DNA of 56,692 bases, counting the filler, from Ionaspis alba (taxonomy: Eukaryota), in assembly GCA_964255285.1 (NCBI GenBank). It is 3 parts of 3 records of this genome, joined end to end, with 100 filler letters (N's around TTAATTAATTAA, not from the genome) between each part and the next. Parts side by side here need not be neighbours in the genome. Positions count along the whole stretch, not along the records: positions 1 to 18,848 come from CAXUUL010000277.1; 2 more parts are not named here. One strand, 5' to 3'. Shown here in pieces: positions 1 through 56,692 of this stretch (position 1 is its first letter; each line of letters begins with the position of its first letter). The notes beneath the pieces were generated by a model. It searched no databases, was not told the origin of the DNA, and saw only the letters and a list, made by a program, of their open reading frames with translations. A program made the position numbers and the translations under genes.

Positions 1-939
1 GTACGTGAACTTTTCCTTCTCAACAACCAAATCTGTGTCCCTCGATCCCGTTGCCCTCTTCGAGGTGTCTTTCGGTTGATTGTTGGACAGCTCGATCTAT
101 CATGGAGCCATCCGTTCTCTCTCTTTAAGAAGAACTTCTATGATGTCAATTTCCGGTCGACAGATTTCTGAGAGATCGATACCTTTACGAAGCCTGAGCT
201 CCCGCAAGGTGAGCTCGGCGGAGGAAGGTTATCGAGGGCGTCATATTCCACCTCTCTTTGCCGACTGGTCGTCGACCTATGAGGCTAGGGATAAACCATG
301 ACTATTGCCTACATATTTCCGACGTTGGCTACATGATTTTACGACTGTTGCTCTATTTGGCGCCTCCATTTCCAAATGCAGGGGTAATAACCATCTCCCT
401 TTCATATTTTCACAGACTGCGAATCATGGCTTTTTACACAATGAAATCGAGAGAACCAATGCTTTACGGAGTACCATCATGAATCGAATGCCTTCCTCAT
501 AATCTCTCATCTGGAAATCATCTCATTCAAGTTTGTGAGACATGTGTTTGATCGACAACTGATTGTAGGTTCTGCAGAGCCTGTATGGTCTCAAACAGCA
601 ACGTAGAACTTAAATATACATCTACATCGAAATAATGCCGCGCCATTGCCTCCGCTACAAGCTTTGCGAATCCGCTACACTGTGAGGCTCTAGAGACATG
701 AAAATTTAGCCATATATATTAAGCTTTCGCCGGCTTACCAGGATCAGCCGGCCCACTGCACGGGCCATCCAAATAGTTGTATAAGCTCACTCCCTTTGGG
801 AACTCGACGTGAGACAATTTCCTTTCAACTCACAACTTTCCACCTTAAGCTCGTTCTCGCTCATCGCAGCTACAACCCTACCTTCCTTTCACTTCCTACA
901 TTCAATACTATATTCACACTCCTCAATACTCTTTACAAA

Positions 940-2597
940 ATGCTACCATGTACCAGACTAGCCACGCGGAGGGCTGTTGCTCCCCGTACTGTTGCCACAA
1001 CTCTCACAGCTGCCTCGAGGCCAGCTTCGACTTGGGCAAACGTGCAACAAGGTCCACCAGTGAGTACTCTTTTGGCAACTGATCAACGGGGATATTAACA
1101 CTCCGATAGGACGTAAGCAGCTCTACTGTCCTCTTAAAAAACCAACACTGATATGCGCGTTGCTTCTGAATAGGCCATTCTAGGTTGGTTACACCTGATT
1201 GTTAGCTTTCACTATGGTTGCTGACGAGCATAGGTATCACGGAAGCTTTCAAAGCAGACAGCTTCGGGGAGAAGATCAATCTTGGTGTTGGTGCATACCG
1301 TGAGTTCTCACCGATCACCTCCCTTTACAATTGGCGCTTTCTGACAGGCCCATAGGGGACGACAAGGGAAAGCCATACGTCCTGCCATCTGTTCGGACTG
1401 CAGAAAAGAAGATTGTTGACTCCCAATTGGATAAGGAATACGCTGGTATCACTGGTGTTCCGTCCTTCACCAAAGCCGCCGCCATCCTTGCCTACAGTTC
1501 TGACTCGGCACCGATCAAAGAGGACCGAGTCGTTATTACCCAGTCTATCTCTGGTACCGGTGCTCTACGGATAGGTGGAGAGTTTCTTGCGCGCTTCTAC
1601 CCTAATGGCAAGAGGATCTTCATCCCAACGCCTAGCTGGGCAAACCACAATGCTGTGTTCAAGGACTCAGGGCTCGACGTGCAAAAGTATAGGTACTACA
1701 ACAAGGATACGATTGGCCTAGACTTTGACGGAATGCTTGCCGATCTCAAGTCCGCACCCGAGGGTAGCATGGTCCTTCTGCATGCCTGTGCTCATAACCC
1801 TACCGGCATCGATCCGACAGAAGCTCAATGGCGACAAATCAGTGATGTCGTCAAGGAGAAGAAGCACTATCCCTTCTTCGATATGGCATACCAGGGTTTT
1901 GCCAGTGGTGACACCAACAAGGATGCCTTCCCTATCAGGCACTTCATTGCAGAAGGTCACAATATGTGTCTTGCGCAGAGTTTCGCGAAGAACATGGTAC
2001 GTGGTTCGAGCAATTGACTGATCACAACATTGCTAACATAGTGTAGGGCCTCTATGGAGAACGTGTTGGAGCATTTTCGATCGTCTGCGAATCGGCTGAA
2101 GAGAAGAAGAGAGTTGATTCTCAATTGAAAATCCTTGTCCGACCCTTGTACTCGAACCCTCCGGTCCATGGTGCACGAATTGCCTCTGAGATTCTCAACG
2201 ATCCTGCCCTCAACAAGCAGTGGCTTGGAGAGGTGAAAGGCATGGCAGAGAGAATCATCAAGATGCGAGCGCTGCTCAAGAAGAACCTTGAAGACCTGGG
2301 AAGCAAGCACAACTGGGACCACATTACCTCCCAGGTCAGCTTTCTGACGTCTACGGTAGAAATTGAACGCTAATGTTACGGACAGATCGGAATGTTCGCT
2401 TACACTGGTCTCACACCCGTGCAGATGGACCAATTGGCGAAAGAGGTAAGTCACAAGTTCCTAGTGTGACAAGACTTTCTAACCAGTCATAGCACTCTGT
2501 CTATGCCACGAAGGACGGACGTATCTCCGTTGCAGGCATCACAACTGGTAACGTCAAGAGGCTTGCAGAGGCGATCCACAAGGTCACCAGCTCGTGA
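940..2597 (+). CDS. AAT1: Mitochondrial aspartate aminotransferase (multi-exon, includes a 3-nt and a 10-nt exon)
   Basis: Arg/Ala/Thr-rich presequence, then [22 protein letters not shown]...[47 protein letters not shown] and C-terminal DGRISVAG. Exons were joined manually at GT..AG boundaries. Confidence 0.96.
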
Positions 2598-5208
2598 GTT
2601 GATATTGTCGGCTCTTCTTGCTTCGCCCCAGATATCTCTGTCCCCGCATCGTTCATCAAAAGGCTCGAAATTGTCACATGTAATTCTAGATGCTCGGGAG
2701 TGTTGGACATAGACTTGTTCATCGGCTTGGGAAGGATCGTCAATAGACTTTGGTTGTAGTATAGATCGTGTACTTGAAATAGAAACCAAAAGTAATCTGC
2801 TTTGGTAGATCGGCTCGTCTTGCTGAGTGCTGTTCACTTCGTCTCTTAGATGTGCTCATCCGTACAAAGCTCTGTTGATCAAAGAAGGGCTACGGTGAAT
2901 GAGCACGATCCTTCGAATGCGGCCACCTATGTGACCGGAAAGTCAATTCAGAGGGCGCCTCCTATAACCAATCCGATCAAAGTGATAAAGCCTGCATGAT
3001 TCTCCCTTCGCCAATATGCACATCCCCCGAGTTACTCACCATCACACTAGAGCTCAATGGTAATGTCAATCAGGCGTTATGTTCTTTGCTTTTCCCGCGA
3101 GCTTGGACCTGTTTCCGGGACCTGGCACGTCCGAACGCTGGTGGATCTACTTTTGGCTCTTTCGTGGAAGGGATGTCACGCTGCAGAAAATTGACTCGCT
3201 TGTAACCTGGTACGACCTTGCTCGTTGTTGACATTGGCGGCGCCGATCTCTCTGTTGTACAACACATGGCAGGAGAGGGGGGCTGGCTGAAGGGTTGCTC
3301 GTGGGAGAGGAATTGAGACGTGTCGCATTTGAATTGCTTTGATCCTATTTCTTGCCTTGTGTTTTATGAGCTTGTCTCGCTCTCACCGACACCGTGCTCA
3401 TTCACCTCCTTGGCGCTTTCTCTTCAATTCAGTCTTTTGTTTCGACAGCAAAAAAGAGTGAGCGCTTGTGAGGCTCTGCCGGCTGCCACTTGAGTAGGCT
3501 GCATGCTAGGTCGTGTATGAATGTTCCCAGAGCCGACGTGCGTGCGTGGAAGTTTCTTTAGTGGCTTCGGTATGCACGATGATGCTGGTGATGATTGGCG
3601 AGTAGTAGGCTAAGGAAGAACGGCACAAGATCCAAGGAGGGCAGCCGGATCGAGTCGGCGGCCGCCCACATGCAGCCAACGATTCCCTGATCGTTTTGCT
3701 GGCTTGACTGCGCTGGCGATTGTTGAGGAATTCTGCATTAAAACGGAGAATTGATGGCTCATCAGATGGGACCTCATCAACTGGGTGGAGGAAAGATTCC
3801 GAGTATAGAAACCATCCAAACGTCTGGAGCTGGAGGCAAGGTCGTATCTGTCGGTACCCGCTCATAGTGGCATTCCTGCCAACGATAGCACGGCAAAGCA
3901 CCGCCATGAGCTCCTCATCCCTGTCAACCCTGATGCACGAAGAAATCCTCGTCATAGTCCAACTTCAACAAGTATCAAGTTGCGGAAGGAATAGCCTGCT
4001 GGATCTACCTGTATGATCTGGCGTGGCCATGCCAGCAGATTCAATTGCCAGCATCAAGGTCGATGAGATGGCATGGCGAGCAGCAAATCCCATCATGTAT
4101 CAAATACTGCAGGATCCTCCATGACCTTTCTCCTGCACATCCGATGACAATAGAGTAATAATAAGAGCAAATTCCAGCGGGCATTCTTAGCTTCGTTACA
4201 GGGTTGGAATGGGATGCCGCTCAGCGTGGGAAAGAATTGGAAGCGAAGCCAAAGACGGCGGCTGGCTTTTCCAGCTACTCTTTCCAACCCACTTCCTGTC
4301 TTTCCGGCATGACTTGCTATTGTCTCCCCGAGCTGGTGATCCATAGTAGATCTCCTTCACAGCATCGTGTCATTTCACCAGCGAAAGGACCTTGCAACGG
4401 TCATGCTGATGGTTCGGAGTAACACCCACAGAATAAACCCCAGTCATAGACCAAATATAGATCTCACGTAGGGAAAGACCTTATGATCTCATCCGGCGAG
4501 AGACTTATCCAAACTGGGGAGTCCGACAAGTGGTAGAAACTTAAGGCTCGTGCTCCGAACTCGTTTGCTCAGCTAGTAGTGGGAGCAGCTCTACTCCACC
4601 CCCTCCATTTCTTGCTTCGAAGCTTCTCCGTGAGAGACCGTCTTCCTCCTCCCAATACCTTGTCGATTGATGAAGTCAACGCTACATCGATTATCCTGTC
4701 GGCTTGATATACTGCTTACCCCTCTGCATTCCCATCCTTACATATCAAACTTCTTGGTCTTTGCCTTTGTTCCTCCTCTCTACACGTCTACCTAGAGCCT
4801 CAAACCGACAGTAACCGCAATAAGCCTTGTCTAGAAGGCGTCATTCGTTCTATCTGTACTGTTACGTCCCTCTAGACCCTTACTGGCCTGTGTGGCTGCT
4901 GACATGCTCCAAGAGTTCTTATACGCAAAACATAAACCTCATCCCGAAGACCTTACAATATCCAATACTACAGTACATTTTGCTCGTATCAAGCATCCGT
5001 GCGCCGAAAGCAGAAGCGCGGATATCAAGATTGGATAGCGATCGGAGAAAGACCATACCAAGAGGCTCGCCATCCTTAGGCTCTCAAAGCGCATATCAAT
5101 TCCATTAGAGCTTCTGATTAACCCTGACTTCATCTACCGCCTTTACCAAGAATACCGTTCACCTATCCAGCCAGGAGGGAAGCAAGTAGACGGCATCCGT
5201 CGATAACC

Positions 5209-5948
5209 ATGGCAAGTACTGAAGAACGCGTGAGTCGTTTTCGACATTGCATGCTCCAGCCATCGACAGCAGGAATATCGAATCCGTTTACATTGAAGCT
5301 AACCGCATACATTTTTGGGTTGGATAGTCCGAAGATGGATCCCAGCTTCCTGAGTTCGGCGACAGTATCGACGCCATGACCTTTGAACAAATCCTCGAGA
5401 TGGACGATGACGAGGAAGAGCGGGAATTCTCCCGCAGTATCGTCTTCGGCTTCTTCGATCAAGCCGAGCAGACGTTCAAGAATATGGAGGAGAGTTTGTA
5501 AGCAACTTTCTCATGTTCGCACCGTCGCGCAAATCCACAAGCGTCCATCGCCCTGCGTACATGTCCTGACTTCCCTTTTGGCAATCTCGCCTGGTAGCCC
5601 TCACCATTGTCCTTCGTTATCTCATCTGGCTACACCTTGTTAGTTACAATACTTCTCAAGACCCTATCTTCTAACCAGCACTCTAGGGCGGCCCGCGACC
5701 TCAAAAACCTCAGCGCATTAGGGCACTTCCTTAAAGGGTCCTCTGCAACACTCGGTCTAACAAAAGTTAAGGACAGCTGCGAGCGCATCCAGCACTTCGG
5801 CTCACACAAAGACGAAAGCGGCACTGTGGACGTGCCGGACGATACTCTTTGCCTGGAGCGGATTCAAGAGACGTTGGCGGCTGTCAAGGTGGAGTACGCA
5901 GAGGTGGAGAAGAAGCTGCGGGCGTTTTATCATGATAGTGGATCGTGA
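5209..5948 (+). CDS. YPD1: Histidine-containing phosphotransfer (HPt) protein Ypd1
   Basis: Spliced product contains TFEQILEMDDDEEEREFSRSIVFGFFDQAEQTF and LGHFLKGSSATLGLTKVKDSCERIQHFG (phospho-acceptor His motif). Two introns. Confidence 0.95.
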
Positions 5949-6870
5949 AGAGCGGGAAGAGGGGGGACGGAAAATTAGAGGAAGGTGAAGATACAGGATT
6001 TGATGCCGGGTGCATGCTCGGCCCACGTGCTGCTGCGAGCTTTTGAGTGCCTTCACAGCTCTCTCTACCCCTATGCTTTGATAGCTAAGCCTAATGAGTA
6101 TGCTTGGTTGGTGATAGATAGTCAGATTGAAGTTGTCTTAATAACTTGAAAGCCTCCCCCTACGGATGAAAAAGGAAGAACTTATTCGTTGACAGCCGCA
6201 GCTGCCTAGAGGAGAAGGAAATACAAGGAGCTAAAATTGGCTGCGTATAGCGAGCTAAACGTTTCTACTCCTATTTCGCAGCACAAAATCTGACTTTCGA
6301 CCACTCCTGGGAGTTCGCAAGCCCGGGGATGAGGGGTGGAGAGGTGCCTGGGCCTCTTCTTGTGGAGGTCCAATCTTCTTCTCCTTGAACATATTGCTCA
6401 ATTGCGGCAACCCAATGCGGTGTGGGATCCGACGTAGAAGGTGCCTCGATTGTGACGTGGTTTCTTCCAGTGGTAATTGCAGAATGCCAATAAGTATGCA
6501 TTTGAGACGCTTAACGTACAACTCGTGATGTATGACCGTAAAAGCAGTCCGAGTAAACAACATTTTGCACGGGCATATGGTCGATCTTAACATTTAGTTC
6601 AATTTTCTTAAAACTGTAGACATTATCTTGATGAAATCATTAGAGATCCTGGCAACTTAGTGAATGAATGCCAGTGTTGATACTGAACTTTCAATTCTGT
6701 TAGATGGAACAGCGCTTCGGAGACATGAAGGGACTTGTGAGCTTTGATAGCATGTTGTTCGCGGGCTGAGAGACGGGCCATTTATTCAGAAATCTATGTT
6801 GTGCGATTTAATGACATAGACATAGTCGTAAGATATATTTGTAAAAGGCCGACCTTGTGGTTAAAATGGT

Positions 6871-7004
6871 GGCTGGATAGTTCAGTGGCAGAAGTGAGTT
6901 AACGGCAAATCTCACTACACTATTCCTACTAATCAGTATTCAGTTCTTGCTTTGGGCTCACTCCAATCTGTAAGAGGTCCTGGGTTCAAATCCCAGTTCA
7001 GCCC
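6871..7004 (+). tRNA. tRNA-Pro(UGG) with a canonical 12-nt intron (6957-6968) and an extra 50-nt insertion in the D arm (6894-6943)
   Basis: Removing both inserts gives a full cloverleaf: acceptor GGCTGGA/TTCAGCC plus C73, D stem GTTC/GAAT, anticodon stem CTTGC/GTAAG with loop TT-TGG-GT, T arm CTGGG-TTCAAAT-CCCAG. A T-run Pol III terminator follows at about 7009. Confidence 0.92.
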
Positions 7005-8216
7005 TTGCTTTTTTGTTTTTTCCCCTTTCTTTTCTTTCATTTATAGACCTGCATTCAAAAATCAGGTAGTCAGATAACAATTAGATACCTACACATTTAT
7101 TAGACAATTAGCAAGCAAGCGCAATTGCACCATTCTTATGTCCAGCTCGATTTTTGGTGACCTTTAGTTCTGTCCAGATTAGGTGGATATTACCCTGAGA
7201 TTACAGCGGCATGATTCAGCCTTGGGTTGATGGAACCCGCATGCTCCTCGGGTCTCAATGATTGCAGCGTTTGCCCAAATGAAAGCCTCCACAAATATAA
7301 TTTAATTTTGTGATCTCCTTCCGGGTATCATCTCTGCGCCGCTATCTCATCTCCTGTGAAAGAGAAGGGAAGAAGGGGGAAACCCCAAGCAGGATAGAAC
7401 CGTAAGTATCTCTCTACCCTTTGGATTCAATGTTGGCACCAATCAACGAGCATATAGGGAAAAGCGGCCAGCAACCATGTAAGGAAATACTTGACAATGG
7501 AGCAGGTATATGTCAGGCTGGTGGAAAAGGATTGGGGACATGATGGAGGAGAGGTTTGGGATGCAGAAAGAGAAGAGGGAGACCGCTTCCATGGCAGGGC
7601 ATCGAAAAGATTGAACGTTTAAAGAATGGCTGGCGAAAGGCCAATGCCCGGACTGTCAGGTTGTCAGTCGTTGTCTTACCCTAACTTCGCTTGAGCGCTA
7701 GATAGTTTGAGTCAATACTATATGGTTCTGCGAATGTCTCCGGTGACCACCGCCAGTAGAGATCAATGACCCGGAGGTTGACAGAATTTCGCTGCCAATG
7801 CGGCATCTCAATAACGGGCAGTTCCATCAAATTGACTGCCTAAGCCCGGTCTGAGTTAGTCAAAATTAGGGGTTAGTTTACTTGGGGCTCCCGTTAGGTG
7901 TCCCACCAATTTTCTCCGAAGCCAAGAGCCTCAAGGCTAATTCTGCCGCTACTCCTTTGAGTAGCACAATTTAGAAATAGAAGACAGTCATGCGCAGCTG
8001 TTGGATCTATCTTTCATCAGAATCTGGGAAGACAATTACTTTCTCGGAAACTCTTGCTACAGACCTAGGGACTAAGTCCGGCGGTCTGCCGCATGCGCTG
8101 ATGAAGACCACCTGATGGTCAGCATTAAATGATCTGATCTCGACACCGTCCTGTCCTTTCCTCCCTGAAGCTCTAAAGGCTGGATCACAGCTACTCCGAC
8201 TGCTCAAGTCTCAGTC

Positions 8217-9318
8217 ATGCACGGCCACCTTCCCCCTCGCAAAGTATCACATCCTTCGGCATACAATCGCAGCCCGCGGCTATCATCGTACCAGAAAAGG
8301 AGGTTGAAGTTTTGGAGTCTGACAGCGCTGGTGATCGCGACGTTCTTCTATCTTTCTTCGAGGCTCTTTAGATCCTCGCCCACGCCTTCCCTGTTACCAA
8401 AATCTTCGATTCCTTCAGGATCCCCTGAGGTGGTCATAGTCACGGTGCTTGACCCTGATTTGCGGAAAGAATATGTCGCGAAGATCAAAGAGAATAGGGA
8501 GGACTACGCTAAAAGATTCGGTGTGTTTATTGGACCGTGCCCCGGTCACGATACTTGCTTGATGCTAATTTGTGGGAGTTGAAAGGCTACAAAAACTTCT
8601 ATGCAAATGCCTCCGACTATGAAGTCGGACCTTCTGCCCCAAGGTCTTGGGCACTCATCCCCGCTCTTCGACATGCCATGGCCCAAAACCCATACTCCAC
8701 ATACTTCTTCTCACTATCTCCACACTCCCTTATCATGAATCCCTCGCTGTCCTTGATAGACCATATCATGGGTCCGAAGAAGCTGGAATCACTCATGCTC
8801 AAGGACAAGCCTGTCGTTCCACCAGACAGCGTCATCCATACCTTTTCGCACTTGAAGGGCGATAAGATAGATCTGGTCTTAACGCAAGATGGAGAAGGGC
8901 TCTGTCAGGAAAGCTTCATTGTCCGTCAGAGCGAGTGGTCCAAATTTTTTCTAGACAGCTGGTTCGATCCTTTGTACCGGTCTTATAACTTCCAGAAAGC
9001 GGAGGGGCATGCGTTGGTTAGTACTCCTGAGATGATTTCCCATTGAAGTTCGGAAGGTAGAACTGACGCACTTCGAAATTGCAGGAACACTTGGTCCAAT
9101 GGCATCCTACCATATTGACCAAGCTTGCTCTGATCCCACAAAGGATAATGAACTCGTACACGGTCGAAATTGAAAGTAGAGGTGGGAAACAAGTGACCTA
9201 TCAACGAGGCGATTTCGTGGTTCGAGCTGTTGGGTGCGAAAAAGGACAGAACCGAAACTGCGAGAAGGAAATGGATCCTTGGTATGCGGATTGGAAGGGT
9301 GCCCAGAGCTCTGGATAG
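8217..9318 (+). CDS. MNN11: Golgi alpha-1,6-mannosyltransferase complex subunit, Mnn11-like (GT34 family)
   Basis: N-terminal LPPRK motif, one TM anchor, then IKENREDYAK, LMLKDKPVVPPDSVIHT, WFDPLYRSYNFQKAE-HALEHLVQWHPTILTKLALIPQR. Two introns. Confidence 0.85.
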
Positions 9319-9802
9319 AGGAACTAGGTTAAAATACCCAGAGAAGATTGGTCTGATGTATTCATGTTGGGATCAAGGCCGATTCAGGCGGCGTTTGGGC
9401 AAAGCAGGATATATACCACTATTGGAGGTCTGTTTTAGAAGCTGTCTGAGGCATGTAGTTGGTCAGAGATAATGATAATCTGGCTCGCATACGTGCTGTC
9501 CCTACTCGACTTTATGCTCACGTGGCACTCTCGTGATTTCCCCGGACCTTTACCCCGATGTCGGTACATAAGCGAAAAACCCATCAGCCTTGTGCCAATA
9601 AGATGTCATCCACCAACCTCAGTTTGAGGCGAGGTCCAGCCTCCAACTGCAGAAGAGTCATACCACCTGAAAATCTGTCCTGTTATTTTCTAATTTTCTC
9701 ACACTTGTGTGCTTTGGATCTCAATATATCTAACCTTCGTTTCCGTGTATCTTCTCACCACAATTGAACGATCCACTCACTATACGCAACAAGTCCATAA
9801 AT

Positions 9803-11524
<1,722 letters not shown>

Positions 11525-12007
11525 GTGCGGTGAATTGCATATATGGGGCTGATTTCGCATGTCGGTTACGCGCTTATGGTATTTGTGTTATACGGTTGGC
11601 TTCTGTGGATGAAAAAGTGCTGCATCGATTATATGCCGGATTTGATCTTTTGGTCATGGAAGGGGACACTTATATCCATAGTTACCGCGGGACTGCGAAT
11701 GGTTTCAAGAGTTGACATGATAATCATCCATTTCCAGCTCTTCTGTGCCAAATGAGGTGTGGAAGAGTATTCAGTAAAATTCATTGATGCCTCATATTTC
11801 CGTTCATGAAATGAGGGATTTCCAGCTTGATAACCTTTCTCGCTTGCATGTGATCCATTCCCGCTATGCTCCTCTCGAAACCCAAAAGCGAGCTGCAACC
11901 GTCACCCATCTCCCAACGTCAACGCTATGCATCGATTCCTACCCCATCAACTAGCAGCCTCGGTCTCTTGTCATTATACAAGGCCACCAGTACAACCAAA
12001 TGCTTCC

Positions 12008-13811
12008 TCAAGCCTTATAGAGCGTATCCAAGAACCCACCGGCCAATTGCACAACAATGCTTTTATCAGGTAACAACCCAGCCCCATAAAGCGCAGCGGT
12101 CTTTCCCCCTGCCGCTCCCTTCTTCCCTTTCCCTTCCGCAACTCTCACCCTCTCCTTCTCCCTCTCATCCTCTACCGCCGCCACCAAATCCGCAATCAAC
12201 CTCTCCAAAGCCCCCACAATCGGCAGCGTGAAGGCGACGTGAATAGCGGGTGGGTTCTGCAACGCATTGAGATGCCACCCCCTACTCTCCATACCGTCCA
12301 CCAGATCGTACACATTCAGTGTGCTGGACGTGAACGCCACAACGCTGACAAGCGGCTTGCCAATGACGCTGAGATCAGGCGCTAAAGCCGGGTGCTCGTG
12401 AATTGCGGCTTCGAACGTCTTTGCTGCACCGACAATCTTGTGGCATGCATCCACGTACCCACTCTCACCCTGCGCCATCAACGACGCCCAGCAGCCGGCA
12501 ATGAGAGCACCTGGTCGAGAGCCGGCCATGCTTGGGGACGCGTAGACGCCCCCGGACCAGTCCGGGGAGATAAAGTATTGGTAAGTGCGGAGGGCGGCTG
12601 TGCGATACAGAACAGTCGAGTTACCCTTGGGTGCAAACCCGTATTTGTGCGTATCGCAGCTGATGCTCGTGACACCTTTGAGTGTAAAATCGAAGGGTGT
12701 GGTTTCGAAGCCGGCGCGGGCCAGGAAGGGGACCAGGAAGGAGCCGAGGCAGCAGTCGACGTGGAGGGGGAGGGATTTTTTGAGAGCGAGGCGGGAGAGG
12801 CACGGGATGTCGTCGATTATGCCGTGGGGAAAGTTAGGGGCGGAGCCGACTAGGAGGATTGTGTTGCTATTAATGAGGCGCGAGATGGAGGGGAGGTGGG
12901 CCCGGTAGGTGGGGCCGGGACAGGAGACGAGATGGGTTTTGATTTTGAAGTAGGCGCCGGCTTTGCGGAAGGCGGTGTGAGCTGTTTCGGGGAGGATCCT
13001 GTGACGGATTAGGGAGAAGTCGAGAGCGAAGAAGAAGGGGAGGACTTACATCTCAGGCTCTGTAACACCACGTTCAGCGTAAGCTTTTTGCCTTGCGCTG
13101 AGGCATGCCATAAGAATTGACTCGGTGCCTCCACTGGTAGTAACACCAGCAGCTCCTGGTGGTGCGTTGAACATGGCAAGAACCATAGCCACTATCTCAG
13201 CTTCCATCTTCCGTACTCCAGGAAAGACATCAGGATGAATTGGATTTGCAACCATGAACTTCTTGAAGGCGTCGGATTGCAGATTTATCAGATCTCCACC
13301 ACCATGATAGACCGCTCCGCTCACCAATCCGTCTTCCCACCTCGTATGCTCCATCTCACCCAGCTTCTCCAGTTCTGCGTTCACTTGCTTGTCGGACCAT
13401 CCTTCCTTTGGTAAATTCAGATACCGACTGACTCCAGGACCTTTGGGAACGAGTTTTGCTTCAAGCTTGACGATCGACTCTTGGACTTGTTTCTGAACCT
13501 TTGGACGCACACCAGGAGCTCGAAGGAACAAGCCATAAAGTATTCGACGGATGGCGGAGTATGCATCGATAGTGGTCCCGAAAACGCCTCGACCTTTCAG
13601 CTGGAGAGCTGCTTTTCGTGTCCATCGTAAGAGGAAAAGGAAGAAAACGATATTTCGCAGCCTACAATGGTCAATGGCCGTTGCTGATAACGGACATGGT
13701 TGACGGAGCTCACAGATCCACATTCAATAGTGCTAGATAGGTCCGCCTCGAAGTTGCCTTCTGGGATGTGAGCCCATTCTTGAGGCTAATAGCCAGACTT
13801 GAGGAACCCAT
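12008..13811 (-). CDS. DPL1: Sphingosine/sphinganine-1-phosphate lyase (PLP-dependent)
   Basis: WEDGLVSGAVYHGG, NPIHPDVFPGVRKMEAEIVAM, TSGGTESILMACLSAR, SISCDTHKYGFAPKG, GSRPGALIAGCWA, GWHLNALQNPPAIH. Two introns. Confidence 0.96.
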
Positions 13812-14432
13812 GATAATGTGATGAAATGTCGATAAGATCAATTCGATCAATCTTCATAACCCTGCTGACGGCTGTGAGCCGGAGATAAGAGCTCGAATCG
13901 CACGGAATCCTGCTGGCATGGGACTACAATAATTGTGCATGTGAAGCTCGGAGGAATGGCGGGCCGTTCGCCCAGCTACGCACTGGGGTTGCAAAAAAGT
14001 CGGTAAACCAAAGCCGCAATTTAGGTGGGCATGCGCCTGACAAANNNNNNNNNNNNNNNNNNNNNNNNNNNNNNNNNNNNNNNNNNNNNNNNNNNNNNNN
14101 NNNNNNNNNNNNNNNNNNNNNNNNNNNNNNNNNNNNNNNNNNNNAGTGATTGCATAGTCGAGAATTAGTAGCTTTAGTGGACACTCCCGCTAAACATCTA
14201 CTTTGTTGTGCCAATTTTTCTGTCAGAGCGTATGGTAGGAACCTACTATAAGCACTCTAGAACAAATCCATATTGGAGGGCCTCCAAGTGTTCAAACTTA
14301 ATGGAATTACTTCCCCAAAGTGATGACTGCTTAGAAGCATAGATTGGGGTTTAGGGCTGTTGTGCCTCGGCAATTTAGCCGCGAAATTCTATCAGTTCCG
14401 CGCCACATCAAAAATATCCCATATCTTTCGCC

Positions 14433-15155
14433 ATGAGTACCACTGATAGCCCCTCGACCCCCTCCGTAACTGCCATTGCCATTGCGACTGCCATACTCTG
14501 CTCCGTCGGTGGTTACTACATTGGTCAAGCTTCCTCCCTTGGTCTATTCGGCGGTAGTAGTGGTGGGGCAAAATCAAAGAAAAGCTGGCCCAACAGCTAT
14601 GATGTCACAATACACCCGGACTCCTCGGATGAGGAGTTGATGAAGAACCTGAAGGGACAAGAAAGCGAAGAGGACGATGATTCCGAGGAGGAGCAAGGGG
14701 AATTAAGAAGTTTCGAGGGAAATAAAGAGGAGTGCAAACTGGTGCTGGTGGTGCGGATGGATTTGGGAATGGGAAAAGGTGCGGCAGTGGAAGCCACTCA
14801 CTATTTACTCTTCTGGGTCGGATGACTGAACCTACGTGCTATTATAGGCAAAATAGCAGCTCAATGCTCCCACGCAACCCTCGCCTGCTACACCTATTTC
14901 CTTTCACATGTGCCCAATTCACCACTTCTCAAGAGGTGGCAGTCTCTCGGACAGGCGAAGGTGGCGCTGCAGTGCAAAAACGAGGAGGAGATGTTGACGC
15001 TGCAGGCACAAGCTTTGAGCTTGGGACTTTGTGCTAGAATCATACATGATGCTGGCAGGACGCAGATTGCGAGTGGGAGTGCTACGGTGCTGGGGATTGG
15101 GCCGGGACCGAAGAGTGTGGTGGATCAGGTTACTGGGGAGCTGAAGCTGCTGTGA
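14433..15155 (+). CDS. PTH2: Peptidyl-tRNA hydrolase 2
   Basis: N-terminal TM segment; ECKLVLVVRMDLGMGKG|KIAAQCSHATL and IHDAGRTQIASGSATVLGIGPGP...VTGELKLL. One intron. Confidence 0.95.
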
Positions 15156-15334
15156 TGGGTCGTGATGGATGCATATGATGGCGTTCTTCGACGGGGAAGG
15201 TGGTAGTATCTGAGCGTTTGGTCGTGCAGCTGGTGGAGACGATGATACCCTTGAAAGACAATTCTACATACTGTCACGACGAAGTGTAGTGCAGTATTTG
15301 ATAATGCTGTTTGCAGTTGCCATCCTCTAACATC

Positions 15335-16103
15335 CTAACGAAATTTGGAGTAAATGACCGCAATAATAAGGAGAACGAGGACCGTTATGATCGCGACCGT
15401 TATAATCCGATTTGTAGCCATCCTAAGGCAAGGGTAAGTAAGTCGTAGCACTATCACGATGAGTGTAAGAGGACTAAATACCTACGCGCCATCCCCCTCA
15501 ACGTCTTGACACTTCTATCCACATATCCCTCACTCTCTAATATCGTCAAGCGTGTATGCTGTATCTGCTCCCTCTGCAACTGCAGATCCGCCAGTGTCCC
15601 TCGCCCAATATCTTCCGTCTCGTTCGCTATCCGCTGGCTCTCTCGCAGTCGCTGTGAGCTTCGATCTAACCGTTCAGTACCAGAGAGTAGCTGTTGTCTT
15701 TGCTCGAGCTGCTCGTCGGTGTTTGGGTCGTCGGTATAGCGATTCCCGAAGAGAGCTTTGCGATCCGAGGATAACTCTTTGAGCTTGCGCTTTGAACCGT
15801 CGATATCTGATTCGAAGTTTCGGAAGCGTTGGTTTATTCTGGAGCGTGTGGAGGAGGGGATGTTTTGCTTCTCAATGCGCATTTGGTCGAGCTATGCGGA
15901 ATGCAGTCAGTCATGCCATTTGGGCGAATGGTGAGTAGATCGGGATTTGTACTCACTAGATCATTCGCATCTTCGAGAGCTCGCTCTGCAAGCCGAACCA
16001 TTGACTTCCTAGGCTCGCCTGACAAGTCCGAGATCTGGTCCAACTTCTGGTTCAAGTCCGCCTGCACGAGCTTAAGCTCGGCTTCATAGCTGCTGAACAA
16101 CTC
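15335..16103 (-). CDS. VTI1: v-SNARE Vti1 (5' end lies in an assembly gap)
   Basis: ELFSSYEAELKLVQADL, QRQQLLSGTERLDRSSQRLRESQRIANETEDIG, YVDRSVKTLRGMARR|MATNR and a C-terminal TM ending YSKFR*. Confidence 0.93.
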
Positions 16104-16802
16104 NNNNNNNNNNNNNNNNNNNNNNNNNNNNNNNNNNNNNNNNNNNNNNNNNNNNNNNNNNNNNNNNNNNNNNNNNNNNNNNNNNNNNNNNNNNNNNNNN
16201 NNNGAAGTGTGGTTCGTGGTCCAACTGTCCTCTATGCCGGGTGCCTGAATGTATGCTGGGAAATCTAAAAGTATTTATTGATGAAGCTTCGGTGTATTGC
16301 TCCAGGAATAAGGTTTGCGCCTATATAGAATGCTTTGTTTTCGAACGTTATTGTTGATGTCTTGCTGTGGGTAGTTGTCCAAAGTTGGTCGTGCATGACG
16401 AAGCTCCGAAAAGCAGGTACAAGTCTCACTAAAGAATAGATACTCTGCACTTTACACGACCACTATCATAGCGCCATACGACCTACCGGATCGGGGCCGC
16501 GCTGAGAGCGCTAAAACGTCCGTGCTCTCCATAAAGATGACTTCGATCTCGAGTTAACTTGTGCCTTCCATCAACAACGTCCATGGTCATCTCCATATAT
16601 AAACCTTGCAAGTCATGTTCAATGTTCTGCTTTATCTCACAACCTCAGCATCGTCTTCGCATGCTATAACCTAGTGACACGTCCCGCAAAAGTGAAAAAG
16701 TCATTATATCCGTTTAGCAGTTCCGGCCCGACCCGAATATCCTTTGTTTTGTGGCAAAATCTTATTCCTTTCTATTCTCAGTCGTTATTTTTATGTTCGA
16801 GT

Positions 16803-18436
16803 ATGCAGCAACGCAAGAAAGTCGCTATAGTGGGCAGTGGCTGCTCTGGAATTGGTGCACTATGGGCCTTGAAGAGCACAGATCATGAAGTTCATCTTTA
16901 TGAGGCTAATAACCGCCTTGGAGGACATACGAACACTGTCACATTCGAGTATAATGGCAAGAAGACGAATGTCGATACTGGCTTTATCGTTATGAATTCT
17001 GCTACCTACCGTTCGAAGGCCCCTATGTCAATTCTATCACACCAAGGCTTACTTCTACGGTAGCCAATTTTATCGCTTTCCTCAAAGAAGTCAATGTTCC
17101 AACAGTCCCTACGGACATGACATTTGGCGTTTCTCGGGATCAGGGACTCTTTGAATGGGCTGGTACATCACTGTCTGCCGTATTTGCACAGAAATCAAAT
17201 CTTCTTTCTGCCAGAGTATGGCAAATGTTATTCGACATTGTCCGTTTCAACCAATTTGCTCTAGACCTGCTTTCAGATGCAGAAGAGAGCGAGGACGACC
17301 CAAGTGGTGCTCGTGGTACCAGCTCTGACTTCCACAAGCCACGGTGTCAAGAGAGTATAGGAGACTATCTTGAACGTGAGGGCTACTCCGAAGCATTTCG
17401 AGACGACTACTTGATTCCTATGACGGCGGCTGTTTGGAGTACAAGCCCTGATAAATGCTCATTGGACTTCCCTGCTGTCACTTTGGTCCGCTTCATGTGG
17501 AACCATCATCTTCTTACTACAGTCAGCGCTCGGCCGACGTGGATGACCATTAGAGACGGATCGCAGCAATACATAGACGCTGTCATGGCCGACTTTCCTT
17601 CAGAACAGGTTCATCTTGCAACAAAGGTCAGGACTTTGACTTTCGAGGAAGACGGCATGATTGCACTTCATCGCCAAGACTGGAGCGTCGACATGTACGA
17701 TCATGTCATCTTGGCCACCCACGGCGACCAGGCAATGGATATCATCCGCGATGTCGCTACAGAAGAGGAGTCTGGCATTATGTCAGCTTTTCAGACGAGC
17801 AAGAATTTAGCAGTCCTACACTCAGATCTATCGGTGTGTTCGCATTAAGTTTGCTGAACGTACCATCACTGATTTCTCCAGCTTATGCCTAAACGACACA
17901 TCGCATGGTCTGCGTGGAATTATATCACAGCCTCTTCCTCGTCCGGCAATTCAGTCTCCTCAGTCTGTCTGACATACTGGATGAATCTTCTACAGCACAT
18001 CCGGACGAGTACTTTCGGCCATGTCTTAGTGACTCTGAACCCGCTCCATTCGCCCAACCCAGAACTCATCCAAGGATCGTGGACTTATCACCATCCTCTC
18101 TACAATGCTGCTGCGATTAGATCCCAATCGCTGCTACCTCGAATACAGAACACACGTGGCATTAGCTACGCAGGTGCGTGGACTAAGTATGGCTTCCATG
18201 AAGATGGATTCTCGAGCGGTGTCAAGGTGGCTATTGAGCACCTGGGCGCTAAAATTCCATTCGACTTTGTGGACAGCACCTTTTCTAGAGGGAGACGACC
18301 GGTCTTAGGTCGGCGAGATTATGCTGTTCGAATATTTGTATATCTGGTACAACTGATTGTACTCATTCTACGCGCAGGTATAGGGAGGATAACGGGAGGA
18401 TTGAAAGGGCAGGAGGCTCGACGTAAGATCCAATAA
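16803..18436 (+). CDS. FAD-dependent oxidoreductase, amine-oxidase-like (COG2907-type) family
   Basis: KVAIVGSGCSG Rossmann motif, EANNRLGGHTNT, VDTGFIVMNSATYPNF, AVLHSDLSLMPKR...AWSAWNY, GAWTKYGFHEDGFSSG. Two introns. Confidence 0.9.
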
Positions 18437-18848
18437 TACCAGTCACTTTTTCATTGCCTTTGTTTTTCATCGCGTACTTTATAGCGTTAACAATCAGTCC
18501 GTTCTAAAGGATCGAACTGGTCTCTCTACTAGCGCTGTCTTTGTTGAGTCACGACTACGCAACCATCCACAGGGGGGTGGTCTCTTGTAGTGTGTGACTC
18601 TGTCGCTTGATTGTAGGCTAAAAAGAGTACTATATGCACGCGCTAGTCACGTGCACTAGCGTAGCCTTAGCCCCTTGGCGCCCCTATGCCTGAGTCCCTG
18701 ACCTAATAGTCTTTGTCTGGTGGCAGCATGACTCATCTATATATGAAACGGTTGTACCATGGCTCCGCCGATAATTATCCACAATAATTACGCTCCACTG
18801 CCTGGTAGTGGAAGCTTCAGACGTGTAGATGCTTACATTTTCTCTCTT

Positions 18849-18948
18849 NNNNNNNNNNNNNNNNNNNNNNNNNNNNNNNNNNNNNNNNNNNNTTAATTAA
18901 TTAANNNNNNNNNNNNNNNNNNNNNNNNNNNNNNNNNNNNNNNNNNNN
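18849..18948. other. Assembly gap containing an artificial six-frame-stop linker TTAATTAATTAA
   Basis: 100-nt N run with the linker at 18893-18904. Rad9 is truncated at this junction. Confidence 0.9.
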
Positions 18949-18949
18949 A

Positions 18950-21046
18950 AAAGCGGCACGACCTAAGGGGTTCCTGGATATCGCTGCGGATCCGTCTCCT
19001 CCCGATGAGATTGGTGAAGTTGATCTAGACATTGGTCTCATGACAAACGATGATATCAACTTCAAAGATATCATGGAGGGATCGAGCCCCATTGGCCCGG
19101 CGAGAAAGCGGCGTCGTGGCCGGGGCGGACGGCCTCTGCCGGTGGTAGATATATCGTCTGACCCGGCTCCTGCAGTGCCTGCGTCGTCTTCAATGGAGAG
19201 ACCAACACAGCTGCTTGAAGAAATGGTAGAAGCAAGGGCGGAAGTATCGTCACCTCCAGTATCATCAAACATCGAGAAACAACCCTCCGAAGATGAGGAA
19301 ACTGGACGACCAGAGTCATCAACGAGGTCTAGGCTCCGTGATGCCAATACCTGCGTAACAGTGGATTCTGCTCTCAGAGTTTCTGGCAACAAAGCCACGA
19401 AAGTGATTCACAAGTTGCAGCTGGCCAAGGCAAAACCTGACCTCCAACCCCTGACTTCAAGCAAGGATAGAGCTTCCGTGAGCGCAAAACGTAACCAGGT
19501 CCAAGAATCATCAACTGTGCTTCGGAGTTCAAGAGAAAACATCACTCCTGATAGACGCACCGAACAATTGATCACCGCGCCAAATCGTGTGTTCGCCATC
19601 TTCATGGGCACTCCGGCAGGACACTATCCAGCGACTTGTATAGGAACCACAGGCGGTGACGAGCCAAGATTCAGAGTACGATTCGATGATGGTTCAGTCT
19701 CGATCGTCAATGGATCATGTGTGAAGAGATTGGAATTGAGAGAAGGCGATCACGTCAAGATCGATCAACCAGGAAACCGCAAATGGACTTACGTTGTGTG
19801 TGGACTCAAGGACAAGGAGCTGCATCCAAGTCGGCTCCCAAAAGACAGTCCTGATAGGGCCCAGCTGCAGAAGGGTGGCAGTCTTACCAAGTACCCACAG
19901 ACAGATATCTACGGCCATGTGAATGTCCTGGTTTCCTTAAAGCCACATCTCGCCACTCCAGAAGGCAGCACACCTAACCCCGAAGAGACGGTACCAATAT
20001 CAGCTATCTACCTAAGCTCGACAATGTTGAAGAACTTCAAAGATCGCCAGTATTCGTATCATTCCTCTGTTCCAATTCCTACTTCAGGACTACAGACGCC
20101 ATCTGAAAGACCTTCCACACCTTCAACCCCATCATCCAGGACTCGTCGCACTAAAGCATCAATCAAGTCTATTACATCCGTATCTGTGCCCACTTCGGTA
20201 GTCCGCAACGGATCCAGCCTCTTCGAAAACATGGTCTTCAGCATCACCAACGTCGACGACCAAGACAAGCGTGAACAAATCATCCAGCACATCGCCTCGA
20301 ACGGCGGCCTATTCCTCGAAAGCGGCTTCGATGAACTCTTCCAAATCCCAGACGTGACCTCCGACCCAACCTCGCTCCAAGAAGACTCCGACATCGAGAA
20401 CTCGCTTCAACTTAAGCCTTCAGCCCTCCACCGCGGCTTCCCCTGCCTTATCGCAGACAAGGACTGCCGCAACCAGAAATTCTTCCAAGCACTCGCCCTC
20501 GGCATTCCCTGTCTGGCCACGCGCTGGGTCCGCGACTGCATCACCAGGCAACGAGTCTTGCCCTGGGAACCCTACTTGCTACCATCCGGCATTTCCACGT
20601 TCCTGCAGGCTGTGCGCTCTCGCCTGCTGCCCTCCTGCTCGCCGGAAACAGTGCTTCTGCCGGAAGTCATTCAAAACCGCCCGAACTTCCTGGCTGGATC
20701 CTCCGTTCTACTTGTCATGGGTAAGGGTAAAGAGCATATGATGAAAGCTTACCCGTTCATCGCTTACGCCCTTGGAGCCAGGAAGGTTGCTCGGGCTGTT
20801 AGTTTTGAGACTGCGAGACTGATGCTAAGGGATGGTGAGGCGGAGGGCAGGGTGTGGGATTGGGTGTGCTTTCATGAGAAGGAGACGCAGATGACGGTGA
20901 AGCAGGCGGAGAAGGTGTTGTTTGGGAGTGGGAGTGTGGGCAAGAGGAAGAGAGGATTGGGAGAGGTGGTGAGGAGGACAAGGGTTGTGGTTACGGAGTT
21001 TGTGATTCAGAGCTTGATTTTGGGGCAGTTGGTGGATGAGGAGTAA
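18950..21046 (+). CDS. RAD9: DNA damage checkpoint mediator Rad9/Crb2-like (Tudor-like plus BRCT), 5'-truncated by a gap
   Basis: Frame is open from the gap edge. Tudor-like APNRVFAIFMG...YPATCIG...VRFDDG...KRLELREGDHVKID; BRCT LFENMVFSIT...NGG...KFFQALALGIPCLATRWVRDC. Confidence 0.85.
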   Translation, partial: KAARPKGFLDIAADPSPPDEIGEVDLDIGLMTNDDINFKDIMEGSSPIGPARKRRRGRGGRPLPVVDISSDPAPAVPASSSMERPTQLLEEMVEARAEVSSPPVSSNIEKQPSEDEETGRPESSTRSRLRDANTCVTVDSALRVSGNKATKVIHKLQLAKAKPDLQPLTSSKDRASVSAKRNQVQESSTVLRSSRENITPDRRTEQLITAPNRVFAIFMGTPAGHYPATCIGTTGGDEPRFRVRFDDGSVSIVNGSCVKRLELREGDHVKIDQPGNRKWTYVVCGLKDKELHPSRLPKDSPDRAQLQKGGSLTKYPQTDIYGHVNVLVSLKPHLATPEGSTPNPEETVPISAIYLSSTMLKNFKDRQYSYHSSVPIPTSGLQTPSERPSTPSTPSSRTRRTKASIKSITSVSVPTSVVRNGSSLFENMVFSITNVDDQDKREQIIQHIASNGGLFLESGFDELFQIPDVTSDPTSLQEDSDIENSLQLKPSALHRGFPCLIADKDCRNQKFFQALALGIPCLATRWVRDCITRQRVLPWEPYLLPSGISTFLQAVRSRLLPSCSPETVLLPEVIQNRPNFLAGSSVLLVMGKGKEHMMKAYPFIAYALGARKVARAVSFETARLMLRDGEAEGRVWDWVCFHEKETQMTVKQAEKVLFGSGSVGKRKRGLGEVVRRTRVVVTEFVIQSLILGQLVDEE

Positions 21047-21286
21047 AGGGTTTGGATAGTGAGAGTAGGGGAGAGGAGAGGGAGGAGTGCTGATGGATAG
21101 CTGCACAGGTGGATGATCTTGAGAGATCTTGAGATTTGTATCTAGCTCAAAGTGTAGTTATGATACAGAATGGCAGCTCTAGTATGCCATCATTGCCACA
21201 GGCCTGTCATTTATGTGTACAAAATTCAACAAATATCCACACGATCCTTGTATGCGAGGTCCGTCCTCTACCGTCAGCATACTCCT

Positions 21287-22075
21287 CTACTTCTTCCTCC
21301 TCAATCCTCTCTTCTCCGCATTCCTCGCCCTCCTCGCCTGCGTCTTCCTCCACGCCAAAAACCGATCCTTAGGATCATATTCCGGAACCTTAACTCCCGC
21401 CCTCTCCGCGGCTCGTCCAATCGACCAATTAGATTCCCTGTACATGTAATTCTTCTTGAGCTCCAAATGCGGCTTCGTCCCCAGCAAGTTTGCCCCCTTC
21501 ACCTGTGACCCCGCCACAACCACACCCTCTTCCCCTTTTTTCCACAACGGCCCATCCGCCGCTTCTTCAGCCCCTGCCTCCTCAACCTCCGCCTCCTCAA
21601 TCGGCACCCCCACCATCCCCAACCTCCTCCACCGACTCCCATTCCTCCCTCTCGGCAACGCCATCCCCTGCTCCAACACCACCCCTATATATTTCCTCTC
21701 CTTGTGTCTCTCCGGATCACGATAGTACCGCACGAACCCCTTCTGCAGTGCGAAAATCGTGTGATCACGTCCCATGCCGCAGTTCTCGCCGGGGTACCAG
21801 TGCGTTCCGCGTTGGCGGAAGATTATGTTCCCCGGAACCACGAGCTCGGAGTCGGCTTTTTTGGCGCCCAAGCGTTTGCCTGGGCCGCGGGCTGCTTTGT
21901 TCGCGCGGCCTTCAGAGGCGTGGGTTGCGGAGCGGGTTTGTTGTTGAAGGGTGAATGGGGAGGTCGTGAACGTGGGTGTGAGGGTTAGGCGGGAGAGAGC
22001 GAGGAGGAGGGGGGTTGATGGGGTGGTTGAGGTGGTGAGGGTGCGGATGGAGGATGATATTCGTGGTTGAAGCAT
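21287..22075 (-). CDS. MRP7: Mitochondrial 54S ribosomal protein bL27m
   Basis: Presequence, then [11 protein letters not shown]...[10 protein letters not shown]...[29 protein letters not shown]...GFVRYY. Confidence 0.95.
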
Positions 22076-22393
22076 TGTGTATGTTTTGGAGGAGAAACAA
22101 CCGTGATTCGGAGAGCTGGAGGCTGAGACCAACTCGTGAGGATCTGGTGGATGACCTTGAAGATGCGCTTTGCTTAATGGATTGAATGAGGTCAAGTCTT
22201 GTCGAGCATTAGCTTTTGAGGCTCGGAGATTTGACTTTGTCGCTTCACGAGATAGGGAGCTAAACTGCTTTGGGCACGCTATCCAATGTAAACACAGATT
22301 GAAATAGTCCAGGACTGTTTTCCTACATCCATCTATTCTTTATCGCATCAACATTACGCCCCATAGTGAAATAGCAACACTAACCTAGAAAGC

Positions 22394-24033
22394 ATGGACC
22401 GCGACAACTCACCCTCACCCTCTCCGCGACCACAGCCTTTCACCTCATCACTGTTTACATCTCCTCCTTTCACTTCCACCCTCCCTCTCCCACATCCTTT
22501 GACGCGCCCAAACTCAGACTCTTTCTTACAAAACGTCCAGCGGCCTACTTCGAACATCTTTGGTGCCCATCGCTATCAAAGAGGCAATACGCGACGTCAG
22601 CGCCGTACGCGCTCCGCTAATTCCTCGGTGCACTCCGAGTCAGAATCTGAGTCCAACCCTGACCTCAGCATCATGTCTTCGCGCTCCTTGGATGATCTAC
22701 CCAACGCGCAAATACGCCATGCTAACCCTCAGCTGGATCCGGCGTACAGCCGTGAGGACGACGGAGAGGAGAAGAAAGATGATGGGAAACCTGGTCAGAG
22801 CGACAAAACTCCGAAGCACAACCTGTCAGACTACACTATCGACCTTGCGAATCTGAATCATAATTCGTCAGGTGGTAGGGATCTATTTGCAGCTGTTGGA
22901 GCCAGTGACTACGATATTCAAGTACCAGTGCGACCACGAGATGTTGTGGATAGTGAGGATGATGGACCGGAAGATTTTACAGTGGAGCTTGGGAAATGGA
23001 TGAGAGGAACTGGACCTTGGAAGAGGAAGACTGAGCAGAATGGGCCCAAAGCGTCAAGTCATGGAGCAGAAAAGGAGAGTGACAAAGTCGAGCCTAAAGC
23101 TGGACATGAAACCTGTGGCAAAGGAGTAGAGCACATAGAGAAGCACGAAGAAGCCAAGAAAGCTACTGTTAATCCAAGGCGCACAAGTGTGGAAGATGCC
23201 CCGGAAGGCGATACCCTCAGTGTGTTTCAGCCTCCACTGGTATCCACACCAATGCGTTCGGTCGGACAGAACCTCAATCCTCAAGACACGGCAGAAGGAG
23301 CGCTTGACGTTTCGACCACCCCTTCGGTTACACCCCCTCAACCACGAGCTCAGCCAGAGCGCTCTAGTGAGGAAGTGTTCAAACAAATCTCGTTGTTACA
23401 AGCCGATGTGGAGCGGCTGCGAGTGGAGGCAGAAGAGCTTCGCGCCAAGAAACAGGCATGGGATGAGGAGCGTGGTCATTGGGTGACAGAAAATGAACAG
23501 CTCGTTGACGATCTTGAGGCCGAGAGAAGGGAGGTCGACAGATTACAAGATGTCAAAGAGGCTCAGCAGCANNNNNNNNNNNNNNNNNNNNNNNNNNNNN
23601 NNNNNNNNNNNNNNNNNNNNNNNNNNNNNNNNNNNNNNNNNNNNNNNNNNNNNNNNNNNNNNNNNNNNNNNCCGTCCGCGCCCTCTCCAGCAAGCTCAAA
23701 GTATCACAAACAGCCCTCGCGGCAGCAGAACAGGAGGCGCAAACCCTCCGCTCAGAAATCCAGACCCTACGAGATGAAGCAGCAGAGAGCCAGCGCGTCC
23801 ACGAGGTCACGAACAAAGCCCTCGAAGCGAAATTCGCAAAAGCAGTCGATGAGCGGGAAACGGAGTGGGAGCGGCGGATTGATCTGCTGCTGAGAGACAG
23901 GGAGAAGATGGGACGGGTGCTGATGTGGGGATGGGGAAAAGAAGAAGTTGGGGAAAGAGTGGTGGAAGTGGAGGGGAGGAAGGAGAGGAGGATGGGATAT
24001 CAGTACCGGGAGAGGAGGGAGGTCAAGGCGTGA
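22394..24033 (+). CDS. Coiled-coil protein, probably SnaD-like spindle-pole-body/septation protein (spans an N gap)
   Basis: Long ORF with DGPEDFTVELGKWMRG and coiled-coil heptads. After the gap another frame reads ...EFAKAVDERETEWERRIDLLLRDREKMGRVLMWGWGKEEVG...MGYQYRERREVKA* (TGA 24031-24033). The family call is from memory. Confidence 0.6.
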
Positions 24034-26633
24034 AGGCTTTATCTTGGGCTTGATGCTGTGAGACTTTTTGGGCGCATCAATGAGGCTGAGGAGTTAGTAA
24101 TGGTGTTCAGAGAAGTTTTCGGAATTTTGTTTGCGGGGATTGGGGGTCGGGTACTCGTGCGGGTTGGATTGCATGCTCCTGCGGCTGGACGGGGAAGTGG
24201 TCACGATGAAGGGTGTTCCTGGAGAAGGGTAAATGATATGTCACTCCGACCAAGGTGGCGGTGCAGGGAATTGGGCGCAGTCGTGTGGCGATCATCTAAG
24301 GGTAGCTGTAGCATCCTGCGCCTTTACATATGCTTGGTTACATCGAGCCCATCAGCAATTTGCACGTGCCATGCTGTGTCACAATTTTTGAAGCCGGCAT
24401 CTACGGACCGTGGCCCGGGTCTTACTCCGATGCATGGACAGTGCGTTCGCGGAACCCTTCTCATTGTTTTGGCTTTCTCGTGCGGCATTCTAGATCCTCA
24501 GGTACTGCTTGGTTGGAATTCAGGGAATCCAAGGCGGACATGCATGCAGCTTCCCGTCTCCATACCTACAACCCGTTTGCTGCGACACTGACATTTGATA
24601 GGGCGGGGAAGTGGAGGATTCTCGGAGCGGGTATTCTATATGTTGAAGTTTCCACTCCCCTGCAGATCTTGATCCGGATGAACCACGAAAGGAGCCGTTC
24701 CTTTGGTTCTCTTCCGACATCCCCGGTCAGCCTGACCACGGCGCTGGGATCTCAGGAACACATCTAGACGGTCCGATTGGTGTTGCTTCACAGAGAAATG
24801 ACCATGGCGCAGGCGATCTGGGGAAGTTCCATGTTTCGATGACGAGGTCAGTAAAACCAGCCATAGGATTGCCGTCGGGTGGATTCGACGACCAGCTTTG
24901 GTTGTTTGCAATTACATACAGGAGAGAGACAGGTCCGCTAGGCCTTGAGAACTACGCTTTGTGACATAACATCCAGGAGTCTGCAATCGCACAACAAAGC
25001 TTTGAACCCAAGCAAAAAAAATGGATTGCCGTCAAGTGAGAATAGGCAGAAAATGAAACGGTTGGCTACGAGTTGTTGACTATTTTCATCGCGATAATTA
25101 TTGCCGTTAAAAGATTTTTAAGTCATGTACTCGTCCAAGAGATTGAGACAGTAGGTCTGGTAGACGATGATTGAGAAATTCCGCGCGGCGGAAATACTGC
25201 TCGACAAGTAAAGTGTCACGAATTTTGCGGTAAATATCTTGTAGGAGTCTCGGCGAGGCCTTGAGAGTTGAGTCTCCGTGCATCGGATGTATATGAGCAT
25301 GTCGTGCTACAACGAGTTCCTCTAGGGAAACCATACTTTGTTGCAGGCCGGGACCGACTGATCATATCCGTACCGCCCAACCTATACACTTTCTCAGAGC
25401 CAAAACGATCAGGCAGGTCGAGCATCCTGACTCAAGTCCTTATATTGTTTGCTCTTCGCATATAATGTCTTCATGTCTTCGTTCTTTACGTTTTTAGGCA
25501 TTGGTATCGTATACATGTTCAAGCGGAATAAACATTACCTCGAGTACGACCGACTGGATCGTGTTCTCTTCACCTTCAAGTTATCATTCGCACCTTGTTC
25601 AGCTCGGATGCCCCAGACGCAGATGGACGAGTCTGATAGCCAAGCCCGGCTGGTCCCAGAAGACGTCACAAATACTGAGTATGCTTATTGTCGAACCCAT
25701 ACCCGGATTGCAGTATGAGCAAGAGGCCGAGTAATGATATATCAATTAGATCCCAATCACCTTCTTCGGGCACTATCGCGGCTTCCAGCACGCAAGCGTC
25801 CGAGCCTCGACTTCTTTATTCAATCGAGCGATATTGTGAGGAGCACAATCGTCACGAGTCTCTGAGTGTAGAGCAGGTCGGCTTAACGTTAGATAGAACG
25901 GAGCAGGTGGCTCAGTATCTCGAAGAGTGGGAGGAGCGGTGGATCTTTTTGGAAGACGAAGGCCGGGAAGATGAGGACGACAAGCCAGGAAGGAATTGTT
26001 CAATCAGACAATTGATGCAGAGCTTCATCCTGTGGCTTCGAGGGTGGCTTGATATAACACAGTAGTGTATGTGGCACTGGTTATGTTGATTACAAGAATG
26101 CCACTGTTCCATTGCTACCGGTCGACGTACATTCGAAATGAGACAATTCACAGCTGCTGTATAACAGCTTAGCAGACCCAGCGAGAAGAAAATGCTTTGC
26201 CTATCATGACCTCCCACATCCTGAGATTGTGCATTCTGCGATTCGGCTTTAGAGCACGGGTGCTTTCGTAACCTTGGCTAAGGATTCCAGTTGGACCGTG
26301 ACGGCTTGGATACAGCAGCCCCTTCGTAGGGTGAACATAGGCATCCCAGAATGGTCCGTTAGGAACATGGTATCGACTGCTTACTTGCAGCGGCTGCCTC
26401 GAGGCTCCACATGCAGCGACGCTCTTTCAAGTAGACTTGCATCATATCGCAGGTAGCTGTTACTTTTTTAGATTGAAATGGATGAGAAAGACATATGGGA
26501 AGACGATTCAGAATCATGGTACTTACTGCAAGAATTTTTGAATTTTGTGAGACTCCAGCTCGTGCCAACCATAATCCAACCATACTGGAAGAGGCCGGGG
26601 ACAAGTCCCACAGGTTCTTGTAATAAATCCATG

Positions 26634-27980
26634 TCAATCTCGACTTCTGTTCGGGATCCACCTCCTAAGAGTCAACTCTCTGACCTGATACCGCTTGATC
26701 AATGCTCCAATATCTCTACACTCCTCGTCCCCAGCTTCAGGAGGCGCTATCTCCACGAAGATCAGTACCAAGCTCTTCCTCACTTGGCTCTGCACGCGGT
26801 TGACACAGTGTAACCACCACCAGCTCTTACTCTCCTTCTTCTTTGTCTGCGCCGCTCTTTCTTCCGAGTCGCGCCAGTAAGGATGACTATAAGAAGGGAC
26901 GATCACGACAGCAAACTCTGCATGTGAAAAAGCCGGACCGCGATTGTAGAGTAGGTAATCGACCGCAAATTTGACGCCAGGGCGAACGACCCAGCCTAGG
27001 GAACGGAAGTGGTGGTAGACAATATAGGAGGTCAAGAAGGGGTCATCGGGTCGGAGAGCAGAAACTGGACGGGGAGGAAAATAGGAGTTCTGGCGGAAGA
27101 GACTGAAGAGTTTAGCTGTGGGGATTGGGGCAGAGTCCGCATCTAAGATGGAAAGAACACCAAGGCCATAGGCAAGGAAGAAAGCTTCTTCAAGGGTCAG
27201 TTGGAGGTGTTCTTTGTTTTCGATAGATTCGAAGGCATTCGGGTTTGACGGTGTTTCAGCTGCAACACTCGTAATTCTCGCAGTCGATCCTGGTGCTGAA
27301 TCTTCAAGGTCAACTTTGGTAATCTCTTCTGTTCTTTCTGTTTCGAGTGGTGAGCTAGGTGTCTTTTCGTGGCCGATATGACCGTTTGCGGGTACGCCGT
27401 CTTCCTCATGAGACAGTTCACGTAGGGTTTTAGACTCTCCAATTTCTACTGGGTCACGTTTATCCACAGCCTTGTTACCACGCTCCAACTTGAGCTTCTC
27501 CTCGATTGCCTCTAACTCTCTCCGGGCTCTCTCCTTCTTAAATTCTTTGCGTTCCCCTCTTCGCCGCTCTCTTATCTCTTCGCTTGTCTCACCAACGATG
27601 ATGCCTTTCCTCCTCTTTTCTCGATCCAACCAGCTCGGTTCACTCCTACTCAAGCTCCCTTTGCCGAAGAATCCACTCTCCCATAGTGCCCGAATTGCTT
27701 TCTCATCCGTAACGTGGACAGAGCGAGTCTCGGGAGAGAAGTAGCATTGATACTTCTCGGCTGGGTGCGACGAGGGTGGAAAGAGCCATTGAGAGAGGTA
27801 TAGGTATACGATGTGGAGTAATGATACGGGATTGTGGGGAACCAATGGTGGTAATGGATAAATTTTGAGTGGAAGAGGTTGTGCATGAATTGCGTTGTAA
27901 TTGGGCCTGGCTGGCTTAGACGGCCGTGTAGGTTTGATTCCTCCGCCTGTTTGGCCTCGCGGCCCGGTAGTAGGGTCCAT
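26634..27980 (-). CDS. SEN2: tRNA-splicing endonuclease catalytic subunit Sen2
   Basis: LWESGFFGKGSLSRSEPSW, EHLQLTLEEAFFL, YHHFRSLGWVVRPGVKFAVDYLLYNRGPAFSHAEF, RRWIPNRSRD. Confidence 0.96.
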   Translation of the reverse strand: MDPTTGPRGQTGGGIKPTRPSKPARPNYNAIHAQPLPLKIYPLPPLVPHNPVSLLHIVYLYLSQWLFPPSSHPAEKYQCYFSPETRSVHVTDEKAIRALWESGFFGKGSLSRSEPSWLDREKRRKGIIVGETSEEIRERRRGERKEFKKERARRELEAIEEKLKLERGNKAVDKRDPVEIGESKTLRELSHEEDGVPANGHIGHEKTPSSPLETERTEEITKVDLEDSAPGSTARITSVAAETPSNPNAFESIENKEHLQLTLEEAFFLAYGLGVLSILDADSAPIPTAKLFSLFRQNSYFPPRPVSALRPDDPFLTSYIVYHHFRSLGWVVRPGVKFAVDYLLYNRGPAFSHAEFAVVIVPSYSHPYWRDSEERAAQTKKKESKSWWWLHCVNRVQSQVRKSLVLIFVEIAPPEAGDEECRDIGALIKRYQVRELTLRRWIPNRSRD

Positions 27981-29018
27981 ACTCGCAGATCAATATCATT
28001 GCTCAAGAAAACTCGTTGCTCAATGTGCTGTAGGTAGTGACGAATTAGCCAATCCGATTCCTACTAGCTCCCTCTATCGTAATTTTGATGTCTATGCTCA
28101 GATACCGTTGTAGTCTTCTCAATTGAGAATTAGAACCAGCATAGAGGAATAACATAAAGTCAGAGTCATTCATCTAGGTATCTTGTGATGTCATCCCCGC
28201 ATTTTGATCTAGCTGTAACCCGCACATGAAGGTGTACTTACATTTCTCTACAACAAATAATAGGGTCTGTTTGTTTCATGCAATACGAGAACAAGGCCCC
28301 GGATGGTCGAACATGTCTAGATATGGGAAAGGGAGAATCTGGACCACTGGTGAACTAATTGCGGCGCCTAATTCTTTAAGCGAGTAGCAAGTTGGCGCGA
28401 TGGACCCTGTAGTGCCTCTATGATAATACGCTGTTAAAGAGGAAGTATAACGTAATCTATCATGATCATTGTTGCTATTAGCTCAATGACAAGAACTATC
28501 AAGGAAGAGCTTCCTCTAAGATCACGGTAGAGAAAGCGGAACAAGAACTCCAGCAGACTTGGTGTAGAACTAAGACTGGTGCCTACGGCTCGAACCCTAC
28601 ACTACGAGAGCCCGATAAGATTCCAATGAGATTAGATTGGACAAAACCGTCTTCAGGGAGAACAAATGGCGATCACAAGGAAGATTATTAGTCCACGTTG
28701 CGGGCTGACGAAGGATTATGACGAGGACGACGACAACGGCGTCATACAGACTGTTTAGCCGCTATCACAATCACCGTTGAGATAGGTATATGGGGGAAAA
28801 GTTGAGCGAGATAACCCAAAATCTAACCCGGGTTCTAACCTTCCTTATTTGACCCCCATATACCGAAGGTATTTCGAGGCTGACTCATCCGATAAACCCC
28901 TCCACGCATACGGGCGCGTGTTCTTCATGGAGGCGATGCGTTTTCGAAAACGATGAATTCTCTATAACAGTTCTGCTCATTCTCTTCGCGCTTCATTCCA
29001 GTGTTCCTATTTGCAATA

Positions 29019-30861
29019 ATGGAAGGCGAGAACAGCTTCGACGAGAGCACCCCACTCATCTCAGAACTACGATCTGACAACCAGACCATCACCAATTCTT
29101 TCGCCCAGAGACATGTCATTCCGCTTCTTTATGTTATCGTATTCTGTGCCATGTTTGGAGTTTTGCTCCAGCCGGCTCCTAGAACTCAGATATATGAATC
29201 CATCATTTGTGGCGACTACTACTCCAACATAGATACCTATCTTGGCGACGACCGTGACTGCAAGATACAGCCGGTGCAAGAGGAGCTTGCTTTGATAAGA
29301 GGGGTCGAGAGGCTCACTGAGCTCATTCCGGGTGCGCTTCTAGCTTGCGTGAATTTTGACATATATTCCGTTCTTACTATTATTCAGCCGCTTTGACCAT
29401 CCCATATAGCATGTTGGCTGATCGCTATGGCCGAAATACCATACTCTCCCTTTCATTATTTGGTGTTTTCCTGTCCGAATCATGGGGACTTGTGATCTGT
29501 GAGTGTCTATCATTGTATCTAGTTGGAATTGGCGTCATGAACCAGACATTGACTCGTCAATAGGCTGGTTCCCATCCTTCTTCCCAATACGTATGGTTTG
29601 GACTCAATTTATTTTCGAACTTATCGGAGGAGGCACATCTGTAGTCAACACCATACTCTACCTCATTGTGGCCGATGTCGCAGCGGAGGAATCACGGTGA
29701 GGACAACCATGCTATCGAACTTTGGTACTGGCTTCCGTGAAATTGACGCAAAATATAGAACGAACATATTCTTCCTGATTCATGCTGCGGGCGTGGCCTC
29801 TGCAATCATATCTCCGAGCCTGAGCTCCTTTATGATGGGCTACAATGTCTGGCTACCTTGGATACTCGGCTTAACTTGTATTCTAGGCAGCGCTTGCGTC
29901 TCACTGGCAGTGCCGAATACTGCTAAGCAAGAGATCCTAACAGAGGCGTCAAGCACTTCCCCGGGAATTAACGGCGATGTTCAGGGCAGTAACAAGAACT
30001 TCAAAGCAAGACTGACCACAGCCAGGAGAGCAGTGCAACACGCTACAAATCTGATATTTGCAAATGGACAGGTCTTGTTACTGCTTGCGATTCTCCTGAT
30101 CGGTCAACTGGGACTGGACTCGCTTTTAAACATCATGTTACTCTACATTTCGAAACGTTACGACTGGACTTTTGCCGAGGTTTGGCCTCTTTTCTTCTCG
30201 ATTCCCAACTGACCTATTCTACGCTCCAAATAATGTTTGAGCTCCACTAATACGAACCCCTTCTCAAGGCCGGATATCTATGGTCAGTCAGTGCGATTGT
30301 TCAACTCATGCTGCTTATCGCAATCCTCCCGTTAGCTAGCGATTTCCTCCTACATCGATTACATCTCTCCGTTCAAACCAAGGATCGCTATCTTCTTCTC
30401 GCAAGTACCCTAGTCGTTACTATTGGTGCAGTTATTGTCGGCCTAGCTCCTGAGATTGGGCTGGCCATTGTAGGTAAGCAGACTTGCCAGAAACATTACG
30501 GGCAATTCTCGCCTCCATCGAACGGTCCTTTTTTGACAACCTCGCTCTAGGAATCATACTAATGTCCATTGGCACCGGCCTGACGGCATTGGTACGCTCG
30601 CTCCTGACTGCGAGCGTCTCGGCCAAGAACAGAAGTATTGTTTTCTCTGTGATGACAATCCTGATTGTTGTCGGAACTTCTGTGGCTGGACCTATATACT
30701 CGGAGACTTTCTCAGCGGGATTGAGACTTGGATCCGCTTGGTATGGGCTGCCGTTTTTGGTTTGTGGAGGCATGATTGCGATAGCATTTGTTATGGAGTT
30801 ATTTATACGAGAACGTCATGCTCCCGAGCAGGATGAGCAAGATAGCGATAATCTGATATAG
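29019..30861 (+). CDS. MFS transporter (multi-exon)
   Basis: ESTPLI N-terminus, ESIICGDYY...CKIQPVQEELA, LADRYGR motif A, ELIGGG, multiple hydrophobic helices, C-terminal WYGLPFLV. Confidence 0.88.
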
Positions 30862-31272
30862 AACGCATCTCGTCGCTTAGCGAGACGAGAAGATAGACTC
30901 TCCGCCATTGCACCAAGCATCCGGCTGGTGTTTAACTACGCTATTGACCCTTGGAGATCGTTTCTAGTACTCATTGCGCGGGGGCACATCGCGGGAATTT
31001 GAAATCTGTGCCATTAACAGTAGTCTTTGATAAGCAAAACAAGCTAGGGCTAAATAGCGAGCTTGGCACACTAACTCTGCGCAAGCACGGACCGATCTGA
31101 AAGCCGAAAGTTATCCAGACCAGGATTAATAATTTTGACTTCTACCTCCTACTTGTGCCCCGAAATTCCGCGCGCAGTTCCTGCATCTCCCGCTAGGTCC
31201 GCGCTCCTCCCAAATCAGTGTTCGCGCTCTTCGCCTTCAGAGTCGGAGTATCTTCTAACGACGCCTTTTAGC

Positions 31273-31532
31273 ATGCATCTCATGTACACGCTCGACGGCG
31301 AGGGGAGGCGTATATACACGCTGAAGAAGGTCCAAGGCAGCGAGGTCACAAAGTCGGCACATCCTGCACGTTTTTCACCAGACGACAAGTACTCGAGGTA
31401 AGCGGCCTGGCCTGGCCTGGAACGTTATCTCGTGGCGGAGACATTGTGAAGGGCACCAGACTGACAATGTGGGGGCTGGTAGACATCGTGTTACATTGAA
31501 AAAGCGGTACGGACTGCTTATTACGCAACAAA
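31273..31532 (+). CDS. NOP10: H/ACA snoRNP protein Nop10 (last exon probably in the gap)
   Basis: [19 protein letters not shown]...[33 protein letters not shown], followed by a GTATGT donor. Confidence 0.95.
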
Positions 31533-31723
31533 GTATGTAGCTTGGTGGGAANNNNNNNNNNNNNNNNNNNNNNNNNNNNNNNNNNNNNNNNNNNNNNNNN
31601 NNNNNNNNNNNNNNNNNNNNNNNNNNNNNNNNNNNNNNNNNNNNNNNNNNNCGATTATCACACCCACAAGTCTATTGGGATATCTAAACCGTGACCTTTA
31701 CACTAAAAACTAAGCCATCCTCG

Positions 31724-33061
31724 TCACCGCTTCTTAGAATTCACATTCCTTCCCGCTCCAACCTTCGGTCTCCCTCCAGCTCTCCTTCTATCTCCTGTCA
31801 AGATCCCTGGCAAATAGTCCTCATCCATCAAATTCCGCTCCTTTCTCCTACTCTGGCCTGTCATGGCCTGCAGATACTCTTTCTGATCCTCCGCAAGAAT
31901 CAGCTCCTGGCCCCATCCACCCTTCCCACCTCCCTTGCTTGCTCCAACTTTCCCATTAGCAGTTCCAGCAACCGGCTTCGGAATGCTGAAGCGATCGCCC
32001 CTGGTATTCCACTGCATGTTCTTCTTCAAGTGGATTTTAAATTCTCCGTTGGCGCTAGTAGAGCAGGCCACTCTTGTCAGAGTGGGCTTGCCGCACCGAG
32101 GACAAAATTGTTTGGTCATGTCCTTGGTCTTCTCGAAACAGGCGTGGCAGCGGAGGATGTAGGTTTTGAGATGTCGTATCCTTCGCAAGGAGGTAGACAG
32201 GAGATTTAAGTTCATCTGTAGTAGAACATTTTGCATGGCGAAATCGCCGGTGATTGTGGCCACTTGCATTAATGTCGTCTCTGCTATGGGTGTAGCATCT
32301 TTGTTCTGATCCTTGGCTTGCTGTTTTGTTAGGTTGCTAGGGGTGATCCAACCCTCTGAATCCGAGGATGCAGAATCGGATGCTGTCTGGTCCTGAAGTA
32401 CTAGGCATGAGAGACACGTCTGACTAGAGCCTTGCTCAACCTCGGTTTTCGAGCTTGCGTCTCTTAGATCCGCAGCGACCAGATCTGAATCAATGCTTTG
32501 ATCATGCCTGGCTGTGTCTGATACAGCCGCTGGAGTACTCGTAGTCACCCGAGCGGCGTGACTTCCGCTCGGATTTTCTGTAATAATAGGATCTGGGAGG
32601 TGCACTGCAGCTTTGCCCTTTTCACTATCAGTCCCCTGATCTCGAAGATTTGATATAGAGGAGTCTGCGTCATGTTTCGATGACGGCGGCGATCCGTTCA
32701 ACCCTTTCTGGCCCGGGACCTTTCGTAATCTCCAGTCGCCCTTGTTTCTCTCACATTCTAGCTCATAAGCTAAGGCGAGTACTTGGAGATCAGGTTTGCT
32801 CAATACTTGAAGATCTCCTGTTCTACGAGCAAAATCCGAGACTGCTTTGATACTTGCTGGACTGGGTGTCCTGATAGTGAGGAAGGGCAGTACAGTCGCC
32901 TCGAGTCGTGTTCGTGCGTCTCTGTCCTTGATCTCAGAAATTATAGCTGGGATCGTGAAGATGGTTTCTGATCTCGATAGTAGGGTTGGTATTGGGGGAT
33001 CATTGTTGAGTAGAGGTCCAGCATCCAGAATAATGGTATGGATCTGTTTGCGCGGCTCCAT
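31724..33061 (-). CDS. NOB1: 20S pre-rRNA D-site endonuclease Nob1
   Basis: PIN motif IILDAGPLL, TGDLQVLSKPDLQVLALAYELECE, GWITPSN, TGDFAMQNVLLQMNL, zinc ribbon LRCHACF...FCPRCG. Confidence 0.97.
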   Translation of the reverse strand: MEPRKQIHTIILDAGPLLNNDPPIPTLLSRSETIFTIPAIISEIKDRDARTRLEATVLPFLTIRTPSPASIKAVSDFARRTGDLQVLSKPDLQVLALAYELECERNKGDWRLRKVPGQKGLNGSPPSSKHDADSSISNLRDQGTDSEKGKAAVHLPDPIITENPSGSHAARVTTSTPAAVSDTARHDQSIDSDLVAADLRDASSKTEVEQGSSQTCLSCLVLQDQTASDSASSDSEGWITPSNLTKQQAKDQNKDATPIAETTLMQVATITGDFAMQNVLLQMNLNLLSTSLRRIRHLKTYILRCHACFEKTKDMTKQFCPRCGKPTLTRVACSTSANGEFKIHLKKNMQWNTRGDRFSIPKPVAGTANGKVGASKGGGKGGWGQELILAEDQKEYLQAMTGQSRRKERNLMDEDYLPGILTGDRRRAGGRPKVGAGRNVNSKKR

Positions 33062-36045
33062 ATTGTTGTTTAGAGGACTAGATTCCTATCACACCAAGTC
33101 TTCTATCGAAGCCAACTGGTTCAAGGCCGCGAAATTAATCTTATAAGGAGTTGATGATGTGTGCTAGTAGTTGAACTAAAAGGATTTCTAAGCGAGGTCA
33201 TTTCCCCTAGTGTCTACAAACGCCCGGGTTACAGCGTTCACCACGCGATCAGCTCCTGGATATCCTCAAAGCAGAAGACATTCAAATGAACGTTCTGTCC
33301 ATACTCCAGACGCTCCAGATACCGACCGCAATTGCTTTAGGGAAACCCAACCTTGCACTGACCATTCGGACCAACATCTTACCAACAGCCTTTCCGTCCC
33401 CAGCCTCATCCCGTTTTCTCCATGCTTTAGAAGATGGTTTTTCAACATCCTCACGACGGGCGGTGGAGTCAGAGGCAGGTGATCCTCGTCTCATTCATTC
33501 ATTGTGTTGAGGGAGGCTCCACTGTAAAGAGACCATGAGAGCAAGACATCCTGCAGCCAGAGCGCGGGGCGAATTGAGTCTTTTTCCGTGGTTGGCGAAC
33601 AATTGCCTTGACAATGTAAGGCAATGGAATCCTTCAAGTGCCTCTCGAACGCCGGTCTTTATCCTTTCCGTGAGAGCCGGCCTACCGCCTCATCGATCGG
33701 TGTGTCGCTCACGAATCTGGAGCTTGTGCCGCAGTCCCGCTTAATCATGGACTGTATATCAAATACACACCTCCCTCGAAGTGGTCTCGAGCTTTGAGCT
33801 TCTTGAAAACACGAAAATATATTCTCTTCCATTCCGCCCATATGTAGGACCCTGGGATATAGAAAATTCGGGATACGATCCACGCGGTACTGTTTCCGGC
33901 CCACAACACTGCGAATCTCCACCTCTTTACGAGCTTCTGTAGAAATTACGGTGCCCCCAGATCTCTTCTGTTCTCCAGATGAACCAAGCTTATTGTGAGC
34001 TGACAGCTTCCGCCAACTCCACCTGATCCGATGATTGTATGATATTTGTTCTTCCCTCAGCCTATGCTTGTTGTGTCTGGTCTTTGTTTCTTTCAATGTC
34101 ACTAGTGATCTCGATGCGTCCATGGCCAATGTCTCCGAATCATCGGTTGACTGAGCTATAATTCGTATATTCGTCGCTGGGTTCGCGTCCATGCTGCCAT
34201 CGGTCAGTTGCTTGACTCGGAGCAAGCAAGACAGTCCATTTCTCGGAGAGTCCTGCAGATTACTGAGCGACTTTCCTTTTTGGTTTTGGAAGATAGTAAA
34301 TGAAGTGTTGACCACAGCTTGTTGAAGCCCGAGCTTCAAGAGTTGTGTCGACACTTGCTGACACTTGCTAGCATCATTTCGACTCTCGTTTCTTCCTTCA
34401 GAGAGCGATGGCTGGTCTTAGTGACAACCTCGGATCAAACAGTCATCAAACAATCTGCCACAGACAACGGTTGACTTCCATGTCATGTCGGATTCTGATT
34501 GTGTGGGTGACGTGCTCATTGGATGTCCTCGATGCCGAAGCTCACACAAAGAGTCCCCTAGTCCTGTCGGGGTGCATTCAATAGGATAACCGAAGCTTGA
34601 CAGTTCGTTCGGTTGACCAGTCGTCTTCGGGGACTCTGGGTCAAGGTTTCTGGTACTTGGGTTCGTTATACTTTTGGAAGAAAATAATGAGAAAGAGCAC
34701 AATGTATGCAGGTGCAAGTGGAGCCAGATACTGCATCCTACTGCACCTGCAATACGCTTGCTTGCTGGTAGCCTACGCCCGACTACTGTGAGCGGTTGGG
34801 CCTAGTGTTGGAGAAGGTGTGACAAGGAGAATACTTAAGAATGCTGCTTGCCTCCATATATCGCTCGAGCTCTCTATTGCAATATCTTGAGTCTCTCTGC
34901 TCGCGACACTTACGAAGAGAAAACGTTGCTCGCGACTAAGATACCATGCTTAAGCGCTTTCTACCTCAGTGGTGCAAGTCCCGGACAACGATGGCGGAGA
35001 TTTATTTTCGGCAAGGCTGCGAACGATGTCATCAATTGCGGAGCCTCACGTTCGAGTGCTCCTACTGTCTCATAGGATCTTCCATGGCTTGTCGATTCTT
35101 CACTTCTGTCCGGACTTGACACTGTCGTTGTGCTCCGTGGATTCCATACGAATGCTAGAAAGTACCGTCTACAACGCGGCCCTATTCTCGTTTCCTCATC
35201 CCTGTCCGAAGGAGCATTGCTGCCGTGTGTGAGGATGAATGTGACCTCCCTCAGCAAGGACGCCTGGTCATCATCTCCCCAATTGTCAAGACTTGTGGAC
35301 GTGGAGCTCATGGAGATGCATATTGGGTACGAAGCAGAGCTCTAAATAACCAATAGTGTGCTTGGCCTACCATCCAGATCATCAAGCGGGGGCGTACTAC
35401 CAATGCAAGTCTCGAGTCATGGTCTTATCGCTTCCCACCAGACCAATCGCTGGACGACACGCCCAGATGCTTCTCGTTGATCTCTCGTGGGACACATTGC
35501 TCGTCTGGAAGCGGGACACGACTGTCTGTCTCTGCAGCATGGGGCGGCAGCTCCATAGAGGAACAGGGAGCGTTGGGTGCTGAGGAACCCGCAGGGTCCC
35601 GGCCATACCGCATCTTCGGTGGTTCTTGGCGATGTCTCCCCAATACCTGTATTCCACGGGTCGAGATCGGCGACCTGATTTCATGCAGCTCGCTTGTACC
35701 GTGTTGGTGGCTCGCTCTGCAGATTCAGACCTCTGAGTTGTGGAGTCCCAGCCGGGTTGCGGCTCTGCAATTATGCTTTCTGCATAAGAGCAGCTATCCA
35801 TCGAGCGGGGGAACTGAGGTTTGGGTATATTTAGCGAGCAATTAGGGCATGGCCATGGAATGAAGTTGTCTTGAACAGGGCGAATACTGCGAGTGTCCAA
35901 CAGATAAGTACAAATCAACCATTAAGTACGTTGGCTGTCAGTGCGCTCGAACTCGTGTTCTATGGTCGACTATGCATCGTATATGGTGCAGACCCTTGAG
36001 CTTTGCTGACAATGTCGCAAAGCCTGACCGAGTTCTCATCACGTT

Positions 36046-36872
36046 ATGGCTCAGCCGCCTCTTACCTTCATTTTCCGAATCGATGCTCTGTATCCAAAGT
36101 CCATTCAGTATTCCCACGGATCTGGAAAGCACTGTTGGGAACCGCCCGGACAATGGAATGCATATAACTATGCTGACGGATCGTTCTATCGGTGGAGTGC
36201 AGGTACTGTTACGCTCGTGCCTAAAGCGCAGCTCCCACACTTTACCTCAGAAAACGGATTCCATACCTATTCAAACAGTCCTCACTTGTATCGTACTGCC
36301 ACCATCTTCAACCAGCACGACACCTGCCGTTTTGTCGCCGTGGAGTTTGACGCCCGAACAGACAATGTGGAGACTTATCCTCCTGGCTGGCAGCAGATAG
36401 GTTTCAGATATGATAACTCCCACGGTGGCCGAAAGTATTCACATCTTCACGTCGCTGGAGACAGACGTCATCTTGTTGCACCTGGAAATCCAGCTTGGAA
36501 TGACCAGCTCTTCACACAACCGTATCATTACAGCCTCCACCACAGCCCTAATCCACCTCCAGCTAGTGCTGGAGTGACGGGCACACTCCCACTGCTGCTT
36601 TCCCTGGCTGCGTTCTCACGTCCAGAACGTAATCTTCACCAGACGCTTACCAACAACCTTCGTCAAGGCATGTGGCTACCTCATCCTAATGGCTATGATC
36701 ACGGTCGTAAGTTCGTCTCCATCGGCTCTTCTGATGTTATCTGACAACCCAAGGGCTTGACTATCGGGGAATGGTTGTCTCAGTATGGCTTGATCCGTGG
36801 GCACCTGGGACTACGAGAGCCAAACTGCAAGATCTTGAACGTGGGAAACATGGGCCTTTCTACCAACCTTGA
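36046..36872 (+). CDS. Hypothetical protein (two exons)
   Basis: Long ORF followed by a GTAAGT...CTGAC..AAG intron. The second exon reads RLDYRGMVVSVWLDPWAPGTTRAKLQDLERGKHGPFYQP*. No recognisable domain. Confidence 0.7.
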
Positions 36873-37770
36873 ATCTCTTTGATTGATTGGCTCTTCAAGC
36901 TCCACTTTCTATGCGTCTCCTTTGCTGCTCTCTGATACCCAGGTTTGAACAGGCATCGTCATCGTTGAATTTCAATTCTCAGAACGTGTTTGTGGACTGA
37001 TTTAATTGCAAGTATGTATTGTTTCTTGTATGCAAATCTGCCGTGTGGGGCAAGTTGTGACGTGCTGGGTATCGAGGATGTCTGTCATCATGAGGCAAAG
37101 TCACGAAATTTGTGTATTTGTATGCGATTGTTTACAAGCAGGCATATGTCTGAAATGCACTCGTCCGATCTCAAATGTTGCATTGCTACTAAGGCCATAG
37201 CCATGAGCAAAACATGTTGTGCTACATCATACATGACCCACATGGTTACGAACACCATATCGCCATTAAAACGCTGCACTATTGCACATCTGGCAGTCGA
37301 ACTGCTATATCACCAGACTGCGTGATGTATCGAACCCAAGGTAGACTGGGGTATTGCAACTAACATTGAACGTGGTTAGCCTATTCGTCGCGTAGGACTT
37401 CAAGATTGATAAGGGTGATGCGCGAAATCAATGATGGGGAACCAGAATCGCCATCACTGCAGCCACAACCTCGCAGCACAGCCAATGGCCTGGTCGAGTC
37501 CACTCCGCGATCGTATTGCTTGTGCTACAGTGATGTGCAGTGGTTGGTTGTACAACCGTAAACGAACAAGGATTCAAGAAAGAACGATATCCGGAACAAA
37601 AACGGTGCGGCCCGTAGCCGCTCGGCATGAACTCCCACGCAGCCTGGCGCTGCAAGCATAGAACCATGCCAGCCAGCCAGCCACGGCAACAATAGACACT
37701 AGGAGGAGGAAACAGTCGCCGACTCACCTTAGGCTCTATAATTTTGAGATAGCGCACCTGAATGCCGCTA

Positions 37771-37870
37771 NNNNNNNNNNNNNNNNNNNNNNNNNNNNNN
37801 NNNNNNNNNNNNNNTTAATTAATTAANNNNNNNNNNNNNNNNNNNNNNNNNNNNNNNNNNNNNNNNNNNN
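37771..37870. other. Assembly gap containing an artificial six-frame-stop linker TTAATTAATTAA
   Basis: 100-nt N run with the linker at 37815-37826. Confidence 0.9.
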
Positions 37871-38235
37871 GAGGATACGGTGCTTGTGTACTTGGTCATT
37901 CAGCTGTAGCGCTTGCAAGGTGCATGAGGTCTTGAGAACGAGTGTTGCACTCACCAAGCTGGACAGTTGTACTGTAGCTATTGGGTAATCAGTATGAACA
38001 GCTGGATGTCTTGCAATTATCATTGTAGCTCGGGAACTACAAGTGACTTCTTTCCATCCCGTGATTGTGTGCAATAGTGGCGGGCGACCGGTGTAATCTT
38101 CGCAACATGGTTAAGTGTAAATTCAATATCAATTAATTATTTACGAGGAAAAGTTTGAAAGGATGAGGATGTATAATACGGGGAGCTTTGTCGTTTGAAA
38201 AAAAGATTGATAATTATAATAAGACGATCTTCCTC

Positions 38236-38335
38236 GCCTTCGGGCATTTGGTCAATTTGAAACGATACAGAGAAGATTAGCATGGCCCCTGCACTAAGGA
38301 TGACACGCTTCACAAAGAGACGCTACTCAATTTTT
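38236..38335 (+). ncRNA. SNR6: U6 spliceosomal snRNA
   Basis: 5' hairpin GCC-TTCG-GGC, CATTTGGTCAATTTGAAAC, ACAGAGA box, AGC triad, internal stem-loop ATGGCCCCTGCACTAAGGATGAC, ACAAAGAGA and a T10 terminator. Confidence 0.97.
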
Positions 38336-38404
38336 TTTTTAATAATTTTCTTCAGGTCTGACTTCAAAGAATAAGTACATTTGACTGAGTTTTTATATTT
38401 CACA

Positions 38405-38415
38405 TGTTCGAATTC
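38405..38415 (+). promoter_or_regulatory. Putative downstream Pol III B-box for the U6 gene
   Basis: TGTTCGAATTC resembles GGTTCGANTCC and lies about 65 nt past the terminator. A TATA-like TAATTATAAT sits at 38211-38220. The layout parallels budding-yeast SNR6. Confidence 0.55.
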
Positions 38416-39151
38416 GATGCTAGATGGTAGGCTTGCTTTTTGGCCATCAAATATGGTCGTGGAAAGTTGAGTTTTACGGCTAACAGTACAAAAGCTTGGC
38501 GTGTCCACCTGGCCTGTTGCAAGTCTATTTCGCATTGAACGATTCGATATGACGATTGTAAGTGGTAGCGGCCTAATACAACTGTATGGAAGAGCAGTAA
38601 AAATATAACGTCCCCTCAAGCCGTGTGGTAGTATCATATTTCTGGTGTCCAGCAGCTCTACCTTTCCGTGCAGATAATTGGCCCACGAAATTCAAGATTC
38701 ATGGAAGTGGGTCACTGGAAGGCTATGAATAACCAGCAAATTCATACAGGATCTCTGAGAGAGAAGTACAGCATTGTGAAGAGGGAAAATTAATTAGGTC
38801 GAAGAAAGGATTGAACGCTGAATTTACCCACAACGTTCCTTCCCCGCCTTTGCATGCCGTTGCCCACAAGTTCTTTAGCGACAAAATGAGTCAATTCTAG
38901 AGTGGTTCAATGGGCTCACTTCGACTACCATCCCTCATTCCACGGCAAGACTCCCTATTTTTTCACGACACCAACACCGAGTATTCCAGTTCCGCTGTGC
39001 ATTGCTTATTGCACTGTTTACGTTAGGGCTAGTCGACAGTCGTCCCGATGAAAAGTATCATAGCCTTGAATCGTTCAAATCGAGTGTACAAACGAAGTTG
39101 GTCCAGTCAAGCCGGAGACCACAAAGCATCTGCAAACATTCAGTACCAAAA

Positions 39152-41746
39152 ATGTCTGCGAAGCCCAAAAATGTCATGAGGCAGCCAACCCAACGAGCTC
39201 CACGGGCTAGATTAGACAGTATCAAAAATCCTCAGCCTCGACCAGTTCCTCAAGCTACTCGGCCGGCCAAGGCGCAGCTGCGCAGACCTGCTGTGCCTAC
39301 TTGTACGAACAAGACCTGTCCGAAGAGTGACGTCGATGAAGATGATGGCAAACTTGTGTGCAAAACCTGCGGTGTCGTCATCTCCGATATCCAAATCATT
39401 CAAGAAATCACTTTCGGGGAGTCTTCTAATGGAGCCGCTGTGGTACAAGGAGCCTATGTTGGTGCGAACGAGGAACACGCCCGGAACAGTGCATTGGGCA
39501 ATTCGAAACTGACCGGTGGCACCGACAGTAGAGAAGTTACTTTGAGGAATGGTAAGTCAAGTCTTAATGCTCTCCATCTCGAGGTAAGTCCCGTGGTTAA
39601 TCCATTTGGGCAGGGAAAATGGCAATCCAGCGAATTGCGAACGGGGTATCATCACTTGACGGACTAAATCTGACCACTACCCACCATGATCGAGCGTTGT
39701 CTGTCTACACGCTCGCCATAGGTGTCAATTTCATTCAAGGACGAGAAATTGATCACGTTGCCGCGGCCTGTCTGTACATTGCTTGTCGACGAGACCCCGA
39801 GAACAGGGTAATGCTGATTGACTTCTCTGATACCCTGAAGGTGTGTATCTCTATATTGCTCCACTTTATAGCCACTGACTTTGTGTTAGGTCGACGTCTT
39901 CAAACTTGGGCACACTTACAATTCACTTGTCCAGGAGCTTGGTCTCAGGAAAGGGGAGGGCATGGCGGGGATCGGCGAGATTAATCCGGAGCATCTCATT
40001 TATCGCTTCGCCGGTCAGCTGGATTTTGGAGACGACTACATCCGTGTTGCGAACGAAGCTGCGAAGATCCTGCAACGAATGCGACGTGACTGGATGGCTC
40101 ATGGACGTCGTCCTTCCGGTGTTTGCGGAGCTGCGCTAATTCTGGCGGCTCGTATGAACAACTATCGTCGGACGGTCCGGGAGGTTGTCTACATTGCCAA
40201 AGTTACTGACCTCACTATCAATAAGCGCCTAGAGGAATTCAAGTATACGCAGAGTAGCGCACTCACTGTCGCTGAGTTTCGCAACCATGGGCTACAATCA
40301 GGACAAGAGTGCGACCCGCCAGCTTACTATCGACAATTCTTACCAAAAAAGAAGAGGAAGCTCAAGAAGAACGAAGGAACTGCAGCCGAAGAAATCTCTG
40401 ATTCAGATTCTGAACGTGCAAACTCCAATGACCCCTCGAATGATGATGACGATGATGAAAACACCACGCCCACTCAACAAGCCCAGAGAGACAGCCAGGC
40501 AATGCCCCCACCACCTATTCCGATCGATCCCGCATTACATGAAGTATCAGCACAGCGTCTTTCGGAACTCGAGTCATCGAACCAGATTCATGACGAAGCT
40601 TCTGGTGAAGGAAGTTCGGAAGTTCAGCTGCCTCGCAAATCTGGTCGACCTCCAGGATCGAAGAACAAGCCTTTGCCAACTCCCACTGCGTCCCAGATCG
40701 AGGACGAAGACGCAATAGAATCCGATATAGACTCATATTTACAAGATCCTGCTACCGTTGCTCATGCGACAGAACTGCATAATGCTCTAAACGTCACAAG
40801 GCCGCTCTCCCCACCCTCCACCCAAGGGAAACTAGGTCCAAGGAATGATGCCACTCACGAAGCTGACAATCCTCTGGACTCAACCGAGCCAAATTCACCT
40901 CCAGCTACACAACGGACTGAAGCCCTGGCCAGCACCCAGACAAGACCTGTCATTCCAGACACCGAGATTATACCCGAAGAGGAATTTGCTGGTGACCCAG
41001 AAATCGACAACTGCCTTCTCACAGACGCAGAGATCAAGATCAAAGAGCGCATTTGGGTGCACGAGAATGGCGATTACCTTCGAGCTCAGCAAGCTAGACT
41101 AATCAAGCAACAACTCGCAGAGGCCAACGGGACAGCACGAGTCATTGTAAGGAGAAAAAGGAAGAGAGGCAGAATGGGTGATGTGAGTAAGTATCAGACC
41201 GTCAACGAGGATGGACAAGTCGTCGGACCATCGACTCCTGAAGAAGCTGTCGCAGCCATGATGAAGAAGCGGGGCTACAGTAGGAAGATTAATTACCAGG
41301 CTATCAAACATCATTTTGCTTCGAGCACTGCTAGTCAGAGCCGAGCTACGAGCACAAGAGACAGCGTTGTGGGCGATGGTGATGAGGAGCAGGAGAGCAG
41401 GGCGCCGACGCCCTTGGTTACAGTCACATCACCAACGCCACCAACAGCCGGAGCAGAGAAAGCGGCATCGGCTCCGAAGCCAGACAAACCCTCCGTGCAC
41501 AAGGATAGAGACGCAATTGTGGTCGACGACGTTGAAGAGGACGAGGATGCAGCTGGCCCTGTACCCGAGACGCGAAGAACTTTTGGAACCGTCGACCCTG
41601 ATGCTGTTTCCGTGGTGAATGATAATAACAACAACGATGAGCTGATGGCTCTTGCCCGCGAAGCGCAAGAAGGAACCGGAAGCGGAGAGGACGACTACCT
41701 CGAAGAGGAATATGAGGACCCACCCCCCGAGGAAGAAGACGATTGA
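39152..41746 (+). CDS. BRF1: TFIIIB subunit Brf1
   Basis: Zinc ribbon (CTNKTC...VCKTCGVV), EITFGESSNGAAVVQG, cyclin folds (VAAACLYIACRR; QRMRRDWMAHGRRPSGVCGAALILAARMNN), C-terminal EIKIKERIWVHEN and SRKINY. Two introns. Confidence 0.96.
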
Positions 41747-41896
41747 TATTGACAAGCTCGCAAGGTGGAGAGCGCGCGAAATACCCCTAAGAGGATTTTG
41801 GACACAATGATTGTACATATAAATGTCCGTTGCACACTCGCAACGTAGAAATCTTTTCGCATCGTTGAAACCAGAGCTACAGGCTACGAGCAGCTC

Positions 41897-42868
41897 CTAC
41901 TTGCCCTTCAACTTCTCCTCCACAATCCTCCCCACAATCTTCTCCAAGACCGCCATCTCCCCTCCCTCTCTTCCCTCAAAATACCCTCTCACACTCTTTT
42001 CCACATATTTGCCCACCATATCCACCTCCACATTGACCTCATCCCCTTCCTTCTTCCCACCCATCACAACCCTCTCTTGAGTATACGCAATAAGCATAAC
42101 CTCCCACCACCCCTCCCCATCCTCGACCTTCGTGATCGTCAAGCTCGCCCCGTCAAGCGTCACATAACCCTTCTCTACCACATACCGCAGCACGTCCCGA
42201 TCACGCGGTTGTAGCCGGAAAGTCAGCGCGTTGCCGTCGGGCGTAATGGAGAGAATGGTGGCGATCGTGTCGACGTGGCCTTGTACGAAGTGTCCCCCCA
42301 TACGCGTGCTGGCGGAGACGGCGCGCTCGAGATTTAGTGTTGAGGACGGCTTGAGGGAGGAGAGATTTGTGCGCCGCAGAGTTTCAGGGGAGATGCCGAC
42401 TTTGAAGGAGATTGGGGATTTTGGTGGGTCGAGGGCGGTGATTGTTAGGCAGGTTCCTGAAAGGGTCTTAGTGGAAGCGAGATGAGGTGGGATGTGGTGA
42501 GAGAACGTGAGATGGGGAGGAAGAGTTGTGGGACGGTGTGGGCAAGATGTGGGTTGCGGTGGGAGGATGAAGTGGGAGGACGTGGGACGGTGGTTTCGGT
42601 CTCGAGTGGGCAGTAGTGAGAATATGTGAGATCCCGAGTATGAGGAGATGTAAATACCATTGATACTGATGCTGTCCCCCAAATGGGCATCTGTGAGGAT
42701 GTCGGCGCAGTCGGCTATGGTGAGAGATGTTCCACCGCCGCCGCTGGCGGTCTCATCGTGCTTTTCGAGGGCGCAAACGGCTAGCTGGCGTTAGTGAGTC
42801 GGTGAATTACTACTGAGGGGACCGAGAAGGTACTGACTGCCAATTGTCTCAACTATTCCGGTGAACAT
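41897..42868 (-). CDS. RIB5: Riboflavin synthase
   Basis: MFTGIVETIG start, LGDSISING|TCLT, PETLRRTNL, LNLERAV...RMGGHFVQGHVD, KGYVTLDGASLT, VNVEVDMVGKY. Confidence 0.97.
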
Positions 42869-43100
42869 TTTGCTCCGCGTAGCCGATGCAAGAAACGTGC
42901 AGTTTGGAAACAATGACACCGGCAATGATATGTTATCCTTGTCGCGCGTCTACCTCGTCATGGGATGAAGCGCTTGCGGTAAAGACGGCAAGAACAGATG
43001 TGTAGACCTCGGCTGCGGGGAAATGCCAGACTTCATTCTTGCAAATATTTGTCAATCATGAATGCTTTCTCTCCGGTATTTCTAGATTGTGTTTTCGTAA

Positions 43101-44764
43101 ATGATCGCTGAGATGCTTAAACCCTCCTTCTTCCTTAGTCGACGCTGCGGAGGGTTACCCCTGTTCAACGGCTCAAGGAAAGCAGTCCATAGATCCTCGG
43201 CCACAACAGCCTCAAGTTCTCCCACACTGCCATTGGCCGGTATTCGGGTGTTGGATATGACTAGAGTTCTCGCTGGAGTATGCTTTGTGTCTCCTACTTG
43301 TGGTAGAGCCCATCGTAAACTGTGCATTATAACTAATCATGTTACTTAGCCGTATTGTACCCAGATACTTGGAGACCTTGGGTAGGCGACTTCAGATCCA
43401 GTACGCTCTAGCTCCTGTAAAGATTTCGACAGGTTTTCGGAGAAACTTCTCTGACAGATCTGGGTCGGTAGTGCAGAAGTCATTAAGATAGAACACCCCA
43501 CAAGAGGAGACGACACACGAGCTTGGGGTCCTCCATATGCCAAATATGTCAAAGCAGAAGGACAAGATGGTCCTGGAGAGAGCGCATACTTTCTCTCGGT
43601 CAGGACTTTCAACTCTAAGTTTTCGGTAACCGGCTGATGTAGAATGATAGGTGAACCGGAACAAGAAATCTCTTGGCCTGTCTTTTGCCTATCCCTCCGG
43701 AGTGGAAATCCTTCACAAGCTAGCAAACGATTGTGATGTTCTCGTCGAAAACTATCTTCCAGATACTCTAAAGAAATATCAGATGGACTTTGATACACTG
43801 CACAAGCTGAACCCTAGCTTAATATATGCTAGCATCACTGGATATGGACAGACAGGACCGTACCGAGAACGAGCCGGCTACGACGTCATGGTGGAAGCTG
43901 AGATGGGTCTTATGCACATCACAGGGTCAAGAGATGGGCCCCCTGTGAAGGTTGGTGTCGCTGTGACAGATCTGACAACCGGGCTGTATACCTCGAACGC
44001 AGTCATGGCAGCGCTACTAGGCAGAGCACGGACAGGGAAGGGACAGCATATTGACGTGGCGCTCAGCGACTGTCAAGTAGCGACTTTGGCGAATATGGCA
44101 AGCTCTGCCCTGATCAGTGGCCAGCCTGACAGTGGTAGATGGGGGACTGCACATCGTACGTTAGACTTCTCTGATCGAAGGCGACGCTTCTAACTAGACT
44201 CAGCGTCTATCGTTCCATATCGAGCTTTCAAGACTGTCGATGGGGATATCCTGTTGGGAGGTGGCAACGATCGGCTCTTTGGTATCATCTGTGAGCGACT
44301 CTCGAAGCCTGAGTGGAAGAGTGACAGTCGCTTCGTAACAAACGCTCTGAGGGTGAAGAATAGAGGCATTCTCGAAGCATTGATTGAAGAGGAGACGTCA
44401 AAGAAGACAACAAGTGAATGGCTTGAGATATTGGACCGGAGCGGTTTACCATACGCGGCCGTCAACGATATTCAGGGAACTTTGAGGCATGAACATGGTA
44501 TGTATGGTGACAGCTCCTTCGTCTTAAGATGTCCTGTTTGCTGATTGAGTAGTGCTTGCGCGCGACATGGTCAAAGAAGTCGAGCATCCGGCCTGTGGTC
44601 CGATGAAGCTTGTCAATACTCCTGTGAAATATTCATACTCGGAGCCCAGTATAAGAACACCTCCACCTCTTCTAGGTCAACATACGGACGAAGTACTGCG
44701 CGACATCTTAGGTATGACTGGTGCTGAGATCCAGGATCTTCGAAGTGAAGGTGTGGTCGCATGA
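43101..44764 (+). CDS. Family III (CaiB/BaiF) CoA-transferase, probably mitochondrial
   Basis: LPLAGIRVLDMTRVLAG|PYCTQILGDLG, GDDTRAWGPP, VNRNKKSLGL, DVLVENY, ASITGYGQTGPY...AGYD, PPPLLGQHTDEVL. Confidence 0.95.
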
Positions 44765-44965
44765 TACAGATCAGTAAAGGGTGAATAGACAGTTATTTTC
44801 ATACCTTCTGACGCATGAACATATTGATTTCTGTTGATCATGATCGTTTGTTGCTTTCCTGGTTAGGAATAGAGTAATCTTGGCCACATATTGCGCAGCT
44901 CGACGGAGAATTGAGTGAAGGAGTAGAAGACCTCGATCGTACCTACTGTGCAAATGAAACTGCTT

Positions 44966-45016
44966 CTAAGTCGTGAAGCAATAGTTGATCTCGGACATTG
45001 GTTGCTGTCGTTGCAT
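44966..45016 (-). CDS. Candidate a-factor-like lipopeptide pheromone precursor, MQRQQPMSEINYCFTT*
   Basis: 16-codon ORF with an A-rich start context (GAAAAT-ATG) and Cys fourth from the C-terminus (CaaX position) preceded by Tyr. A TATATA element lies about 145 nt upstream, with an array of HMG-type motifs beyond it. CFTT is not a canonical CaaX. Confidence 0.55.
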   Translation of the reverse strand: MQRQQPMSEINYCFTT

Positions 45017-45160
45017 ATTTTCTGTATAGTATGAAGAACGTTGTTGAAGACCGTTGTTGAAGCCAGGACGGAGAAAGAATGATTATATTGTGATTTTGTA
45101 TAAGATGTGTTGGGCTTGAATGAGGGTAACAAGGGGAGAACTTAGGGGACTAACTTGCAG

Positions 45161-45167
45161 TATATAT
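45161..45167 (-). promoter_or_regulatory. TATA element upstream of the small CaaX-like ORF
   Basis: TATATAT lies between the repeat array and a C/A-rich leader that runs to the ATG at 45016 on the minus strand. Confidence 0.5.
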
Positions 45168-45192
45168 GTTATGATTCGAGAGGTTCCTTCAA

Positions 45193-45467
45193 CCCGGGCG
45201 CATATCAGAGTCAGGTCAAAGGGTTTCGACTTTCCCAAACGAATAACCCCGGCGCATATCAGAGTCAGGTCAAAGGGTTAGCAGCCACCGATCAATAAAA
45301 CCCCGGCGCATTTCGGAGTCAGGTCAAAGGGTTCGAATCCACCGCAAGGAACAACAATATAGCCCCGGCGCATTTCGGAGTCAGGTCAAAGGGCTCGAAA
45401 CCACCGCACCGAACAATTATAGCCCCGGCGCATATCGGAGTCAGGTCAAAGGGCTCGAAACCACCGC
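45193..45467. repeat. Five-copy tandem array with a 31-nt core (CCC[C/G]GGCGCAT[A/T]TC[A/G]GAGTCAGGTCAAAGGG) and variable 23-31 nt linkers
   Basis: Cores start at 45193, 45247, 45301, 45363 and 45423, giving periods of 54, 54, 62 and 60 nt. Confidence 0.95.
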
Positions 45468-46371
45468 CGCCAAACCTCGCTTACCTCCCGAAGCTCCACC
45501 TAAAATCAACCTCCAACAAAAAGTATGTATGTACTAACGAAAACCATCCTGTGCTAGGAAATAGCACAGGAGAGTTTCATAGGCCTCCTTCGGGATGGTT
45601 CGAACTTTTGCCCCGATCAAATTTGAAACTCGATCCGATTCTCTAGCTCAACAATTTTGAAATCTTTCAACGTTCTCCTTTTGCTGCTAAGAACGCTGGC
45701 TCAATTATCGGCTTTGGTGCATCCTGCTTCCTATATGGTATAGTCCAGAAAGTGTGATCTACAGATGTATTTCTAAAGTCCACCATTCTGGACTGGTAGG
45801 TCAAGTGTTGCTAAGCTTGCGCACTTCAATATTTTTGTCCGGTCAAGACGTTCGCAAGCAGCCATATATTTTCAACGAGTCAACCAGATGCTACAACAAG
45901 GAAACCCTTGACCTGTATCTATCGATGTGGACAAAGAGAGCTATGGGAGGAAGAAAATTCTATAGGCACGAGAGCGTCACTTATGTCGAAAGATCAAAGG
46001 TTTGATATCTGAGATCATGGTTCGGCCTGCCGCAATTGTTGGGGAGAGTTGAAGACTGAATTGCTTCGATGTGGCAATCTAGCTAGAGATTTCTCCTAAA
46101 ACTTTACCATGACATGTGAAGCACACGTATAAGTACATTGACATATCGTGAAAACAAGCAATAATTATAACACTCGCTGAAGTCAAGCTTTGGTTTCCAT
46201 AGATGGATGCAGCTTATGTAAGCAATTTTTGACCTCAATCCGAGGGCGCTCTGGCTATCGGTCAATGCGTAAGTGATGAACATCTCGGTTCCTACTCAGA
46301 TTTATGTAGGATATCATGGGTCAACTGATATGCTGGAGACCTAACTATTCTTTGATGTGCGCTCTGTAATC

Positions 46372-47927
46372 ATGGAACCGCCCTCTGCGACATTTCTCGA
46401 GCCTAATCCTACCTCCCAGCTCTTAGGTACTACCGAGCATCTACTTCAACCAGTCGCGGAGCACAATGCAAAATTGCAATCGACCCTTGCTCCAATTCCA
46501 ACTCAGCAGTACCAATCGCCCTATGCGTCTGCACCAGCCTTGGCTTCTTCAGCTTCGATCTCTCCTGTCATATCTCAAATGTCAAGCCCAGTCTTCTCTG
46601 ATCAAGTGAACGAAATTCTCGCTCGTGTACGAGCAAGCAGCGGTAACGCGGTTGAGCGTGGCTCGCCGCAATGGGAAGAAGCTCGGAAGGCAGTGATGAA
46701 AGAAATGACGTCCCAGAGCACACCTACTAGCTTCTCTATACCGAGTTTAGGCACTCCGGGATCACGAAAGCAAGCAAGGACTGGTGGAAGAAGGGGACGG
46801 GGTCCGAGACCGAGAGTTAGTCCGATTGCTTCTGAAGCCATCGATGTACCGTCGCCGAACGGGGTTGGTATATCAAGTGCTCCACTTCCCAGCTCAGGAC
46901 GAGGTACCAGAGGAGGCAGGGTCAACCGCGGTGGAAGGCCAAGAGGCAGCAGGGGTGGAAGAGGGAGCATGAGGAGTGGGAAACGAAAGAGAGCTAATGG
47001 AGAAGAGGACAATACGAACGACACAGATTCTAGCGAGAATTTCACGCCATTACCAACCCAGTCAAGGTCGGGGAGAAAGATCTTTCAGGCCGCTACAACA
47101 ACGTCGACCATCAAGATCGACGACGAGACCACCGAGCCAACTTCCTCTACAGTGACTCATCCAGCCGTTAACGGAATCGAGAAGAAAAGAAAGGGTAACA
47201 CGCGTCGCACTCCGGGCGCTGCAGCTGTCTGTAAGAATTGTGGGCGAGGACATAGTCCGTCTAGCAACGTGATTGTGTTTTGCGACGGCTGTAACACGCC
47301 TTGGCATCAGCACTGCCATGACCCAGTGATTAAAGGTGATCTCTTACAAATTCTTGAGGCAGATTGGTTTTGCGACGACTGCACGGTTCTGAGAGAGGAG
47401 AAGAGCGTCATCGAAGGCAGAGTAGCGGGCGAGAGCATGGGTTTGGCTGAGGTTGGTCAAATTCTTGTGGCTGGCATTGCCTTCAACTTCTTTCAGGATA
47501 TTGGACACTAATTTCATGTACCTAGAAACGGCAATACCTCCAGACACTCCCGCAAGCACACCTTGTTTCTCTCCTTCTCCATGCCTGCGCTCTGCATCCT
47601 TCCCTTCCTCTATTTCTGGCACGAGTACCTCCCGCATCTACCATCAGCTTATCTAGTACCGCATTGGATACGCCTGGCTTAGTGACGGACCTCGCGAACA
47701 CTGCGATCGCCGAAGCAGAAGAGTTCTACGAGGAGGACGACGTGCTGCCTTATCCGAAAGCGGGCAATGGAGTCCAGCTTCCGCCTGAATGTGATGATGT
47801 GGACATCTTGCTAGACGAGGATATTGTGACATTCAGCCACTCGTGGATGGAAGGATCGAAGTTGATGCGAGCAAATGCTGGCTTCTTAGGTATCGTAGCT
47901 GGCGAGGTGATAAGTCCTGCTGCTTGA
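46372..47927 (+). CDS. PHD-finger protein (Phf1/Phf2-like)
   Basis: RGG-rich region, then VCKNCGRGHSPSSNVIVFCDGCNTPWHQHCHDP...WFCDDC. The second exon contains LPYPKAGNGVQLPPE. Confidence 0.88.
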
Positions 47928-48100
47928 TCATGTTACAAGATACCAAAACATGCTTTTCGTGCCACAGTGAGTATGCATGGTTCTTCTTTCCTTCACTGTC
48001 TTCAGTGACGAACCATGCATTGACTAAGCGATTGTAAAAAGAGAAATGATCGACTAAAACGAAACCTTAACGCAGTCCCAGATATCAACATCCACATCAA

Positions 48101-49459
48101 CTAGAGCGCACTTCCGCTCACGACAGCAGACTTTTTGCGCTCCTCGAATATCGTCTGAGCTTCCCAAAGCTCGTGCTTCAAGTCCTCACCCCAAATCCAG
48201 TCCCAAGCATGACTTAAATAACCAAGAACACCTTCAATACTCTCTCCAAATTTCTCGTCTTCCAAGTCATACACCTTAGCAGTATGGTTGCTGGAAGTCA
48301 CCAGCCGCTGCGTCCTCGGTCTCCGCACTTGGTCGTACGCCGCAAAGGCATTCACCAAGTCCTTCACATCATCAACCGAAGCTAGCAACCGAGACAGGAT
48401 GAACGCATCCTCCACTGCCATGCCAGCACCTGCACCATGGTGAGGAGTGCTTGCGTGGGCAGCATCGCCGAGCAGACAGATCTTGCCCTTTCGATAATAC
48501 GTTGAAGCTGGGGGCGCCTCAAAAAGTGCCCAGACATCTGGGTCGTCCATCAAGGCGAGCATTTTTGTGACCTGTTGGTTCCAGCCTTCGTAATCCTCAA
48601 GCATTTCTGCCCTCGTCACATGCTTGACCCACTTCGGGTCCTCCCATTTACCATCAGCTTTGGAGTGAGATGCGGCCACGTTCATGACGCTCCCGTGCTC
48701 AATCGGCATGGTCAGCACATGGCCATGCTTACCCACATCTACTTCCAATTAGTCATGACGCGGAGATCAGCAGGAAAGAGCCAACTCACACATCTGAGTG
48801 TTCATGGCAAACTCTTCTCCGACCAAGTCCTTAGCCTTCTCCATCGGCACCAATCCACGATAGCAATAACTTCCGGAAAAGACCGCCGCGCTTGCCGGGT
48901 TGTCTTCTCCTAGCAAGATCTTTCGCACTCGGCTCTTGATTCCATCACATCCGATGGCTGCATCGTGCCTAGCAGTCGTGCCATCCGCGAACTTGAGCAA
49001 GACGCCCTCGCCCTCTTCGTCAATGCCCTCCAACCTCTTCCCAAAACTCGCCATCTCCTTCGGTACCAGTTTGACCATCTCCTCGAGAAATCGCGCCCTG
49101 TGCACACTCGACATACCCGTCTCGGACGTCAATTCAAGCATACTTTGCGCAGGTTGGTATCCTTCGGGACTGGTGGTTCCCATTCCCCAGCGGAAGTCAA
49201 AGACAGTACGCAATTTCGAGCTCCACCCATTTGTCGTTTCGCAGTGCTTGTATGCGGCCAAAATGTTGGGATCTAGCAGCGCCATGGCTTTTAGCGAGTT
49301 GGTGCCGAAGCCCACACCAGCGCCGACTTCGGTAAAGGCGTGCGCAGCTTCGTAGATGTGGCAGGGGATCTTGAGGTCGTGCAGGGTGATTGCGAGACAG
49401 ATACCACCAATGCCGCCACCGATTACGGCAAGTGAGAAGGGTTTCTGTTCAGGGGCCAT
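48101..49459 (-). CDS. FAD-dependent monooxygenase, salicylate hydroxylase-like
   Basis: VIGGGIGG, IYEAAHAFTEVGAGV, SVHRARFL, IGCDGIKSRVR, LLGDAAHASTPHHGAGAGMAVEDA. One intron. Confidence 0.93.
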
Positions 49460-50936
49460 TCGTTCGAGGCGTGGGTGGTGTTTGGTAATCGTGTTTAGTG
49501 GAGTTATGGTATGGACGGACTTGATCTTCCTCTGATCAGATGAAGCTTATGAGTCTATGTTCGGTGTGGTGCTGAGAGTTGAGATTTCTTTCTGAGGGCA
49601 GAGGAGGAATGCTTGCTGGTGCGATTATACTGTGGTTTCAGAAACCTGGCCTGGGCTTGAGGAAGTTTATATAGAGCTTTGGAGAGGTATCGGGGAAAGG
49701 CCTTCGGGCCTCCACCGTCAATCATCTCGGAAAGGCGAGAGAGGCCGGTGGTACAGATGTTGAACTTCTCGGATGTTTGGTTGGTGAAATACATAAGAGT
49801 CGTATCAAAAGAGCGGCTGAGACGGCTTCGGTGGCCGGTGGTGAACAATTGTGGGAAGGTGACTAAGTGATCGTTACTGCAAAGTCAGCAGAATCTGTGA
49901 TACTTGAGATTCCGAGCTCGATAATATGTGACCAATTAGCTGGTCTAGAAACATGATAAGACTTCCTAAGAATACCGATTCTGTCTGCAAGCCATGGATC
50001 CTAGGGGGCTTGCTTTGTTTCTATGGACCAGGGGTCGAGCATGGTGGGAACATAGACAAGCATTCACCGGGCGCTTCAGCCCTGGTCCGCTGTCGTTCAT
50101 GATCTAGCTGCGTCTGTCAACGGTATTTAAAGGCCGCAGACAGATGTATTTGATTGAATATAGCAAGATCTGCATGTTCGGATTCGGCACCGCCGGCCGG
50201 GGCTCCTTTGAAGCCGCCCGCTTTTCCGCCCCAGATTCCGCATTCTCAATGCGCATGCAGATCTGCGAATGATTAGGTGATGCCGCAACCGCGAAGAACG
50301 CTAATAATAATGGTATTGCTTGGGAGTTCTCTACTACGAGTATCAATGTGACAGATAAGAAAGTCGCCACGACATTAATCTTTGCATCGTTCCAGATTTC
50401 ACTAGCCTTAAGAGAGTTTGTGAACAATCTCAAATTGCTGAGCGTGCTATCTAAATTACAAACAGAAGGATTTATCCAGGATACAGTTGCATGTAATAGC
50501 CCGGCCAGAACCCTTCTAAGAAGTCCCCGTTTGCATCTTTGTGCGTGGATAAATGCTTGGAGGAGCCACCAGGATAGAGTTAGAAGGGGATTGTGGACAA
50601 GAGCACTGAGGACCAGAAGACATGAGGACATCCTCTTTTGAAGGTGTATCTCCATCCGCAGAATATCAGACACCCTCCATACCTTTATGATCTCTTGAAA
50701 GGCTGAACACGGATAACATATCTGCATGAGTCCCGTTGATTAAGTCAGAGCGAAGACTGTTATGCAATCCCGTTGATCGTACAGATCCCCCCCATTCTGT
50801 CTTGAAGTTCTAGGAAGTAGTGGTACTTGTTGTCAAAGGTCGTAGGAGTTCAAAGAAAGTAGAATATGTCTTGTACAATTGTCAGCTTGCTGTCACCGAA
50901 CTGGCTATCAAAACTGTCGGAGATTGCCGCGCAACC

Positions 50937-53375
50937 TTAGGCGAAATTCGTCGAGTTGTTAGTGACACTCAAGGTGTCACGGGAAGGGACTGGACCGGTG
51001 TGGGTCGCTGGTAATCCGAAGTTGCAGGTAATATCCTCAGTGCCGTTCATATTGCCCTGCTCACTCGCAGTTGCAGAGTGGGAGACAGCCTGCCACTGCT
51101 CCTTTGGAAAGTTCTGGACAAGATCCACGCCATTTTCGATGAGTACCTTACGGCCATCAATGACCAAGCCATGGAAAGAAGCCACAGCCTTTTCTACGGC
51201 CGTAATGTCCTTGCAGTGAACAATGAAAGATCCAGGCTCTGAATGAAGCTTCACGTCAACGACCGAACATGCTGTTAGCAGAGCTTTGACAGCATCAGCG
51301 GTGAAAGTCTCCGGAAAGTTACGTAATAAAAGTTGACATCGCGGCTGCAGAGAATGTTTTGGTGCTTGCTCTAGAAGAAGTGCAGCGCAGGATGTGGGTG
51401 TGGAATTTGTTGCATTCTGAACTCCTGGATGTAATGCATTGATGGAATTTGAAGCTGCGCTATCCCCCTTATGCGGTCCATCCGAGCCAACACTGGGATG
51501 GTTCTGAAGCTTAAGCCTCTTGCTGTTGACAGTACAACCAGAATCAGACAGGCTAGACTTTCTTTGACGTAGACCGAGAGTGCTAGTCAAAATTAGTCTG
51601 GGCGGATCATTCTGCGTATTGCCTCTCGAGCGCAAGATATCTGGGTTCCCAGGCATCGGCGATCTTGGAAGATTCTTCTTTCCAGCACGTGCGTCAGTCA
51701 CGCGAGTGGCAAGCTTGTCCTTGACTCCGTCGCGGGATAACCCACGCAACTTGAGCTCATTCCTCAGCTCGTCCCTTGTCATGTCTTCCACCTTCTTTAG
51801 GCCGGGGAACATACCAAGGTGGACGTCGCTGTCAGCATCGGTCGCAAGTTGCAGGATGTGAGGGAGGGATGATATCCGATTTGAAGCTTTCACTGACCTG
51901 ACAGGCGCTTTGTGGGACCGGCTAGATTCGCTCATCAAGTCGTGAAATCGTGCTCGTGGCATGATTGGCGATGGAGTTTCAGGGTTGGAAAACTCCCAGT
52001 TCTCACTGTCTATGCCGTCATCGACGGAATTCTCGGCTTCTTCCTCGGAGTCACCATTGGGCAAAATAGCGACGCGACCGGCTCTGGCGGTTTTGGCGGC
52101 TCTGGCTGTCGAAGCTTCCTGCTTCCCTTTGCTCGAAGTTGTGAATTGAAACCCAGTCTTAGATTTCTGACCGTGAGACGGACTGGAGTCAGTAGCTTTG
52201 GCTTTCTCGTTGACTTCTGCTATAGCCTCTTCTGCCTCTTGAGCAATCTGAGCTTCATGCTTCCTTTTCGCTTCGGCAAGCTGCGTTTCCCTTCTTCCCG
52301 GATGATCGTCCAATTCGGGTGGTATGACCGCCGTACCATTCTGGAGTGCCTCAAATCGTTTTCGGCAAGCATTCGTAGAATAAGGTGAGGTGGGTTGAAT
52401 CTCTCTAAGCTTCTTTCCAACGACCTCCCAGCGCATTCCTTCGATCTTCTGCTTCATTTCGTAGACGATTTGATCGGCAGCGTCTGCTGCTCGCAGCAAG
52501 TTTCCATCCTAAAGGTCTTAGTAATCTCATGGTAAGACTATACCGTACAGCACTCACATCGACGGTATGCCAGTCCGCGAATCCAGCATCAAGTTCTCTG
52601 TCCTTTGCCGCAGCCAAGGCAATGCGTAGACGCTTCCAACGCGATCCAATTGTCTTGACATTGTAGTCGACGCGGCCGGCGTTCTTCAGAACCTGAGCAA
52701 TATCTTTGTCGGTGTGCTTCTCCTGCTTCATTCTTACGATAATCTCATCATCAGAATTCAAGTTCGCTGACACTTTTCTGGCGACAGCGGCGCGACCACC
52801 AGCAACATGGACATTCTGATACGTCCTCTTCTCATTCCGCTTCCCATTCGTGTATGGCTAGAGGTTGGATGTCGAGGTCAGCGGCTATCACGTAAGCTTT
52901 GCAGAGGATACGAAACGCAATCAGATGTGTGCAATATATTCAGTCGAGGCACAATGTAGACAAAAGTTGTATCGGATACTTTAATTCCAATGGCTGACAC
53001 AAATTTGAATGGCGGCCAGGGCGAGGTATTTACAAGGTGTACAAGAGAAATGATATGAGCATACACCCAGCATGAATCTAGCTGCGAGAACAACATACCA
53101 TGTCAGCCTTCGATGATGCCGAGGCACCTTCCATAATTTGATCCGAATCATCACTATCCTCCACCTGGCAATTCGATACTTTATTCAAAGCACTAAATAC
53201 TGGACCGCCGATAGGTTGGTTGACCTCTAGAGTTAAAAATTAGCCATGTTAGCATTTCAGAACCATGTTGTAACGAATGATAGTCAAAGAAAGCTCGTGA
53301 AAGTCGAAATAATTATATTGTGTTGAAGGTCGTCAAGTTGACCAACTTACTTCGAGGATAGTGGATTCTGTTCAT
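50937..53375 (-). CDS. Hypothetical nucleic-acid-binding protein with Myb/SANT-like helical repeats, a SAP-like motif and an RRM-like domain
   Basis: Four exons can be joined. Motifs: KTIGSRWKRLR and RWEVVGKKL...ACRKRFEAL (Myb-like), MTRDELRNELKLRGLSRDGVKDKLATRV (SAP-like), LLLRNFP...AVEKAVASFHGLVIDGRKV (RRM-like). The 5' exons are less certain. Confidence 0.7.
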
Positions 53376-54962
53376 GGGTTGATGAGCAAAATACAGCGAA
53401 CCAGGCATTGTGAAGGATGATTTATTGCAATGACATAAGCTGACGGGTATGGAGTAGTCGCTAGGCTGTGTATAAGTGGCTGTTCTGTAGCTGACGTGTG
53501 GGTTGGTGGAGGGTTTCGCGGTATTATGGTCGCGTGTTTAGCGTCGTGACAGTTCGAAGCCTAAAAAACAACAAATAAAAAAGGGCGGTCGCCACGTGCT
53601 AGAAGCTCTCAACCGAGCAGGCTGCCAGACAGCTCTGTCGAACGGCGGGACACCCTGTTGGAATATAAGGAGCAGTATCTGGAGATCGCTACGCCAGTAC
53701 AAGAAGTTCGAGTTGAGCCGGAAAGAGTACTGGTAGCCCATACGTTGCTGTTAGATAGCCAGTGTGGAGTCTGCATACATGAGCTGCTGGACGACTTTTC
53801 TTCTGCCAATGTTGTCAGAAGATGACCGCGGCAACCTTAGTAGTACGACCAATCTGGATCCGCTTCGCGATGCACTGATAAAGAGCAGGAGTGTACACCG
53901 GTGTTAGTACTTGTGGAGAAAAGTTCTGGAGAAGGGAGGACTCCGGAATTCATGAATGAGGACTGCCATGCAAAAGAGCCGCGACCGAAGTTCACCTCTG
54001 CCTACTATGGTGTGTCATGAGCCTCTGAGCGAGTCACGTTGATGGACACAAGGTGCATTTCTTCAGCGAGAGTACATGCTAGAGTCACTCTTACCAAAGA
54101 CACTAGCATTTGCCATGCCGAGAACCTGCAAGAAACCAGGAGCTCAAGGTCATCTAAGNNNNNNNNNNNNNNNNNNNNNNNNNNNNNNNNNNNNNNNNNN
54201 NNNNNNNNNNNNNNNNNNNNNNNNNNNNNNNNNNNNNNNNNNNNNNNNNNNNNNNNNNGCTGACAAGACGCAAACAGAGCCAAGCAAAGCCGGAGGGTTT
54301 TGAGCTCGTCGCTGAGAGGTACAACACTATGCTTGGATGCGTTGCACAAAGTAAAATCTTCTTCGTGGACTTGGGCTGAGGGTCAATCAAGAAGGTAGAG
54401 CTGCTACCAGATGCGAAGATTTAACAAAAACTGCACGGAGTGAGGTTATGGAACGTTCCAACGACGATGATACCAGTACATAATTCGTTATTACTCAACT
54501 GGCTCGTTGATTACAAGTACTTGTGTGCGATAGGATCATGCTCATGAGGAGAGTCACAGATGGCAGACATACTCGAGAAGACATAGAAGTTTCCTAAACA
54601 CGTACGCATAGCGTGCTTGCAACCTTTAAGGGGTCCGTGGCTACTGCCATATATGTAATGTCTCATTCTATGCCAATATGTATAGAAGAATGGAATGGTA
54701 GTCAAAATACGGTCGCTGCACCGCCATTGGCACTAAACACAATCTGGTGACGGGTGCCAAGGCTGGCTGCTGCGCGTCACAGCAGTGACGGCATGTGGCG
54801 TTCGAAAATCTTGAACGCAATCGATAAACCCCTCCAGCCCCTCGAACAATTACCCGATCTTGAGTGAACATTTTAATACTCTAGAATTTCTATTAAACCA
54901 TTCAAACAATACACCTTCCTCGTGCTGGCCAGTGACCAGAATCGCACATACAATTCACAATC

Positions 54963-56549
54963 ATGATGGAATACTTCAACTTCAAGAAGGCCAAGCACCA
55001 CACGGAGACAGCAGAGAAGGTCGAGACGCCCGTTCTCAATGACGAAGATGAAGCTTTCCTCACAAGAATCACAACCGAGGGGGAGCCACCTCCACTACCT
55101 GCCAGACCATTGAATCTACCGCAGGCGGGTAGTACAAAAGGGAATGACGCGCAGATAGCATTGATGGCTGGCGCTGACAACGTACCACTACCCGATGTCC
55201 CAGATACTCCTGAGGGTGTTATGCCAGGAGTCGGAAGTGAAGACATGGAGAAGGGTAAAGGCAAAGAAGCTTCCTCGAAGGCACCCTTCAAGTGGAGTTT
55301 CTTGCGGCGCGATAGCAGAGACAGCAAGCGCAAAGCCGCCGCGGCCACAGCGACTGATCTAGACAGCATCGCCCAAGGGCTCAAAGCTCCAGATGCAAAG
55401 GTGAACGAGGATGGCGCTGTCACACCTCACGAAGCGAACAAGGAGGAGGAGGAGATGACCATTGTCCTTGATCAATTGAACCTTGCCGCCGTCAACAACC
55501 GCGTCTTCTCAATCTCGAAAGAGTCCCAAGAACTCCTTAGGAAGTACGTCACTCTATAGACCCACGTGCATGTTGGTTTACTCACAATTTCCCAATAGAT
55601 TCACCCTCGTCCTCAAAGATCTCGTCAACGGCGTTCCAACCGCTTACGACGACCTCGAATCCCTTCTCACAAACTCCGAGCATCAAATCCAAAAATCATA
55701 CCACGCCCTTCCATCCTTCCTTCAAAAACTCATCGAACAAGTCCCCACTAAGCTAACCGGCTCGTTCGGTCCCGAAATCCTAGCCGCAGCTGCAGAACGC
55801 CAAGGTCTCAAGTCCGAGTACCTGAACACAGCCACAGGCATGGCATCAAAGCTCGGCCTGAAAGCCCGAGTGCCGAGTCTGAAGGACCTGGTTACAAAGC
55901 CAGGTGCCGTAGCCAGCATGCTCAAGACGATCATGAACTTCCTGAAGACAAGATTCCCGGCCTTTATGGGCATGAATGTGTTGTGGTCGCTGGCACTATT
56001 CCGTAAGCAGTCCGCTCTGTTCCTCGACGCGTGGCTAAATACTAACGCCGAAACATAGTCCTTCTCTTCGTATTTTGGTACTGCCACAAACGCGGTCGCG
56101 AAGTCCGTCTCGAGAAAGAGCGTCTATTGACCGAAGCCGAGATCGCCCAGCTCGACAAAGAGGTCGCCGAAGACCCTGCGCTGCAAACCACCGCCGGGCC
56201 CACAACCACCGCCCCTGAGGGCGCGTCCATGGAGGAAGTGCAGGCAGGCATGAAAGCAGCAGCTGCCGCGGCCGCGGAGGAAAAGGAAGCAGCCCCCAAG
56301 GACGGCGGGGCAAGATACGCACCTGGTGGATCGTTGGCGAAGGACCAGGCGGCGAAAGAGAAGAAGGCCGCTGAGGAGAAGAAGGCTGCCGAGGAGAAGC
56401 AAGCTGACGAGGACAAGAAAGCTGAGGAGGCTAAAGTGGAAGAGACGAAAGCAGAGGACAAATCAGAGGCTAAGATCCCTGAGCCCTCGAAAGAGCAGAT
56501 ATCACAAGTGCCTGAGGCTGGTGAGCCGGCTTCCGACCATGTTGCGTAG
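54963..56549 (+). CDS. Fungal hypothetical protein with one TM segment and a charged C-terminal tail
   Basis: MEYFNFKK...PVLNDEDEAFL, LDQLNLAAVNNRVFSISKES|FTLVLKDLVNGVPTAYDDLESLL, FPAFMGMNVLWSLALF|LLFVFWYCHKRGREVRLEKE. Two introns. Confidence 0.85.
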
Positions 56550-56692
56550 TGGAATCTAGGCTCATAGGGTCTAGCCATTCGTATTAGAGAGGTAGACGCT
56601 GATTCGGTGCTTGGACGCTTTGTGGGAAGAGTGAGAGAGGGAAAGGCAGAGAGGAGGAAACGGCGGTTGCAGGAGGCGCCAAGCGCAGCGCC

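Follow-up and report, generated by a model that had tools for sequence, protein, structure and literature searches.

The Ionaspis alba sequence analysed here (the window, 56,692 nucleotides including filler, from assembly GCA_964255285.1) contains a tRNA-Pro(UGG) gene with an extra insert in its D arm, the existence of which was confirmed (Table 1). This gene is very probably a functional nuclear gene of a Lecanoromycete-like (lichen-forming) fungus that carries two introns of different kinds, one to be removed by the spliceosome and the other by the SEN pathway. Since the same arrangement is kept in many related fungi, the mRNA splicing machinery is probably required for this tRNA to mature. 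In the proposed sequence of events, RNA polymerase III (Pol III), directed by the A and B boxes inside the gene, would transcribe the entire unit as far as the T run, after which the spliceosome would recognise GUGAGU, UACUAAU and CAG and release the 50-nt D-arm intron as a lariat, joining position 24 to position 25. The D stem and the L-shaped body would be able to form only after this removal, and SEN and tRNA ligase would then take out the 12-nt intron at 37/38. The spliceosome as the excising machine, Pol III as the polymerase and the order in which the two introns are removed are what we infer from sequence; the initial annotation, which had proposed that both the spliceosome and SEN may be required, is supported, and the mechanism is well supported as a reading of the data.

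Gene anatomy and recognition by tRNA finders

The initial annotation described a 50-nt insert between tRNA positions 24 and 25 that starts with GTGAGT, contains TACTAAT and ends with TTCAG, and the sequence was found to be exactly so, with exact borders. An earlier CAG occurs in the insert at 6934-6936, just 4 nt past the presumed branch A. The longest T run within the insert is 2 and exon 1 contains the whole of the A-box-like stretch, in agreement with the earlier claim that the insert sits just past the A box, has no T4 run and could be read through by Pol III. Moreover, the features of a Pol III type-2 gene, i.e., an A-box-like stretch, a B box and a T-run terminator, were all present. As for the criteria of a canonical nuclear tRNA intron (location at 37/38 and a helix with the anticodon region), the 12-nt intron shows both, whereas the D-arm insert at 24/25 does not; that this second intron is a normal one, as had been stated, is borne out by the ARAGORN call and by a helix kept in all 20 distinct genes of the present study.

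Table 1. Positions in the window of the parts of the interrupted tRNA-Pro(UGG) gene and of the mRNA introns used for comparison
Feature	Position	Strand	Description	Basis
tRNA-Pro(UGG) gene	6871-7004	+	134 nt, Ionaspis alba window	
Exon 1	6871-6893	+	tRNA positions 1-24: acceptor 5' strand, D stem 5' strand, D loop, D stem 3' strand bases 1-3	ARAGORN drawing, insert deleted
A-box-like stretch	6878-6888	+	Wholly inside exon 1	
Spliceosomal-type (GT-AG) intron, D arm	6894-6943	+	50 nt, between tRNA positions 24 and 25	
5' splice-site hexamer GTGAGT	6894-6899	+	Unchanged in X1 variant	Sequence
Branch-site-like TACTAAT	6927-6933	+	Presumed branch A = 6932, 11 nt before last intron base; unchanged in X1 variant	
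3' splice site CAG	6941-6943	+	Insert end TTCAG	
Exon 2	6944-6956	+	Last D-stem base, position 26, anticodon stem 5' strand, loop to position 37	
Anticodon TGG	6953-6955	+	Within exon 2	
Canonical tRNA intron at 37/38, presumed SEN substrate	6957-6968	+	12 nt	ARAGORN intron call
Exon 3	6969-7004	+	Positions 38-73: anticodon stem 3' strand, variable loop, T arm, acceptor 3' strand, discriminator C	
B box GGTTCAAATCC	6983-6993	+	Within exon 3	
Pol III terminator-like T6-G-T6	7009-7021	+		Sequence
mRNA intron	12999-13049		51 nt	ORF fusion or BRF1 homology
mRNA intron	17834-17881		48 nt	ORF fusion or BRF1 homology
mRNA intron	39841-39889		49 nt	ORF fusion or BRF1 homology
mRNA intron	48739-48789		51 nt	ORF fusion or BRF1 homology
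mRNA intron	56003-56058		56 nt	ORF fusion or BRF1 homology

It had been predicted that standard finders would miss or mis-score such a gene, and this proved to be the case. With its intron option off, ARAGORN found no tRNA in the window, and with the option on the locus was mis-called as tRNA-Val(aac) with a 51-nt intron, while the Rfam tRNA model gave no match at its gathering score and none at E<=10 either (6700-7200). The before-and-after comparison suggested in the initial annotation was made with ARAGORN, which called tRNA-Pro(tgg) correctly only once the insert had been deleted, as a clean 72-nt tRNA with a 12-nt intron and the expected restoration of the D stem (GTTC/GAAT). Among the 27 genes of this kind considered below, removal of the D insert alone led ARAGORN to Pro(tgg) in 22, and one further gene (L021) was called Pro(tgg) once both of its inserts were removed. 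Another anticodon was called in the remaining 4 of 27 because ARAGORN places the short intron elsewhere; the exon-2 letters of these genes are nonetheless the same. In addition, tRNAscan-SE 2.0 looks for non-canonical introns in candidates that its archaeal search model has produced (PMC8450103). ARAGORN and Rfam thus leave an annotation gap in which such genes are overlooked or mis-named, and, given the behaviour of the three tools, tRNA-Pro(UGG) or other tRNAs may seem to be absent from the sets annotated for lichen-forming fungi and their relatives.

For comparison, mRNA introns of the window were accepted where splicing fuses long ORFs or fits BRF1 homology (n = 5). These introns are 48-56 nt long and start with GTRNGY, and the A of their CTRAY-type motif is located 9-13 nt before the intron end. 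The 50-nt tRNA insert resembles them in length and in its GT, branch and AG signals, a comparison made within the window, and its likeness to local mRNA introns in size and signals, as first reported, is therefore upheld.

Conservation of exons and three splice signals across many lineages

A further search for such inserts, as the initial annotation had recommended, was carried out as a metagenome pattern scan and added 26 tRNA-Pro(UGG) genes that are likewise interrupted at 24/25. The search pattern permitted inserts of 34-64 nt and forced GT, AG and parts of the exons, so it sees only GT-AG inserts at 24/25 in little-diverged tRNAs. The 26 loci represent 19 distinct inserts of 47-55 nt and about 11 lineages defined by flanks only, several of which sit in the same metagenome assemblies; some of the lineages may therefore be paralogues of one genome, and hence not fully independent. 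The identical pattern gave 0 matches in a prokaryote genome collection.

With regard to the 5' splice site, G at +5, a position unforced by the pattern, was present in 11/11 lineages, and T at +6 in 9/11, L001 and L018 having G or A there. At the 3' end, where AG itself was forced, a pyrimidine at -3 was found in 11/11 lineages against an expectation of ~0.5 per lineage; in group A an AAG stands 3 nt before its CAG. A strict YTRAY motif whose branch A falls 9-13 nt before the insert's 3' border was detected in 10/11 lineages compared with 0.045-0.09 per lineage in shuffles, L010/L020 having CTTAC in its place. The corresponding chance products, based on 5000 shuffles per lineage and with lineages taken as independent, were 1.9e-10 for G+5, 7.5e-4 for Y-3 and 1.4e-12 for YTRAY. 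By this comparative measure, the resemblance of the insert to mRNA introns exceeds chance.

The interiors of the inserts are unalignable between lineages, with a median pairwise identity of 0.54, about the level of unrelated AT-rich sequences. Within-group alignments revealed variable columns at 5/56 signal places versus 54/156 other places (Fisher one-sided p = 9e-5), and the pattern of substitution indicates that the three splice signals are under selection. Loss of the GT, branch and AG signals in orthologous inserts had been named at the outset as an observation that would speak against a spliceosomal intron; across the 19 distinct inserts the signals were kept while the interiors diverged, an outcome that favours the spliceosomal reading. 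Furthermore, T4+ runs occurred in 1 of 19 inserts (5.8 expected) and T5+ runs in 0 (1.9 expected).

The exons are conserved. The 23 letters of exon 1 are identical in 22/27 genes, and in the other five (including L001, L002, L018, L021 and L022) exon 1 varies by compensated acceptor-stem changes or at the D-loop N, compensatory changes in the acceptor stem being seen in L001/L018, L002 and L021. Exon 3 is invariant, with a 15-letter stretch unforced by the pattern found in 27/27 genes, and T at position 34, likewise left free by the pattern, also occurs in 27/27. The 37/38 intron is 11-15 nt long among the loci, and a run of at least four T begins 0-8 nt past the discriminator in every one of the 27 genes. 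Because exon 3 is invariant and the acceptor stem is compensated, the interrupted tRNA-Pro genes are taken to be functional. The traits of pseudogenes or tRNA-derived repeats (decayed exons, unpaired stems and many diverged copies) were not found in them.

Two contig runs from one study, X1 and X2, provided further forms of the gene. X1 holds a second form of the window's own locus, with 10 differences in the insert, 1 in the 37/38 intron and 0 in the exons, GTGAGT, TACTAAT and CAG; the chance of all 11 changes being intronic is 1.2e-4, and that of sparing the 14-16 signal places is 0.013-0.025. In an X2 contig, position 6893 is joined directly to 13 letters identical to 6944-6956, followed after exon 2 by a different 16-nt 37/38 intron and then by 6969-6997, and the insert-less junction thus exists as DNA in a relative. 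Given this insert-less tRNA-Pro(UGG), some genomes may have other copies of the gene, i.e., redundancy.

Taxonomically, the best named relatives of the BRF1 encoded in the window are Xylographa, Lambiella and Trapelia (51-57%), and the window is Lecanoromycete-like on the basis of these similarities. An Aspergillus affinity, hinted at by an Afu_309 match in the window, was overruled by these BRF1 relatives. One locus, L021, is Verrucariales-like and harbors an extra GT-AG insert in its T loop, while a similarity search with the flank of L001 gave no named relatives. Other interrupted tRNAs were also looked for: intron-enabled ARAGORN on the window and the 26 loci returned tRNA-Pro genes only, and a generic screen, in which each of 436 GT..YTNAY..YAG candidates was removed and ARAGORN re-run, recovered only the same tRNA-Pro genes. 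L021 slipped through this screen because two removals were needed. Near-identical copies, such as introner-like multiplication would leave at many sites of a genome, were looked for as well: neither the window's insert nor either of the two inserts of L021 recurred in the 56.7-kb window or the 26 loci.

Alternative explanations

Efficient spliceosomal splicing is normally coupled to RNA polymerase II (Pol II), which counts against the explanation preferred here. The same general knowledge, that recruitment of the spliceosome is normally Pol II-coupled, favours a reading in which the spliceosome does remove the insert but from a longer Pol II non-coding transcript, RNase P and RNase Z then freeing the tRNA and the Pol III signals not being the driver. 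AT-rich, TATA-like stretches lie ~25-38 nt upstream in most lineages and could be used by either polymerase. Against such a precursor stand the runs of four T or more that begin no further than 0-8 nt past the gene's 3' end in 27/27 cases, the intact A- and B-box stretches and the avoidance of T runs by the inserts. In addition, the intron keeps its place in the tRNA although the flanks vary between lineage groups, which gives no sign of a conserved host transcript, and we regard this Pol II origin as improbable. Precedents for splicing of transcripts not made by Pol II are also available, since spliceosomal introns occur in fungal U6 genes (PMC5855946) and a 57-bp spliceosomal intron of lichen rDNA, from Cladonia grayi, is reported to be accurately spliced out when yeast transcribes it with Pol I (PMC8527467).

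A different machine has also to be considered: the insert could be a non-canonical tRNA intron, comparable to the D- and T-arm introns of Archaea, Cyanidioschyzon and Chondrus, that is excised by SEN plus ligase or some other protein endonuclease and resembles mRNA introns by coincidence. Non-canonical nuclear tRNA introns, including some in D and T regions, are known in some algae (PMC13578239). The bulge-helix-bulge (BHB) motif of such introns consists of two 3-nt bulges, in which the splice sites lie, with a 4-bp helix between them; when all of 16 offsets were allowed, a central helix in a BHB-like register was possible in 5 of the 20 distinct genes. Such a helix is missing, however, in the other 15, including the gene of the window; moreover, 3 of the 5 helix-bearing genes come from one lineage, and the chance level was 379/4000 shuffles. 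The 37/38 intron, serving as a positive control, has a 4-bp helix between the exon 2 end and the 3' part of the intron in 20/20 distinct genes. Nor is any other structure of the insert conserved: the GTGAG/CTCAC hairpin in the window's insert is broken in the X1 variant, and folding z values from -2.4 to +2.35 are unexceptional. Excision by SEN alone is thus disfavoured because the insert has no bulge-helix-bulge to act on, and it would leave the conservation of G+5, YTRAY spacing and Y-3 unexplained; this option is considered very unlikely.

It might also be argued that the gene is dead or the insert never removed, i.e., that the locus is a disrupted tRNA pseudogene or a tRNA-derived repeat and that intact paralogues supply tRNA-Pro(UGG), as the insert-less tRNA-Pro(UGG) present in X2 could suggest. 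However, both introns have diverged around unchanging exons, substitutions in the acceptor stem are compensated, terminators are kept in 27/27 genes and the splice signals are constrained; extra copies of the insert are absent from the window and the loci. Furthermore, gene conversion by intact paralogues would be expected to erase the insert rather than preserve it. A dead gene is accordingly judged extremely improbable, and a live gene with a spliceosomal D-arm intron remains the preferred reading.

Self-splicing group I or II introns, which have a conserved catalytic fold spanning hundreds of nucleotides, were rejected as candidates, considering that the inserts are only 47-55 nt long, match no Rfam family and have the folding z values given above.

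Relation to known introns and biological meaning

Introns of the mRNA type have been described in fungal U6 snRNA genes, e.g., in Schizosaccharomyces pombe (Tani and Ohshima 1989/1991; Canzler et al. 2016, as cited in PMC5855946). Similar to these, the inserts reported here lie in fungal genes with Pol III signals and are short and, apart from canonical signals at both splice sites and at the branch site, unconserved, and several may occur in one gene. The host differs in that it is a tRNA, outside the spliceosome, whose transcript is shared with a SEN-type intron. As a tRNA is not a component of the spliceosome, reverse splicing into a neighbouring catalytic RNA, the proximity argument put forward for U6, does not account for the origin of the insert, which bears on how intron gain is understood. 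The hosts named in the available portion of PMC5855946 are the U6, U2, U5 and U1 snRNAs and rRNA, tRNA not being among them there.

Lichen-forming ascomycetes are also known to have spliceosomal introns in their nuclear rDNA (Bhattacharya et al. 2000, via PMC5855946 and PMC8527467). These introns share with the present case an occurrence in lichen-forming Pezizomycotina and the form of short, ectopic GT-AG introns in a highly structured RNA that is not normally made by Pol II. The rDNA introns, however, reside in Pol I genes, whereas the host here is a Pol III-type tRNA gene whose exons are tiny (23 and 13 nt) and from which an intron of the endonuclease type must also be excised. Non-canonical tRNA introns with a bulge-helix-bulge, reported from Archaea, Cyanidioschyzon merolae, Chondrus crispus and nucleomorphs (PMC13578239 and PMC3978253), are similar in their location in the D arm or T loop, in that several per gene are possible and in being missed by standard eukaryotic finders. 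Those introns are defined by a BHB cut by the endonuclease; in the inserts described here the BHB test fails and spliceosomal signals are conserved instead.

According to textbooks and recent reviews (PMC12530127, PMC13578239), the two nuclear intron types have separate hosts: spliceosomal introns reside in Pol II transcripts and, beyond these, in rRNA and a small number of snRNAs, whereas the introns of tRNAs are of the endonuclease type. No tRNA gene with a spliceosomal intron was described in the full-text literature searched, subscription-only papers being outside its reach. With a slight leaning in its favour, we propose that these would be the first nuclear tRNA genes with spliceosome-dependent maturation, that the 24/25 intron would be old, being found in Lecanoromycete-like and Verrucariales-like fungi (two classes of Pezizomycotina), and maintained by selection on its signals, and that new examples, such as the T-loop intron of L021, would still be arising.

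If this is true, a textbook rule would be broken, and tRNA would become a new host class for spliceosomal introns, with both kinds of intron in one 134-nt gene. Such a gene would offer a compact natural substrate for the action of the spliceosome on a short, uncapped and highly structured Pol III transcript, and the ordering of two splicing systems on one RNA could be studied. Taken together with the introns of lichen rDNA, this would mean that lichen-forming fungi send components of their core translation apparatus, rRNA as well as one tRNA, through the machinery that splices mRNA, and their translational capacity would be tied to the availability of the spliceosome.

The interrupted gene and its host

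The tRNA-Pro(UGG) gene and the signals of its insert, located in the D arm between tRNA positions 24 and 25, match the layout described in the initial annotation, and this observation is confirmed. Scripted deletion of 6894-6943 regained the D stem (GTTC/GAAT), as had been predicted for exact removal, and ARAGORN then returned a clean 72-nt tRNA-Pro(tgg) with a 12-nt intron. As was also anticipated, the gene is invisible to standard finders: no tRNA was detected in the whole window by ARAGORN without its intron option, the intron mode mistook the gene for tRNA-Val(aac) and assigned it a 51-nt intron, and no Rfam tRNA match was obtained in the window at the gathering score or on 6700-7200 at E<=10.

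Features of the window and of metagenome locus L021 (numbers after branch-like motifs, distance in nt of the A from the intron end)
Feature	Position	Strand	Characteristics	Basis
tRNA-Pro(UGG) gene	6871-7004	+		sequence reading
Exon 1	6871-6893	+	23 nt	sequence reading
D-arm insert	6894-6943	+	50 nt; GTGAGT start, TTCAG end	sequence reading
TACTAAT in D-arm insert	6927-6933	+	11	sequence reading
Exon 2	6944-6956	+	13 nt; anticodon TGG at 6953-6955	sequence reading
37/38 intron	6957-6968	+	12 nt	sequence reading
Exon 3	6969-7004	+	36 nt	sequence reading
T6-G-T6	7009-7021	+		sequence reading
BRF1 gene	39152-41746	+		homology
mRNA intron	39841-39889		49 nt; GTGTGT; CACTGAC, 11; TAG	BRF1 homology
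mRNA intron	12999-13049		51 nt; GTAAGT; CCCTAAT, 10	strict ORF-fusion screen
mRNA intron	48739-48789		51 nt; GTGAGT; GACTAAT, 10	strict ORF-fusion screen
mRNA intron	17834-17881		48 nt; GTGTGT; CACTGAT, 9	strict ORF-fusion screen
mRNA intron	56003-56058		56 nt; GTAAGC; TACTAAC, 13	strict ORF-fusion screen
L021 tRNA-Pro(UGG) gene	L021:1921-2084 (contig JAABUK010004448.1)	- of locus	three interruptions	
L021 24/25 insert			48 nt; GTAGGT; GTCTAAT; TAG	
L021 37/38 intron			14 nt	
L021 T-arm insert (53/54)			49 nt; GTAAGT; TTAAT; CAG	

Rfam matches to Afu_309 and U6 suggested a filamentous ascomycete, and the BRF1 gene provides a more specific pointer to a Lecanoromycete-like host: its closest named relatives are species of Xylographa (55-57% identity), a genus placed in Lecanoromycetes, with Lambiella and Trapelia also represented, and the named matches listed were all from lichen-forming fungi or lichen-derived MAGs. 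The top matches overall, which bear no species name, reach just 75% identity, indicating that the host lineage is thinly sampled. Among the five mRNA introns of the window recovered by BRF1 homology or ORF fusion, the D-arm insert is mid-range, bearing out the likeness in size and signals that had been noticed from the sequence alone.

The Afu_309 match (14-316, +; 178.7 bits) is full length. Afu_309 is a small RNA of Aspergillus fumigatus with no stated function, and its conservation evidently extends to the Lecanoromycete-like fungus. BRF1, which encodes the TFIIIB subunit needed by Pol III for U6 and tRNA gene transcription, is preceded at ~800 nt by an uninterrupted U6 snRNA gene (38236-38334, +; Rfam score 90.1 bits over model positions 1-105). 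In addition, a B-box-like motif at 45327 lies inside a direct repeat (~45215-45345, +) with a unit of ~60 nt ending in GGTCAAAGGGTT; two copies were seen in the 150 nt inspected, and ARAGORN detected no tRNA at this repeat.

Interrupted tRNA-Pro(UGG) genes in metagenomes

A pattern of the exon letters flanking the insert, with GT and AG forced and a free gap of 30-60, matched 26 loci in a metagenome collection and none in a prokaryote genome collection. All 26 are tRNA-Pro genes with T at position 34, an insert at the same site, a sequence-variable 37/38 intron of 11-15 nt and an identical exon 3 stretch that the pattern did not force. With the window gene included, a run of at least four T begins 0-8 nt past the discriminator in 27/27 genes, and ARAGORN reported Pro(tgg) in 22/27 after insert removal; in L010, L020, L024 and L026 it reported another anticodon because it positions the short intron differently, the exon-2 letters being unchanged. 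Moreover, compensated acceptor-stem changes in L001/L018, L002 and L021 are a mark expected of working tRNAs. Upstream of the L022 tRNA (contig Ga0209772_10018464), at a distance of ~10-35 nt, a stretch looks like the opening ~18 nt of exon 1 (acceptor 5' strand and A-box-like part) and may be the remnant of a partial tandem duplication.

Flank similarity sorts the genes into about 11 groups. The window flanks are similar to those of L026, and an upstream divergent ORF common to the window, L026, L006, L001 and L018 indicates that at least these represent one orthologous locus. Some assemblies contain several groups (for example, L002, L010, L023 and L025 in JAABUP; L004, L007, L016 and L021, of different groups, in JAABUK), so the groups may partly be paralogues rather than separate species. 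Several groups per assembly could reflect many carrier fungi together or several interrupted copies per genome.

The 19 distinct inserts, window included, are 47-55 nt long, with unexceptional folding energies (z -2.4 to +2.35) and no alignable similarity between the interiors of different groups. G at +5 and Y at -3 were found in 11/11 groups, T at +6 in 9/11, and a strict YTRAY whose A lies 9-13 nt before the insert end in 10/11, the exception (L010/L020) having CTTAC at the same place. Chance-probability products from shuffles, with groups assumed independent, were 1.9e-10 for G+5, 7.5e-4 for Y-3 and 1.4e-12 for the branch. In the four groups with alignable inserts, 5/56 signal columns varied vs 54/156 others (Fisher one-sided p=9.1e-5), and the variation within signal columns remained inside the consensus. 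Loss of the GT, branch and AG signals from orthologous inserts, raised at the outset as an argument against splicing, was not seen in the 19 distinct inserts, for which the pattern had forced GT and AG; the spliceosomal signals are, by sequence comparison, what the inserts keep while their interiors diverge.

Locus forms and a third interruption

Two public contig runs of one study, X1 and X2, were compared with window 6500-7400, of which they cover 0.95 and 0.47 of words, respectively. In X1 the locus occurs in two forms, with depths of ~60 and ~28 (roughly 2:1). The minor form differs from the window by nine bases and one deletion within the insert and by one base in the 37/38 intron, with zero changes in the exons, GTGAGT, TACTAAT or CAG; two of the changes disrupt the sole hairpin of the insert (GTGAG/CTCAC). 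The chance of the 10 insert changes missing all 14-16 signal places is 0.013-0.025, and that of all 11 changes being intronic is 1.2e-4. Since the flanks differ too and the summed depths equal that of the unique flanks, the forms look like two haplotypes or strains, not paralogues. Across window 6753-7146 they differ at ~20% of insert positions vs 4/121 bases at 7026-7146, indicating introns far more variable than flanks, and an indel or replaced stretch lies at 6801-6861. A raised mutation rate has been reported for highly transcribed tRNA genes and would fit this variability.

In X2, an 87-nt contig joins 6893 straight to 13 letters identical to 6944-6956, followed by a different 16-nt intron and then 6969-6997. 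It is an insert-less tRNA-Pro(UGG) gene, whether an orthologue, a paralogue or from another fungus in the sample, and its junction fixes the insert borders at exactly GT...AG.

L021 belongs to a Verrucariales-like fungus, as evidenced by an adjoining Obg-type GTPase gene that shares 85% identity with its Endocarpon pusillum counterpart (Verrucariales, class Eurotiomycetes), with Chaetothyriales next at 62-66%. Carriers in two classes imply that the 24/25 intron is either older than their split or was gained repeatedly at one site. ARAGORN found the L021 tRNA only with both the 24/25 and 53/54 inserts deleted. Spliceosomal-type introns have been gained at more than one tRNA site. The 53/54 insert splits the B box, and its last AG together with exon 3 forms a B-box-like sequence with one mismatch.

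Transcription, removal and precedent

A bulge-helix-bulge screen of each distinct gene (n=20), allowing 16 offset combinations, addressed removal of the D-arm insert by the tRNA splicing endonuclease (SEN). A 4-bp central helix was found at the D-arm insert in 5/20 genes, three of the five from one group, and at none of the 16 offsets in the window; shuffled inserts gave one in 379/4000. The 37/38 intron had the helix in 20/20 of the same genes and thus looks like an ordinary endonuclease substrate, unlike the D-arm insert. As for the polymerase, the precursor could alternatively be made by Pol II. The A-box-like stretch lies entirely within exon 1 and the B box within exon 3, and the inserts are short of T runs (T4+ in 1/19 vs 5.8 expected; T5+ in 0 vs 1.9 expected), an avoidance that fits Pol III read-through and is suggestive, not proof.

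Removal of the D-arm insert by the spliceosome is considered probable, and this reading of the initial annotation is supported by comparative sequence evidence beyond its reach. Pol III would produce a precursor of about 145 nt, from which the spliceosome would take out the D-arm intron, a prerequisite for folding of the D stem and tRNA body; SEN, measuring from the mature body, and tRNA ligase would then take out the 37/38 intron. The same order would be imposed by the cytoplasmic site of SEN action known from budding yeast.

Precedent for the spliceosome outside Pol II transcripts is given by spliceosomal introns in fungal U6 genes, as described in PMC5855946, and by a lichen rDNA spliceosomal intron correctly removed from Pol I transcripts in yeast, according to PMC8527467. 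The non-coding hosts named in PMC5855946 are U6, U2, U5 and U1 snRNAs and rRNA, with no tRNA among them. Recent reviews treat three separate nuclear intron types; among nuclear tRNA introns they limit the non-canonical kind, which has BHB-like structures, to a few algae (PMC12530127, PMC13578239). Full-text searches outside subscription journals yielded no paper describing a tRNA gene with a spliceosomal intron. A spliceosomal-type intron in a tRNA would thus represent a new class of host.
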